Counted from the first letter of the stretch, positions 1 through 64,000 are shown. The stretch is 64,000 nt of DNA from Candidatus Borrarchaeum weybense (GCA_019057385.1 JAHQJS010000008.1:96001-160000); one strand, 5' to 3'. The notes: generated by a model from the sequence alone, not told the origin. Translations and numbers: made by a program.

Positions 1-1054
1 CTTCAATAGCCTCTGTATCGATCCAATTAATGTTTACTTTTGCATCCAAATGAGCACCAGCGTCTTGCAATGCATAGTTTATACTAACATAACTATCAAT
101 TATACTCGTATATTTTCCAGGCATAGCAATATTGATAGTACGTGTGGCGTTCTTAAAGAGATTAACCATTTCAGTCCAGTCTTCTGTGGCGGGTTTGCAA
201 TCATAGGATAACTTAAGTAAAGAGCATAGATAATTTCCCATATTTTGTTGTTCAAAATAAAGTGGAAGGTCATAAATTGGGTTGAGATCAGGATTACTTA
301 TCACTGCATTTTCAGGAACACTGCAATATAAACTAATTTTATGTTTGATCTCTTCAGATAATGATTCTCTTGCTCTTCCAACGATAATATCTGGCTGAAG
401 TCCCATTCCTTGAAGAGTGCGCACTGAGTGTTGCGTAGGCTTTGATTTTAATTGACCAACGGATTCCAAATATGGAATAAGAGTTACGTGGACTAAGCAA
501 GTATCGTGTTCTGAAAGTTCGAGGCGCAACTGGCGAATCGCCTCAAGAAATGGCATCGCCTCAATATCACCGACGGTGCCGCCAATTTCAATAAGCAATA
601 CATCGGGATTCTCCTTATTTGCGATGTTCCTAATACGAGATTTTACCTCATCTGTAATATGAGGTACGATCTGAATTGTACGACCAAGAAACTTTCCAAC
701 GCGTTCATGTACAATCACAGAAAGATAAATTTGACCACTCGTAATATTTTGCGACGGATGAAATGGATGGTCGAGGAATCGTTCGTACGTGCCTGCATCT
801 TGATCAATCTCTGCTATCCTGTAAATGAAACCGGGAGCGGGGTTGAAATCCCATACCTCATCGGTTATAAACACCTCTCCATGCTCTATAGGATTAAGTG
901 TACCTGGATCGACGTTTAAATAAGGATCAATTTTGATAACGTCAACATGAAAGCCTCGGAACTGCAATAATTTGCCGATAGCAGCGGTTGTTATGCCCTT
1001 TCCCAAACCACTCAAAACGCCACCTGTGATAAAACATAACTTAGTCATAGTCAT
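1..1054 (-). CDS. pyrG: CTP synthase, N-terminal part (runs off the window start)
   Basis: Manual translation: MTMTKLCFITGGVLSGLGKG...KIDPYLNVDPGT...HGEVF...YERFL...EIGGTVGDIE...KSKPTQHSV. Absent from the ORF track because it is truncated; start could also be 1048. Confidence 0.95.
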   Translation of the reverse strand, partial: MTMTKLCFITGGVLSGLGKGITTAAIGKLLQFRGFHVDVIKIDPYLNVDPGTLNPIEHGEVFITDEVWDFNPAPGFIYRIAEIDQDAGTYERFLDHPFHPSQNITSGQIYLSVIVHERVGKFLGRTIQIVPHITDEVKSRIRNIANKENPDVLLIEIGGTVGDIEAMPFLEAIRQLRLELSEHDTCLVHVTLIPYLESVGQLKSKPTQHSVRTLQGMGLQPDIIVGRARESLSEEIKHKISLYCSVPENAVISNPDLNPIYDLPLYFEQQNMGNYLCSLLKLSYDCKPATEDWTEMVNLFKNATRTINIAMPGKYTSIIDSYVSINYALQDAGAHLDAKVNINWIDTEAIE

Positions 1055-1306
1055 ACCACTTCAAACTGATAGAAGATTGTTAAGATGAAATATAAGCTCC
1101 ACGATTGACAACGAACTTTGACAAAGCGAAAAATGAGCTGAATTTTTTGTATCTGCTAATATTTGTTCCCAATATTTGAGGAGCATATTTAGTATTCATC
1201 TATACGAATTAAAAGCATTTCTATTTACGTGCAATCTTCAAGATTGAACTAGACCGTAAACAAAATGGATTCTCTGGGTTGACAATTTCTGAATTATGAA
1301 CCAAAT

Positions 1307-2059
1307 TCATTCTTGAGAAACCATCAAAAATGGCAGTGTGTTTTTTAGAGACTGTGATACAGGAATTGCAATAATGCCACCAATTGTCATTTGACCAATA
1401 TTGAAAGGAACTTCAACAAAGGCTGCAGGTCCGAAACCCAAGAGCCAGTATTCTGCAACAAAATAGCCTAACACCATGCAACTTCCTCCTATAAGGATAG
1501 AAAAAACAAGCCATGACACTTCTGGGCGTGTTCTGATTCCTACAACAATAATCAATGCTGCACTTATACAACCGAGGACTACCCACACAATAGGTATCGG
1601 GCTAAGTTCAAAGAACTGATAACTGCCAAGAATTCCAACTCCAATTTGCCAAGGCGTAGAATAGAATAATAATCCAATGAGGATAATAATAATTCCTACA
1701 ATTAATCCCGTAAGACTAATGAAAACTTTCCAGCGTGTATTTATTTTTTTAGGCGGTATAAGGGAGTTACTAATAAGTCCAACAACAAATCCTTCTGCGC
1801 CCTTTGTAACTAGAGTAATTGGTGCAAACACCCCGTAGCCCAATATAAGATCTGCAAGCGCAGATCCGACGCCTCCACTAAATGCACCAATAATTGGACC
1901 AAAAAGTATCGCAGAAATATAGACTGCAGAATCGCCTAGATTGAAGAAACCTTGAGTTTGAGGGATTGAAATTTGAAATACGAGAGTTATAATACACACC
2001 AATGCTGTCATAATAGCTGTAATAGCAAGCGACAGTGAAGGTGGATAACTTTGCAACAA
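1307..2059 (-). CDS. ECF transporter S-component-like membrane protein
   Basis: IPQTQGFFNLGD...GVGSALADL...APITLVTKGAEG motifs; multiple TM helices. Confidence 0.8.
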   Translation of the reverse strand: MLQSYPPSLSLAITAIMTALVCIITLVFQISIPQTQGFFNLGDSAVYISAILFGPIIGAFSGGVGSALADLILGYGVFAPITLVTKGAEGFVVGLISNSLIPPKKINTRWKVFISLTGLIVGIIIILIGLLFYSTPWQIGVGILGSYQFFELSPIPIVWVVLGCISAALIIVVGIRTRPEVSWLVFSILIGGSCMVLGYFVAEYWLLGFGPAAFVEVPFNIGQMTIGGIIAIPVSQSLKNTLPFLMVSQE

Positions 2060-2158
2060 TCTTGATTTACCTATCAGTCTTATCTCCTTCTATCTCTTTT
2101 TGCAAGTTCCCCATAAAACTCTTTAACTCTATAAGTTACATATATTCATAATTTAGCC

Positions 2159-2743
2159 TTGCTATTTATCGAAGATTTGAATATAAAGAGTGTGTTACAA
2201 ATGGAAAGTCAGATGATTGATACATTCATTAAAAGACTTCAGTTCGAATTCGAAGAAGGATCAGTACAAGTTAAAATCTTGAAAGACATCAATGGCCTTC
2301 TCGAAAGAGAGTTTAAACTTACTTCAAAAAGAGGACAAGAAAAAACCATACCGTTATGGATTGCAACTGAATTAGTCAAGCAAGGATATGCGAAATTAAA
2401 GGACAACTTCATTGAACTTTCAGAATTACATGATGTTTTGAAAAAGGAAGGAGAAACGCACGCATTACAGTCAATTGATAAAGATTTTTACCTGAAGGTT
2501 CGAGAACAACTGAGATTTCTTAAAAAAATAGATAGTCCAACGGCCAATCAGTCTTTTGAAAAAATAGAAGCACTTATAAGAGATATTCTCTCCATGCGTC
2601 TCTTTAAACTACTGAAAATTGCATCTCAAACAAGAAATTCGCGAGATTTCACTGAACATATGACAAAAGAAGAAAGAATCCTTTTTCAGGAATTAAGCTC
2701 GTTATGCATACAATGGAAAGATAATTTGTTCTATCTTGATTAA
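2159..2743 (+). CDS. GINS subunit, Gins23/Psf2-like (B-A domain order)
   Basis: N-terminal B-domain motif IPLWIATELVKQG followed by helical A-domain (LQSIDKDFY...MRLFKL...MTKEE); lies upstream of mcm; true start may be ATG 2201. Confidence 0.8.
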   Translation: MLFIEDLNIKSVLQMESQMIDTFIKRLQFEFEEGSVQVKILKDINGLLEREFKLTSKRGQEKTIPLWIATELVKQGYAKLKDNFIELSELHDVLKKEGETHALQSIDKDFYLKVREQLRFLKKIDSPTANQSFEKIEALIRDILSMRLFKLLKIASQTRNSRDFTEHMTKEERILFQELSSLCIQWKDNLFYLD

Positions 2744-3414
2744 GTATTTCTAAACTTTTCCAGTTACTTTTAGCGTTTTTAGATAGCTTTAAATATACTG
2801 TTTATCTTATAAAGAAAACTATACCATTATACCCTTGTAGATCATTTTTTAAGAATGATAAAAACGAGGCAAGTCTTATAACAATGCTTTTAGAAATTTC
2901 AAACGCTTTACAAAACGCTGCTTGAAAGGGGGAGATAGGTAGAAAGAGGTATAAATGGTTTTACCCCAACCATCACCCACTGTTGTGGACTCTTTCTTCC
3001 CTCCAGACAACCTTTAGAATAAAACAAGTCACTTCAAAGAAGAATGTCAAGCGAAAAGTGTTTCCTGAAAAATATATTATTAAAAGGGCTAAAGATATTA
3101 TCCAAAAGACGATAACCCATCTAGCGTAACTTTTATCTAAGTTTTATGATAATTTACCAGTTTTCTAATCAAATTCAGTTCAAACTCACAAATAAGCGAA
3201 TTTCAAAATTTTGAATGCATTTATATTGTTTCTTAACCATTATATGTTGTTGCATGTAACTCTCTATTTGAGTAATGCACCTTAGATCTGTTAAATCAAC
3301 AATTTAACAATTTTATGAACTCAATTACAAAGAAAAACCCGATATTATATCCAAATTTACGTCAAATACTTTGCATTTCATCCTTGAATTTACAGATTAC
3401 TTGAGTGGAAAAAA

Positions 3415-6400
3415 ATGTCAGAAACCTCCGAAGAATATGTAGAGCAATTTGAAACATTCTTTAAGGAATTTCGCGATGATGAAGGATCTTTTATATGGAG
3501 AGATCGTATTGAACGTATGCCTCTTGAAGAGCTTACATCGTTAGTAATCGATTTTAACGACGTGCGCGTATTTGATCCTGCTCTTGCTGAACTAGTTGAA
3601 GAAAATCCAGAGCAATTCATCAATTCCGCTTCGACTGCTGTAAAGAATGTAATGAAGGTTATCGATCCAGATTACTACAAAAAGGTAGATACTTTTCATG
3701 CACGCTTTCGCAATCCACCTGAACAACTAGCTCTCAGAAAAATCAGATCGGTAAATATTGGTAGATTTGTACAAGTTGAAGGAATATTAACACGCGCTTC
3801 AGAAGTTAAACCATTGCTAATAAAAGCGATGTTTATTTGTACAAAATGTGGCTATCTCTACGAAATTCCTCAGGATAAAGGATATTCCGAACCCAATGTC
3901 TGTGAAAATCCTAGTTGTAGAAAAAAGGGACCGTTCAAACTTCTGATGGAAGAGTCGACCTTTACAGATTGGCAGAAGATACGAATACAAGAAATGCCGG
4001 AAGAACTCCCGCCAGGTCAGTTACCGCGCTCTTTAGATGTTATTATAAAAGATGATCTTGTTGATGTCGCCAGACCTGGCGATCGTGTTGGAATCATTGG
4101 TATTCTTCGTTCTGTACCTGATTTTACAAAAGGCAAATTAAAAACCCCCACCTTTTCAATATACTTAGCTTCAAATTACATAGATTTATTTGAAAAAGGA
4201 CTTGGCAAAATCGAAATAAGTCCTGAAGAAGAACAAGAGATTAAAGATCTGTCACAAGATGTGTGGGTTCATCAAAAGTTGATACGTTCTATTGCCCCCT
4301 CGATTTACGGTTATGAAAATATCAAAGAAGCTATTGCACTTCTTCTTTTTGGAGGTACAAGCAAAGTTCTACCAGATGGAATGAAAATTCGAGGCGAGTC
4401 AAATATTCTTTTGGTGGGAGATCCTGGAACAGCTAAATCGCAAATACTTCAGTATGTCGCTAGAATAGCCCCCAGAGCCTTGTATACTTCTGGTAAGGGA
4501 AGTACAGCCGCTGGATTGTGCATTTCAGGTGATAGTAATGTATTTCTAACAGATGACATATTACCCATATCTCAACTAGTAGAAGATGAGTTAAAATCTG
4601 GTGAAATATCCAAATATAATGAGTCGATAGAATATAAGGAGAAATCAGGTGACTTAAAGGTATTTCATTCAAATAATCTAGAATTAAAACCCCGAGGAAT
4701 TTCAAAAGTCTGGAGAATCAAAAGTCCAGAAAAATTGATAAAGATAATTACTCGAACGGGAAGAGAATTAAAATTAACTCCTCAAACTAATCTTTTGTCA
4801 ATTAATCAAAACGGTTTATTATGGAAACCGTCAAACCTTTTTGAACCAAAAGATCGAATAGCTGTTGTGAGGACATTTCCTGTTACTTCTGAAAAAGAAA
4901 TTCCTACTATGTTTGAGTTAATTAAGGACTATCAGGGTTATCTTAGGCTTTTGAACGTTGAAAGTGAAGTTAAGGACTTGCTTGAGAAGCTAAAAAAGAA
5001 ATTCAATATGTCAATGAGTGATTTAGCCAAATTGTTTAATGTAAACGATGATACACTTTACAGATGGAAAAAGAGAGGTCGTGTTGGAAACATACCACTT
5101 CAACGTTTCATAGAATTTTGTGATTTGCTTGAGGAAGATGCGGAAACATACTTGCCTGATAAGATTCATATTGAACCCAAGAATGGCCTCAAATATGCTC
5201 TTCCTAAAAACCTGAATGAAGATTGGTTCTATATAATGGGTTTAATTGTTGGAGATGGAAGTATTTATGTCGATAAAAGTGAAAAAGGATATGGTGGAAC
5301 GGAGTTAAGATTCCATAATCGAGAACGCATTTTATTGGAAGAATTCGAACATTTCTTCAAAAATATGGGTTTTAACGTTAATAGATCAAAAGACTCTAGC
5401 GAAAGAGCCGCAACGTGTGCCATTTGGTCATCATTACTATATCATATTTTTTCAAAATTTGGTATTAGTGAATCACCAAAATCAGATAATATCTCTCCTA
5501 GCACAGAAATCATATTTTATAAAGAAGAATATCTGTATGCTTTTCTTAGAGCACTTTTTGACACTGATGGATGGATTTCGCAAAGATCAAGTGGTGGATC
5601 TTCACAAATCGGCTTTTCTTCAACTAGTAAGAATTTGGTAGAGTTTGTTAAAAATGCTCTTTCAACTCTAGGAATCGTTTCTTTCATTAGAAAAAGAAAA
5701 CCTAAAACAGTTATTATGAAATCAGGGAAGAAAATTGTAGGTAAGAAAGAAAAATATGAACTCACCATTAGTGGATATTTCGATCTCGTTGTATTCAAAA
5801 ATAATATTGGTTTCAAACATCCAAAAAAGAATTCACTGATATCGGAATATTGTAAAGTTCAGAAAGAATATCATAAGAATGTAGATAACATTCCTAATAT
5901 TTCATTCATCCTAAAAGAACTTGTAGAGTTTTATGGATACACAAGTCGAGAATTAACTGGGCGTAAGTGCTCATTTTCGCCCTATGAATTAGAAAGACGA
6001 AATATCTCTAGCAAAAGACTTTTGGATCTTCTTGAAAAAATTGAGTTAGATTGGCTCAGACATCGTATAGAGATACCATACAGCGCAAGAAACAAATTCT
6101 ATCAAGAAGTTAAGAAAATAATCTCAATAGAAAAGATTGGTAAATATGCAAAAATCTCACGCACAAAGCTTTCTGACTACTTCTTGCGAAAAGATAGAAA
6201 TGTCCGAATTCCAATTGGAGTTTTTGTTTCTCTTTTACAAAGAACTGAAAAGAAATTGAATCCCGATATTGTTGATTATTGGAAGACCGTTATAGAATCC
6301 ACCAAAAAACAACACGAAGAATATAGCAGAAAATACGAACTCTTAAAAAGTCTCTCTCGGTCAGACATTTTTTGGGATGAAGTTGCAGAAGTGACGGAAA

Positions 6401-9015
6401 TCAAAGCGCAAGAACCATATGTATATGATTTAACAATCCCTGACTCCCATAATTTCATAGCAAATGGCGTAGTTGTACATAACACAGCTGCTGTGCTGCG
6501 CGATTCAGACACTGGTGAGATGACACTTGAGGCGGGAGCTCTTGTCCTCAGCGATATGGGTGTGGCATGTATTGATGAATTCGACAAAATGAGGACCGAA
6601 GATCGTGTTGCCATACATGAAGCTATGGAACAACATAGCTATCATCCATTAATGGAGATATTTTTGGCAGATGGAGCTAGAGAATCAATAGGGGAGTTAG
6701 TTGATAATCTCTTTGCAGATAATCCTAAAAAGATTGTTCAAGGAATAAATTGCGAAATTCTAGACGCGCGGCCCTTTAACTTAGAAGTATTTACTTCAGA
6801 CTTTCTTAAGGTGGATAGAATTTGTATTGACCGTGTAAGTCGTCATCCCGCACCTGAATACTTTTTTAAAATTAAATTTGGTAATGGAAGACATGTGATA
6901 GTAACACCTGAACATCCACTTTTTGTTTTTAAGGGAGATTCTATTAGCGTAGTTTCAGCTACTGATATTCAAGTTGGAGATTTCGTGCCCGCCCCTAGAA
7001 TTATGCCATGTGGTCATAATCCTGGAGCATTGCTTAACACAGAAATTCCAATACATTTTAATGCGAAATCAATTGCTTTACCTGAACATGTAACCCCAAA
7101 AATTGCTAGACTTCTTGGATATTTTGTATCAGAGGGATATAGCTATAATGGTTCTTCTGCTGAACTTGGTTTTAGCAATACATTAGATCTAATAGTGAAG
7201 GATATCTCATCACTAATGAAGGATCTTTTTGGTTTAGAGGGAATTAACTATATCGATCGTAATCGAACACTGCGCTTTGTATCTTCCCAATTAAGAGATT
7301 TCTTCCGAGAAAACTTTCCTGAAGTTCTTAACACTTCAAAATATAAACGTATTCCATCACAGTTGTTTGTTTCTGGAGAATTAGTAGTAAAACAATTCCT
7401 TAAAGCTGCATTTCTCGGAGACGGAAGTTTAGAATCTGAGACTTTGTCCTATCGCACCTCCTCACCTAAACTTGCTCTTGACTATCAAGATCTTTTGCTA
7501 TGTGTTGGAATCCAAAGTCGAATAGTCCATGATTCTTATAACGACTCTTATAAGGTATGTATTCGTGGTAGCAGTCTCCCACTTTTCTCCCAAATGATTG
7601 CCGAGCAATGGGATCCTCGTAGGGAAAAAATTAGTATGTTGGTAAATCGATCCGCGAAATCAAATTATGATCATGATGTCTTTCCGCCTGGAATTGGAGT
7701 TAAGATAAAGAAATTGTTCAAGCGAGTTGGAATACCTTACAAAGGGACATTTTACCGTGCTATTAATGAAGATCATGGTATTACTCGGACATTGCTTCAG
7801 AAACATCTTGATGAGGCAAAAAATGCTTTTAATGAGGCTAAAACACATCTTAAAAATTTACCACTACCAATAAAGGCTACCCGGCGAATTCTTCATTGGT
7901 CCCTCGAAACTGCAGGTCGAAAAATCAACAAATCTGGCTCATTTATTGGCCACTTAGAACGAGGAGGCTGTACAGATGAAACCAAGAAGAAAGTAACTAT
8001 TCAACTTGCAGATGCAGTCGTCAATGAGTGTCAACAAATTGAAATAGAAATAAACGAAATTGAAAGAATTCTTGAAAGTGATATACGTTGCCTTCGCATA
8101 AAAAAAATCGAGAAGATAGCAAATTCAGGAAAATGGGCATGTCCTTATGTATACGATGTTACGGTAGAACCAACACATCGCTTTATTAGTCAAGGTTTAA
8201 TTCTTCATAATACTGTTAGCATAGCTAAGGCCGGAATCATTGCCACATTAAACGCGAGGACCTCAATCCTTGCGGCCGCCAACCCGTATCGCGGTAGATA
8301 TAATATTCATGCTACCCCAGCAGAAAATATTAGATTGCCAGTGACTATTCTTTCTCGATTTGATTTATTGTTTGCAATAACTGACAGGCCAGATGCGGAA
8401 CACGATAGAGAAATCGCAGAACACATTTTGAAACTCCATGAGAAGAGAGATACCGCAATTGAAGCTCCAATTGATCCGCAATTACTTAGGAAATATATTG
8501 CGTATGCTAAAAACAGAGTTTTTCCAAAACTAACATCAGATGCTGGAGATAAATTGCAGGAATTCTACTTGCGAATGAGAAAGACGGGAGAAGAAATAAA
8601 TTCTCCTGTTCCAATAACTGCTCGACAATTGGAAGCACTTGTCAGAATCTCTGAAGCAAGAGCAAAAATGGCACTCAGAGATGAAGTATCAATCGAGGAT
8701 GCAGAAGCCGCTATTCGCTTGGTGAGGTATTCATTACAGCAAGTTGGTGTAGATGAAAATGGTCGATTTGATATTGATTCAATTATGTTAGGACAAACAA
8801 AGAGCACTAGAGATAAGATTTCAGAACTACTTGATTTGATAAAATCACTAGAACAAGAAATGGATGATGCTGTTCCAATTTCAAAACTGATAAGCAGAGC
8901 AGAAGAGGCTGGCTTTGAACCTCCATTCGTTAAGCGTGCATTAGATAATTTACAGCAAAGCGGAGAAATTTACGAACCTAAAAGTGGTTTTGTTAAAAGG
9001 ATAAGTGAAGCATAA
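3415..9015 (+). CDS. mcm: MCM replicative helicase with two inteins (686 aa after splicing)
   Basis: Zn finger, Walker A GDPGTAKS, Walker B CIDEFDKM, arginine finger LSRFD, ITARQLE, C-terminal winged helix. Confidence 0.98.
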   Translation: MSETSEEYVEQFETFFKEFRDDEGSFIWRDRIERMPLEELTSLVIDFNDVRVFDPALAELVEENPEQFINSASTAVKNVMKVIDPDYYKKVDTFHARFRNPPEQLALRKIRSVNIGRFVQVEGILTRASEVKPLLIKAMFICTKCGYLYEIPQDKGYSEPNVCENPSCRKKGPFKLLMEESTFTDWQKIRIQEMPEELPPGQLPRSLDVIIKDDLVDVARPGDRVGIIGILRSVPDFTKGKLKTPTFSIYLASNYIDLFEKGLGKIEISPEEEQEIKDLSQDVWVHQKLIRSIAPSIYGYENIKEAIALLLFGGTSKVLPDGMKIRGESNILLVGDPGTAKSQILQYVARIAPRALYTSGKGSTAAGLCISGDSNVFLTDDILPISQLVEDELKSGEISKYNESIEYKEKSGDLKVFHSNNLELKPRGISKVWRIKSPEKLIKIITRTGRELKLTPQTNLLSINQNGLLWKPSNLFEPKDRIAVVRTFPVTSEKEIPTMFELIKDYQGYLRLLNVESEVKDLLEKLKKKFNMSMSDLAKLFNVNDDTLYRWKKRGRVGNIPLQRFIEFCDLLEEDAETYLPDKIHIEPKNGLKYALPKNLNEDWFYIMGLIVGDGSIYVDKSEKGYGGTELRFHNRERILLEEFEHFFKNMGFNVNRSKDSSERAATCAIWSSLLYHIFSKFGISESPKSDNISPSTEIIFYKEEYLYAFLRALFDTDGWISQRSSGGSSQIGFSSTSKNLVEFVKNALSTLGIVSFIRKRKPKTVIMKSGKKIVGKKEKYELTISGYFDLVVFKNNIGFKHPKKNSLISEYCKVQKEYHKNVDNIPNISFILKELVEFYGYTSRELTGRKCSFSPYELERRNISSKRLLDLLEKIELDWLRHRIEIPYSARNKFYQEVKKIISIEKIGKYAKISRTKLSDYFLRKDRNVRIPIGVFVSLLQRTEKKLNPDIVDYWKTVIESTKKQHEEYSRKYELLKSLSRSDIFWDEVAEVTEIKAQEPYVYDLTIPDSHNFIANGVVVHNTAAVLRDSDTGEMTLEAGALVLSDMGVACIDEFDKMRTEDRVAIHEAMEQHSYHPLMEIFLADGARESIGELVDNLFADNPKKIVQGINCEILDARPFNLEVFTSDFLKVDRICIDRVSRHPAPEYFFKIKFGNGRHVIVTPEHPLFVFKGDSISVVSATDIQVGDFVPAPRIMPCGHNPGALLNTEIPIHFNAKSIALPEHVTPKIARLLGYFVSEGYSYNGSSAELGFSNTLDLIVKDISSLMKDLFGLEGINYIDRNRTLRFVSSQLRDFFRENFPEVLNTSKYKRIPSQLFVSGELVVKQFLKAAFLGDGSLESETLSYRTSSPKLALDYQDLLLCVGIQSRIVHDSYNDSYKVCIRGSSLPLFSQMIAEQWDPRREKISMLVNRSAKSNYDHDVFPPGIGVKIKKLFKRVGIPYKGTFYRAINEDHGITRTLLQKHLDEAKNAFNEAKTHLKNLPLPIKATRRILHWSLETAGRKINKSGSFIGHLERGGCTDETKKKVTIQLADAVVNECQQIEIEINEIERILESDIRCLRIKKIEKIANSGKWACPYVYDVTVEPTHRFISQGLILHNTVSIAKAGIIATLNARTSILAAANPYRGRYNIHATPAENIRLPVTILSRFDLLFAITDRPDAEHDREIAEHILKLHEKRDTAIEAPIDPQLLRKYIAYAKNRVFPKLTSDAGDKLQEFYLRMRKTGEEINSPVPITARQLEALVRISEARAKMALRDEVSIEDAEAAIRLVRYSLQQVGVDENGRFDIDSIMLGQTKSTRDKISELLDLIKSLEQEMDDAVPISKLISRAEEAGFEPPFVKRALDNLQQSGEIYEPKSGFVKRISEA
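4519..6483 (+). mobile_element. MCM intein 1 (655 aa) with LAGLIDADG endonuclease
   Basis: STAAGL|CISGDS...VVHN|TAAV; endonuclease blocks IMGLIVGDG and LRALFDTDG. Confidence 0.95.
6637..8211 (+). mobile_element. MCM intein 2 (525 aa), Ser-1 type, with LAGLIDADG endonuclease
   Basis: EAMEQH|SYHPL...LILHN|TVSIAKAG; block B VTPEHP; LLGYFVSEG and LKAAFLGDG. Confidence 0.93.
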
Positions 9016-9130
9016 AAATCATTTCATAATTAATCAATTAATTAGTAATTAAGCAGGAAAACTATTTTACGAAAGAAAATACTCGATATTTCACAAATAA
9101 CTAACTGTTTTTTAATCGGAGGAATTTCGT

Positions 9131-12100
9131 ATTAAGATAGAAAACCTTCCACTTCCTAAAGAAGCTTTGGACCTATTAAAAGATCATGGACTCGTGGATC
9201 TTTATCCACCACAAGCAGATGCGATTCAAGGAGGTGTCCTTGATGGAGACAACATGTTATTAGCATGTCCAACAGCTTCTGGAAAAACGTTGATTGCAGA
9301 ATTAGCAATGCTGAAGCATATTCTAGAATGGAATGGTAAGGTAATCTATCTCGTTCCACTGAAAGCCTTAGCTTCTGAGAAGAAAGAAGAGTTCCAAAAA
9401 TATGAAGCTTTAGGAATAAAAACAATAGTAAGTACTGGGGATTTTGATACCAAGGATCAATGGTTGAAAAATTTCGATATAATAATCTGTTCTAACGAGA
9501 AAACTGATTCATTATTACGACATCAGGTTTCTTGGATGAAAGATATTTCACTTATTGTAAGTGATGAAGTTCATCTCATTACCGATCCAAGTCGAGGTCC
9601 AACACTTGAAGTAGTCCTGTCTAAACTAAGACAAATAAATCCAGAAGCTCAACTTCTTGCACTTTCTGCAACTATAAAGAATGCGAACGAAATTGCAGAG
9701 TGGTTAAATGCTAAATTAATTCTGAGCGAATGGAGACCTGTAATCTTACGAGAGGGGGTTTATTACAACGGAACAATTGAGTTTGAAGATGGAGAATTAG
9801 AAGAAATCACAGCCACATCCATAAAACCGGAAAAAATTAGCAAAAGAAAAACAACAGCCAAAAAAAGAAAGAAAAAAACAAGACAAACTATTGATGACCC
9901 CATGATAAACTTGTTAAGAGATATACTACGTAAAAATGGACAGATGATAGTTTTTACAAATACAAGAAAATCGACAATGTCATTAGCTTCTAAATTAGCG
10001 AGATCTATACTAGATTTTTTGACAGATGAAAACAGAGATGTATTCAAAAGTATCAACGAAGAAATCTTGTCTACGGGGGCAGACACTTCATTACGAGCAC
10101 GTTTAGCGCAGACAGTTTTAGGAGGAGTAGCATTTCATCATGCTGGGATGGATTATCGGCATAGAAGGATAGTAGAGGCTTACTTCAAAGAAAGAATCAT
10201 TTTTGCAATTTGTGCAACTCCGACACTTTGTCTTTCTCCTGAAACTAAGATATGGCATGGAATATTTGAAACAAAAGTGCCCGATTTCAAAACTTCCAAT
10301 CCACTCTTTGCATTATCCCAGAATAAATTAATTTCAATAAAAGCATCTCATGTTTACGATCTTGCTAATTTTTCCCCGTTAATTCAAATATCATCTGTTT
10401 CAGGTTATTCAATTAGAGTAACTCCTAACCACAAAATGCTAGTTAAAAGAAATAATCGGCCAATGATTATTCAAGCTTGTCAAATTGTCAAAACAGATAA
10501 AATTGCCACAATAGGGAAATTATCCCTCAAGGAAACTTATTATTGTAATATCGATGATTTTGTTATAGATAACAGACATAACGTTACTAAACACGAAATT
10601 GATCACGATTTAGCATACTTTGTTGGACTGATGCTGGGAGATGGTTACTCTGGTGCAGAAACAAAAGAAGGTTTAATTTTTTATAAAGGCTCACCATCAA
10701 TTGTTGGATTAGATGATGAAATATTTTCACATGTAGAAAAGGTCTGTTATAAACTGAATATTAGTTGCAGGAAATCAATAAACTCATTCGACACACCTAT
10801 GCTTATTTTAGGGAAAAACAAATGGTTTCGAGAATTTTTAGTTAGATGCGGAGTTGAAAAAGGAGATCAGAAATATATTAATTCTGCTCTTATGAAAATG
10901 AATCTAGAAAAAACATCTTCTTTGCTAAGTGGTCTCTTTGATAGTGACGGATATGTCAACAAAGGAAGAAACATAGGGTTTAGTAATACATCAGAAAAGC
11001 TTGTGAAGCAAGTAAAAAAACTACTTCTGAGATTTGGAATAGTAAGCCGTCTTAGAAAACGAAAAGGTAGTTCAATAAAACTTCATAAAAAGGAATATGA
11101 AACAAAACCATGTTATGAACTAATAATCGCTCAGACACAGAGTTTATTAGACTTTCACAATTATATTAAGTTCAATGTTTCGAGAAAACAAAAAGAACTT
11201 AGTTCATTAATAGCAAAAATCAAATCAAATGTTCTGCATATATCCTGTTCAAAATGTAACTATAAGATTTTTAGATCTCTTTTTTCTGGCCGAACCGAGA
11301 AACAGAAAGAATGGGGAGAATTAAAGCATTCAATAATCTGTCTCTTGGGTAAGCAAGGGGAACTTGGGTCAAATGAAATTGAGAAAATCTTAGGTAAAAA
11401 ACCTAGAAAGAAAGATAATCGAATAAACCAACATTATGAATTAATCAATAAACGGAAGATTGGTAGTGTTAGCAAGATCGAGTGGTTTTGGAGTCTTAAT
11501 GAAATCGGTAAATGGATTTTCACAAATTTTCTTGTTAACGATAGAAATTTCGATGATTTTTTCAATTTAAAACATTGTCCTTTATGTGGAACAAGATTTG
11601 AAGGTAAAATAAGAGGTAACTGGAGAACTAATGATTTTTATGGTGATATCTTTTGGGATATCATTCGAGAAATTAAGTATGTCAAATCAAGCCAACGTGT
11701 TTTCGATATTGTTTTACCAAATCTTCCTGAAAATGATCATCTGTTTGTAGCAAACGGGTTTATTGTTCATAACTCAGCAGGTCTCAACCTTCCAGCAAGA
11801 CGAGTTGTAATAAGAGATTATAAGAGATACAGTTTTAGTAGAGTAAGATTGGGAAACCTAGTAGAAATACCTGTATTAGAGTATAAACAAATGGCAGGTA
11901 GAGCTGGAAGACCAAAGTTTGATACTGTTGGCGAAGCCATTCTAATTTCCAAGTCAGAAGAAGAAAAAGATGAACTAATGGAACGCTATATAAAAGGGGA
12001 TACTGAAAGAATTACCTCAAAACTTGCAGCGCTATCTTCTCTGAGAAGTCATCTTTTAGGTATTATTGCCACTGGTTTTGTTGATACAGAGGGTGACATT

Positions 12101-12970
12101 TACAAGTTTTTAGAGAGTACCTTTTATGGTCATCAATACTCAATGGAAGAAATTTCAGCAATAATTTCTGATGTGATTGGCTTTTTAATTACAGAGCAGT
12201 TGATTGAATATAAGAATGGGAAAATTATTCCAACCAAATTTGGTAAACGGGTTTCGAATCTTTACATAGATCCCTATTCAGGTGCTATAATCAAAAACAC
12301 ACTTCAAGATTCGCTAGACAGAACTTTAACCGATTTAGGTCTCCTTCACCTCATTTGCTCAACGCCAAACATGCTTCAGTTCTATCTGAGAAAGAAAGAC
12401 TACGCTGAAATGTTGTTCTTTGTAGAGGATAACTATAATGAATTGTTAATCGATGTACCAGATGAATACGATCCCGATTTTGAGTTTTTTTTGTCCAATA
12501 TTAAGACAGCCAAAGTATTACTTGACTGGATTGATGAAGTAGAGGAAGAAGATTTATCTATGCGCTATTCTGTAAGTTCTGGCGATTTATTTAATTTGAC
12601 AGAAGCAGCAGATTGGTTGCTTTATGCAACCCTAGAGATAGCAAAACTTTTCAAGTTAAAAGAACCACGAAAACTAGTTAAAACTCTCCGAACTAGAGTA
12701 AAATATGGCATAAAAGAAGAACTTGCAGAATTAGTCAACATTAAAGGTGTTGGGAGAAAAAGAGGGCGTTTATTGTATAAAAACGGAATTAAAACAATAG
12801 AAGATCTCAAAAAAGCTCCGATTAAGAAGTTGTTAAATATACCAACTCTAGGTAAATCGCTTCTTAGAGATATCTTTCAACAAATAGGACGTGAATTCGA
12901 TACATCAGGTTTAGCACCAGAAGAAATCGAAAATAAAAAACCTAGTCAAACTCGTTTAACTTCTTTCTAA
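9131..12970 (+). CDS. hel308: Hel308/Ski2-like SF2 helicase with one intein
   Basis: PTASGKT, DEVH, LSAT, FHHAG, QMAGRAGRP, HhH region, C-terminal PIP-box-like QTRLTSF. ORF track starts at 9167; the frame extends to an ATT at 9131 behind a GGAGG site. Confidence 0.93.
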   Translation: MKIENLPLPKEALDLLKDHGLVDLYPPQADAIQGGVLDGDNMLLACPTASGKTLIAELAMLKHILEWNGKVIYLVPLKALASEKKEEFQKYEALGIKTIVSTGDFDTKDQWLKNFDIIICSNEKTDSLLRHQVSWMKDISLIVSDEVHLITDPSRGPTLEVVLSKLRQINPEAQLLALSATIKNANEIAEWLNAKLILSEWRPVILREGVYYNGTIEFEDGELEEITATSIKPEKISKRKTTAKKRKKKTRQTIDDPMINLLRDILRKNGQMIVFTNTRKSTMSLASKLARSILDFLTDENRDVFKSINEEILSTGADTSLRARLAQTVLGGVAFHHAGMDYRHRRIVEAYFKERIIFAICATPTLCLSPETKIWHGIFETKVPDFKTSNPLFALSQNKLISIKASHVYDLANFSPLIQISSVSGYSIRVTPNHKMLVKRNNRPMIIQACQIVKTDKIATIGKLSLKETYYCNIDDFVIDNRHNVTKHEIDHDLAYFVGLMLGDGYSGAETKEGLIFYKGSPSIVGLDDEIFSHVEKVCYKLNISCRKSINSFDTPMLILGKNKWFREFLVRCGVEKGDQKYINSALMKMNLEKTSSLLSGLFDSDGYVNKGRNIGFSNTSEKLVKQVKKLLLRFGIVSRLRKRKGSSIKLHKKEYETKPCYELIIAQTQSLLDFHNYIKFNVSRKQKELSSLIAKIKSNVLHISCSKCNYKIFRSLFSGRTEKQKEWGELKHSIICLLGKQGELGSNEIEKILGKKPRKKDNRINQHYELINKRKIGSVSKIEWFWSLNEIGKWIFTNFLVNDRNFDDFFNLKHCPLCGTRFEGKIRGNWRTNDFYGDIFWDIIREIKYVKSSQRVFDIVLPNLPENDHLFVANGFIVHNSAGLNLPARRVVIRDYKRYSFSRVRLGNLVEIPVLEYKQMAGRAGRPKFDTVGEAILISKSEEEKDELMERYIKGDTERITSKLAALSSLRSHLLGIIATGFVDTEGDIYKFLESTFYGHQYSMEEISAIISDVIGFLITEQLIEYKNGKIIPTKFGKRVSNLYIDPYSGAIIKNTLQDSLDRTLTDLGLLHLICSTPNMLQFYLRKKDYAEMLFFVEDNYNELLIDVPDEYDPDFEFFLSNIKTAKVLLDWIDEVEEEDLSMRYSVSSGDLFNLTEAADWLLYATLEIAKLFKLKEPRKLVKTLRTRVKYGIKEELAELVNIKGVGRKRGRLLYKNGIKTIEDLKKAPIKKLLNIPTLGKSLLRDIFQQIGREFDTSGLAPEEIENKKPSQTRLTSF
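10229..11773 (+). mobile_element. Hel308 intein (515 aa) with LAGLIDADG endonuclease
   Basis: ATPTL|CLSPET...FIVHN|SAGLNLP; VTPNH; VGLMLGDG and LSGLFDSDG. Confidence 0.95.
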
Positions 12971-13138
12971 TATTTTGTTCATCTCAATAGAAATCTTGTA
13001 TTTTGCAAGAACCTAAAAAATAATCCTTATAGTAATGTTTATCATAAATTTATTAAATAGTGTCTCCTATTGAAGAAATACTCTCTTAATACCATTTTCT
13101 ATGTATTTGGAAAGTTTTCACCTAGCAAACTATTGTAA

Positions 13139-14215
13139 ATGGTGGAATCTGTGACAACAGGAATCGTTTATTCACCAGAATATCTTGAACATATACCTAC
13201 CCGCTCTACCCATCCTGAAGCAAGAAGAAGACTAATTTTGATTAAGCAAATTTTAGATGAATATAATGTGTTTGCTAATCCATTAATTCAATTAATTGAG
13301 CCAAAAACAGCAACTCCAGAAGATGTGCTAGCCGTACATTCTGAAAAACTCTTCGAGCTTGTGAAACACACATCAGAAGAAGGTGGAGGTTATCTTGACC
13401 CAGATACAGTAGCATCACAAAGAACTTTTGAGATAGCGTTACTTGCTGCAGGTGGTGTAATAGAAGCTGTCGAACAATGTGTTCAAGGAACAGTTGAAAA
13501 CTCTTTTGCAATAATACGCCCTCCTGGACACCATGCGACGAAAAAAAGAGCAATGGGGTTCTGTTTTTTCAATAATGTTGCTATTGCGGCGAATTATCTT
13601 CTGAAAAACCATGAAATGGATAGAGTTGCCATTTTGGATATTGATAGTCATCATGGAAATGGAACGCAAGACATTTTTTACGATTCATCAGAAGTGCTAT
13701 ATATCTCACTCCATCAAGATCCGTTGACTTGTTATCCTGGAACGGGCTATATTGAAGATCTTGGAGTTGGAAAAGGTCTTGGGTACAATGTAAACATTCC
13801 TCTGCGCCCTTTAACAACTGATGAACCGTATCTCTATGCTGTCAATGAAATTGCTGTTCCTATAATTGATCAATTCGAACCAGAGTTCATTTTAGTCTCT
13901 GCGGGCTATGATACTTACTATCGTGATCCTCTCACACATATGGCATTAACAACATATGCTTACAAAGAAATTTTCCGTACTGTTAAAGAACTTTCAACAA
14001 AATGCAAAAATAATGCTTTTGTTACAGCGCTTGAGGGAGGATACAGTCAAAGAGGTTTACAGATGGGTGTGTTAATTTCTATTTCTGAGATGGCAGGGCT
14101 TGGTATTGAGGTCGAAGAAGCACCTCCAGAAGAGAATCACGATATTAATTATGAATACACCCAAAAAATTGTAGCAAAACTCAAGAACTCTCTCTCTGCG
14201 TTTTGGAACTTCTAA
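13139..14215 (+). CDS. Histone deacetylase family (Zn-dependent) protein
   Basis: HPE..RL, RPPGHHA, GFCFFNN, DIDSHHGNGTQ, SAGYD, LEGGY. Confidence 0.95.
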   Translation: MVESVTTGIVYSPEYLEHIPTRSTHPEARRRLILIKQILDEYNVFANPLIQLIEPKTATPEDVLAVHSEKLFELVKHTSEEGGGYLDPDTVASQRTFEIALLAAGGVIEAVEQCVQGTVENSFAIIRPPGHHATKKRAMGFCFFNNVAIAANYLLKNHEMDRVAILDIDSHHGNGTQDIFYDSSEVLYISLHQDPLTCYPGTGYIEDLGVGKGLGYNVNIPLRPLTTDEPYLYAVNEIAVPIIDQFEPEFILVSAGYDTYYRDPLTHMALTTYAYKEIFRTVKELSTKCKNNAFVTALEGGYSQRGLQMGVLISISEMAGLGIEVEEAPPEENHDINYEYTQKIVAKLKNSLSAFWNF

Positions 14216-14218
14216 ATT

Positions 14219-14794
14219 TCACCAAATACAATACTTCTCATAGATTTTTGTAGGATATACAATAATCCACGGAACTATAATATCCCATGCTGATTGCACG
14301 GTATTCAGTATCAATACATATACTACAATTTCCATCAAAGGAGTTCCAAAAAGCAAACCAACGACAGCTACAACTAATGGAAGCATTATAGCAATTCTTA
14401 CAAGAGTTGCGATTATTCCAGAACCAAACCAAAGTTTTGTGGAGGCAAAGTCGCTCCCAGAACACGATTCATTTTTTTTCGTGATTCTTAATGCTAAATA
14501 TGGAATTATCATCATTGGAAGTGTAGCTGCTAACTTCATAAATGGTCCAATAGGGGCAAATGGGTCAAAAAACATTAAACCCATGGTTCCTGCTACACTA
14601 CAGATTATCCCTGAACGAATACCAAAAATCAGAAAGCAGACCATCCAGACAATGCTGATTGGATCAAAGAGAGCGATGCCCCATGGTAATCTTGGAATAA
14701 AAGCAGCGGAAAATGAAACTACTATTGATAATGCACCAAATAATGCCGCGCCAGCAATTTCTAAAGTGGGGGAATAATATACTTTTGTGCCCAT
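14219..14794 (-). CDS. Membrane protein, ECF S-component-like
   Basis: 5-6 TM helices; FDP and IGPFMK motifs. Confidence 0.6.
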   Translation of the reverse strand: MGTKVYYSPTLEIAGAALFGALSIVVSFSAAFIPRLPWGIALFDPISIVWMVCFLIFGIRSGIICSVAGTMGLMFFDPFAPIGPFMKLAATLPMMIIPYLALRITKKNESCSGSDFASTKLWFGSGIIATLVRIAIMLPLVVAVVGLLFGTPLMEIVVYVLILNTVQSAWDIIVPWIIVYPTKIYEKYCIW

Positions 14795-14969
14795 AAGTAA
14801 TACATCCTAAATTCTTGAAGCAGCAGAGATAGAAGTTGCCTAATAAAGTTTGTGTTTCTACTCACGAATGAGTAGGAAAAATCTCATATCAAATAAAAAT
14901 CCTTAAATATACCCACATTTTGCCATAAGTACGCACTTCTATATAATCTTAAATATGGGGCTGATTACT

Positions 14970-15106
14970 GGGGCCACCCCTATTCACAAAGAATATGGGC
15001 TCTATGTGGTCTAGCATGGTATGATTCCCGCCCGGGGCGCGGGAGATCCTGGGTTCAAAAAATAGGGACTCATTGTCTTTATTTGAATTTCCTGGCGGCC
15101 CCACCA
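14970..15106 (+). tRNA. tRNA-Pro(GGG) with two 30-nt introns (6/7: 14976-15005; 59/60: 15060-15089), encoded CCA
   Basis: Spliced cloverleaf GGGGCC^G TG GTCT AGCATGGTA TGAT T CCCGC CCGGGGC GCGGG AGATC CTGGG TTCAAA^T CCTGG CGGCCCC A CCA; strict BHB at the T-loop intron, relaxed BHB at the acceptor-stem intron. Confidence 0.85.
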
Positions 15107-15155
15107 TCACCCATTTCCCACTGCAATGTAGATATGAGTATAGTAGGTTAAATCT

Positions 15156-15443
15156 ATGAGTTTATCAGAAAAAGAAGTGGAGCATATTGCAGAACTCGCA
15201 AAAATAAAAATCACGGAAAAAGAAAAGAAACAATTCACAAAACAGTTCAATGAAATTTTGCAATTCTTTCATCAACTAGATGAGATTGATATCTCATTGA
15301 TTAAGCCTACTTTTCATGTAGTTGATATTAAGAATAGGTTTCGAGATGATAACATAGAACCTACGCTTTCAAGCGACGAAACGCTTAAGAATGCTCCAAA
15401 AACAGAAAAGAACTTTGTTAAAGCACCAAAATTGTTCGATTGA
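15156..15443 (+). CDS. gatC: Asp/Glu-tRNA amidotransferase subunit C
   Basis: EVEHIAELAKI...FRDD...LKNAP...FVKAPK. Confidence 0.93.
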   Translation: MSLSEKEVEHIAELAKIKITEKEKKQFTKQFNEILQFFHQLDEIDISLIKPTFHVVDIKNRFRDDNIEPTLSSDETLKNAPKTEKNFVKAPKLFD

Positions 15444-15476
15444 TGAGTTACCGTTTTTTTGTAAAAAAATAGCCTC

Positions 15477-15773
15477 TTAAGATTTCACAGCCTCTTGAAA
15501 TTTAGTTAGTACTTCATTGCAAAGCTCAGACAGTTTGTCAGAAGCCTCAATAAGTGCTTCAGTTGGTGTTTTCTGTTCATTTGTTTTAATATAGAAGATT
15601 GGATTTGCATGAGTTGGATGATCAATCTTGTATGAAACAAATTCTACATTATCATCCTCTAGTAATATGTTTCGTAATGCATTGCACAGTGTATGATCCT
15701 CACCTTCGATTTCAAATTCAAGACTATTGCTCTTTATCTTCATATCTAAAATATTTACTTTCATTTCCATCAC
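15477..15773 (-). CDS. rpoL: RNA polymerase subunit L (Rpo11)
   Basis: GEDHTLCNALR...SYKIDHP; csl4 neighbourhood. Confidence 0.95.
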   Translation of the reverse strand: MMEMKVNILDMKIKSNSLEFEIEGEDHTLCNALRNILLEDDNVEFVSYKIDHPTHANPIFYIKTNEQKTPTEALIEASDKLSELCNEVLTKFQEAVKS

Positions 15774-15885
15774 CTACTAATGCCCTTCAATAAGGAGTGA
15801 CATAAGAATGACCATAAAAATTCTGTAATTCATGAAATTCTTCTTAATATGACTTTAATCAACTATTCATAAATATGACGCAAGG

Positions 15886-16923
15886 TTACTCCCTGTTTAC
15901 GGGGGAGAGGAATTGCGTTCTAAACGATATGCGTGTGAGTATAGTACATTCTTCTTTCTTACCGTTTTGTGTCAGACGTTTACCAGTCTCTGCACTGTGC
16001 AGGCTTAATCGCTTGTTGTGGGTATACCCGCCTATATAGCATAACCCATAGTTGCTATGCTTTACTAATGTGCCGCGTTTTAGCCCTAATGAGATTGTTC
16101 CGCCGTATCTCTTTCGTATGCCTCCTTGTGAACAGTTGTACCTATGTAATTGGCGTCTGTGGAATTGTAACGGAGTTACATAGTACAGACTTTTTGTGGT
16201 AGGATATTGTGTTCCGGTTATGGCGGCGGCTATTACCCAAGCGTCTATACAATGGGTCTCAAATATCGGTTTTGATTTACTTTTCTTCTTTTTTAATCCC
16301 AATAGTTCTCTCAACTTCTTTGTTTCGTTGCCTTGCGCTAGTATTACGGTTAGCTTCAGTTTTTGGAGTTCAGTATAGAAATACAACTTACCTACTTCTA
16401 ATGGGCTAAAATTGGTATTCCATCTCTTCTGATAGTTCTTTGTAACAACTTTAATATCTTCTACCACCGCATATTTGATAGGGATTATTGTGCATAATTG
16501 AGTGATAATTCTCAGTTTGGCATCCCAGCGGGCTTTGGTTGAAGGCGGTATTCTTGTCTGGTTTTTTAATCTGTTTTTCTTGCATTTCCTTCGGCGAGTT
16601 TTTCTTTTTCTTCGCGTCCTTCGTGCATTTCGCCTTTGTGCCACCTTCTTTTTCACCCAAGTTACCGCCTCAGACATAATATTGACTACGGTCTCAACAT
16701 TTCCAACGACTGAGAAGCCTTCGAATTTCGTGCCCGGATCTACGCCGATGGCCAGTGGTTGTGTGACGGGGAGTTTAGGATCGAAATGTAACTGGATATA
16801 GAATAAGCCCAGTTTGTTGCGTTTCTTAGTGGCTTTATTTTGTGCTAAGAGTTTTCTGGCTTTCGAAGATGTACAGGGCATTAATGGGGTGCCATTTTTG
16901 CTGATGACAGGAACTCTACCGAT
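15886..16923 (-). CDS. isrB: IsrB (RRXRR family; HNH-less IscB relative, RNA-guided nickase)
   Basis: PLMP motif, RuvC-I GVDPG, Arg-rich bridge helix, RuvC-II VVED, RuvC-III HCIDA, no HNH domain. The ORF-track start at 17115 runs through the omega RNA; homology begins near 16923 (ATC). Confidence 0.88.
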   Translation of the reverse strand: MGRVPVISKNGTPLMPCTSSKARKLLAQNKATKKRNKLGLFYIQLHFDPKLPVTQPLAIGVDPGTKFEGFSVVGNVETVVNIMSEAVTWVKKKVAQRRNARRTRRKRKTRRRKCKKNRLKNQTRIPPSTKARWDAKLRIITQLCTIIPIKYAVVEDIKVVTKNYQKRWNTNFSPLEVGKLYFYTELQKLKLTVILAQGNETKKLRELLGLKKKKSKSKPIFETHCIDAWVIAAAITGTQYPTTKSLYYVTPLQFHRRQLHRYNCSQGGIRKRYGGTISLGLKRGTLVKHSNYGLCYIGGYTHNKRLSLHSAETGKRLTQNGKKEECTILTRISFRTQFLSPVNRE

Positions 16924-16924
16924 T

Positions 16925-17149
16925 GCGGTCTCCCTGTCAGAGTCGTGTTTCCCTTCGACAAGGTATATCGGGCGTAGTCTATTAGTGGTAGACGTGGAAT
17001 TGAGTGATTCTTCCGAAGTGGGCTGAACTAGGGAGGCATCCAGCCATTCTTGTAGCCCAATACACGTAGTTCTTGCAGAACTTAGTCTAGTCAATTCTTG
17101 CGTTGGTATCACCATCCCAAGCCCCGTCCTTCAGGGCGGGGTAATTGAC
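16925..17149 (-). ncRNA. omega RNA (HEARO-like) scaffold of IsrB; guide expected from the 5' flank (about 17150-17170)
   Basis: GTCAA..hairpin..TTGACTAGACT..CTACG..GGATGCCTCCCTAGT..GTCGAAGGGA motif order. Confidence 0.85.
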
Positions 17150-17161
17150 AAATATGACGAA

Positions 17162-17803
17162 CTAGATGCTTTCGTTATCGTCTATATGATTGCTTACGAA
17201 TGCTTTTAAAAAGTTGTTTATGTTGACTGCAAAACTATATCGATCCTCTTCTTTTTTATCTTTTCTGATCATTCCGGATTCTAAAGCACGTTCAAGGATT
17301 GTAAATAGGTCTAAATCACTTATTACCGCAAGAACTGCTAATTGTTCACGGACAACTTTTGGTTTAATAAAAACATCAGTCTCTCTTATCAAAGAGTCTA
17401 AACTATGAATATAGTCAATTATTACCTGAAGTGGGGCATCACTTTTGATGAAATCTGAAGTGGAACTATCTATTTTATACCCTTTGTGTTGAAGCAGTTT
17501 TCGAAGTAATTCTACCCGAATCGTTGCTCCTGCTTCACGAAATAGAAAACCTATTTCGTAATTGAATAAACCCTGCCTATCTGGATAAAGCAGGCCCTTT
17601 GTTTGTTTCTGTATATGTTTAATTTCTGAGATAGCGAGCTTAACGTTTTCGCGCGATCCTGCAAGGCGCAAACGAATGTAACCCGGCTTTGCAGATAGAT
17701 ATAGATCTACAACTTTTATTCTCTCAAGCTGGTTAATAAAAAAAACACGTTCTTCGTTATTGCTAACCCTTATTACCATTTCCTTCTTGTATGTCCTTGC
17801 CAA
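17162..17803 (-). CDS. Conserved archaeal protein, probably DUF2067 family
   Basis: Position between csl4 and rpoL; size and general motif pattern. Confidence 0.65.
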   Translation of the reverse strand: MARTYKKEMVIRVSNNEERVFFINQLERIKVVDLYLSAKPGYIRLRLAGSRENVKLAISEIKHIQKQTKGLLYPDRQGLFNYEIGFLFREAGATIRVELLRKLLQHKGYKIDSSTSDFIKSDAPLQVIIDYIHSLDSLIRETDVFIKPKVVREQLAVLAVISDLDLFTILERALESGMIRKDKKEEDRYSFAVNINNFLKAFVSNHIDDNESI

Positions 17804-17900
17804 TCATTTCACTCTCTTGAGCCTGACCGTTTAAAGGAAAAATAAAATATATGTTAAGCATTAGCATTTGCACTTATTTTTGTTTTAAGTCACTGCAAGC

Positions 17901-18476
17901 TCAAATCGATAAATAATCCTCAGAAATCTTACGTCGTTCGACGTTCTCGCAATCCATACATTTCAATGTTGATCGTCCTTTTCTTTGTAAATACGCCCCA
18001 CATCTTGTACATCTTGCTAATATACAACCAAATTGGTGTCCAACAGTTGATATATAGCATGGTTGTCTTTTGTCGTCTACAACGTGTGCTTTTACAATAT
18101 CACCAATCCGGTATGCATCGGTCATGTTCTCAGTGTAGCTCTCACTTACGCAGCTTATATGCAACGTACCAGTCACTGGGGTATGTAATTCAGTGGAATC
18201 GATCTTTCCGATCGTAAGATCGACAAGTTGCTTTTTGGCATCTGAAACTTTGCCATAAACGATTGCCCCTTTAACAGGAGTGATTGGTTTATTATTTTTT
18301 GCGATGACTGAAATTCGTTTTGTCTTTGTATTGACATTAACATTTCCAATTATACTCGCTAAAATTAATCCGCCTTCTTCATACGTCCCGCTATCGGCAA
18401 TAAATTCTTCAATTACTCCTAGTACATCACCAGGTACTACTAAATCTCCAGAATTGATTTGTTCTTTAACTTTCAT
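17901..18476 (-). CDS. csl4: Exosome RNA-binding subunit Csl4
   Basis: VVPGD..EEF..GTYE, S1 domain, C-terminal Zn ribbon CTRC/CMDC..ERRKIS. Confidence 0.93.
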   Translation of the reverse strand: MKVKEQINSGDLVVPGDVLGVIEEFIADSGTYEEGGLILASIIGNVNVNTKTKRISVIAKNNKPITPVKGAIVYGKVSDAKKQLVDLTIGKIDSTELHTPVTGTLHISCVSESYTENMTDAYRIGDIVKAHVVDDKRQPCYISTVGHQFGCILARCTRCGAYLQRKGRSTLKCMDCENVERRKISEDYLSI

Positions 18477-18773
18477 CTATTTACCTCCTGAAACTGAATC
18501 TAAATTCTCTAAATCCTAACATAAAACAGTTTAAAGAATATGAAAATCGTAAAAGCTGTAATAAGGTAGCTATCCATTCCTTCATAAGCCATTTTCTGGA
18601 TACTTCACATTATCCTGCATTTTTCAATTTTTCCTTCGTGTATGACAATGCAGTTTAATTTTAGAAAAAAACCTTACAAATATTATTAATCTGGTAAACT
18701 CTCTTTTTGCTCTACATGTCGATATATTTTTCTACTAATCACTTCCATAGTCTTTGGTAGCAAAATTTTTGAT

Positions 18774-19856
18774 GTGAATGTTGTGCGAACAAAAAAATTG
18801 GATAAAAGGGGTACTATTGAAATAAAAGTCGAAAATCTAGACGACCTTTGGGTTTGTTACAATATTATTCTTTTTGGAGATTTTTTATCTGCTAGAACTA
18901 CAAGACGAATTAAAAAAAAGGATTCTGATGAGGGTTCTGATAAGGGTGAGCGACGCCCCATATTCCTTGAGATCCAAGTCGAAAAAGTTTCTTATCATAG
19001 TTTTTCAAATAGATTACGTGTAACTGGAAAAATAGTTGCAGGACCGCAAGATCTTATCTCCTTAGGAGATTATCATACAATCAATCTAGAAGTCGGAACT
19101 CGTTTTAAATTAAGAAAAGACTTTTGGCCTAAGTATATGTTAATACGTCTGAAAAAAGCCGTTGAACAAATAAAAAGACCTCCTATTTTAATTGTAGCTA
19201 TAGAGACAGGAGAAGCTTGTGTGGCTAGTTTGGGTGAGTATGCAACGACTATTCATGCTAATATTCACCATAGTATTACAAGAAAAGCAAGTGCTAAGCA
19301 ATACGAACAATCTCTTCTAAAGTTTTTTGGTGACGTTGCTAATACCATTAAAGAACATATGAACTCAGATATTGAAACATTGATAATCGCTGGTCCTGGT
19401 TTTACTAAGGACTCTTTTCTTAAATATTTTAAAAATAAATTTCCAGAGCTGGTAAAAAACGTGATTATAGAAAATGTAAGCAATGGAGGCCCTAACGGAG
19501 TTCAAGAAGTCATTAAAAGAGGTGCAGCTTCTAGGATTCTGGAAGATTATCAAATAACAATTGAAAATAGGCTCCTGGAGGAACTCCTTGCCAGATTAGG
19601 TAAGGAGAAGCGAAATGTGTCCTATGGTTTTGATGATGTTAAAAAAGCAGCAGAATATGGTGCAATAGAAACTGTGCTTGTACTCGACGAGTTATTAAGG
19701 GAATTTGATATGGAAAAAAGGAAAAAACTTGAAGATCTCTTACATCAAATCGAAAAAGCAAGAGGGGAAATCGTGATTATCAGTTCACTTCATGACTCTG
19801 GGAAGACACTTCATTCACTTGGCAATATCGCCGCACTTCTAAGATTTGAAATTTGA
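18774..19856 (+). CDS. pelA: Pelota/Dom34 ribosome rescue factor
   Basis: DDLW, TTRR, RLRVTG, YHTINL, AGPGFTK, IAALLRF. Confidence 0.96.
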   Translation: MNVVRTKKLDKRGTIEIKVENLDDLWVCYNIILFGDFLSARTTRRIKKKDSDEGSDKGERRPIFLEIQVEKVSYHSFSNRLRVTGKIVAGPQDLISLGDYHTINLEVGTRFKLRKDFWPKYMLIRLKKAVEQIKRPPILIVAIETGEACVASLGEYATTIHANIHHSITRKASAKQYEQSLLKFFGDVANTIKEHMNSDIETLIIAGPGFTKDSFLKYFKNKFPELVKNVIIENVSNGGPNGVQEVIKRGAASRILEDYQITIENRLLEELLARLGKEKRNVSYGFDDVKKAAEYGAIETVLVLDELLREFDMEKRKKLEDLLHQIEKARGEIVIISSLHDSGKTLHSLGNIAALLRFEI

Positions 19857-19908
19857 TTTTTTGATCTAGTGAACTGAAGATATTTTACTTGTTAAGAATT
19901 TAAATAAC

Positions 19909-21574
19909 AAAGATAACCTTACGATTGTTTATAGAACAATGAAATGGTTGATAAAATTCCACGTTTTATAATAATCATCAATCTTTCCGTGAGAGGTAAG
20001 ACCAGCCCTAAGGTTATCAGGCCGTGTGCTCGTCACCGAGTTCAACACATGAGTCATCAATACTGTTTTTCGCAATATCTCGGCAGTCTTGAAGGATTTT
20101 ATCCCACCATGCTTGAAGAGATCATGGATCATCGACCATATACGGTAAGGACTACTCTTTTTCAAACGGGGTTCTATGTACTCCCCGACATGTGAGAGCA
20201 CCCAATCGTAGATGTCTGGAAATGCTTCCTTGAATCCCAAGCCTCTTCGAGCTATTACATAACTTGCAAGGTGATGGACTGACAAATTATGTAATCGTGA
20301 ATACTTGTATTTCCCGATGATAGAGGTGTATCCTGGAAATACTCTTCGAAAGGACACACCGCGCTTTTTACACTTCCATTCCAGCAGTTGTAAGGCGGTG
20401 GTCTTCAAATTGCTTAATTTTCGGTTAAGTTTCTTATTATAGGAAAATTCTTGATCGAATTGTAAGTCCTCAACCACGATGCCTTTGCCTTTATTAACGC
20501 AGTAATTAACGATTTTATCCATCTTATAGGAGATATAATCATTACGCTTATCTTTTCTATAGGTATGAAGATTCCCAAACGAGATGCTATGGTAGGAGAG
20601 TAAATTACCGTGTTGATCCACATTAGTTAAAGACGCAAAATTATAGTTAAAATCTAATCCGATTGCGCCATGTTCGTAATCACAAACTATTGTTGGTTCT
20701 GGGATATTATAAGACACATGAAGAAAGTAGTGTACTTTACCCTTAGAGAGTTTCCTTTTCACGGTCACGGTGTATTTATTTGTATTTAGAATTTGTTGAA
20801 ACCACTTTCCCTGCTCAGAATTTATGGATGTAGGGATGACCAGCCATTTGCGTTCCTTTTGTTTAGAAAAGGTGCGTATCTTGACGGTTTTATCGGGTAA
20901 TACCTTGATGTTCAGGTTTTGCAATCCTTGTTGTTTCTTTCCGATGCAACTGAAAGAAGAATCCCGTCGTATCCTGAACTCGTCTCTACTTATGATACCC
21001 CGTACTCTCTGCCTAAATAGTTTCTTAGTGCCGAATACTACGGTTTCGAGGTGTAAATTTTTTTGTTTAGCCATTATTGAGGATCTGCGGGCGTATAATC
21101 CTTTTAACCGTCTGTCATGTGTATCCTGTTCCTTTATTTCATTAATTTTCTTGTTAATGACTTTTAACTGCTGTATCATGCGTTTCTGTCGTTTTTTCAA
21201 CCAGGACTTCTGTTGTTTCAGTTTCATCCTGTTATCAATAAGGATGGTATTGGCATAGGGGTTGTTATGACACTGATCCATCAAACATTGTTGTATTGTT
21301 TTACCTTCACCGAATCGTTGTGACATGTAACCCTCACCATAAAACAGAAGGTTATAGCCGATTCGTTTAACACGGTTATAGATGGTAAAGATCTCATGGA
21401 GCTGATGTTCATGTGACTCATCTGGATAAATCCTGAATTTGACGGTCTGAATCATCGTGATCGACTTCTACATATCTTTTACTACATTTCATTATTAAAA
21501 CTCCAACAAAATTTAATGAGGTCATTGCACTTTATCGTGCAAGGCATTGAGTTCAGATTAATAAAATCGATATG
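19909..21574 (-). mobile_element. IS1341-like element, copy 1 (TnpB-related gene only)
   Basis: Boundaries from homology with 31847-33509: starts CATATCGATTTTAT, ends GTAAGGTTATCTTT; upstream hairpin TTGCAC-GATAAA-GTGCAA. Confidence 0.75.
19929..21455 (-). CDS. tnpB: IS200/IS605 TnpB-related protein, 508 aa (no Zn finger, atypical RuvC-III)
   Basis: KFRIYP N-terminus, RuvC-I GLDFN, RuvC-II VVEDL, PGYTS, HHLASYVIARR. Confidence 0.85.
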   Translation of the reverse strand: MIQTVKFRIYPDESHEHQLHEIFTIYNRVKRIGYNLLFYGEGYMSQRFGEGKTIQQCLMDQCHNNPYANTILIDNRMKLKQQKSWLKKRQKRMIQQLKVINKKINEIKEQDTHDRRLKGLYARRSSIMAKQKNLHLETVVFGTKKLFRQRVRGIISRDEFRIRRDSSFSCIGKKQQGLQNLNIKVLPDKTVKIRTFSKQKERKWLVIPTSINSEQGKWFQQILNTNKYTVTVKRKLSKGKVHYFLHVSYNIPEPTIVCDYEHGAIGLDFNYNFASLTNVDQHGNLLSYHSISFGNLHTYRKDKRNDYISYKMDKIVNYCVNKGKGIVVEDLQFDQEFSYNKKLNRKLSNLKTTALQLLEWKCKKRGVSFRRVFPGYTSIIGKYKYSRLHNLSVHHLASYVIARRGLGFKEAFPDIYDWVLSHVGEYIEPRLKKSSPYRIWSMIHDLFKHGGIKSFKTAEILRKTVLMTHVLNSVTSTRPDNLRAGLTSHGKIDDYYKTWNFINHFIVL

Positions 21575-21955
21575 AGAAATAACCCAGTTATCAATTTCAC
21601 AAGATTAGGGGTTTATAACTTTGATCCCTGCTTGCATATTTGAACTGGAAATATCTGAAGTTAAGTGTTCTTTCAAAGGAGGGATAGGTTGCTTCAGAGA
21701 TTACTTAATGTAGTAATCGTAATAGATTAACAAAAAGATAATAAGTTTTAGTTCGCATATTAATGTTGAATGAAGAGACGACGGTATCCTGATGCGAGAA
21801 GCGATGATGAATAGGTAGAACTGATAAAAATCAAATATTTTGTTGATTCATTCAATGCAAAAATCTTTATGATGAAAAGGCATTTGTAAGACGCAGTATG
21901 CGGATGATTGAGAGTTAAGTGCTGATTTAAACTTCCATTGAAATCTGTTCTACCT

Positions 21956-22669
21956 TCATTTTTCAAGATAAGCAAAGAAGTTTTCTTTCCCACCTTTTCC
22001 TCCCAATTTTTCAAGCTGAACAATCTTCAATTGCGTCATTTTGATGAGTTCCTTAAGTTCTTTGAAGCGAAACAGATGATAAAATCTATATACTTCATAT
22101 CGTTTGTCACTTGTTCTCCATCTCCTATAGATATCCCCAAATTCTTTTTGTCCTTTACCAAATATTCGCTTTAAAAACTCCTTTATAGCATACTTTAGAA
22201 ACCTTCTCTGCCATAATCTCCAGACAGTAAGAATAACCTTTCCTTCTTCCTTTAAGACACGATCAGTTTCTTCAAGGGTCTTCTGGCGCTCACCATGCGA
22301 GGGGAGATGATGAAGTACAGCGACAAGCAAAACAATGTCAAAGGCTGAATTTTTGAATGGAAGGTACGCCGAATCGCTAACTATGAAATCTGGTTTTCTT
22401 TTCATGTGTGGAGTAGTTTTTGCGTTAGCAATTTGAATTAAATTCCTTGAAATATCAATTCCATAAGTGTAAAAGCCTTCTTCATTCAACCAAAATACAT
22501 GCCTTCCATTACCACATCCTACATCAAGTAATTTGCATCCTTGTTTTTCGAGAAGATTGGCGATTTTAAAAAATTCTTGAACTACATGCCATGGTTTCTT
22601 TCGAACTCTTTCATAATCATAAGCAATCGTGTCATATGCGTCCTTTATCTCCTTTTTAAGAGTGCTCAC
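21956..22669 (-). CDS. Class I SAM methyltransferase, Trm9/ALKBH8-like
   Basis: YDTIA..Y...R.KPW, LDVGCGNGRH, AVLHHL, RFYHLF. Confidence 0.8.
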   Translation of the reverse strand: MSTLKKEIKDAYDTIAYDYERVRKKPWHVVQEFFKIANLLEKQGCKLLDVGCGNGRHVFWLNEEGFYTYGIDISRNLIQIANAKTTPHMKRKPDFIVSDSAYLPFKNSAFDIVLLVAVLHHLPSHGERQKTLEETDRVLKEEGKVILTVWRLWQRRFLKYAIKEFLKRIFGKGQKEFGDIYRRWRTSDKRYEVYRFYHLFRFKELKELIKMTQLKIVQLEKLGGKGGKENFFAYLEK

Positions 22670-22697
22670 AGAATTAACTTCCTTTTAAATTAAGAGT

Positions 22698-23615
22698 TTA
22701 ATGTTTTGCGTCACATTCCAGCACTATACTCCACGTATAACGTCTAAAATAGGTTTTATCAACGATTGCATCTAGTAGTTTGTATATCTTGAAGATAAAT
22801 GGATGTTTGTCAAGCAAACCTGCAAGCGGGTAGACATCGAGTGCGCTCCCTTCAATGTTGTTTATTTGTAAATCGGCTAATTTTAAGAGAGATGTAAGTT
22901 CTGAAATCGAAAAGATTTTGGTGTGATGTATATGACCTTCTTGAACAAGATATTTTTCTGCCTTGCTAAGTTCTCTTTCTCGACATCTTGAGGACATTAT
23001 TTTTACATTTTTTTGGAGTCTAAGAAATCTAAATAAAGAAGAAAAAGCTGACATAATACTTGAGATCATATTTTGACCGTTTGGTGTTGTTATCACAGCT
23101 TTTCCTTTTAAAATTCGTTTAATTTCCCAAATTGCACTTTCAGGATGTGGCAGATGTTCAATTACTTCAGATAGAAGAATTCTATCAAAGATATTCTCTT
23201 TGAATGGAAGATTTTGTGCATCGGCAACTATTAAACTAGCTTTGTTTCTATTATTTTCTACTATAGGTATCATTCTTTGAAGATGCGTAAGAGCTAAATC
23301 CATACAAACAAGCTGAATATTCGAAAACTTCGGTAAGACTGATAAAAGCGGCGATTTTCCGCTGCCTATATCCAAGATTAAATTTCCGTCTTCTATTTCC
23401 AATAATTTTAAAGAATTTTTTCGTAATTTATTCCATAGCCACTCAATTGACTGAGATTTTACTCGTTTTTTTTCTTTAGCGTCAGCCCTTGCGATGAGTT
23501 CATAGAATTTTCGCATGTTTTTTGCTCTATCTTTATTTCGCATGCAGTTTAATCCCTCTGCGAATTCGTTGTCCTGCCAATTCACTGATTTTTTGGTTGA
23601 TAATTGTATACTCAA
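22698..23615 (-). CDS. Class I SAM methyltransferase
   Basis: LDIGSG, ADAQNLPF, SEVIEHL, ITTPN. Confidence 0.85.
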   Translation of the reverse strand: MSIQLSTKKSVNWQDNEFAEGLNCMRNKDRAKNMRKFYELIARADAKEKKRVKSQSIEWLWNKLRKNSLKLLEIEDGNLILDIGSGKSPLLSVLPKFSNIQLVCMDLALTHLQRMIPIVENNRNKASLIVADAQNLPFKENIFDRILLSEVIEHLPHPESAIWEIKRILKGKAVITTPNGQNMISSIMSAFSSLFRFLRLQKNVKIMSSRCRERELSKAEKYLVQEGHIHHTKIFSISELTSLLKLADLQINNIEGSALDVYPLAGLLDKHPFIFKIYKLLDAIVDKTYFRRYTWSIVLECDAKH

Positions 23616-23656
23616 TATTTCATGAATAGACCTTTTTCGGATCCTTATAGCAATCT

Positions 23657-25735
23657 TTAGTCAGTTACAGCGTAAATACGCACTTCATCTTTTTCGTAAA
23701 TTAATTTTAGAAAGGGTGAACTGTTATAACGAGTATAAGTACCCTCATAATGATCTGAAATGACAAAGTAACCAATATCATATTTTTTCAAAAGTGTCAG
23801 TGTATCAAATGTATGTAGGTTGCTTAAAATAGTGTTTCTGTCACTAATATGTTGAGATATTCCTCTTTGAGATTCTATGTCGCTGATTAGTGGAAGCATA
23901 GGCAGTTTATGTGAATAAACAGCAATCCAAGGATTGTCATAACTTCCTGCTACTATGATACGACACCATCTTGAATCGTAATTAGAGAGCCAAATAGCTG
24001 CCCGGATTGTTGCATCAGTAGGATGACTTAAGATATGTGCTTCATCCAAGTACATCTCTTTGCTTTCAACATGAAATTGTATAGTTGAATGATAAAGGCT
24101 CACAATAAGTACAAAAATTATTGTCAATTGTACCAAAATCCTTTCATCCACTTTTAGAAACTGAAGGCCACCCACTTTTCTTTGTATAAACTTGAGAGTA
24201 TTTGGGAGGTTTCTAAAGCCGTATCCTCCAACTACACAAATCGCTAGAACGAATCCTCTGTAAAAATGGAAATAAGGAAACCCAAAGCAACTTGTTAATA
24301 TGAACAGAGGTATTATCCAACTCAATAGTAGAAGATCTTTTGTCGATCTTCGTTTAAAACTTATAAAAATGCCGTTCAACAATACAAACGTTAGCACTCC
24401 CATAATTTTCAAATAATTAGAAAGATTTTGTAAGAAAAATGCAAGATCAAACCGTAAGAAGACGAATCCTCTGTTAGTAACTCCAGATACTCGCCAATAC
24501 CCCTCTAATACATTATTAATAAGTACAATGAGTCCTCTGCTAGTCCAAAGAAGAGATATTGGGATCGCTATAAGTATCATAAGCGCTATAGCATGAAGTT
24601 CTCTGCATTTTATTGACTTTTTTTGTAGTATTAACACGAGAACATAAACACTTAAGATAATTATAATAGACATCGATAAGATAAGATGTACCAGAACTAC
24701 GCTACCAAAAAACACTCCTGCTATTATAATATGTCGTATCGATTTCTGATCAATTGCTCTGAAAAGAGAGTAAAACATGACTGCATAAAAAATGTAACCC
24801 AGAATGTTCGAATACATTCCAAATGCAAAAATAGTAAAGATCCACGGAAGAATTGCCGTAATATACGCAGTCAATAGACCTGTATATTCACCAAATTCCT
24901 TTCCTAAAATATACATCATTAGTGGAAGCATTGCAGATAGTACTGCTCCGCTATTAATAACTACGGTGAATGCACTGACCCCTAATATTATACTTAGTAG
25001 TGCGCACAAAGCATGAAACCCGATGGGATATGACAAAGGAGTTTCATTTACGATTGGCGCAAAGTTAGCTACATTTGACTTATATATCAACAATTCTGTG
25101 AGCAAAATATGCATTGTTGGATCTTCTGTTCGTGTGAGTGGTCCAATTTGAAGATAATACAAATTTGTGATAAGCCTGTAGAATATAAACAAGCAAAGAA
25201 TACCATAGAGTGGCCATAGGGACTTTTTGTGCCTTAAACTGTGCCTCAAGTAGGTCGTCCCATATCCTATAAGGATACTACCAAAAATTACAGGGATTAT
25301 TCCGTAGTAAATATCGAAAAGAAGGAATCTAGGTAGGCCTATTCCTCCAGCGTGTTTAAGGATATCCTCCAGTTGAATTAAGTCAATATTATTACCAAAA
25401 TCTGTATGTGTATTACCGATAATATAGACATCACCGCCACCCTTAGCATAATCCCTTAAAGCCTGGGTTTGACTTTTATGCAACTCTATTAACGCATCGT
25501 CTTCAATCACAATTATGTCATAATATTCCAATAATGCGGATGCAAATTCGGGAAGATCCTGCGGTTTAATGTACTCTCCATTTATATTCCATGCATTGCT
25601 TTGATAGTCTGCCATTCCAACAAAAAGAACACTTGTTTGAGCTATTGGTACTGTATAATATACACTTAGCGTAATGATGATTGCACCACATATGAGAGAG
25701 AAAAGCCTACGATCCGCAATCTTCATGTTTCTCAT
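23657..25735 (-). CDS. Polytopic membrane protein, GT-C-like glycosyltransferase
   Basis: About 13 TM helices, EDPTMH and YPIGFH loop motifs, C-terminal LLKKYDIGY...LIYEKDEVRIY domain. Confidence 0.6.
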   Translation of the reverse strand: MRNMKIADRRLFSLICGAIIITLSVYYTVPIAQTSVLFVGMADYQSNAWNINGEYIKPQDLPEFASALLEYYDIIVIEDDALIELHKSQTQALRDYAKGGGDVYIIGNTHTDFGNNIDLIQLEDILKHAGGIGLPRFLLFDIYYGIIPVIFGSILIGYGTTYLRHSLRHKKSLWPLYGILCLFIFYRLITNLYYLQIGPLTRTEDPTMHILLTELLIYKSNVANFAPIVNETPLSYPIGFHALCALLSIILGVSAFTVVINSGAVLSAMLPLMMYILGKEFGEYTGLLTAYITAILPWIFTIFAFGMYSNILGYIFYAVMFYSLFRAIDQKSIRHIIIAGVFFGSVVLVHLILSMSIIIILSVYVLVLILQKKSIKCRELHAIALMILIAIPISLLWTSRGLIVLINNVLEGYWRVSGVTNRGFVFLRFDLAFFLQNLSNYLKIMGVLTFVLLNGIFISFKRRSTKDLLLLSWIIPLFILTSCFGFPYFHFYRGFVLAICVVGGYGFRNLPNTLKFIQRKVGGLQFLKVDERILVQLTIIFVLIVSLYHSTIQFHVESKEMYLDEAHILSHPTDATIRAAIWLSNYDSRWCRIIVAGSYDNPWIAVYSHKLPMLPLISDIESQRGISQHISDRNTILSNLHTFDTLTLLKKYDIGYFVISDHYEGTYTRYNSSPFLKLIYEKDEVRIYAVTD

Positions 25736-25900
25736 CCAATCACATACGAGATAAAGATTAAGTGAGCATTTTCTATTTAGATCGATAGAGTTATATGCAA
25801 AATATATTGCTTTAAAAAACCTTGTTCTATCCAGTATGCAAGAACATTCTTTAAGGGAATTATATATTTAGTGAAACTATATCCATTATACCCTTCTTAT

Positions 25901-26039
25901 GGGCGGGTGGTCTAGATGGTTATGACGCCGCGCTTACGACGCGGAGTATCCCTAAAACTGCTTTAGGGGTCCAGAAGTCGTGAGTTCGAAGGAAAGAACC
26001 GAGAAATCGCTCTTTCTGAAAATCTCATCCCGCCCACCA
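25901..26039 (+). tRNA. tRNA-Val(TAC) with two introns (variable loop, about 25947-25976; T-loop 59/60, 25991-26022), encoded CCA
   Basis: GGGCGGG/CCCGCCC acceptor, CCGCG-CTTACGA-CGCGG anticodon arm, GTGAG/CTCAT T-stem; hairpin introns; BHB TTCG/TGAA at 59/60. Confidence 0.92.
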
Positions 26040-26107
26040 CTCTTAAATATTTCGAAAAATCGATATAATTCATTTCTTAGTGAAAAGACTTTTACTCGCA
26101 AATCAAA

Positions 26108-27037
26108 TTGGTGATAATTTTGGAGAAAACCGAAAAAATCTGGATGAATGGACACTTTGTTGACTGGGATGATGCTAAAGTTCACGTTTTAACACATGCG
26201 CTGCATTACGGCACAGGCATCTTTGAAGGGATTAGATGCTATAACACCGACAAAGGTCCAGCAATATTTCGGGCTAAAGAGCATTTCCAGCGATTTTTAA
26301 ACAGTGCAAAACTTTGCCTTATGGATATCGAGTATTCTGTTGATGAGTTCATAGGTATTGCAAAACAGTTATTGAAGATTAACAAATTAAATGAAGCTTA
26401 CATTCGACCTTGTGCATTTTATGGCTATGGTGAGATAGGGATAAAGGCATTAAATAACCCCATAGATATCGCAATGGCATGTTTTCCATTTGGGACGTAT
26501 TTAGGGGAAGAAGCTCTTAAAAAAGGCGTTAGGTGTAAAATGTCCTCGTGGGTAAGAATTGATTCAAGAATGGCACCACCATTAGCTAAAGCGGCAGCGA
26601 ATTATCTAAATTCATTCTTTGCTAAGCGTGAGGCAATTGAATGTGGATATGATGACGCGATTTTATTAAATTCTAATGGATATGTTTCAGAAGGACCTGG
26701 TGCAAATCTCTTTATCGTCAAAGATAATAAAGTTATGACTCCACCCCCTTCTGCAGGTGCATTGAGGGGCATTACTGCAGATGCCGTCATGCAAATAAGC
26801 AAAGATTTAGGATTTGAGGTAGTTTCGCAGCAAAATATCGTCCGAGAAGATTTATTCTTAGCAGATGAAGCCTTCTTTACAGGCACAGCTGTTGAGGTTA
26901 CTCCTATCCGGGAAATCGATAAGAGAGTTATTGGATCTGGAAAAAGGGGTCCAATGACCGAAAAGATACAAAGAGCATTCTTTGATACTGTTAAAGGCAA
27001 ACTTGAGAAATATCTTGATTGGCTGGTTTTTGTCTAA
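26108..27037 (+). CDS. ilvE: Branched-chain amino acid aminotransferase
   Basis: HALHYGTGIFEGIR, AKAAANY, EGPGAN, LRGIT, DEAFFTGTA. Confidence 0.96.
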   Translation: MVIILEKTEKIWMNGHFVDWDDAKVHVLTHALHYGTGIFEGIRCYNTDKGPAIFRAKEHFQRFLNSAKLCLMDIEYSVDEFIGIAKQLLKINKLNEAYIRPCAFYGYGEIGIKALNNPIDIAMACFPFGTYLGEEALKKGVRCKMSSWVRIDSRMAPPLAKAAANYLNSFFAKREAIECGYDDAILLNSNGYVSEGPGANLFIVKDNKVMTPPPSAGALRGITADAVMQISKDLGFEVVSQQNIVREDLFLADEAFFTGTAVEVTPIREIDKRVIGSGKRGPMTEKIQRAFFDTVKGKLEKYLDWLVFV

Positions 27038-27220
27038 CATATATTCTTAGCTTTCCTATCAGTCAAGTTTCTCTCTGCTACATGTCTTTCGGCTTCTTTC
27101 ACTCAAGAGTCCAAAGGCTCTTTTTAATAAGTTTAGTTAATTAATCTGCATTTACCATTAACTTTATTTTGACAGGGAGTAATACTCTTGATATATTCCT
27201 TTACTTTGGAGGATTATGAT

Positions 27221-27430
27221 ATGGATATAGATAAAGCGTTAAGACTCTTACGAGAGGTTCAACAATTAGAGAAAGAGGCTGTAGAGCGTTATACAGACCA
27301 TATATCGAAGATCGAGAACCCTGAGATCAACTCTATGTTAGAGGGCTTTAAAAGAAGCGAAGAACGGCATTATGCAGAATTGACAGAAAAAATTGAAGAA
27401 CTAAAAGAGAAATACGATATTGAGGATTAG
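27221..27430 (+). CDS. Ferritin-like two-helix protein (half bundle)
   Basis: LEKEAVERY...SEERH; ATG 27221 follows GGAGG (ORF-track start 27188). Confidence 0.7.
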   Translation: MDIDKALRLLREVQQLEKEAVERYTDHISKIENPEINSMLEGFKRSEERHYAELTEKIEELKEKYDIED

Positions 27431-27441
27431 GAGGTCGGCTT

Positions 27442-27789
27442 ATGTTTAAAAATATTAAAGAGTTACTGAAAGACGATTTGGAATTCGAAAGGCGTGCTGT
27501 ACAAATTTACAAGGATTACGGATTAGAGATCGAAGACGAAGATGCTCGAAAAATGCTGCTGACTTTCAGAAAAGATGAAATGGGGCATATGAGGGCTATC
27601 GAGAACAAACTTACAAAGATTCGTACTGAAAAGCTAAACGTCGCATTCTATTGTCCTAGATGCGGTTGGACATTGGTGTATGGTTGCAATCCAAAGACAG
27701 GCCAGGTCATAAAATGTCCCGCTTGTCATGCGCAGATTAAGTTATTTATTAATGAAGATGGAGAATACGCTGTAGAAGAGGTATTTTAA
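27442..27789 (+). CDS. Ferritin-like half bundle fused to a CxxC-CxxC metal ribbon
   Basis: FERRAVQIY...DEMGH then CPRC...CPAC. Confidence 0.7.
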   Translation: MFKNIKELLKDDLEFERRAVQIYKDYGLEIEDEDARKMLLTFRKDEMGHMRAIENKLTKIRTEKLNVAFYCPRCGWTLVYGCNPKTGQVIKCPACHAQIKLFINEDGEYAVEEVF

Positions 27790-27827
27790 GCCCATAGAGG
27801 GGCATAACCCCCCTCAAAGATTTAACA

Positions 27828-29087
27828 TTATTTTGGGTGCAAGTAGCCCCATTTATCTAATGCTGCTTTTAGTTCTATATTTTTTGCCGCCATCTCATCT
27901 AACGACATATTCTCTAAATGTGCATCTATGGCTTGTCTAACAGCTTTTGCACCAGCTTGTGCGCCCATTGGATGTCCCAAAACTCCGCCCCCTACTTGAA
28001 TAACCAAATTGGATCCGAATCTTTTTAAAATCTCTGGCAGAAGACCTGGATGCAGTCCTCCAGAGGACACGGGGAAAGTTTGTTTTATATGATACCAGTC
28101 ATTTCTGAGAAATTCATTAATTTTCGTAACTTCCCCTTCAGGTCCCTCTAATTTTCCAACAACAGTGCCCGTGTGAATTTGATCAACACCGATTAATCGC
28201 GCAGTTTTTGCCAAAGCAAACATTGAGATACCATGTTGAGGATTTCTTGTAAATGTAGCATGCATTGCTCTATGGGCGTGTATTGCCAGTTTTAAATCTT
28301 CACAAACCTCTCGCAAGGTCTGTAAAGCAGCCCAGCCTGTCGTAACTATGTCAATCATTACATACTCCCAGTTCAAATCAGCAACAAATCGCGCTCTTTT
28401 TTTCATTTCTTCCGTTTCTGCAGTGATATTTATTAGATAGCTTCTTCGTTCACCAATTTCTGCTTCCACTTTCTCTCTCATTTTTTGAGCGTATTCGACT
28501 CTCTTCTCAAATTTGTTGAAGGGTAAGGATGAAAGATTTTCATCATCTTTTAGAAGATCGATACCGCCAGTCCAGATCTCATATGCAACTTGAGCTTGTT
28601 CTTCCGCTGAGAAACCGATCTTTGGTTTAGGGACTGTAGCCAAAATTGGTCTTTCATCGACCTTTAACAACTTCCGAATTCCTTGAATACCATACTGCGG
28701 ACCTTTGAAATTTCTTACATATTCCTCAGGAGGTTCATAATCTATTAATCTGAGATTCTTGACAGCTTTCATTCCGAAAATGTTGCCAGCAATTCCAGAT
28801 AGCAACTGAGGCACATTATTTGGCTCCCATAAGTCGAGAGGATAAGCAATCTTTATTATATTCCCATCCCGCTCGTACATTTTAGCCTTTAGGGATTTTA
28901 TTCTATACGGCAGTTCAGCAAGCGTAGTCCATGTTCCGACACTGCTTTCGGAGGCAACACGCCCGGCCACTTCCTCAAATGACATCCCTTTAGCAGGTTC
29001 TACATAAAAAGTGACAATTAAATCTGTCTTAGATGGTCTATAATCATAATCTACAAATTCAAGGTACCACTCAATTTTTTCAGGCAT
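27828..29087 (-). CDS. rbcL: Form III RuBisCO large subunit
   Basis: ESSVGTWT, KPKIG, DLLKDDEN, HAHRAMH, VGKLEG, SGGLHPG, GGGVLGHP; ATG 29087 preferred over ORF-track 29108. Confidence 0.96.
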   Translation of the reverse strand: MPEKIEWYLEFVDYDYRPSKTDLIVTFYVEPAKGMSFEEVAGRVASESSVGTWTTLAELPYRIKSLKAKMYERDGNIIKIAYPLDLWEPNNVPQLLSGIAGNIFGMKAVKNLRLIDYEPPEEYVRNFKGPQYGIQGIRKLLKVDERPILATVPKPKIGFSAEEQAQVAYEIWTGGIDLLKDDENLSSLPFNKFEKRVEYAQKMREKVEAEIGERRSYLINITAETEEMKKRARFVADLNWEYVMIDIVTTGWAALQTLREVCEDLKLAIHAHRAMHATFTRNPQHGISMFALAKTARLIGVDQIHTGTVVGKLEGPEGEVTKINEFLRNDWYHIKQTFPVSSGGLHPGLLPEILKRFGSNLVIQVGGGVLGHPMGAQAGAKAVRQAIDAHLENMSLDEMAAKNIELKAALDKWGYLHPK

Positions 29088-29174
29088 TTTTCTCACCTTC
29101 AAATGCAAGAACTATTTCATCTTTGACAAAGTAGTAATATATTATTTATGAAGAATACACATTGAGGGAATACT

Positions 29175-30104
29175 ATGGAAGATTTGATACAAGTCGCCAA
29201 GAAAATCAAAGATTTAGAGATTCAAGGCGCAAGAAATGTAGCTAAAACTGCTATCCGTTCAATGAAGGATGTAATTCTTAATTCTTCAGCTACAGAGCCT
29301 GATTTATTACTCAAAGAACTTTTACAAGCAAAAGATATTCTGTTTGACACAAGACCAACTGAACCTGCGATGAGGAACAGTATTCGATATGTATTATATG
29401 AAACAAAGGAGGCAAAAGGTGGTATAGGTGCTACAAAAGAGATTGCAGTAAAAACATGTGATAAAATCCTCAAATATTTTGAGGATGCTATCTTAAAAAT
29501 CCATGAGATAGGGGCTCGTAAAATCCTAAGTGGTATGCAAATAATGACTCATTGTCACTCCTCAACAGTAACTGGCATATTAAAGAAAGCAAATGAACAA
29601 GGAAAAGATATACATGTAATCTGTACAGAGACACGACCACGTCTTCAAGGACATCGTACAGCAAAAGAACTGGTGGAGGCAGGTATAAAGGTAACATTTG
29701 TAGTTGATTCGGCAATGAGATACATGATGAAACATCTTGAGGTAGATTTAGCACTTATTGGTGCTGACGCAATCACTTCAGAAGGAACAATAATAAACAA
29801 GATTGGGACACGATTATTTGCGTTAGCTGCGGACGAAAGAGACGTGCCAATGTATTGCGCTGCAGATACATACAAATTTAGCCCAGAAACATCCTTAGGT
29901 TTCCTAGAAAAGATCGAGAAACGAAATCCTGATGAAATTTGGAAAGATGCGCCTGCTGGTTTATATATAGAAAATCCAGCGTTCGAGACGGTACCTCGAA
30001 GATATATTGATGGACTCATTACTGAAGTCGGTGTGTTTCCTCCCTCTTCTATAGCCCATCAACTACTTCAGCTTCACCCTTGGATGTTTGATTTTAAAGA
30101 TTGA
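29175..30104 (+). CDS. Ribose-1,5-bisphosphate isomerase (eIF-2B alpha family)
   Basis: IQGA, TRPTEP, THCHS, ETRP, GADAI, NKIGT, NPAFE; divergent from RuBisCO (nucleoside salvage pathway). Confidence 0.92.
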   Translation: MEDLIQVAKKIKDLEIQGARNVAKTAIRSMKDVILNSSATEPDLLLKELLQAKDILFDTRPTEPAMRNSIRYVLYETKEAKGGIGATKEIAVKTCDKILKYFEDAILKIHEIGARKILSGMQIMTHCHSSTVTGILKKANEQGKDIHVICTETRPRLQGHRTAKELVEAGIKVTFVVDSAMRYMMKHLEVDLALIGADAITSEGTIINKIGTRLFALAADERDVPMYCAADTYKFSPETSLGFLEKIEKRNPDEIWKDAPAGLYIENPAFETVPRRYIDGLITEVGVFPPSSIAHQLLQLHPWMFDFKD

Positions 30105-30124
30105 AGAAAGAAAATCTATCACTA

Positions 30125-30349
30125 TCATAGCGTTACAACCGCTATCGGCTCAACTTTGTCAAACGCAACCTGACGACGCACAACGCCATAGGTATCGATA
30201 TGAACGATTACCACATGGTCATCGTGATCAATAGTCTTGACTACTAATCCCCCACCGTAGATTATAGCCTCCTCTACTTCTTCCTTGGAGAAGGGTATCC
30301 GATCTTTCCTCCCACATTCGTGACATAAATTAATTGCCGCTTTATACAT
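30125..30349 (-). CDS. Small putative Zn-binding protein
   Basis: CHEC...HDDH pattern, SD-like GTGAGGGG upstream. Confidence 0.6.
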   Translation of the reverse strand: MYKAAINLCHECGRKDRIPFSKEEVEEAIIYGGGLVVKTIDHDDHVVIVHIDTYGVVRRQVAFDKVEPIAVVTL

Positions 30350-30613
30350 GGCCCCTCACTAAACCAATTCCATAATGTCTTTTAAATACCGATATCATTC
30401 TGGTATTTTGTCGGGATATTTTTTAGTTAACGCGCCCCTAATCCAATCTCTCCAATATTCAACTTTATCATTTTTTTCAAAAAATTGCTATTTCACTTAG
30501 GATTTTCGAAGAGGATGCTACAGGTAGGAGTTCAACTCCTCTTCTATTTAACAAAAGAAGAAGTTTCTATTGATTCAATATTTCATTAAAAAAATAAAAA
30601 AATGTGAGGGGGT

Positions 30614-31714
30614 TTATTCGTAGTCTTCAAGTCGACCTTCCAATTGTTTCAGAACTGATGGCAAGGTGGTGTATTCCATCTCCTCTAGTGGAAGTCTTTC
30701 CGGTTCAAATGGGCCATGACGTCTCATATAATCAGTGATCTCCATACATTTTTGTCTAGTGTAGTCGAAGGCAACGTCGTCAAATAGATCCACTGGTCCA
30801 ATAAGTTTACCATTTTTGATCTGAAAACCTAATCCGACCACTCGTGGCGGACCATCAAATCTTGTGCATCGACTGTCCTTTAGCGCCACTGGCAACATCG
30901 GGCCCCTATGCGACCCACGCATCCATCCCGCTACGAGATGACCAAGTGAAAAAGCTTCGATTACTTCTCCAACAGCAGGAAATCCGCTCTGAGATCTGAC
31001 TATTGCACATGGGTCATCTTTTCCGATGTATTTACCTGCTATGAGTGCCAATTTTTCGGTTGAAATAGCTGCAGCAATGCCCAAATCGGGATTCTTGGAA
31101 TACACATATTTTATAGGAAATCTGCTTACCGCGCCGATCAATGCTAGCAAATCGTACATTTCTTCAGGGCAACTCATCGTAACAGCCTTATGCGCAATAA
31201 CATCTACAACATAGAATTTGAACCCTGGATGTAGTTTGGGATCAATAACAAGTCCAGCAGTGCAAAATGGATCTGCAAACATGCGATAGATTGGGTAATT
31301 AAATGCACCTGGTTCAGTTTTGTCAGCAGCGAATACAAGGATAGGCTCAGCAGGTCTTTCATCAATTTCCATTTCAGCGACTCCAGGACCTTGACCTTTA
31401 ATATTTCCAGAAAAGGCATCTGCCAGAAGATCTTGTCCAGCACCATAAAGCCCTAAAGCCTTAGCGTTTTCAGCTAGTTTTATAAATATATCCCACGCGA
31501 GTTCATGGATTTCGGGGGAATCTACGCCTTTAGTGTGTGTCATTAAGAGTTCAGTATCGTCCCCGGCATTATACACGCGGAAATCAATTATCAAGCCTTG
31601 GTCTTGTGCCTTAGCTAGTTCTTGTTCAGCCATCTGCATATTTCCTTCGTATGTCACAACATGACCTGGAGCGGATCCGATATCTGCTTTGATGTTTGAA
31701 ATCGTAACTTTCAA
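30614..31714 (-). CDS. fbp: Fructose-1,6-bisphosphate aldolase/phosphatase (class V)
   Basis: IKADIG..GH, LYGAGQDLL, ADKTEPGAFN, YIGKDDP, GWMRGSH, RRHGPFEP. Confidence 0.97.
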   Translation of the reverse strand: MKVTISNIKADIGSAPGHVVTYEGNMQMAEQELAKAQDQGLIIDFRVYNAGDDTELLMTHTKGVDSPEIHELAWDIFIKLAENAKALGLYGAGQDLLADAFSGNIKGQGPGVAEMEIDERPAEPILVFAADKTEPGAFNYPIYRMFADPFCTAGLVIDPKLHPGFKFYVVDVIAHKAVTMSCPEEMYDLLALIGAVSRFPIKYVYSKNPDLGIAAAISTEKLALIAGKYIGKDDPCAIVRSQSGFPAVGEVIEAFSLGHLVAGWMRGSHRGPMLPVALKDSRCTRFDGPPRVVGLGFQIKNGKLIGPVDLFDDVAFDYTRQKCMEITDYMRRHGPFEPERLPLEEMEYTTLPSVLKQLEGRLEDYE

Positions 31715-31846
31715 ATTGAAACCTCCTTTTTTAAGAAACCTAGAACTTGGTTTTTATTTTCTATTATAAATTATTTTTTGTTCATAAAATATCATCTATT
31801 AGTATATAATTAGATGTTTGAAAGAAGGGATGATTAGATTATGTAC

Positions 31847-33509
31847 CATATCGATTTTATCGTGTTTGAACTTGATGCCTTGCGAGATAAGGTGCAATAT
31901 AGTCATTAAAATTGTGGAGTTTATTAATGAAATGTAATATATAGTAGAAGAAGTCGATCACGATGATTCAGACCGTCAAATTCAGAATGTACCCAGATGA
32001 GACACAAGAACGCAAACTCCATGAGATTTTTACAATTTTTAACCGCGTGAAACGCATTGGCTATAACCTGCTGTTTCAAGGTGAGGAATACATGGCAGAA
32101 CGCTTCTGTGAATACAATACTATACAGCAGCGTTTGATGGGTCTGTGTCATAATAATCCTTATGTCAACACCATCCTGATTGATAACAATGTAAAACTGG
32201 AGCAACAAAAGACCTGGCTGAAAAAAAGACAAAAACGCATGATACAGCAGTTAAAAGTCATAAACAAGAAAATCAATGAAATAAAGGAACAGGATACACA
32301 TGACAGACGATTAAAAGGATTATACGCCCGCAGATCCTCAATAATGGCTAAGCAAAAAAATTTACAACTCGAAACCGTAGTATTCGGCACTAAGAAACTA
32401 TTTAGGCAGAGACTGCGCGGCAATATAAGTAGGGAAGAGTTCAGGATACGACGGGATTCTTCTTTCAATTGTGTAGGAGTGAAAGCTAAAGGTACAAAAA
32501 ATTGGAATATCAAAATACAACCAGATAAAACAGTAAAGATACGCACCGTTTCCAAGAAAAAGGGACGCAAATGGCTCGTCATTCCCATTTCTGTAAACTT
32601 TGTGCAGGAAAAGTGGTTTCAGCGAGTTCTTAATTCCAACAAATATACTGTAACCGTGAAAAGGAAATTCTTTAAGGGAAAATTACGCTACTTTGTCCAT
32701 GTGTCCTACGAGACCCCAGAACCTGCACCACGCTACGGTTACGAACATGGTGCAATCGGATTAGATTTTAACTATAATTTTGCGGCGCTAACCAATGTGG
32801 ATACACATGGTAAGTTACTCTCCTATCACACCATCTCGTTTGGCAACCTTCATACCTATAGAAAAGATAAACGTAATGATTACGTCTCTTACAAAATGGA
32901 TAAAGTCGTCAATTATTGCATCAATAAAGGCAAAGGCATTGTGGTTGAGGACTTAAAATTCGATCAAGAATTTTCCTATAATACTACACGCAATCGAAAA
33001 TTAACCAATATGAAGACCACCGCCTTAAAACTGCTGGAACGAAAGTGTAAAAAACGCGGTGTGTCCCTTCGAAGAGTATTTCCGGGATACACCTCTATCA
33101 TCGGGAAATACAAGTACTCAAGATTACATAATTTGACAGTCCATCACCTTGCAAGTTATGTAATAGCTCGAAGAGGCATGAGTTTCAAGGAAGCATTTCC
33201 AGACATCTATGATTGGGTGCTCTCACACGTCGGGGAGTTCATAGAACCCCGTGTGAAAAAGAGTAGTCCTTACCATAGATGGTCGATGACCCATGACCTC
33301 TTCAAGCACAGCGGGATAACCTCCTTCAAGACTGCGGAAATATTGCGAAAAACAGTATTGATGAAGCATATCTTAAACTCGTTGACGAGCACACAACCTG
33401 ATAACCTTAGGGCTGGTCTTTCCTCTCACGGAAAGATTGATGATTATCATAAAACGTGGAGTTTCATAAATAATTCCACAGTTTTATAAATAATGTAAGG
33501 TTAATCTTT
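31847..33509 (+). mobile_element. IS1341-like element, copy 2
   Basis: End-to-end homology with 19909-21574, including about 115 bp of upstream non-coding DNA and about 20 bp downstream. Confidence 0.75.
31963..33489 (+). CDS. tnpB: IS200/IS605 TnpB-related protein, 508 aa (paralog of 19929-21455)
   Basis: Same motifs: GLDFN, VVEDL, PGYTS, HHLASYVIARR. Confidence 0.85.
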   Translation: MIQTVKFRMYPDETQERKLHEIFTIFNRVKRIGYNLLFQGEEYMAERFCEYNTIQQRLMGLCHNNPYVNTILIDNNVKLEQQKTWLKKRQKRMIQQLKVINKKINEIKEQDTHDRRLKGLYARRSSIMAKQKNLQLETVVFGTKKLFRQRLRGNISREEFRIRRDSSFNCVGVKAKGTKNWNIKIQPDKTVKIRTVSKKKGRKWLVIPISVNFVQEKWFQRVLNSNKYTVTVKRKFFKGKLRYFVHVSYETPEPAPRYGYEHGAIGLDFNYNFAALTNVDTHGKLLSYHTISFGNLHTYRKDKRNDYVSYKMDKVVNYCINKGKGIVVEDLKFDQEFSYNTTRNRKLTNMKTTALKLLERKCKKRGVSLRRVFPGYTSIIGKYKYSRLHNLTVHHLASYVIARRGMSFKEAFPDIYDWVLSHVGEFIEPRVKKSSPYHRWSMTHDLFKHSGITSFKTAEILRKTVLMKHILNSLTSTQPDNLRAGLSSHGKIDDYHKTWSFINNSTVL

Positions 33510-33684
33510 TTGGCTGATGGTTTTAGAATTAAAATGAGAGGAGTTAATTGCGTGTTCATTCAAGTATCATGCCAATAAAAATCTGGCTGACTGGAGAAAT
33601 GATAGAAATTATGAATTGTATACTAAAAGATTAATAGTAAGTGATAGTAACGACTCACGATTAACATTTGGAGGAATATAGTTA

Positions 33685-34437
33685 ATGAGAAAGATGATTG
33701 CAGCAGGAAACTGGAAAATGAACAAAACCAATTCAGAAGCAGTAGAAATAGTTTCCAAATTAAACGAACTAATTGCTGATGTTAAAGGGGTTGAAGTTAT
33801 AATTGCACCACCATTTACCGCCTTATCAGACGTAGTAAAAGTTGCAGGGAAAGTTAAAATTGCAGCTCAAAACATGCACTGGGAAGAAAAGGGGGCATTT
33901 ACAGGTGAAATCTCACCCATCATGCTAAAAAACCTTGGAGTAGAGTATGTAATTTTAGGACACAGCGAAAGAAGAGCATACTTTGGAGAAACAAATGAAC
34001 TAATAAACAAAAAGATTAAATCAGCTTTGGCACATGACTTGAAAGCCATCTTTTGCGTAGGAGAAAAATTGGAAGATAGGGAACGTGGAAATACAGAAAA
34101 TGTTGTAGAAGATCATATAAAAGGTGGCTTAGAAGGAATTACAAAAGAAGAGATGATGGCAAACGTTATAATTGGCTACGAGCCGGTTTGGGCCATCGGC
34201 ACAGGAAAAACTGCCACGCCAGAACAGGCTGAGGAAGTCCATGCATTCGTAAGAAAACTATTAACAGAAATGTATGATGCAGAAGTAGCAGGGAATACAA
34301 CAATACTCTATGGAGGCAGTGTGAAACCAGCAAACTCAAAAGCCCTATTCTCAAAAGAGAACATAGACGGCGGTCTTGTTGGTGGGGCAAGCCTAAAAGC
34401 AGATGACTTCTCAATAATAGTAAGAAATGCGCTTTAA
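33685..34437 (+). CDS. tpiA: Triosephosphate isomerase, bacterial/eukaryotic type
   Basis: AGNWKMN, GAFTGEIS, GHSERR, YEPVWAIGTG, YGGSV, VGGASL; 250 aa. Confidence 0.97.
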   Translation: MRKMIAAGNWKMNKTNSEAVEIVSKLNELIADVKGVEVIIAPPFTALSDVVKVAGKVKIAAQNMHWEEKGAFTGEISPIMLKNLGVEYVILGHSERRAYFGETNELINKKIKSALAHDLKAIFCVGEKLEDRERGNTENVVEDHIKGGLEGITKEEMMANVIIGYEPVWAIGTGKTATPEQAEEVHAFVRKLLTEMYDAEVAGNTTILYGGSVKPANSKALFSKENIDGGLVGGASLKADDFSIIVRNAL

Positions 34438-34638
34438 AAGTGTTTTATGCAAAAACGTGCCTGATCAGTGTAAGATTGCTTGTCTGCATCTCATTTCTAT
34501 TTTTGTTTGATTTTAGAGAAGGACTCCAGGCACTAGCGTGGAGCTGAAGAAATCGCGTTGTCTTTAAATAAATACGTATAGATAGATATCGAATTTCAAT
34601 CGTTAAACTAATGAATCTATAATTGGGCTGACTGAGCA

Positions 34639-35361
34639 ATGGTGGCAACATTAGAATTACAGGAAAAACAGGTAGAAGCCAGTACTAAAGAAGAAGACCT
34701 CACTAAACCTAAAATGTTCTTTTTAGTTAGGTTAGAAAAATGCAATAAATGTCACTCCATAGAAGAAACGGGGATAAACGTCTCTCTTAACTGTGAAAAA
34801 TGTATCCAAGAGGCATTAAAAAGTTCGGGGTTCAACACAACAATAAAACATCTTGATATCAGCAAATATAAGATAATTCGTAGAGAAACCACTGGTAAAA
34901 ATAGAAATGAAGAATTGCGGAATGAACGCAAAGAGAAAAGAAAGACCTGTTCTGATAGAATAAATATGTATGAAGCATGGATAATAGATCAAATAAGCTC
35001 TGGGAATCACAAAATTATAGATGCCGCACAACATGGCTCTTTATTCTCTCAAAAGATTAAAACTGCTTATTTGGATGTAGCATTTAAAAATTTGGAAGAA
35101 AAAGGAGTAATAACAAGAGATATGGTCACAGGAAACTATCGCTTAGTTAGTGAAAAGAATAAAGCTGAAGAAAATGAGACACATTGGAATTATTACGTTT
35201 CTTATGCTGGAACAATAGATGTAAATTCAACAGAATACCCCCCTAAAAAATTTAAAACGCTAGAGGATGCTTTAGCATTTGTGAAGGCACAAAATTTATC
35301 GAATTATTATGTTCAAAGAAGAGAGACCTTGGAAGAAGAGAATAATACTGTCAAGGATTAA
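34639..35361 (+). CDS. Hypothetical protein (CxxC..CxxC, possible winged helix)
   Basis: 240-aa ORF with CNKC/CEKC; no family recognised. Confidence 0.5.
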   Translation: MVATLELQEKQVEASTKEEDLTKPKMFFLVRLEKCNKCHSIEETGINVSLNCEKCIQEALKSSGFNTTIKHLDISKYKIIRRETTGKNRNEELRNERKEKRKTCSDRINMYEAWIIDQISSGNHKIIDAAQHGSLFSQKIKTAYLDVAFKNLEEKGVITRDMVTGNYRLVSEKNKAEENETHWNYYVSYAGTIDVNSTEYPPKKFKTLEDALAFVKAQNLSNYYVQRRETLEEENNTVKD

Positions 35362-35366
35362 TCTGT

Positions 35367-36056
35367 TTATTTTAAGATTTTGAAATGTTTTAACAAGTCT
35401 ATAGTTTTGCGTGTCATCAATTTATCATGCTTTTCAAACAATGCAAGCAATTCTACTTCTGAGAGCACGCGTCCCCTCTCGATCACTTCTTCAATCCATT
35501 CTTTTAACAAGTTAGGATGATGATGTGTATTAAAAACTTCAACAATTTGGTCTTTGATGCGAAGCCATCCTTTTGGAGTTACAAGTAATAACGGATCTAA
35601 AGGAAATTCTTCAGGATTTTCAACAAAATTCGCAAGTTGAGGTAAATCTTCAATTTTTGTTAATTGCCGAACTCTGTCAGCGGGTATGCAAAAGGGATTG
35701 AAAGCCCTAAATTCTTCGAATCTTCTTTCCCAGTCGACGCAAAGCTCTAAAACTTTGCCTCGTAACAAAAAAATTGGTTGCGGCGGGATTTTGAACTTAA
35801 AAACGGCACGAGGAGGACGTGTATCTTCACTCGAATAAACTTCACTTAAAATATCCTCTAAATTGCTTGTATGTCTCACAAAAGAATCAAGAGATGAGAG
35901 ACGACCTTCAGGAGAGACATAATCTTCAACACGAATTTCATATTTCTTAAAAACTACACTAATCTCGTGAAAAGAACTTGGCTTTTCTTCTAATCTTCCA
36001 AAACGAAATTCTTCAAGCGAAGCCATTGTCTTATGACTCCTTCCTAACATATCCAA
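35367..36056 (-). CDS. Hypothetical protein
   Basis: 229-aa ORF; no family recognised. Confidence 0.5.
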   Translation of the reverse strand: MDMLGRSHKTMASLEEFRFGRLEEKPSSFHEISVVFKKYEIRVEDYVSPEGRLSSLDSFVRHTSNLEDILSEVYSSEDTRPPRAVFKFKIPPQPIFLLRGKVLELCVDWERRFEEFRAFNPFCIPADRVRQLTKIEDLPQLANFVENPEEFPLDPLLLVTPKGWLRIKDQIVEVFNTHHHPNLLKEWIEEVIERGRVLSEVELLALFEKHDKLMTRKTIDLLKHFKILK

Positions 36057-36206
36057 TGATTAACAATAGTATAATATGCAAGCATATTATAATTGCTTTT
36101 TATCATTTTAATTTGTATCTTTAAAAAAAAGGTCGGTAGACTTTGTAATCGAAAAAATAAATCAATTTATCTTCCATTCTCACGTCATTACGGAGGACGG
36201 CAGACA

Positions 36207-36869
36207 GTGAGTAAAGATATGCTAGAAAATTATCCAAAAGCAATTATTTTTGATCTTGATGGTACTTTGATTGATAGTATTCCAGCTCATTTACATGCTT
36301 ATAAGGAATTGGCTATGAGTGAATTTGGAATACAGCTTAATGACGAAAAGATTTTTGAGCATTTTGGAAAAAAATCAAGAGATATTATTACGGCCCTATT
36401 TCCTCTTTGTGGGGAAAATATTGATATTTTAGTTGAAACAAAGCAACGTCTTTATAGACAATCTTTTAATCGTGTGAAATTACTTCCGGGAACCAAAAAG
36501 GTATTACGTATTGCAAAAGAAAAGGCTATAAAATGTGCTCTTGGAACAAGTTCAAGTAAAAAGAATGTAGAGGTTGCAATCAAAGAATTTGGTCTTGAGT
36601 TTGACATTATTATTGCAGGTGAGGACATAGAAGTTGGAAAACCGAACCCTGAAACCTTCTTAACAATAGCTCAAAGATTAGAGATCTCACCAGATGATTG
36701 TTTTGTAATTGGCGATGCTATTTATGATATGATGGCCGCTAAAAAGGCAGGAATGCTTGCTATAGGCGTCTTAACAGGAAGCACGACCAGAAGACAAATG
36801 GAAGAAGCAAATGCAGACGTTATATTTGAAAATCTTTTGGAATTCATGGAATGGGCTCAACTAACCTAA
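36207..36869 (+). CDS. HAD-superfamily phosphatase (beta-PGM/Gph-like)
   Basis: FDLDGTLIDS, TSS, KPNP, IGDAIYD; GTG 36207 follows GGAGG (ORF-track start 36093). Confidence 0.9.
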   Translation: MSKDMLENYPKAIIFDLDGTLIDSIPAHLHAYKELAMSEFGIQLNDEKIFEHFGKKSRDIITALFPLCGENIDILVETKQRLYRQSFNRVKLLPGTKKVLRIAKEKAIKCALGTSSSKKNVEVAIKEFGLEFDIIIAGEDIEVGKPNPETFLTIAQRLEISPDDCFVIGDAIYDMMAAKKAGMLAIGVLTGSTTRRQMEEANADVIFENLLEFMEWAQLT

Positions 36870-36893
36870 CCCGAATCTTTTTTTTAACTTTAT

Positions 36894-37329
36894 CAGCGGG
36901 AAGTCCACTTCCGGAAGGTGGGGGATGAAAGTCGATGGCTTTTTATAGTTTTTTTGAACTTATATACCTGGTACGGCGAGTGTACCCGTAATGCCCGACT
37001 GGGTGGAGGTATATCCTCCTGTAAGTGACCAGTCAGCAAGTGACAGGGCTAAACGTGAGGATGCCCGTGCATGAGGTCTTATCCAGCGTCAAGAAAGTCT
37101 CCTTAGTGTGTGCAGTTTGCTAACCTGCCAAGCAGGCAGGTAACAGATCAATAACATCCTGCAGGCAGATAATCAAGGGGCAGGATAAGGGTGAGCAGCG
37201 TGTGCAACCTGGTAAGCTTCCGTAAGCCCATAACTGTAGGAAAAGTGGCGAAGCGTCGCCTCCCGTGAGGGAGCGAGAACTACAATGGAAAGCTGGAAGC
37301 CCCATCCGAAAGGCTGGGGAGGATGTCAC
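36894..37329 (+). mobile_element. Non-autonomous IS200/IS605 element with no ORF
   Basis: TTTAT then left-end hairpin ...GGGGGATGAA; right end GAAGCCCC-hairpin-GGGGAGGATGTCAC; GC-rich against AT-rich flanks. Confidence 0.8.
36970..37329 (+). ncRNA. Predicted ~360-nt structured omega-like RNA
   Basis: TATA-like TTTTATA about 25 nt upstream; many hairpins (GGTAC/GTACC, GACTGG/CCAGTC, GGAGG/CCTCC, ACCTGCC/GGCAGGT, GGCGA/TCGCC, CTCCC-GTGA-GGGAG). Confidence 0.65.
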
Positions 37330-37342
37330 CAAAATACTATCC

Positions 37343-37756
37343 TTATGGCAGTTTTGGAATCATCATATATAAAAGGCCGAAATATGCTGCAATCACTGCA
37401 ATGACTCCAATAAGAAGAAGTGTCCGTGCGTAAGTTGGTTCGTAAAAATACCTTGTGCTATAGAATATGACTACAAAACCTATGAAACCCACAAACATTA
37501 ACATGCCCGCAACGATACCTTCGATGATAAATTGAGAATCAAGACTTTCATAGATTAAAACAGGGATACCATATTGTGAACCTAGTGGAAGCGGCTCTTT
37601 GACAATATCGAAAAGAAGTCCCACATAGATCGTAAAAATGAATATTATCGTTATTTGAAGGAGCAAACCTGTTGGAATCTCGGATGGAAGCTGAAGTTTA
37701 GGTTTTCTGAGAATAATTTTTGGTTTTCTGATTCCTGGAATCCATCTTAGCCGCAT
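37343..37756 (-). CDS. OSTC/DC2-like oligosaccharyltransferase subunit (OST3/OST6-related)
   Basis: FDIVKEPLPLGS...QFIIEGIVAGMLMFVGFIGF resembles DC2 YDVIVEPPSVGS...[20 protein letters not shown]; 3 TM; ATG 37756 (the ORF-track extension lies in the neighbouring element). Confidence 0.8.
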   Translation of the reverse strand: MRLRWIPGIRKPKIILRKPKLQLPSEIPTGLLLQITIIFIFTIYVGLLFDIVKEPLPLGSQYGIPVLIYESLDSQFIIEGIVAGMLMFVGFIGFVVIFYSTRYFYEPTYARTLLLIGVIAVIAAYFGLLYMMIPKLP

Positions 37757-37816
37757 GGAATAGCACCTGATCACATATAAAACGTTTCTTGTTTTTAACA
37801 CAAGTTTGTGTTTTAT

Positions 37817-38222
37817 ATAACCTCCGCAATAAGACTTCATCCGCTAGGGTGGAGATGAATTGCGGTATATTTCTTTGTAAAGTGGTGGGCACCTCCCCTT
37901 TTTGCTGGGACAAGAGCAGGTGCCCCGAACTATATTTAACGACCTGTAAAGGTCAGCTCCGCAACCGCGGGTAGGTCCTCATCGCCAATGTTGGGGCAGG
38001 CACAAAACATGATGATGGTGCAGGTCTCAGGATAGCGACCTGGGTCGTCCACCATGTCTTTCAGAGCCCGGAACTTGAGGAGCATTCCAGGGTGATTTTC
38101 AGACACTCAGCACCGAACGTAGTTCATCTGCCTCCACCCTGAAGGAGACATCACTCAGGCTAATCTCTTACCCCTCTACAGGGACTTTTTCAAGCCCCTT
38201 CCGTCAGGGAGGGGTAGTTGAC
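37817..38222 (-). mobile_element. Non-autonomous IscB-type element: stand-alone omega RNA (HEARO-like), no ORF
   Basis: GTCAACTACCCC-hairpin-GGGGCTTG..GATTAGCCTGAG..CTACGTT..CACCCTGGAATGCTCCTCAAGTTCC..AACATTGGCGATGAGGA, then the opposite end hairpin and ATAAA. Confidence 0.88.
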
Positions 38223-38453
38223 ATGCTTCTTTGACTTGCACCATTTTTCTTTCGGAACTTTATAATTGTTTCTGTCATAACTTGTAAACGATGATTCCCT
38301 TATAGTCTGTTTAACAAAAAAATCTTATACTATTTTGCATTATCTCCAAAATAAGTCCTTTCTTACATATTCATTGAATTTCTGAATCTTTTTTCATGAA
38401 AGTTTAACCAGAAATTGCTCGTAGAGATTCAAGTTACACAAAAGGTAAAAACG

Positions 38454-39155
38454 ATGAAAATAGCCATAATATCTGATATCCATTCAAATTTAGAAGCCTT
38501 TAATGCAGTACTCCGAGATATTGGGGAAGTAGAGTGTGTTTTATGTGTTGGAGATTTGGTGGGTTATGGACCAGATCCAAATAAAGTAATTGAACTTCTT
38601 AAAATATTAGGTATAAAATCTGTAATGGGAAATCACGATTACGCTACTATCACAAATTCAGCGCAAATTTTTAATGAAATTGCAGCAGAAGCAATTTATT
38701 GGAGTCATAGAACTATTACAGAAGAGAATATGAAACTACTTGCTTCTTTACCCGAGCATATGTTGGTTGAGTTCGATAATTTGTCATTATATCTTGTTCA
38801 TGGAAGTCCTCGTGATCCATTAAACGAATATGTTATTCCTAATACGCCTGATGAATTGTTATTACAATTTCTAAGTCAGACTAATACAAATTGTTTAATC
38901 ATGGGTCATACCCACCTTCCTTTTTATATAGACTTCAAAGAAAAAAACACAGGGATCGTATTAAATCCAGGAAGCGTCGGACAACCAAGGGACCATGATC
39001 CGCGTGCAAGTTATTGCATTATTGACTATGATGAGGATGAGAAGGTCACTGTCACGCTAAAGAGAGTAGATTATGATATTAAAAAAGTAAGTGAAAAAAT
39101 CCGAAAGGCAGGTCTTCCAGAGTTTCTTGCTGAGAGATTGTTCCATGGCCGTTAG
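38454..39155 (+). CDS. Metallophosphoesterase (calcineurin-like)
   Basis: SDIHSN, GDLVGYG, GNHD, HGSP, GHTH, NPGSVGQPRD. Confidence 0.93.
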   Translation: MKIAIISDIHSNLEAFNAVLRDIGEVECVLCVGDLVGYGPDPNKVIELLKILGIKSVMGNHDYATITNSAQIFNEIAAEAIYWSHRTITEENMKLLASLPEHMLVEFDNLSLYLVHGSPRDPLNEYVIPNTPDELLLQFLSQTNTNCLIMGHTHLPFYIDFKEKNTGIVLNPGSVGQPRDHDPRASYCIIDYDEDEKVTVTLKRVDYDIKKVSEKIRKAGLPEFLAERLFHGR

Positions 39156-39211
39156 ATTTGAAAATTGAACTACAGTTTCTCTATGGTTCCTAATAAACTG
39201 AGCTGAATCCC

Positions 39212-39763
39212 ATGGCATTAGATTTGAGTCTAATAATGTTCCTACAAGCAATTTGGTTTATTCTCCCTGCATATGCTGCGAATGGGCTGCCAGTACTCTT
39301 TGGAGGCGGGCCACCAATTGATTTTGGTAAGACTCTCAATGAAAAGCGCATATTTGGAGATGGAAAAACAATTCGTGGTTTTATTGGAGGCGTTATATCT
39401 GGAACGCTTGTTGGATTAACACTCTTTTATGTTGGCCCGATATTGAATCAGTCAATTCCTGAGAGTCAGGGTCTTATAGAACTCTCATATAATCCCATAG
39501 TAGCCTTATTAATTTCCGTAGGGGCTTTAATTGGTGACCTTGTTGGATCTTTCATCAAACGACGTTTAAATCTGAAACGCGGAGCCCCTGCTCCAGTTCT
39601 TGATCAAATCACGTTTCTTGTTTTTGCCTTTTTATTCGCTTTGTTAATAATTAGACCCATTCCTCTTGAATATGTTATTTTCCTTATTCCTTTGACTTTA
39701 GGGTTACATCTTTTCACAAATTTTATAAGTTGGCTTATTGGGATCAAAAAGGTACCTTACTGA
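39212..39763 (+). CDS. carS: CDP-archaeol synthase (DUF46)
   Basis: PAYAAN, PIDFG, GDGKTIRG, GDLVGSFIKRR, LDQ, KKVPY. Confidence 0.93.
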   Translation: MALDLSLIMFLQAIWFILPAYAANGLPVLFGGGPPIDFGKTLNEKRIFGDGKTIRGFIGGVISGTLVGLTLFYVGPILNQSIPESQGLIELSYNPIVALLISVGALIGDLVGSFIKRRLNLKRGAPAPVLDQITFLVFAFLFALLIIRPIPLEYVIFLIPLTLGLHLFTNFISWLIGIKKVPY

Positions 39764-39779
39764 CTTTCTGGGTGAAAGC

Positions 39780-40583
39780 ATGGCTACAATTGGACTGTTA
39801 GTTTCAAATCCTAGAATCTATTATAGAATAACAAAACTTCTTAAAAATCATGATATTGGTTTTAGATCTCTTACATCCGGCGAAATCCCTCCTTCTGACC
39901 TTTTACTTTTAATAACAACAAAAAGCGAGGATTCTATGATCTTAGAGAATGTGGAAAAATTGTATATTTCTGCTGATACACCTAACAACTACATCTTAGC
40001 TCGTATCACTGCATTTCTGCATTCTCGCATCACTGCATTTGAGGAAATTGTAATTGGAGTAGATCCAGGATTTTCGTCATTTGGAATCGCAATTTTTGGT
40101 GATAGTGTGCTTATTGAAACAATCACCACTTTCAATGTCCAAGAAACTTATCAAAAACTTGTCCAAGTCACTAAGCTTTATGAAACAGACAAAAAAATCA
40201 TTAAAATAGGTTCAAGCGAATCTTTTTGCCGCACACACCTACTTTCAATCTTATTACCGTATTGTTTAGAACATAAAATTCTAATTGAAGAAGTTAACGA
40301 GGAACGAACAAGTATTTCAAGTCTACCAACTGACATTGATTCTAAGGAAAAGTCAAAAGATGTAATTGCAGCCATCCATATTGCTATGCGAGAAGGTGAA
40401 CCACTTCATGATTATAAACGCGAAATTAAGGAAGGCGAGATTAAACTTTTGCAGGAAAAAAGTCGACAATTAACCAACGGAAAAATAAGTATCAGCCGAT
40501 ACCTTGCATTACAAGTTGCTGAAGGTAAATTAAGCTTGGATGATGCATTACGTCTACATCAGAGTGAAAATTGTGCAACATGA
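39780..40583 (+). CDS. Conserved hypothetical protein with RNase H/YqgF-like motif
   Basis: IGVDPG, VNEERTS, DVIAAIHIA. Confidence 0.55.
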   Translation: MATIGLLVSNPRIYYRITKLLKNHDIGFRSLTSGEIPPSDLLLLITTKSEDSMILENVEKLYISADTPNNYILARITAFLHSRITAFEEIVIGVDPGFSSFGIAIFGDSVLIETITTFNVQETYQKLVQVTKLYETDKKIIKIGSSESFCRTHLLSILLPYCLEHKILIEEVNEERTSISSLPTDIDSKEKSKDVIAAIHIAMREGEPLHDYKREIKEGEIKLLQEKSRQLTNGKISISRYLALQVAEGKLSLDDALRLHQSENCAT

Positions 40584-40673
40584 ACATCTCATAAAGAGAA
40601 TTCAATAAACTTGAGTTTAATATGATATATTAGACTTTATTATAGAATTTATAGCAGAAATGGTTGGAAATGA

Positions 40674-41954
40674 GTGTCTATTCACAAAATAAAGAGTGGA
40701 GAAACTCTTATTGTTGAAGGTCCTGCACGAATAGTTGTAGATGAAGGTGAATTAACACTAATTGGGGCTCCAATTAGACAGGGAGATGCCATTGTTATTA
40801 AGAAATCAAGACATGTTGCTATGGAAGGGGCTACAGATTCCACACTCAAAATTTCCCTCGGTGCTAGTGCCCATGTAGATCTTCTGAATACATCATCTAT
40901 TCCTCTTGAATGGAAAGAACTCGCTGCAACTCTTAACAAACATATTTTACCTTTTTGTGCTGTGTTTTTTGGAGACGTAGATACAGGTAAAACAACTTTC
41001 GTCACGTATCTTGCTAATCTTTTCTATCAATGGGGTAAGAAAACAGCGATTTTAAGCACTGATCTCGGACAAGGCTTTCCAGGACTAATTACTTTGTACC
41101 AACTTGAGACTCCAATTATTGATATGGCTGAAATAACGCCCACAGATGCGTTCTTCGTAGGTTCAACAACTCCCGACTGTTTTGAGAATAGGGTAATGAT
41201 TGGAATCGAAGCGATGCTTAAGAAAGCAGAATCGTTAGGAATTGAGGCACTTTTTGTGGATACAACGGGCTGGGTATATGGCTTTAAAGCAAGAGAATTA
41301 AAAAAATCGCTGATACAACTCATTCAGCCAGATTTACTTATAGTAGTGGAGCGAGAACGAGAATTGGAGCATCTTATAAGACCTTTTTTAAATTCAACAA
41401 AAGTCCATCGTATGCCGGTTTCACCAAAAATACGTTACAGAGATCGAACAGATAGAAAGTTTTTGAGAGAATCTATGCTTTCGAAACAATTGTCAGGCTC
41501 GGATACTATCACATTCCATTTTAAGGAAGTTAGTTTTCTTAATTCATTTCTAAATACAGGAGAGATAGTATCAGGTCCACTAAGTGAAAAAATTTGTGAA
41601 ATTGTTGGGTATGTTCCTAAATATGTTGAATTATGTCAGGATGCGATTCTTATTGCAGAAGATCCCGAAACGCCACTCTCTGAAAATATGATTGAAAAGT
41701 TTCAAGAAGAATTCCCACATTTGCCAATCCAAATTATTAACGCAAAAATTATTGAAAATGTGCTTGTTGGCTTAATCGACTTACAAAATACGTTTCTTGG
41801 CTATGGTGTGATAACAAACATTGACTTCTTTAAACACCTAATAACTATCTATACACCAGTTTCTAAAGAGCATATCGCTTCCATTCAATTTGGATCCATT
41901 AAAGTAACCCAAGACGGTCAAGAACTCTGTTGGATCCATCCATGGACTTTTTAA
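40674..41954 (+). CDS. Clp1/Grc3/Nol9-family polynucleotide 5'-kinase
   Basis: GDVDTGKTT, DLGQ, VDTTGWV, R...R...RE lid, N-terminal VEGPA beta domain. Confidence 0.88.
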   Translation: MSIHKIKSGETLIVEGPARIVVDEGELTLIGAPIRQGDAIVIKKSRHVAMEGATDSTLKISLGASAHVDLLNTSSIPLEWKELAATLNKHILPFCAVFFGDVDTGKTTFVTYLANLFYQWGKKTAILSTDLGQGFPGLITLYQLETPIIDMAEITPTDAFFVGSTTPDCFENRVMIGIEAMLKKAESLGIEALFVDTTGWVYGFKARELKKSLIQLIQPDLLIVVERERELEHLIRPFLNSTKVHRMPVSPKIRYRDRTDRKFLRESMLSKQLSGSDTITFHFKEVSFLNSFLNTGEIVSGPLSEKICEIVGYVPKYVELCQDAILIAEDPETPLSENMIEKFQEEFPHLPIQIINAKIIENVLVGLIDLQNTFLGYGVITNIDFFKHLITIYTPVSKEHIASIQFGSIKVTQDGQELCWIHPWTF

Positions 41955-42089
41955 TGTTTATCTCATAGTTATAAAAACTTCTAGGTTGTCAACAAAATTT
42001 TATAGAATATTTTCAAATACGTTGAGTTATTTAGCTCAATCCTAGAAACAGTGTTTTCCCGCAGGATTTAAAAATGTGTTTTCATACAT

Positions 42090-42911
42090 GTGATGGGTGA
42101 GTCTTTGAACGCTCTACTTCTATGGATCCGAATTATTGCTGCATTTGGACCACTTATTTACGCCTCCATATCTGATTTACGTACACGTATGGTAGAGCAT
42201 GAATTGATCTGGCTAATCATGATAATTACTGGTATAATCATTACATTTTTTGAAGCCATGGTGTTTCAAGATCTTCGTATTTTGTTAGACCTTGCAATTA
42301 ATGTAGGTTTGTCCTTCGTTGTAGCGTTTCTTTTATTCTATGCTGGTCTTTTCGGAGGTGCTGATGGAAAGGCACTTATCAGTCTTTCATTTCTTTTCCC
42401 GAGAACTCCTTTACAATTTTTTAATTGGGGGTTTAGACCATTACTGCCTTTCTTTTTTCTTACTATATTTAGCAACGCATTACTTCTCACAGTATTAATA
42501 CCTTTAGTGCTAGCAGTAATCAATCTTGCTGATTATTTCACTAATAAAGAATTATTTTATGGAATAGAAAATGAACCTTTATGGAAAAAAGCACTCGTTG
42601 TGTTCATAGGTTTTCGAACGAACATTCCACCACCTCAGCACGTATATCCCTTATTAGAACTTGTAGAAGTGAAAGGAATTCTAACACCGCAATTAAAACT
42701 ATTCGATAAAATTTCCACAGAATCCGAAGAAGTCGATGGTAAGAACTTACAAACGATAAAAGAGTTTTTATACGAGAATGCAGAACCCAAAATAGAGAAG
42801 TTGTGGGTGAGCCCAGGTATACCTTTCATAATCCCAATAACATTTGGTCTCCTTACAGCACTTATAGTTGGTGATTTACTACTCTTAATAATAAGTTTAT
42901 TGATAGTTTAA
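42090..42911 (+). CDS. Prepilin peptidase (A24, FlaK/PibD-like)
   Basis: ASISDLRTR, FGGADGKA, WVSPGIPFIIPI. Confidence 0.9.
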   Translation: MMGESLNALLLWIRIIAAFGPLIYASISDLRTRMVEHELIWLIMIITGIIITFFEAMVFQDLRILLDLAINVGLSFVVAFLLFYAGLFGGADGKALISLSFLFPRTPLQFFNWGFRPLLPFFFLTIFSNALLLTVLIPLVLAVINLADYFTNKELFYGIENEPLWKKALVVFIGFRTNIPPPQHVYPLLELVEVKGILTPQLKLFDKISTESEEVDGKNLQTIKEFLYENAEPKIEKLWVSPGIPFIIPITFGLLTALIVGDLLLLIISLLIV

Positions 42912-42940
42912 TAAGAAAATCAGCCCTCTCTTAAGTATTA

Positions 42941-44602
42941 ATGGAGTTGAAAGCCATGGGGAGAGACCCAGTTGTAGAAGAAAAAGATATGGATAAAGCA
43001 AAGGAGAAAGATCTCCCCACAGATTTCGTCCTTCCAGAGGATATGGAATTTAAAGACATTGCCGCAGAATTTTCAGATCCGTCTTCTGAGGCTGCGCCAA
43101 TTACACCAGAAACCATACCACAACTTGAAGAAACCTACCCTCTTATCCCGCCTTTTGCATATACACTCATACAAACGGATCCGGATACAAAGCAAACGCG
43201 TTACATGGTTGTAGAGGTTCCATTATCAGAAGAAGAGACTACGACCTTCAACATGATTCGCGAAATCTTAACAGAAGAACTTGAACTTGATTTTTCCTTA
43301 CTTAGAGACAGAGAAAAGACAGATGAATATCTCAAGCAAACTATAATGCGAATCATAAGAGATTACGCGATAAAACTTGATGAACGAAGTCTTGATAAAA
43401 TTGTATATTACATTACACGAGATTATATTGGATTTGGAACACTTGAGCCACTTCTTCGCGATCATATGATAGAGGACATATCCTGCGATGGTGTAGGAGT
43501 TCCTATCTACATATGGCATCGTAAATACGATTCAATTCCAACAAATATTCTATATGACGAAGATAAAGATGTAGATAGTGTTGTTATAAAAATGGCGCAA
43601 CGCGCAGGTCGCCACATATCTATTGCTAGTCCACTTCTAGATGCGTCCCTTCCTGATGGATCCCGAGTTCAATTGACACTAGGAAGAGAAGTAACTCAAA
43701 ATGGATCTACTTTTACTATAAGAAAATTTAGGGCCGATCCATTAACAATTACTGATCTCGTCATGTTTAATACATTAAGTGTGGAAATGGCAGCATATCT
43801 TTGGTTCTGTATCGAAAACAGACATTCGGCACTCATTGCAGGAGGCATCGCTTCTGGCAAGACCACACTTCTCAATTCGCTATCTATGTTTATTCTCCCT
43901 GACCTTAAGATCATCTCAATAGAAGATACAGCTGAATTAAATATTCCACATGAAAATTGGATACCATCTGTTGCTAGAACAGGTTTTGGCGCTGAAAAAG
44001 CTGGACGAAAGCGTGGTCAGATCACGTTATTCGACTTATTAAAAGCCGCACTTCGTCAAAGACCGGATTACATCCTAGTAGGAGAAATCAGAGGAGCGGA
44101 AGCCTATAGTCTGTTCCAAGCTATGGCAACAGGTCATCTTGGAATGGCAACAATTCATGGTGATTCAGTAACTTCTGTTATGCATCGTTTAACCTCAGAA
44201 CCTATGAATATTCCCAGAGCCCTACTTGCTTCACTAGACATTGTTGTAGTTCAAAGAAAAATTCGTTATGGCGGGAAATCTATAAGGCGTAGTATCGCCC
44301 TCCAAGAAATGATAGGATTGGATCCTGTCACAAGGGAACTTTTAACGAACAGGGCATTTGTTTGGAATGCACAGGACGATTCTCACCAATACCTTGGCCG
44401 AAGCGTTATCCTTGAAAAAATTATGGATGCTATAGGTGTGTCCGAAAGAGATATATGGGACGAAATCGAGAGACGCAAGATAGTACTCCGATGGATGGTA
44501 AAAAATCGAATTAGATATTATGAAGACGTTGCAAACGTAATTCGTGAATATGTGGCCGCTCCTGAAGAAACCTATGAAAAAGCCAGGAGAGGTCTAACGT
44601 AG
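42941..44602 (+). CDS. Type IV pilus assembly ATPase
   Basis: GGIASGKTT, SIEDTAE, LRQRPDYILVGEIRG, TGH...TIH. Confidence 0.95.
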   Translation: MELKAMGRDPVVEEKDMDKAKEKDLPTDFVLPEDMEFKDIAAEFSDPSSEAAPITPETIPQLEETYPLIPPFAYTLIQTDPDTKQTRYMVVEVPLSEEETTTFNMIREILTEELELDFSLLRDREKTDEYLKQTIMRIIRDYAIKLDERSLDKIVYYITRDYIGFGTLEPLLRDHMIEDISCDGVGVPIYIWHRKYDSIPTNILYDEDKDVDSVVIKMAQRAGRHISIASPLLDASLPDGSRVQLTLGREVTQNGSTFTIRKFRADPLTITDLVMFNTLSVEMAAYLWFCIENRHSALIAGGIASGKTTLLNSLSMFILPDLKIISIEDTAELNIPHENWIPSVARTGFGAEKAGRKRGQITLFDLLKAALRQRPDYILVGEIRGAEAYSLFQAMATGHLGMATIHGDSVTSVMHRLTSEPMNIPRALLASLDIVVVQRKIRYGGKSIRRSIALQEMIGLDPVTRELLTNRAFVWNAQDDSHQYLGRSVILEKIMDAIGVSERDIWDEIERRKIVLRWMVKNRIRYYEDVANVIREYVAAPEETYEKARRGLT

Positions 44603-44614
44603 GAGTCGTTAAAT

Positions 44615-45517
44615 ATGAGTAAACAATTAAAGAAAATCGCCTACCTACAATTTGGTAAATTAGTAGAACCATATCTTAACAGATTTCAAAACCTTGGTGC
44701 AGCTTTAAAAAGAGCAAGTATTGAAATTAGCCTTCGAACTTACCTTAGTATGGCTCTTTTTTCATCATTAATTGCACTTATTGTAGGATTTATTGTACCG
44801 TTTGTAGTTTTATGGGCTTTTTTGGGTCTATTTACAGTCTTATGGTTAACATTTTGGCAGTCTTACATTGTCCCAATTATACTTGCGATAGCCTCTGCGA
44901 TTATCACTTTTCTAGGCTTTTACGCTTACCCATTTCTCATGGCTTCTGGCCGTAAGAAAACACTTGATTCAATTCTACCTGCTGCTGCCAGTTATATGGC
45001 GGCCATGGCAAGTGCAGGTGTTCCCCCGGATAAAATATTCATCTCTCTCTCATCAAGTGATGTAGAAATGGCTCTATCTGAAGAAGCAAGAACAATCTCG
45101 CGAGATCTAGAGATCTTTGGATACGATATTCTTAAAACGCTACAAGAAGCTTCTAAACGTTCACCTTCCCGAAAATTTGCGACGTTTTTGGAAGGCATGA
45201 TCGCCACGATTACATCAGGAGGCGACCTGACTAGATATCTTGCAACTGAAACAAAGACTTTAATGCGTGATAAAGAAGTTGAAACAAGAGAGTATATTGA
45301 GTCATTGGGAATCTTCGCAGAACTGTATCTGACTGCAGCGGTCGTGGGTCCCTTGTTCTTTGTGATCATGTTCTCTATATTAGGGGCACTAGGTGGAGGC
45401 GCAGTAGGATTTGGACTTCCACCAACTGTATTGTTGTCTTTACTGGTGTATGTATTAATCCCCGTCTTTGAAGCTTTCTTTATTATTTTAATAGACTCTA
45501 CACAACCAGCTGAATGA
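44615..45517 (+). CDS. Type IV pilus membrane platform protein (TadC/T2SS-F)
   Basis: TM-soluble-TM layout, SPS..F..FL.G...TI.SGGDL. Confidence 0.9.
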   Translation: MSKQLKKIAYLQFGKLVEPYLNRFQNLGAALKRASIEISLRTYLSMALFSSLIALIVGFIVPFVVLWAFLGLFTVLWLTFWQSYIVPIILAIASAIITFLGFYAYPFLMASGRKKTLDSILPAAASYMAAMASAGVPPDKIFISLSSSDVEMALSEEARTISRDLEIFGYDILKTLQEASKRSPSRKFATFLEGMIATITSGGDLTRYLATETKTLMRDKEVETREYIESLGIFAELYLTAAVVGPLFFVIMFSILGALGGGAVGFGLPPTVLLSLLVYVLIPVFEAFFIILIDSTQPAE

Positions 45518-45535
45518 AATAGGAGTGAGTTAATA

Positions 45536-46414
45536 ATGCCAAAAGTTTCACAAGAACGAATAAAGTACTTATGGACAATTTCGTCCATTATAGGAATCCT
45601 AATAATTGCTGTAGGAATCATTTTGCCGCTATTAGGTCTTTATATTCGGTTAATACTATTGTTTACTGCTATAATGACCCCAACAGACTTCTTCATCTTG
45701 GGTTTGCTAGTTATTATCACTCCACCAGCATCAGCATATTTCGTAGATCAAAGATGGAGGAATGGAATCGATAATAACCTTCCACAATTGCTAAGAGATA
45801 TTTCAGATGCTCAAAGAACTGGATTATCTTTGCCCAGAGCTATCTTAGAGTCTTCTAAAAGAGAATATGGTCCCTTGACTACTGAATTAAAAAAGATGGC
45901 CGCGAAGATTTCGTGGGGAGTTTCCTTTAGAGAAGCGATGCAAGCTTTATCTGAGACCGCGGACACACCCCTGGTTCGAAGGGCATCTGTTCTAATTCTA
46001 GAAGCGGAGCGATTTGGAGGCGCTGCTGAGGATGTATTCGAATCAGCACACACCCATGTCGTTGAGTTATTAACGATTCGTAAGGAACGCGCAGGGCAGA
46101 TCAGACCTTACATCTTCATCATATACGCTGCTTTCTTAGTTTTCTTGTTCGTTTGTATCGTTTTAATTACTACCTTTTTCGGTCCGATGGCTACTCAAGC
46201 AGGTGCAGGTCTATTTGCTCTAGCCATTGACATAGACTACATGAATACTCTTTTCTTACATATGTTAGTTGTAGAAGGATTTTTCGGTGGTCTTGTGGCT
46301 GGAAAAATGGGTGAAGCAGAATTACGCGCTGGATTAAAGCATAGCGTATTGTTGGTTGCTTTAGGGTGGATAATCTTCCGCGCGGTAATAATACTGGGCA
46401 TTAGCCTCGTTTAA
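45536..46414 (+). CDS. Second membrane platform protein (TadC/T2SS-F)
   Basis: LPQLLRDI..AQRTG.SL, YGPLT.E, AGKMGE...GLKH. Confidence 0.9.
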   Translation: MPKVSQERIKYLWTISSIIGILIIAVGIILPLLGLYIRLILLFTAIMTPTDFFILGLLVIITPPASAYFVDQRWRNGIDNNLPQLLRDISDAQRTGLSLPRAILESSKREYGPLTTELKKMAAKISWGVSFREAMQALSETADTPLVRRASVLILEAERFGGAAEDVFESAHTHVVELLTIRKERAGQIRPYIFIIYAAFLVFLFVCIVLITTFFGPMATQAGAGLFALAIDIDYMNTLFLHMLVVEGFFGGLVAGKMGEAELRAGLKHSVLLVALGWIIFRAVIILGISLV

Positions 46415-46441
46415 ACATTCTTACTTGGAGGCAACATTTGA

Positions 46442-47056
46442 ATGACTAAAATCGGCGAAGAGTTGCAAAGCCTTAACGAAAAGATTGAAGAAATAAGTCA
46501 GAAAATGCAGAAAATTGGGTTCCTCATTGTTCAGTTAATTAACCGTCTTCCAGAAGAAGAAGAAAAAGTTACAAATAGTACAGAAGCAACAGATATTACT
46601 TCGCTCGAATCATTAGTTGCTCAAACTTTGACAAAAGCACTTGAAGGACAACTTCCAAGAATAATAAAAAACGAATTACGTTCTCAAATTGAAGGTAATG
46701 AAAAAATTAATGCAATTTATGATGAAATCAAGAGATCTCCTCGAATGGATTCATCAATTATTAATGAACTTAAAGAGAAAGTCTTTCCCCTCTTGACAGA
46801 AATGAAAACTGGTGATAGTGAAAATATCCAAAAAATAGAACAATACATGCTTAGCATCCGAAATGAACTCGAAAAACTAACTAGCGGGAAAATTAAAGAA
46901 GCTGAAGAAGTTATGAATCGATCTACAGCTTTGTTGGAAAAAGGATTGGCTCTCGTAGAGCTTGAATCTTTACTTAGAGAAATCAAGAGTTATCTTGAGG
47001 AACTTGTAATGGGTAACAAAGTGATCAAAGATTTAGATATCAATTCAAAGTTATAA
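46442..47056 (+). CDS. Coiled-coil hypothetical protein in pilus operon
   Basis: E/K/L-rich helical sequence, SD GGAGG. Confidence 0.6.
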   Translation: MTKIGEELQSLNEKIEEISQKMQKIGFLIVQLINRLPEEEEKVTNSTEATDITSLESLVAQTLTKALEGQLPRIIKNELRSQIEGNEKINAIYDEIKRSPRMDSSIINELKEKVFPLLTEMKTGDSENIQKIEQYMLSIRNELEKLTSGKIKEAEEVMNRSTALLEKGLALVELESLLREIKSYLEELVMGNKVIKDLDINSKL

Positions 47057-47068
47057 TTCGGAGGAACG

Positions 47069-48349
47069 GTGTTATTGAGTTTAAGTCGATTTAAATCTAT
47101 CATATGGAGATTTTTCAAAGATAAAGTAGGACAGATGCAAGCAGTTGATTTTGCTATCGCTCTATCAATTTTTCTTATTGCTTTTTCTCAGGTATTGGGA
47201 ATGGCAATAAATTCTACAACTGCTATCACTGAACAAACAACTCAAGACCATGTTTATATCGCAGGCAGCACTCTCTCAAATTATATATTAACCAATGATG
47301 GTGGATTCGATTGGGATGATACAAGTAGTAGTAATTTAGAGCATGCAAATGGATATGCATTAGGCTTAGCGAATGAAACAGATTCTCCAGCCTATACCCT
47401 TCACCCTAATGCTTTAGCACGACTAGATCCAGAATCCAAGTATTATCTTCCAATTATCGATGAAACGCAATATGGAATACAAGATCCTTATTATGACTCA
47501 GCATATCATGAGTACATTCACCCTACTGATGACTTTAACGCTCATAGCGCTTTAAATATTCCCTATGGAGAACGATTTTACTTTGGCCTTCACTCTCTCA
47601 TAAGACTCAATCTAAATTATACGTTGGATCCCCTCACAGACCAATTAACTTTAACTACATGGGTTACTGATAATGGACAAAATCTGACTAATTCGAAGGT
47701 TAGCAACATCAGACACTATCTCATAGATTCACAAGGGAGTGTTAGAATAAGTAGAAGTTCTTCGGATGCTGTGATAACAGATACCATTGATCTTACTGGA
47801 CGACCTTATGGTTATTATGCTTATGTGGGACGAGTAGAAACAACAGGTGGTAATTTTGACTTTCGTTACACCATTATTGATTTTAATGCCGACACTATCG
47901 ATTATAGCACCCTTAAAGTTAATACTACATTACTTGAAAGGAGTTCACGTGACGGAGAACTCCATTTATGGTGGGATGGCGAATCTGGCGATATTCATGC
48001 GAACTATACAGTGATTCGTCCAGATGGTAGCACTGCAGAGTCTAGTCTCCATGTTAACAACCATTCGATGTACGAGGATTTGGATTCCTTAGGTGCGAAT
48101 AATCCTGTTATGGTAGTTGTCCGAGCCTACGATGACAATCAAAATCATGCAGTGACATTTACAGCTCTCCCATTACTATTTGATAGTGATGTACGTCCTA
48201 CACATCAATCGGACCTTACCCATGAATATATCCGTTCAATTTACGGCATTTCTCCTACAGAAGGCGCAGTTTATACTGAGTATATCCATAAATATGTTTC
48301 TGTCAGAGGAATGGTTTTTGAAGCTACTGTATGCTATTGGAGACGTTAA
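47069..48349 (+). CDS. Large minor pilin / adhesin-like protein
   Basis: Class III signal KDKVG|QMQAVDF plus hydrophobic helix. Confidence 0.75.
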   Translation: MLLSLSRFKSIIWRFFKDKVGQMQAVDFAIALSIFLIAFSQVLGMAINSTTAITEQTTQDHVYIAGSTLSNYILTNDGGFDWDDTSSSNLEHANGYALGLANETDSPAYTLHPNALARLDPESKYYLPIIDETQYGIQDPYYDSAYHEYIHPTDDFNAHSALNIPYGERFYFGLHSLIRLNLNYTLDPLTDQLTLTTWVTDNGQNLTNSKVSNIRHYLIDSQGSVRISRSSSDAVITDTIDLTGRPYGYYAYVGRVETTGGNFDFRYTIIDFNADTIDYSTLKVNTTLLERSSRDGELHLWWDGESGDIHANYTVIRPDGSTAESSLHVNNHSMYEDLDSLGANNPVMVVVRAYDDNQNHAVTFTALPLLFDSDVRPTHQSDLTHEYIRSIYGISPTEGAVYTEYIHKYVSVRGMVFEATVCYWRR

Positions 48350-48363
48350 TGAGAGGGTAAAGA

Positions 48364-48828
48364 ATGAGAATGAAATTTCTAATTCGCGGAAAGAAGGGTC
48401 AGATTCATACTCTTGAGGCAATAGTAGCTGTTGTAATTATGATCATTTTTGCGTTCTCAGTATTTCAGTTCTATTCTGTTCAAGCCTATGAGTCACAATC
48501 AGTAGAGGATCTCAAGGAGCGAGGAAGAAGCGCTTTAACCGCTTTGGATGCTTCAGGAAAGTTAAAGGATTGGGTTGCCTTTGACGATGGAGATGATGAT
48601 GACAATCTTAAAGCAGCATTACAAGAGATGCTACCCTCTGACACAGGATTTAACCTAGCTGTGTTTAGAGATAGTTTGGATGGCACACTTGTAGATTCTG
48701 TAAACTATGGAGAATCACCGCCTCCAGATAAACCGATTGCCACTGTAAATTATGTGGTATGTATAGGTTACACAGGTGATATTGATGATGATGTACGATA
48801 CATAAAATTTCAGCTTTGGTATATTTGA
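48364..48828 (+). CDS. Minor pilin
   Basis: KKG|QIHTLEA plus hydrophobic helix. Confidence 0.8.
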   Translation: MRMKFLIRGKKGQIHTLEAIVAVVIMIIFAFSVFQFYSVQAYESQSVEDLKERGRSALTALDASGKLKDWVAFDDGDDDDNLKAALQEMLPSDTGFNLAVFRDSLDGTLVDSVNYGESPPPDKPIATVNYVVCIGYTGDIDDDVRYIKFQLWYI

Positions 48829-48834
48829 GGAATA

Positions 48835-49236
48835 ATGATGAGAAGGTTTCGCCGATCTTCAAAAGGACAAATCCTATTATTGTCTGCTATCATAGTTTGC
48901 ATTCTTCTGTTCGCAGTTGGAGGCTTTCTTGCAGACGCTTCCACGAAGAGACCTCCAAGGGAAACAGAGGATATATACTTTGTATTTGCAAACATAAAAG
49001 CAGAAACCGAACAAGCTGGAGAACGTGCTTTACGTGATGATTCTGAATCTTATTTGAGCGATTGGACCGAGAGAGTAAATGCTTATATCGAAGAATTAGG
49101 CTACAGTGGATTTTTAAGTTATGAAGATTGGACAAGAACCGCGGAAGAATGGTCCGTAGATTTTGTCTTTATTATGCAGTCTACAGATACGATCTTACAA
49201 GATAGATTCACTGCCAGTGTTCCCCCTGGCGGTTAA
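48835..49236 (+). CDS. Minor pilin
   Basis: SKG|QILLL plus hydrophobic helix. Confidence 0.75.
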   Translation: MMRRFRRSSKGQILLLSAIIVCILLFAVGGFLADASTKRPPRETEDIYFVFANIKAETEQAGERALRDDSESYLSDWTERVNAYIEELGYSGFLSYEDWTRTAEEWSVDFVFIMQSTDTILQDRFTASVPPGG

Positions 49237-49320
49237 ATACACATAATTAAAACATGCTTTATCCAAATGATACAAATACAATTGAATGCATCGAAGAAAT
49301 GATTCCACGAGAGGATATCA

Positions 49321-50232
49321 ATGAAAAAATTCCTGAAAAGTAAAAAAGGAGTAAGTCCCGTCATTTCGACGATATTAATCTTCAGTATATTAATGACAGG
49401 AGTCATTCTCACCTATAGTTGGGGGCTTCCTCTTGTTCTTGTCTTTCAGGATAAATCAGAAGTAAATGATGTAGAAAATCAGTTTTATGAACTTGATCGA
49501 AATATCAAAATCGTGACACATGAAGGCGATGGTGCTACAAGATCTACTCAATTTGAATTCAAAAAAGGTTTACTGAACTACACGAGTAGTAGTAATTTCA
49601 GTCTTATCGTGGTATCTGGTGATTCTCCCGATTTTGCAGATCCAGATGCTATAATCAGAGGTCTTGATGATTCTGGTATACCTGATCTTGGAAGAATGTC
49701 TTATGTTGTGCAGAGTTCAATGGACGATCTTGCGATAAATTCTAGCACTGCTTTGACTGGAGCGGTAGATGCGTATCCAATTTTAAATGTGACGGAAGGA
49801 GCACGCGATGCTGGGCTTTATCCGGCGTTTGAAGAAGCAGATCAAAATCAGGATATTAGCAGGATTGTATATACGCGACCAGAATCATCATTCTATTCTC
49901 TTTACCTGGAATACCGACCAATACTCGTAATTACTGCCCAAAAATCAGACGGGAGAATCGATTGGCTTGATGTGGAGCTACATTTAATTGAATTAGACAA
50001 TGTTGGTTCTTTTCCTGAAGTTGGATCAACAAAAATAATCGTGAAACGTATAGATATCATACGCGATTCATGGTCAAGTGTTTCGACCAATATTCAAGAT
50101 CAAGATCAGGTTTATCTATATGCACTTGTTGATGGAGTATACCAGCAACTCACACTCGATTTTGAAGTTACTGGAGACTTTGAATTTCGCCAACGTAGTG
50201 TAATCACACAAATACAAATTTATGATGCTTAA
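49321..50232 (+). CDS. Pilin-like protein
   Basis: KKG|VSPVISTILI. Confidence 0.8.
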   Translation: MKKFLKSKKGVSPVISTILIFSILMTGVILTYSWGLPLVLVFQDKSEVNDVENQFYELDRNIKIVTHEGDGATRSTQFEFKKGLLNYTSSSNFSLIVVSGDSPDFADPDAIIRGLDDSGIPDLGRMSYVVQSSMDDLAINSSTALTGAVDAYPILNVTEGARDAGLYPAFEEADQNQDISRIVYTRPESSFYSLYLEYRPILVITAQKSDGRIDWLDVELHLIELDNVGSFPEVGSTKIIVKRIDIIRDSWSSVSTNIQDQDQVYLYALVDGVYQQLTLDFEVTGDFEFRQRSVITQIQIYDA

Positions 50233-51016
50233 AAGGAGTGACGTGACAAAATTGAGACTAACTAAACGCAAAGATGCGGTTAGCCCTGTTGTAGCAACAA
50301 TACTACTCACGGCAATTATGATCGGAGGTATTACAGTAGCATACTCTGTAGGCGCTCCTCTCGTCACAGATTTTCAAGATAGGTCAACCGTTAACAATGT
50401 AGTTAATGATCTTTATGTAGCCGATAGTAATATCAGAGCCACTATACACGATGGTGTAAGTGGACAAAGAGTCACACAGTTCTCACTTGATCGTGGTTCA
50501 CTTCATTTTGACGAAGGCACGAATGCATCTCTAGAGATAAGAGGCGGCCCAAGTCCTGAGTATTTAACGATTGGAACAGTAGGTAGTCTAAGATATAGAC
50601 TAAGGAGTTCAATGACCGAATTACCTATACAAGGAAGCCGTTCTTTTACTGGTGCTATCAGCCAGTTTGTATATACTAATGATACAGCTACGAATAGCGA
50701 AATTGCCGTAATTAATTATACAAGACCTTCATTTGGTATATACCAAATCTCTTTGGAATATAGACCAAGACTCTACATAGACGATAATACTCAGACGCTC
50801 TACATCTATACTATTCGACTAATTGATGAAGATAATAGCTTTCCCCGTGTTGGATCACCAAGAATTACTTCTACATTTGTAAATCTGACAATTGTAGAAT
50901 CAAATTACAACGTAGGCGCTAACTGGGCTGTCTACGAAGGTGAAACGCAAATTACTGCTCAAAGAGCTTATAATAGTATAACCGTAAAAGTATTGTATTA
51001 TTATGTTGAAATCTGA
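50222..51016 (+). CDS. Pilin-like protein (paralog of the upstream gene)
   Basis: KDA|VSPVVATILL; shares FQD.S.VN, YTRP, LEYRP with 49321-50232. Confidence 0.8.
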   Translation: MMLKRSDVTKLRLTKRKDAVSPVVATILLTAIMIGGITVAYSVGAPLVTDFQDRSTVNNVVNDLYVADSNIRATIHDGVSGQRVTQFSLDRGSLHFDEGTNASLEIRGGPSPEYLTIGTVGSLRYRLRSSMTELPIQGSRSFTGAISQFVYTNDTATNSEIAVINYTRPSFGIYQISLEYRPRLYIDDNTQTLYIYTIRLIDEDNSFPRVGSPRITSTFVNLTIVESNYNVGANWAVYEGETQITAQRAYNSITVKVLYYYVEI

Positions 51017-51033
51017 TATGAGGATAGATTGAA

Positions 51034-51942
51034 ATGCCACACGAATGGGTATCCACTCTTACCGTAATGGCACTTAGTGTACTTGTTCTTTCATCGGTTA
51101 CATTAACTACACAACAGTACGTATTCAATTTAGAGGATGCATTAGCAGAGGATAAATTACAAGACCTTACAGATGAGATTGCAACAAAAGTTATTTCACT
51201 CTATAACATTGGACATAAAAGTGACGCTGACCCTTCGGATTCAGATCCTATTATTGATATTGCAAATACTAGATTAACATTATTAGAGCGAACAATAGGC
51301 AATTCTTTTTACCGTGTAGTATTAAATAATTCTACTGGTACTATTGAAGCCTATTTATCAAATGATCCAAGTGTTAGGGCCAGTACATCCCTTCAAGGAA
51401 TCAATCATCAAGTAGATCTGAGTGGGGATGCATGGAGTGGCAATAATACCTTTATTTGGTATCAAAAAAGGCTTAATCAAAAGGATTTGATTTCAATAAA
51501 TAATGGAGTGTTCGAATTTTTCCAGTTATCATTAGATACTTTGCCAGAAGATATGTTTGCCTTTTGGATAGAGCCTCCAAGTTTTAGAACCACAGGAATA
51601 GTAATGAATATTACGAATATTGGCACCAATGATGTTGATGTTTATTGGGTTGAACTTAGGGCTGAAGGAGGAAATGCTTATTTTAGTATAAATTCAGACG
51701 ATCCTCCATCAGGAGCGTGGGCAATTGAAGCAGGAACTCAAGAAGAGTTTAGTTTATATTTTGGTCCTCCAGGCCAAGCACCCCCGACCTATCTTGAACC
51801 ATACGACAGAGCAGCGTTTCCAAACTTCTTAGACGAAGGTGACGAGTTAACAATTATCTTTTATTTTGATCAAGTCACATTAGCCAATCTCGCATCTTCA
51901 GATAGCCAAGAGTTTACAGTAACCGTTCCTGCTCCTCCTTAG
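51034..51942 (+). CDS. Pilin-like or membrane-anchored protein ending the operon
   Basis: N-terminal hydrophobic helix without a basic leader; beta-rich C-terminus. Confidence 0.6.
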   Translation: MPHEWVSTLTVMALSVLVLSSVTLTTQQYVFNLEDALAEDKLQDLTDEIATKVISLYNIGHKSDADPSDSDPIIDIANTRLTLLERTIGNSFYRVVLNNSTGTIEAYLSNDPSVRASTSLQGINHQVDLSGDAWSGNNTFIWYQKRLNQKDLISINNGVFEFFQLSLDTLPEDMFAFWIEPPSFRTTGIVMNITNIGTNDVDVYWVELRAEGGNAYFSINSDDPPSGAWAIEAGTQEEFSLYFGPPGQAPPTYLEPYDRAAFPNFLDEGDELTIIFYFDQVTLANLASSDSQEFTVTVPAPP

Positions 51943-52001
51943 TAGCGGTTCTCTAGGCTATTTTTCTTTTTAAAATAACAAATAATTCCAGTTCTTCTAC
52001 A

Positions 52002-53222
52002 TCATCTTTTATTGTAGAGCATGAAAATATGTTCAACCATCGTTTTTACAGCATTGAATTTTAGTGCTTGTTTTCTAATCGCCTTTGCCATGTTCCCAAA
52101 AGAGGGCGTGGTTAAAATAGTGTTTATTGCCTTTAAAAGTGATTTTTTGGATACATGTGACTGAGAAATGACTAAACTAAGACCAAGTCTTCTAACAGAG
52201 TTTGCGTTATCTATTTTTTCAGGATGAGATGGTGTGGGAATGATTATCATTGGTTTTCCAAAGTATAGACATTCTGAAGTTGTATTATGACCACCTCTAT
52301 GAATAACTATATCGCAGATTCTGTAGATAGGAGTTCTTGTTTCAATCCAGCCATAAATCTTCACATTTTCTCGAATAATTGGCTTGAAATTTCTACGTCC
52401 AATTGTCACGAAAAACTGGAATGTTTTTGGAAATGATTGAAAAATCTCTCTAAATTTTTCAGTAATTGCCTTTTTTTCTTTGGGTGTCCCACTTAAGCCT
52501 AAAAATATAAGTGGTAGTTCATTTAGATCAAAAGAACGCCTAAAAGCGACATCCTCTCGTTTATTGCTTAGAGCATTTAGGTTTATATCGATTATAGGGC
52601 CAATGAATTCGGCGCGTTTGTAAAATGAAGAATATACATTCACCTGTGATTTAGCAATTGTAAATGGATAGGGAAAATCAGGAACATATATTTTCTTACT
52701 TATCCGCCATACTACGCTTAGACACGCAACGAGGCTATATTCCAGCAATTTCTTTAAAATTCTTCGGATTTTTGAAAGTTCTTTTACATGAGGTAGAATG
52801 ACTTTCATTTGCTGTAAAATAAGAAGACAGGGTCGACCAAGAAGCCACGATGCAATTACTGTAGATATACGAGAATCTGTAATAATGGTGTCTGGATTGA
52901 TGCGTTTAATTAATCTTATTTCTTTACAGATTTGTCTTAACAATGCTGAGATATGTATTATTGGTCGTGTTGTGGTTTTTACAAAATCAGGAGACCCGTC
53001 TGGTAACTCAAAATATTTTATTGCAGGTCCTCTTTCAACAGGAAAATTATGGGACTTAACAAAATTTACTGCTTCTCCATTAGTAGAAAAGAAACAAAAT
53101 GCGCCAAGGTCACGTAGTTTTTTAGCTATAGTAATTAAGCGACCTGCATGACCTAATCCAATGCCGCATGGTGCAAGATAGATTTTTGGTCTCATATTTG
53201 GTTTAATGCTGGGTGTTTTCAT
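52002..53222 (-). CDS. GT-B glycosyltransferase (family 28/MurG-like)
   Basis: GIGLGHAGR, HRGGHNT.SE, HPE..DNA. Confidence 0.85.
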   Translation of the reverse strand: MKTPSIKPNMRPKIYLAPCGIGLGHAGRLITIAKKLRDLGAFCFFSTNGEAVNFVKSHNFPVERGPAIKYFELPDGSPDFVKTTTRPIIHISALLRQICKEIRLIKRINPDTIITDSRISTVIASWLLGRPCLLILQQMKVILPHVKELSKIRRILKKLLEYSLVACLSVVWRISKKIYVPDFPYPFTIAKSQVNVYSSFYKRAEFIGPIIDINLNALSNKREDVAFRRSFDLNELPLIFLGLSGTPKEKKAITEKFREIFQSFPKTFQFFVTIGRRNFKPIIRENVKIYGWIETRTPIYRICDIVIHRGGHNTTSECLYFGKPMIIIPTPSHPEKIDNANSVRRLGLSLVISQSHVSKKSLLKAINTILTTPSFGNMAKAIRKQALKFNAVKTMVEHIFMLYNKR

Positions 53223-53230
53223 GATTATCT

Positions 53231-53836
53231 CTATTTTAAAGTTCTCTTAACAACTTGACCTTTCGGCTTGGTTTCTTCAAAAACCTCTGCCTGAAATCTA
53301 GAAATCTCCACTTTTTCATCACAGATCCATTCATCTGGAGTTAATCCTGCCTTCACACAACATTGCGACAAAAATTGTTCCTCATTCCATTCCCAGTCTA
53401 CCGCAACTTGTGGTAGCAAAAGTCCTGAGAAAAAATCTTTTCTGACTATTAATCCATCTTTGCCGACTTCAATTTCGTTTGGATAGTCTTTTGGATCTTT
53501 TACTTCGATTTTTTCTGGAGGAGTTAGAACTGTGATTTCAATTAGAAGGTGATTCAGTTCTTTACGAGTTACTGGGGGAAATCGGGGGTCTCTAGTAGCA
53601 GCATTTATCGCTGAGCCTATTGTAGCCTTTATCAATGGAAAAACTGGCTCTGGATATCCTATACATCCCCTAAGATTGCCTTCTAAAGTATGAAGTGATG
53701 TAAAAACACCACATTTCCGGGTTAACTTCTCAGGTGCATCTATAGGAGGCTTAATTTCTTTACCAGTTTCAAGATATGATTCCATAGATTTCCTAGCCAA
53801 TTTTATGAGATATTCTCCATCTTGGAGCTCAAACAT
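53231..53836 (-). CDS. AMMECR1 / TIGR00296 family protein
   Basis: LRGCIG, DPRF, GLLLPQV, KAGL. Confidence 0.93.
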   Translation of the reverse strand: MFELQDGEYLIKLARKSMESYLETGKEIKPPIDAPEKLTRKCGVFTSLHTLEGNLRGCIGYPEPVFPLIKATIGSAINAATRDPRFPPVTRKELNHLLIEITVLTPPEKIEVKDPKDYPNEIEVGKDGLIVRKDFFSGLLLPQVAVDWEWNEEQFLSQCCVKAGLTPDEWICDEKVEISRFQAEVFEETKPKGQVVKRTLK

Positions 53837-53883
53837 TTCTAACTCACCTTCACCTTGCCTACATCTTTATGAAACCTTTTAGT

Positions 53884-54375
53884 TTAAATAGATGAGCCGA
53901 TCTCTTCAATTATCTTCCTCATCGATTCGTAATGCTTTCCAATCCAATAAATCTTCCTGCACTGAATACATTGCCAAAATTGATCATATCTTGTGAACGT
54001 TGAAGACGGGATTTTTGATCGAATACTTTCTTTTTCAACGGAGGTTATTTTACCATTACAGAGTGGACATCGTGAACTGGATGGATCTATATCAAATTGT
54101 ATATTAAAAGTCTTTGAAAGGAATGCTAATACTTCACTATTCGAACTTGCAGGAATCAATACCGAGTTTAATTCTTCTCTTATTGCCTGCTGATGTAATT
54201 TCTTATCTCTTGTAAGTAAGAATCTGTTTTCGCTGCGAGTTCTCTCTAGCAATTCTTCGTCAGACACAATTTTAAAATAGAGTGTATCGAGTCCAACAAG
54301 TCTTAACCACCGTGCTAAACGTCCGAGCATTGAATCTACAACGAATTTAGGGGACGATTTTTCCAACTTTTGCAC
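53884..54375 (-). CDS. Mut7-C RNase (PIN-like plus Zn ribbon) protein
   Basis: DSMLGRLARWLR..G.DT, LTRD, RCPLCN, CIQC.KIYW.G.H. Confidence 0.92.
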   Translation of the reverse strand: MQKLEKSSPKFVVDSMLGRLARWLRLVGLDTLYFKIVSDEELLERTRSENRFLLTRDKKLHQQAIREELNSVLIPASSNSEVLAFLSKTFNIQFDIDPSSSRCPLCNGKITSVEKESIRSKIPSSTFTRYDQFWQCIQCRKIYWIGKHYESMRKIIEEIGSSI

Positions 54376-55693
54376 TCTCTTGTATTTGCTTATCCTGCAT
54401 GACTATTTGCCCATTTACTATTGTCATTGAGGGAATAGCACGGATCTCATGTCCCTTAAATGGAGAAAATTTCGCCTTAGAGTAAAAATCATCTGGATTT
54501 ATTTTCTTTCTGATCTTTGTGTTTATTATGGTTAGATTTGCGATGTATCCCTCTTCAATTTTTCCGGTGTTACCAAGATTAAATATCTGTGCAGGTCTTT
54601 CCGATGTGAGCATAACAAAGCGATCTAGTGAAAGACGGTCATTTAGTACTTCAGTCATCATTATTGGTACTAATGTTTCCACTCCTGGTATGCCTGAGGG
54701 TGCTTCTGAAAATGACTTAGACTTCTCGACAAGAGAATGAGGTGCATGATCACTCGCTAAAATATCGATTTCACCATTTTTTAGCCCTTCCCATAACCCA
54801 TCCACCTCTGTTTGTGAACGGAGTGGAGGGAGCATTTTTCCCCAACTTTTCCATTTGAATATATCATCTTCAGAAAGCAATAAATGATGTGGTAATACTT
54901 CGCAAGTAATATGTGGATTTAATCCCCGTTCTTCCTTAATTGTTTCTAAACTTTGTTTCGTAGTTATATGGCAAATATGCAATTTGTTTTTAGATACTAA
55001 TGAGAGCTTGCAAAATCTTTTTATTGATTCTATTTCGGATTGTGTGTCGTGAGTTCTTAAAAAGTCACTAATCTGTTCTTTTTCATCAATAAGAAGCGAT
55101 ATTTGCTTCTGATCCCCTTTGAATGTATCAGGATGAATGCATATAGGAAGATTATATGATGAAACCACTTTAAGAAATTCCAAGAGCACATTATCATCAT
55201 TTAAATCTACTGAAGAAATAGGCATATGTGGATATATTTTAAATCCAACAGTCTTTTCCCTGACTAGATTTTCTATATCATCTATTGATTCAGGTAGTCC
55301 TGAAAAAAATCCAACATTGGTAAAAATATTGTCTTTGGCCTGTTGTTTTTTCTCTTGTAATCGTATAGCATTGATTGTTGGTGGCTTAGTATTTGGCATA
55401 TCTAGGACGGTGGTCACTCCGCCCATAGCCGCAGCTTTTGTACCTGTCAGAAAGGTTTCCTTATATGCTAATTGAAAATCTCTTAGATGAACATGGGCGT
55501 CAATAATACCTGGTATGACTAACTGACCATTTAGATTTAGAGTTGTGTCAGCTTGTGGGAGTTTTGGTTCTTTCCCTATCTTTGTTATTACGCCATCTTC
55601 AATTACAAGTCCACCGCTGAAAAAAGCATGGCGAGTAAAGATTTTTGCATTTGTGATTTTAAGAGAGGTCTGCAAACAAGATCCTTTCCACAA
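54347..55693 (-). CDS. pyrC: Dihydroorotase
   Basis: DAHVHLRD, GGVTTVLDMPNT, HICH, PHHL, PPLR, SDHAPH. Confidence 0.88.
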   Translation of the reverse strand: MWKGSCLQTSLKITNAKIFTRHAFFSGGLVIEDGVITKIGKEPKLPQADTTLNLNGQLVIPGIIDAHVHLRDFQLAYKETFLTGTKAAAMGGVTTVLDMPNTKPPTINAIRLQEKKQQAKDNIFTNVGFFSGLPESIDDIENLVREKTVGFKIYPHMPISSVDLNDDNVLLEFLKVVSSYNLPICIHPDTFKGDQKQISLLIDEKEQISDFLRTHDTQSEIESIKRFCKLSLVSKNKLHICHITTKQSLETIKEERGLNPHITCEVLPHHLLLSEDDIFKWKSWGKMLPPLRSQTEVDGLWEGLKNGEIDILASDHAPHSLVEKSKSFSEAPSGIPGVETLVPIMMTEVLNDRLSLDRFVMLTSERPAQIFNLGNTGKIEEGYIANLTIINTKIRKKINPDDFYSKAKFSPFKGHEIRAIPSMTIVNGQIVMQDKQIQESAKVGKIVP

Positions 55694-55735
55694 CTCTCTA
55701 AATATATAAGAAACGATTTGAACCTTTATCAGTCT

Positions 55736-56554
55736 TTAATCTGTTTGAAATTTATTAGCAACCAATTCAGTCATATCTGTTTTTGTTACAATCCCTATTA
55801 GGTCCTCAGATTCATCAAACACTGGTATCCCTTTTAATCCTTCGTTTAACATGAATTCTGCGGCTTCAGATACTGTTGCATCTGGTTTCAGAGAAGGAGG
55901 TGCCGTATTCATAACTTGATTCACTAAAAAATGGCGTATGCGTTCACTCTGGTGCTGTTTAGGGGTGGCTTCCCTGAACCTTGCTAAAGCCTTAGCAATT
56001 GAGTTATAATCAACAATTCCTACTAATTCACCTTCTTCAAAAACCGGCAGAGTACTAACTCTGTTCTCAAACATAATTTTACGTGCGTGAATTACCCTGT
56101 CTGTCGAATTTATATAATAGGGATTTTGAGTCATAATTTGACTAACTTGGATTGTATCAACTTTTGAGCAAAGTCGTACCATATCCATCTTTGTAATTAT
56201 TCCAACAAGCTCTTCTGTCTCATCTGTTTTTATTGTCACGGCTAAAGAACCAATCTTTTCTTTTAACATTAGATTCGCGGCATCTTCAACATCAATATCC
56301 GATTCAGTTGTGATTAAATTTGTAGACATAGCACTGGAAATATGGAGTCCTGCTGGGCTTATTCTCTCGGTTTTGGTTGAACCTAGTCTATCCGCAATGT
56401 CTCTTATAGAGACAACTCCAACTAGTTTATCGTCATCAGTAACAATTATGTGCGCAATTCCATTCTTCTCCATCTTTTCTAAGGCCTCAGACAAGAGTTG
56501 ATCTTTATCGATAGTATGCACGTTTTTATCTTTCAATATAGCTTCGATTTTCAT
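55736..56554 (-). CDS. Four-CBS-domain protein
   Basis: Repeated LVGI(V/I)T..D CBS motifs. Confidence 0.9.
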   Translation of the reverse strand: MKIEAILKDKNVHTIDKDQLLSEALEKMEKNGIAHIIVTDDDKLVGVVSIRDIADRLGSTKTERISPAGLHISSAMSTNLITTESDIDVEDAANLMLKEKIGSLAVTIKTDETEELVGIITKMDMVRLCSKVDTIQVSQIMTQNPYYINSTDRVIHARKIMFENRVSTLPVFEEGELVGIVDYNSIAKALARFREATPKQHQSERIRHFLVNQVMNTAPPSLKPDATVSEAAEFMLNEGLKGIPVFDESEDLIGIVTKTDMTELVANKFQTD

Positions 56555-56631
56555 CGGTTTATCCTCCAGAATATCATATTGTATTTCGTTTGATGGGTAT
56601 TAAACATTCATACAGTAACAAATTCTGTATC

Positions 56632-56883
56632 GTGAACTACCATCCAACAAGTTGAATGGCTTCCTGAATCATTCATCTCCCAGCGGAGCATGTCAAACAG
56701 GCTCAACGGGCAGTTCCTGCCCTGAACTTGATGTTAATTTGAGAACTGGCGAGTGTGACCTCAGCTCAATTCTACTTACTCTCTAGGTGCACATACCTAT
56801 TTAAAGATTGTAGACTGTTGTAAAAGTGAAAACACGCACTTCATCCCCCAACTAGTTGGGGGGGGTCTTCTTGTGAGACACTC
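56632..56883 (-). mobile_element. Non-autonomous TnpB-type element with omega-RNA end, no ORF
   Basis: Minus strand: CCCCAACTAGTTGGGGGATGAA left end, TTTAAATA, GGGCAG-GAA-CTGCCC-GTTGAGCCTGT...CAGGAAGCC-hairpin-GGTAGTTCAC. Confidence 0.78.
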
Positions 56884-56975
56884 ATACAAACATAACTAGT
56901 ATCTCATCAAAATCTTTTAGAGGTTGTTTCTTAACTGTTTATGAAATTTATCTAAAAAACTATCTTTGTGATTTA

Positions 56976-58115
56976 ATGAACTTTGATGTTGTTATTGTGA
57001 GATATTCTGGAGAAATTGGAATTAAAGGAAAACAAACTAGAAAATGGATGGAAAAAATACTTACAGATAACATCAGAATAAAACTTGAAAAAGAAGAACT
57101 TGACGTAAAAGAAATCATTCGCAAATATGGTAGGATCTACATATATGGTAAAAACCCAAAAGCGATAAGCAAAACTGTTTCGAACGTGTTTGGAGTTGTT
57201 TCGACAAGCCCAGCAATAATAGTTGACTCAGATGTAGATGAGATCTGTAAAACTTCCAGAAAGGTCGCAGAAGAAATCTTAGATGCAGGCGATTCTTTTA
57301 GAATTACTACTAGGCGAGTTGGTACACATCCCTTTACTTCAGAGGATATCTCTATCAAGGCTGGCGCGGCAGTACTCGATCAAATGTCTGGAAAGGGAGT
57401 TTCTGTAAATTTAAATACCCCCGACAAGCAAATTTTTATTGAAATTAGACATGAAATGGCATACCTATTTCATGAAGTAATAAGTGCAGTAGGAGGTATG
57501 CCTACTGGCACTCAGGGAAAAATTGCGATTATAATCTCGTGTGATGAGTTAGGCTGGATTGCAGCCTTCTTAATAATGAAAAGAGGCTGTGAGCCTGTTC
57601 CTATAATCTTTAATATCCATAATTCGCTGAATAGCAGTAATCTTCCCGAAAAAATTCCTTATTTATCAGCGCTAAAAACATTTATTCCCTCTGAATTTTC
57701 AGTATTTTTAGTTCCTTTTACAGCAATCCTCGAAGAATTGAAGCAATTGATTCCCAAGGAATCATTATACCTTTTTTGCAGGAAATTACAATTACAAATT
57801 GCAGAGCATTTATGTAAACAATTTGACATGAAAGGCATAGTGACAGGTGATCTGTTAGATTGCCCAGAAAAATCTAAAATCTATAATTTGGTTGATACCA
57901 GCGTAAAACTGCCCATATATCGACCCTTAATTTCTCTTGATGCAGAAAAATTAACTAAATACAAAAACCTTTTAGGCATCAGTGGCAATGTTTCTTGCCC
58001 TTCTTTATGCAAAGATACTACTATAAGTCTCGCGAAAATTAATCAAACTAGAAAAATAACCTTTGAGAAAAGAGTTAATAGTATTATTGAAGAAATGGAT
58101 ATAATACACATTTAA
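56976..58115 (+). CDS. ThiI-like THUMP-domain protein with degenerate PP-loop
   Basis: VRYSGEIGIKG, VFGV, V.LNTPD, GGMPTGTQGK, RPLI; SGGIDS replaced by SCDELG. Confidence 0.8.
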   Translation: MNFDVVIVRYSGEIGIKGKQTRKWMEKILTDNIRIKLEKEELDVKEIIRKYGRIYIYGKNPKAISKTVSNVFGVVSTSPAIIVDSDVDEICKTSRKVAEEILDAGDSFRITTRRVGTHPFTSEDISIKAGAAVLDQMSGKGVSVNLNTPDKQIFIEIRHEMAYLFHEVISAVGGMPTGTQGKIAIIISCDELGWIAAFLIMKRGCEPVPIIFNIHNSLNSSNLPEKIPYLSALKTFIPSEFSVFLVPFTAILEELKQLIPKESLYLFCRKLQLQIAEHLCKQFDMKGIVTGDLLDCPEKSKIYNLVDTSVKLPIYRPLISLDAEKLTKYKNLLGISGNVSCPSLCKDTTISLAKINQTRKITFEKRVNSIIEEMDIIHI

Positions 58116-58119
58116 CGTA

Positions 58120-58159
58120 GACGGCGGGAAGTCCCTTCCGAGAGAGAGAAGGTAGTCAC
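58120..58159 (+). repeat. Short IS200/IS605 end remnant
   Basis: GCGGGAAGTCC (as at 36896) fused to ...GGTAGTCAC. Confidence 0.5.
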
Positions 58160-58290
58160 AAATTCACAAAGTCTGCTTCAAATTTACCCCTTGCCAACTA
58201 TTGAACTGATAGGATGAAAAAAGGATGTAATGAGGCAATTCCCCATTGGAGTATAAAGCACTGAATTTGTGAATTATAAGCACATGGAGT

Positions 58291-58779
58291 TCAGAGTATA
58301 TATGTTCCGCTAAATACCTGCGTATTTTGAGTGTCATAGAGAGTTATTGTAACAGGTTGGTTTGCTGCAAAAACATTATCAGTTATAGTCACATCGATAG
58401 TTAAGGAGTCTCCTACCGGAACGACGAAATCCTGATCAGTTGAAGCATCGTAATATATTGTCCCTGTGGAAGTTTCTCTAACAGTACTTAGAGTCCGCTC
58501 ACTTCCATCATATTCTATGATGGAAGTATCTACATCAATTGTTACTGATTGCCCACCTGTATTCCGTATAGTGAAGAATATTGTATCACCATCTAACATT
58601 GTGACATCAAGAACCTCTACCTTTGCTTGGGTAACACTACCGAGTATCCCTTGCGTGTATGCAAACACAGTAACACTTGCAGCTACGGCAATAGCTATAA
58701 GTAGGATGACTGCAATTACTGGGGAGACAGCTTTTTTCGATTTTATAATAGCTTTTAATTTGTTGGAGTAGCTATTCAT
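58291..58779 (-). CDS. Type IV pilin A (archaellin/pilin N-terminal domain)
   Basis: KSKKA|VSPVIAVILLIAIAVAAS; F.IRNTGG. Confidence 0.9.
   Translation of the reverse strand: MNSYSNKLKAIIKSKKAVSPVIAVILLIAIAVAASVTVFAYTQGILGSVTQAKVEVLDVTMLDGDTIFFTIRNTGGQSVTIDVDTSIIEYDGSERTLSTVRETSTGTIYYDASTDQDFVVPVGDSLTIDVTITDNVFAANQPVTITLYDTQNTQVFSGTYIL
58622..58692 (-). repeat. Inverted repeat arm (71 bp) in pilin A
   Basis: 70/71 identical to the reverse complement of 59692-59762. Confidence 0.95.
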
Positions 58780-58899
58780 AGTACCATCACGTTATTATTT
58801 TATTCACAATCCTCTTTATTATTTTTGTTCTTTATACTTTGGAGAATAGATGCCTAAAAACTAGTTCAGTCTTATATAAGTCTTCGATGTACATTTTAC

Positions 58900-59050
58900 T
58901 TGTAGCCAAGCGAGAAGTCTCCCCGGTTCACGGGGGAGATGAACCGCAGTAATTCCAGACTGGCTATAGAGCAGGGATGTCACCTTGAGTAATTGATTAT
59001 ATACGGGGCATAGGGAATTGACGCCTGTGGACCTGAGACCTCTGTAACCC
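58900..59050 (+). mobile_element. Truncated TnpB-type miniature element related to 60654-60855
   Basis: TTAC, left-end hairpin ...GGAGATGAA, GGATGTCAC, then TAGGGAATT.AC.CCTGTGGAC..GAGACCTC.GTAACCC. Confidence 0.65.
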
Positions 59051-59604
59051 ATAATAGGGATACTCGTAAATCAGTTTTTAAAAAAGATACACTTTGATGA
59101 AAAGGTTAATCACTTCATTGAAAGAGTAAAGCGAAAAATAATATGATGAATGCAGAATAAATGAATTTATGAACCCGTAAGACTATTTGTAAAAACTGCA
59201 GGACACGCCGATATCGGTCTTGTGCCAATTTAATCTCTAAGTCTTGAAAAGCTTAAGTTTATCTGATAATGCCAAATTACTTTTCATCCTTTTTTCCAAA
59301 AGATTTGCGATTCTTCTAGTATATTGCTGATCAAAAGTGCACTTATTTTATAAGACTTTTTAGATTTGACTCTATCCTTCGTGAAAATCTTCGTAAGGCA
59401 TCGAATTTTTCATAACATTTTAGTCAATTTACCAAAAAAAATATAATTAAGCTTTGAAGTGATTATTATTGAGGAGTTTGATAAACGAAAAATTGCTATC
59501 TGTAAAGTAGATAGACTCTTAATTCTCTTATGTCATAAGACATAAGAGAGTTGGATCAAAAAAAAAAACACAAACAACTCATAACCGAAAAAGGTGGAGA
59601 TTTA

Positions 59605-60189
59605 TTGAGAAAGACTCTTCTCAAGATGAAAAGGATGATGAAATCTAGGAAAGCAGTATCTCCAGTGATTGCAGTGATCTTGTTAATTGCCATTGCCGTA
59701 GCTGCAAGTGTTACTGTGTTTGCATACACGCAAGGGATACTCGGTGGTGTTACCCAAGCAAATATAAGAATGTCAGGTGCTACAGCCACCAACCAAGCTT
59801 CTGACGTTGAAACTGCCACTGGCACGGGTAATGACAGTGGTGGTGACGGCAACCCTGAGCACGTTTTGATTTTCACTATTCAAAACACTGGCGGCCAAGA
59901 GGCAACTGTTGATTATATGGAAGTGCAAGACGATGATGAGACTTGGGATTCGACCACAACCGACAGCACAGGCTGGATTGCGATTTATAATGCAGGAACA
60001 GGAGAACTTATCAAGTCTGGGAGTGCATCTAGCTTTTCCCTTACTGTAGGCGCTGGAGAAAGCGTCCAATTAAGATGTATTCTTGATGGCGATCCTGGTA
60101 GTGGCGACGACAATCTTAGCGCGCCAATTTCAGTTACAATTAACACTGAAGCAGGCGACTCAGTTAGCGCATCATTTAATGTTCCATAA
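59605..60189 (+). CDS. Type IV pilin B
   Basis: KSRKA|VSPVIAVILLIAIAVAAS; FTIQNTGG; TTG 59605 follows GGTGGAG (start uncertain). Confidence 0.9.
   Translation: MRKTLLKMKRMMKSRKAVSPVIAVILLIAIAVAASVTVFAYTQGILGGVTQANIRMSGATATNQASDVETATGTGNDSGGDGNPEHVLIFTIQNTGGQEATVDYMEVQDDDETWDSTTTDSTGWIAIYNAGTGELIKSGSASSFSLTVGAGESVQLRCILDGDPGSGDDNLSAPISVTINTEAGDSVSASFNVP
59692..59762 (+). repeat. Inverted repeat arm (71 bp) in pilin B
   Basis: 70/71 identical to the reverse complement of 58622-58692. Confidence 0.95.
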
Positions 60190-60361
60190 GAACTCGTAAC
60201 CTAGCGCCACTCTATCTTTTTATTTTTTTTATTCTTTCAATACTAAGAAACTGAAACTATTTTGGGGGATCCATTTCTCCAAACCGAACTGGGCCACTAG
60301 TTCTGGGTATTTATAATGGAAATGGGAATATGAAGGAAATCAAAACATTAAATACAGCCTC

Positions 60362-60648
60362 GTGAACTACTACTCACTAAAGCAGGTTGCTTCTGCCCTC
60401 ATCGACCGTTCTTTCAACACGGTTAAACACAAGTAATCAGTTTATCGACAGTTCGGGGTGTCTAAGGATGTCCTCGTCCCTTTACTAACGAGACACTTGA
60501 ATATCCTTTCCCACAGGGACGTTATCGTTTGTGATCCTACCAGAGGTAGTGTATCCCTACGTTCCCTTCGATATCCATCAGTATAGTCAAAAGAAACTGC
60601 GAAAGTGAAAAAAACAACGCAATTCATCCCCTCCCCAACCAGTTGTCT
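60362..60648 (-). mobile_element. Non-autonomous TnpB-type element, no ORF
   Basis: Minus strand: TTAC, ...GGGGATGAATTGCG, CCTGTGG, ...GATGAGGGCAGAAGC...GTAGTTCAC. Confidence 0.7.
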
Positions 60649-60653
60649 GTAAA

Positions 60654-60855
60654 GTGAGCTACCTCATGCTGAAGCTATGAGTCTTCTTGCTTCAATCACC
60701 AGACTCGATCTCCTTGCGGGTTACGGAGGTCTCGATGTCCACAGGGGTGAATTCCCTACGCATCATAGGTACTCATAGTCTCACTAAAAAACTATATATA
60801 ACCAACGCCATTCATCACCACGCTAAAGTGTTGGTGCGTTCTTGCTTAGCTACCC
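60654..60855 (-). mobile_element. Non-autonomous TnpB-type element with omega RNA, no ORF
   Basis: Minus strand: TTAC, left-end hairpin ..GGTGATGAA, TTATATA, TAGGGAATTCACCCCTGTGGAC...TGAAGCAAGAAG-hairpin-GGTAGCTCAC. Confidence 0.78.
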
Positions 60856-60861
60856 GTAAGA

Positions 60862-61710
60862 TATTACTTAAATCTTGGATACAATAAAAGTGGGTGTGTA
60901 AAGATGATTGACAAGGAGAGCGTGAGGAAAGTCTGCCTACCCGACGGAGAGGCCTGCTTCAAGTATCTATGTGAAGTTAGGTCCGGAAGCAAGTCTGGAG
61001 GCGGCGTTACGTGCCTGCACTGTGGGAGCAAGGAGACGATAAAAAAAGGAAAAGAGGCCAAAAGGGGCTCAGTAATATTATTACAACGGATGCGAGACTA
61101 TCTTCAACAACTTGACAGGAATGGTGTTCGAACATCGCCACTCCCCCTGAAGAGATTTTTTACATCATCACGGAGATGGCGGCAAAGACCACGGCACAGA
61201 TAGCCAGGTAATTGTATAGAGATTATTATTCTGTCCTCGACTTCGTTCACAAAGTTCAGGGTTTGGCTTCTAAACCGGTCGAGGATGTTACACTTGAGGG
61301 CATACGTGAAATTGACGAGATATACGTTATGGCTGGAGAGAAGAGGAGAAAACAGAAGAACACCAGAGAACGAGGTAAGGCTTCCTGTGCTTCGGAATCT
61401 GACGAAGAAAAACGTTCAAAAGAAATTGAGAAGGTTATGAACAGGATTGTGGTACTTAATACTAATAACTACAGGACCTATAAAGGGATGATTAACAAAA
61501 AACAGCATCATAGTCACAAGGTGGTCAACCACTCTGAAGTACCCTAAAGGCGATGTTCACGTGAATACTTGCGAGAACAGGCACAGTTTTTTTGAGGAGT
61601 TGGCTCTTAAAGTTCAGAGGCGTCTTCAAATGCTACCTTCAGGGTTGCCTCGAACTTCTTGCCCTCACCCTTTACAGGAAAGAATGGTTTAATTAAGATC
61701 ATAAGTAATA
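60862..61710 (+). pseudogene. Frameshifted IS1595-family transposase remnant
   Basis: CLHCGS Zn ribbon, EIDEIYV, VNHSE, downstream HVNTCENRHS and KFRGV in different frames; imperfect terminal inverted repeats TATTACTTA. Confidence 0.8.
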
Positions 61711-61771
61711 ATTAATAGACATGAACATATTAAGATGATAGATATATAAGAAGGTATGTCGAGTCAATATT

Positions 61772-62854
61772 ATGGGTGAAAACATGAATGCAAAGAACGT
61801 TGTGATACTTTCCTTCTTTTTAGTTGCTTTGTTAACAGTCAGTTCCCCCTCATTAAAAGCCAGTGCAGAAGTGAACTCCCTACCCAATGGAATTACGACA
61901 ATGGATTCCCCCAAATTTGATGGAACCAACGTAGTCGGCTTGCCCTACGATGCCACTTCAGATGTTGGAGAAAATAAGAATTTCAAATATGATTTAGAAA
62001 AAGATAGAGAATATGTCGTATTTGTTTACGGAGCCTTTATAGCCACAAACACTGATTATGACATTGAAGTGTACGAACCTGGCAAAAGCGAAGCATTGAT
62101 AGTAAGTACAAGGGCTGCTGGAATGTTAGAAAAAATCACATTCAAAGCAGGTGAAGACGGTGAATATAAAATTAGAGTACGTAACGACAAAGACGATTCA
62201 GGTGGCGATGAAGGAGCGAAGATCTTTTTAGCAGAAGTTGCCAAATTAGGAAATTCATATGAAGTTTTAATAGAACATCAAGAAACCATTCACACTTACT
62301 ACGCATTTTGGTTTGATGCGTCAGGTTATACCGGTAGTGAGATCACAGTAAAGTTAAAAACATCCAAAGATGTCGATATGTACCAAATGAGGCTTTATCC
62401 ATTTGTAAGTGGAGAGGAGAGCGGTGAAGGTGAACAGTTTTATGATATCTTAGAATCTACTAGCGAACATGCGCTTCTTACTGCTGATGCCGGTCAAGCT
62501 GGAGAGGATCTCGAATTCTCGTTCATAGCCCAAGCTTCTTACGAAGGCGAATCCCTAGGTGTATCTAGTACATTATCCGATACAGTTAATGCTCAACAAG
62601 ATGGAAATGAGTTCGAATCACCTGATGGTGTATTTATAATCTCGTTAATTGGAGAAAAAGGCGATGGCGAGTGTAAATTTACTATTTCTGCAGAATCAGA
62701 AGATAAGGAAGAAACTCAACCAACAAATGAAACAACAACAGAAGAGCCCACAGTAAGACCCTTATGTTTAGGAACTTTAGCAGTGAGTGCGTTTACAGTT
62801 ATCTCGTTAATTGCTATCGGAATAAAACGCAGAAGATACGGAGAAGAAACTTAA
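61772..62854 (+). CDS. Secreted acidic surface protein with C-terminal membrane anchor
   Basis: Signal peptide, PPC-like beta domain (TDYDIEVYEP, GEYKIRV), T/E linker, CLGT-TM-KRRR tail. Confidence 0.75.
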   Translation: MGENMNAKNVVILSFFLVALLTVSSPSLKASAEVNSLPNGITTMDSPKFDGTNVVGLPYDATSDVGENKNFKYDLEKDREYVVFVYGAFIATNTDYDIEVYEPGKSEALIVSTRAAGMLEKITFKAGEDGEYKIRVRNDKDDSGGDEGAKIFLAEVAKLGNSYEVLIEHQETIHTYYAFWFDASGYTGSEITVKLKTSKDVDMYQMRLYPFVSGEESGEGEQFYDILESTSEHALLTADAGQAGEDLEFSFIAQASYEGESLGVSSTLSDTVNAQQDGNEFESPDGVFIISLIGEKGDGECKFTISAESEDKEETQPTNETTTEEPTVRPLCLGTLAVSAFTVISLIAIGIKRRRYGEET

Positions 62855-63044
62855 AATTGCGATTAAAAATTCCTCTCACAATTTTTTTCCATAACTGTTT
62901 TCCATAAAACAAATCAAAAATCAAATTTCATTTCTACTATTCTTCAAAAATTGAAGGAAGAAGAGAGAAGTTCCGATCTTTTTTATGAAATTAATATGTT
63001 TTCAAATCAAAACCAAAATCAAAAAGATCGTTTTGCGAGGAATC

Positions 63045-63431
63045 TTATTTTAAAAGTTTTGCTATATTTTCCAGCGCAGTTTTTAGATTTAATCTGAGTA
63101 AGCCCAACTCTGCCCGTGCGTCTTGTCCTGCCAGTGCTGTAAGAGCAATATCTCCAGAATTTATGACAACAGCAAATCCCTCTTCGCAATCAATATCAAT
63201 TTCACCAATCTTACCTTTATCTACTGCCTTGCCTAATGAACTAGCACCATTAACAATAGCCATTGCATATTCGATGATTTCATTGTGATTTAATTCTGTA
63301 AGTGTCTGGCCCGCTAGAATTTCACCTTTTTTTGGACGAAACGCGATTAAGCCTTCGATGGCGGGAATATTTTCCATAACATCATTCAATTGATCTTCTA
63401 TCTTCTTTTTCAATTTCTCAGTAACCATCAT
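63045..63431 (-). CDS. Roadblock/LC7-domain protein
   Basis: IEGLIAF...G....GQT; ELGLLRL C-terminal helix; 128 aa. Confidence 0.7.
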   Translation of the reverse strand: MMVTEKLKKKIEDQLNDVMENIPAIEGLIAFRPKKGEILAGQTLTELNHNEIIEYAMAIVNGASSLGKAVDKGKIGEIDIDCEEGFAVVINSGDIALTALAGQDARAELGLLRLNLKTALENIAKLLK

Positions 63432-63806
63432 CTATCACCAAAGCGATTCTAGTCTAATGAATCTACTAAGATAATAAAACTCACATGTTTAAAACATTTT
63501 TCGGTTGTATTTTTTGGTTCCCTTTTAGTGAATATACAGATAGAGTGAGGTTATAATGAGATAATTTTAATTGCATGCAAGTTTTATCACTCCTCTGTAA
63601 GATGACCCTGCATGTATTTTTTTGATTCTATTGCGATCAGATTTTTTTCTGATGAATACAAACTGCGGGGAACTAATATTCAGATCTCTAAACGTCTTAA
63701 ATATAAAAGGAAGAAAACACTTATTAAGGAAGTATTTGATCTATAATCTATAGAGACTTAATCTCTAGAAACCACTGACATCCGAAAATACTTCGGAGGC
63801 CATTAT

Positions 63807-64000
63807 TTGATTAGTCAAAAAGTTTTTCAATCAACGTTGAAGAAACTGAAGGCGCATGAAGGCGTGAGGGGAGTTATTGTAACTAATTCTGAAGGACTCC
63901 CTATTAGTTCAACGCTCGATACTGATAAAACAGAAAAAGTTGCCGCATTAATTACTTCACTAGTTGGAAAAGCAAAATCAATCGTAACCGAATTAGATGA
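63807..64000 (+). CDS. Roadblock/LC7 protein, DYNLRB-like (runs off the window end)
   Basis: Manual translation from TTG after GGAGG: [64 protein letters not shown]. Confidence 0.85.

Follow-up and report, generated by a model that had tools for sequence, protein, structure and literature searches.

We propose that a 441-bp element at positions 36889-37329 (+) of the window is a protein-less transposon of the IS200/IS605 type (PATE), which carries nothing but a gene for an expanded TnpB-type omega RNA, self-promoted and acting in trans. We give this reading a probability of roughly 0.7. The window is the whole stretch of DNA that was analysed, 64,000 nucleotides of the Asgard archaeon Candidatus Borrarchaeum weybense (GCA_019057385.1, JAHQJS010000008.1:96001-160000), and all positions without a contig or locus name are counted from its first letter.

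A discrete element inserted 3′ of TTTAAC

The element begins with TTTATCAGCGGG... at 36889, directly 3′ of TTTAAC (36883-36888), and its last bases, GGATGTCAC, end at 37329. With a G+C content of ~53%, it forms a G+C-rich island in a window of 33-42%, and it sits between two stops, those of a HAD-type hydrolase ORF (36093-36869, +) and of a membrane-protein ORF (37343-37840, −). BLAST and nhmmer identified six full-length copies with 88-92% identity in its own 4.18-Mb genome, plus one shorter variant, and further copies are found in four sister genomes of the same genus. When the copies are aligned with their flanks, homology starts right after TTTAAC and stops at GGATGTCAC, the flanks being unrelated and different in every copy. 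The orthologous locus of the sister genome G003 is an empty site, in which ...CTAACCTAACCCAAATGCCTTTTTAAC is joined to TAAAAATTAGCCTTGTGGCAGTTTTGG (the junction can also be given as TTTTTAAC followed by TAAAAAT), so that the sequence orthologous to the 3′ flank comes directly after TTTAAC. The occupied allele of the window reads ...TTTTTTAAC, then the element (36889-37329), then CAAAATACTATCCTTATGGCAGTTTTGG. The boundaries of the copies and the empty site of G003 therefore establish a precise insertion 3′ of TTTAAC without target duplication, in the IS200/IS605 manner. TTTAAC precedes most copies in the five genera concerned, a few having one-base variants such as TTAAAC or TTGAAC, and resident TnpB elements are likewise preceded by TTTAA(N). 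The features of the locus are listed below.

36883-36888 (+): target site and presumed TAM, TTTAAC, kept 5′ of copies in five genera
36889-36939 (+): left end (LE) with a subterminal hairpin of IS200/IS605 type, assigned by its likeness to resident LEs
36940-36948 (+): TTTTTATAG, the TATA box of a predicted promoter of archaeal type inside the element, retained by nearly all copies shown, with a predicted start near 36970
36970-37329 (+): conserved structured RNA of ~360 nt, interpreted as the scaffold of an expanded TnpB-type omega RNA from its consensus structure, its relatives detected with the covariance model R1 (see below) and covariation
36993-37049 (+): 5′ module, in which helix P1 (GCCC at 36993-36996 with GGGC at 37046-37049) encloses P2 and the pseudoknot strand
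36997-37034 (+): hairpin P2 inside P1, GACTGG (36997-37002) with CCAGTC (37029-37034)
37040-37045 (+): 5′ strand of the pseudoknot, GUGACA, in the loop closed by P1, which pairs with UGUCAC at 37324-37329, the last six bases
37103-37176 (+): optional hairpin domain of 74 nt, closed by CTCC (37099-37102) and GGGG (37177-37180), absent from the 'short' subfamily
37215-37294 (+): 3′ domain, a long-range helix AGCTTCC/GGAAAGCT (37215-37221 with 37287-37294) around two hairpins, one with a GUGA tetraloop
37296-37329 (+): right end (RE), hairpin CCCCATCC-GAAA-GGCTGGGG followed by AGGATGTCAC, which resembles the RE of resident TnpB elements and where homology ends
37330-37349 (+): 3′ flank, putative guide source if transcription reads through, different in each copy and overlapping ORF 37343-37840 (−) at its stop codon end

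The absence of a protein, part of the original prediction for this locus, was confirmed. No ORF of more than 70 aa lies inside the element, and none inside has protein similarity. A tblastn search of all 2,945 genome ORFs of at least 150 aa against the element copies returned noise only, and the interior has neither DNA similarity (nhmmer --max) nor protein similarity to tnpB; a coding remnant was discarded on these grounds. As for known RNAs, a tRNA search of the window found none, and no Rfam family, ribozymes and introns included, matched the element stretch at the gathering threshold or at E<=10. Housekeeping RNAs (RNase P, SRP), group I/II introns and known ribozymes were set aside because of this lack of an Rfam match and because the element is multi-copy with transposon ends.

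Ends in common with resident IS605-type elements

The first ~75 nt of the element, i.e. the LE and its hairpin, match ~20 other sites of the genome at ~80% identity. At five of these sites, an ORF of 411-427 aa follows, and the two such ORFs that were scanned contain the Pfam TnpB domains HTH_OrfB_IS605, OrfB_IS605 and Cas12f1-like_TNB. The LE-matching element at C7:194100 additionally encodes a Y1_Tnp transposase. The sole Y1 TnpA gene of the genome, C7:194221-194586, is inside an element with a related LE, and a Y1 (HUH) TnpA is thus present in trans for the protein-less element. Since the genome (G000) has ~40 TnpB-family genes of several subfamilies for a single Y1 TnpA gene, nearly all its IS605-type elements depend in trans on that one transposase. 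At the other end, the RE of resident TnpB elements reads ...GGAAGCCCCATCCGTCAGGGTGGGGTAGTTCAC and that of the present element ...GGAAGCCCCATCCGAAAGGCTGGGGAGGATGTCAC. Among the element copies, the interior is better conserved than the LE.

Reduced elements are also found in this genome. Mini-elements of 47 nt, in which TTTAAC is followed by TTATGCGGCGGGAAGTCCCC-ATCCGAAAGGCTGGGGAGGATGTCAC, are located at G000:C6:740456-740502, C4:817183-817229, C6:90731-90777 and C7:213987-214033. Their LE and RE hairpins are fused into one hairpin with nothing between, and they are either minimal transposable units or products of internal deletion. In addition, G000:C8:185651-185957 is a PATE of ~300 nt made up of an LE, a compact TnpB-type omega RNA module of ~133 nt (AATGCCAAGTGGACAGGCTA...GGTAGTTCAC) and an RE. 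It is a simple, deletion-type stand-alone omega RNA that coexists with the expanded form.

A predicted internal promoter

The left-end hairpin and internal TATA that had been predicted are both present. The TTTTTATAG box is kept in 6/6 own-genome copies and, with two exceptions, in the long copies shown from the sister genomes; the ~20 nt that follow it vary, and the strongly conserved RNA starts ~24 nt downstream. Most of the distant relatives shown, which come from other genera, have a TTTATAG/TTTAAAG box ~24-31 nt upstream of the conserved (G)GUAUGCCC start of the RNA. The spacing observed is that of an archaeal TATA promoter, and transcription is predicted to begin near 36970. Because this promoter is inside the element, downstream of the LE, the 5′ end of the RNA would be made of element sequence. 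Its position would thus exclude a guide taken from the 5′ flank, and an IscB-style 5′ guide was not borne out.

One short-variant copy (G000:C7:870494-870821, −; L007:1501-1828) lacks the promoter segment, its LE hairpin being joined directly to the RNA. The CCGACTGGG sequence that both share forms the joint in this copy and points to recombination of the LE with the 5′ module of the RNA.

A conserved fold with compensatory changes

An alignment of 19 sequences of the genus yielded a consensus structure of 76 pairs. From distant copies aligned with MAFFT, RNAalifold retrieved this structure in part, and the pair counts were therefore taken from a model-fitted alignment of 24 sequences. In the latter, in which the fit inflates pair counts somewhat, 90.5% of the cells are paired versus 80.9% in shuffles, and double changes affect 36/70 pairs versus 19.3 +/- 2.1 in shuffles and ~10 when the partner is slid. 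None of 500 shuffles reached the observed value for pairing or for double changes. Compensatory changes are found in helices 9-13, which form the 3′ domain, and the many G-U pairs fit the + strand reading only.

The long-range pairs of the original prediction, CTTATCC/GGATAAG (37078-37084 with 37183-37189), TGTAG/CTACA and AGCTTCC/GGAAAGCT, are all part of the consensus, two of them with compensatory changes. The pseudoknot proposed at the same time, CTCCTT:AAGGGG, turned out to be something else: CTCC:GGGG is the nested helix that closes the optional 74-nt hairpin, and the actual pseudoknot is GUGACA:UGUCAC. A K-turn-like reading of the AUGA/GA internal loop was considered and could not be established.

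The copy L098:1501-1771 (−), from a distant genus, carries an additional hairpin in the position of the 37103-37176 domain, and its CUAnCC...GGUAAAAGA motif is similar. The optional domain may thus predate the Borrarchaeum-type long form, or it may have been acquired recurrently.

Distribution of the RNA in Asgard genomes

A search with R1, a trimmed covariance model of 336 positions, identified relatives of 210-270 nt in 16/151 sampled Asgard genomes belonging to 5/52 genera, and none at the same threshold in the remaining Asgard genomes searched. Most of the relatives with a readable flank combine an LE hairpin and a TATA box with a GGATGTC(A/G)C end, and they are preceded by TTTAAC or a one-base variant of it. 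All those examined are intergenic and stand-alone. No ORF was found within or next to any copy examined (~40 loci in five genera, as well as two metagenome contigs), and none of the copies examined overlaps a tnpB ORF at its 3′ end or comes after one. The original prediction suggested looking for longer relatives that would reveal the cognate ORF; no ORF-linked long form was found in the own genome, in the 151 Asgard genomes, in contigs (exact 20-mer) or in one metagenome scan. Our literature search on this RNA family found no paper that describes it, although one may still exist.

The copies L090:1492-1718 (−) and L091:1497-1725 (+) are in two species of another Asgard genus. They occupy the same syntenic position and have similar 3′ flanks, and the insertion is therefore old and retained.

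A weak R1 match at 11825-11914 lies in a coding region and was taken as chance. The same applies to bacterial 20-mer matches (L051, L057), which nhmmer with the element profile misses at E<=0.01.

Relationship with TnpB omega RNAs

In every copy and genus, conservation of the scaffold stops exactly at the RE, GGATGTC(A/G)C, and the flanks beyond it are unrelated. The predicted TnpB-type 3′ end is thereby borne out, as a long structured RNA abuts the RE. The last bases are also those engaged in the pseudoknot. Among 28 sequences, 93.5% of the cells of GUGACA:UGUCAC are paired versus 14-61% when the strands are slid, and the second pair is UA in 17 sequences, CG in 10 and UG in one, and never unpaired. 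The pseudoknot thus includes one covarying pair, possibly stemming from one or two events, and the end sequence doubles as the TnpA DNA cleavage site. The omega RNA of the resident TnpB clade has a like arrangement, AAUGCC-AAGUGGACA-GGCUA, in which GUGGAC pairs with the terminal GUUCAC, and the corresponding pairing in the TnpB omega RNA of another genus is GUGAAC:GUUCAC. RNAalifold by itself predicts the terminal pseudoknot helix in the TnpB omega RNA. The guide RNA of ISDra2 TnpB has a pseudoknot that joins positions -6 to -2 to a distal 5′ segment, and this feature has been described as conserved among the guide RNAs of TnpB and of all Cas12 enzymes (PMC10097598).

The long RNA and the TnpB omega RNA have in common the module AAUGCC...AAGUG(G)ACAGG(G)CUA, plus the terminal hairpin. 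The composite motif AA[TC]GCC..GTG(G)AC[AG]GG(G)CTA occurs 12 times in the genome, in five long copies and seven TnpB-type omega RNAs and nowhere else; its core has 14 genome occurrences in all. Run without filters, R1 gives an end-to-end alignment with the final 133 nt of four TnpB elements, correct in place and strand, with weak scores of 8.5-10.8 bits and E values of 0.05-0.2 (best 10.8 bits, E 0.047). The reciprocal model R2, which represents the TnpB-linked omega RNA, gives 13.3 bits on the long RNAs (E 0.14), below significance. As scores are weak in both directions, homology would rest mainly on the short modules and not on a global score. The 5′ module, the pseudoknot and the terminal hairpin, all in common with the compact resident omega RNA, make the 'distinct omega-RNA class' of the original prediction too strong a term. 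The long RNA, 1.6 to 2.7 times longer than its cognate 133-nt omega RNA, appears to derive by expansion from that of the resident TnpB clade.

A TnpB of the related clade is found in 12/16 RNA-bearing genomes versus 17/135 genomes without the RNA; these genomes are kin and the counts are not independent, and the co-occurrence is only suggestive. The four RNA-bearing genomes without such a TnpB are all 77-84% complete. The related TnpB proteins have intact RuvC D, E, D motifs and an intact zinc finger. Action in trans with an effector encoded elsewhere, as originally proposed, seems most likely, and TnpB genes of the related IS605 family are present in the same genome. The 3′ flank at 37330-37349 would then be a candidate 3′ guide. 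As predicted, it reads antisense into the stop region of the neighbouring ORF, 37343-37840.

On the far side of the membrane-protein gene, 37971-38222 (−) is a second protein-less guide-RNA element, of the HEARO (IscB/IsrB) type, with 71.4 bits for an Rfam cut-off of 83 (E 2.4e-14). On the + strand at this element, an IS605-type RE hairpin ends at 38222 (...GAAGCCCCTTCCGTCAGGGAGGGGTAGTTGAC), and R2 matches 38108-38222.

Proposed mechanism and alternatives

The mechanism that we favour, and consider probable, is homing or retention of a TnpA-mobilised, self-transcribed element, dependent on TnpB and guided by the 3′ flank. The single Y1 TnpA of the genome would move the element as single-stranded DNA. 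Transcription would start near 36970 and pass through the RE into ~16-20 nt of flank, which would constitute the guide, and a TnpB of the related IS605 clade would bind the RNA in trans. After excision by TnpA, the TnpB-RNA complex would cut the rejoined site, recognised by TTTAAC and a match to the guide, and recombinational repair from a sister copy would then restore the element. The extra domains, namely P2, the enlarged central domain and the optional hairpin, may make the RNA more stable or give it an advantage over the cis-encoded omega RNA in the competition for TnpB. In a bolder scenario, which we regard as rather unlikely, the long form is an RNA-only hyperparasite of TnpB elements: its extra domains and own promoter would serve to out-compete the cis guide or to recruit additional factors. 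Alternatively, it would serve another effector; in both cases, it would form an independent Asgard lineage of mobile guide-RNA genes.

Over half of the RNA (the central domain, P2 and the optional hairpin) has no counterpart in the 133-nt omega RNA and yet is conserved across genera, with compensatory changes. Together with the apparent own promoter, the weak reciprocal model searches and the antisense orientation of the present 3′ flank relative to a gene end, this is what one might expect of a structured RNA that is not a guide, such as a decoy titrating TnpB, a ribozyme, or an RNA with a regulatory or antisense function. The IS605 ends would then be a mere vehicle, and the likeness to omega RNA at both ends would be inherited and no longer functional. 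We consider this unlikely, as the pseudoknot that involves the terminal bases of the element is kept with covariation, as expected for a scaffold that presents a 3′ guide, and no Rfam family was matched at E<=10. Furthermore, the flanks are unrelated between copies, and there is therefore no common antisense target. It is less probable still that the RNA is a guide working with an effector other than TnpB of the IS605 clade, be it a TnpB-like regulator devoid of nuclease activity or another of the ~40 TnpB paralogues, the copies being regulators of the host or of elements and not homing guides. The number and diversity of TnpB-family genes would provide candidates for such a role, the insertion retained at one site by two species of a different genus could reflect it, and the related clade is missing from 4/16 RNA-bearing genomes. 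However, LE, RE, TAM, pseudoknot and 5′ module all fit one IS605 clade, no gene is consistently adjacent, and no alternative effector was linked to the RNA.

The other two readings have very little probability in our view. The original prediction described a hybrid, or chimera, of an IscB/IsrB (HEARO) scaffold with a TnpB-type 3′ end, from the short motifs GTGACCAG, CTCCTTAGT and ATCAAGGGG found in the same order as in the IsrB RNA of the window; IscB-type RNAs are indeed present in the same genome and share IS605-type ends. Nevertheless, the Rfam HEARO covariance model matches nothing in 36700-37500 at E<=10, whereas it gives 97.7 bits at 16942-17149 (−) and 71.4 bits at 37971-38222 (−) for the genuine HEARO RNAs of the window. 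In return, R1 with filters off finds nothing in the HEARO RNA. The nested position of CTCCTT:AAGGGG and the internal promoter, which would rule out a 5′ guide from the flank, also speak against the hybrid. An untranscribed deletion remnant of a TnpB insertion sequence would account for the ends in common with TnpB elements, in a genome that does contain deletion products (the 47-nt LE/RE fusions and the ~300-nt PATE). However, the interior shows no similarity to tnpB in DNA or protein; moreover, it is more conserved than the LE, and promoter and structure are kept across five genera with compensatory changes. A lack of covariation had been named in the original prediction as the mark of such a remnant, and the covariation found exceeds that of the shuffles (0/500). 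The omega RNA-bearing PATE is thus the reading that we retain.

So understood, the element is a clean case of an RNA-only mobile element with its own promoter and a scaffold enlarged two- or threefold relative to the cognate guide RNA, kept in several Asgard genera. It represents a natural test of how far an omega RNA can expand and still, presumably, load TnpB, and it offers a means to study competition between trans and cis guides. TnpB tools with a TTTAA-type TAM might also draw on it for promoter-driven trans guide scaffolds. As for annotation, such G+C-rich intergenic islands in AT-rich Asgard genomes would be mobile guide-RNA genes and not unknown housekeeping RNAs.

Comparison with known systems

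HEARO, the omega RNA of IscB/IsrB (RF02033), is similarly found on IS200/IS605-type elements, as illustrated by the protein-less copy at 37971-38222 (−) of the window. In contrast with the present RNA, its guide is in 5′ position, its transcription runs inward from the end of the transposon and its fold is different, and the two do not match. The ISDra2 TnpB omega RNA (PMC10097598) is closer in architecture, with its guide in 3′ position, a pseudoknot formed upstream of the guide with a distal 5′ segment and a terminal stem-loop before the guide. No sequence similarity between the two is detectable, however. Its scaffold of 116 nt overlaps the tnpB ORF and is used with a TTGAT TAM, whereas the present scaffold is ~3 times longer, overlaps no ORF and has TTTAA(C) as its presumed TAM.

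The omega RNA of the resident Asgard TnpB clade (G000:C4:626103-627391; L115:2645-2789) has the same LE, TTTAA(N) target, RE hairpin with a ...TCAC end, module and pseudoknot geometry. It differs by its length of 133-145 nt, its overlap with the last ~95 nt of tnpB and a central region that is not alignable, and it ends in GTAGTTCAC where the present element ends in GGATGTCAC.

Protein-less PATEs encoding omega RNAs that need TnpB in trans have been described by Meers et al. 2023 (PMC10055086). Mobilised omega RNAs that stand alone and function in trans are also known from Altae-Tran et al. 2021, and the summary of that work in PMC10691335 gives their role as unknown. Like PATE-borne omega RNAs, the present RNA belongs to a protein-less, multi-copy element with the LE and RE of a resident IS605 family, mobilised in trans; its scaffold ends at the RE, so that the flank would provide the guide, and it would need a TnpB encoded elsewhere. 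Unlike them, it is 215-360 nt long for a cognate cis omega RNA of ~133 nt, and it has extra conserved domains and a conserved TATA of its own. In addition, the family is kept stand-alone in several Asgard genera, with no ORF-linked long form in the genomes searched. The element thus belongs to the known kind of stand-alone omega RNAs, and what is new is the expansion of the RNA and the conservation of this expanded form across Asgard lineages.
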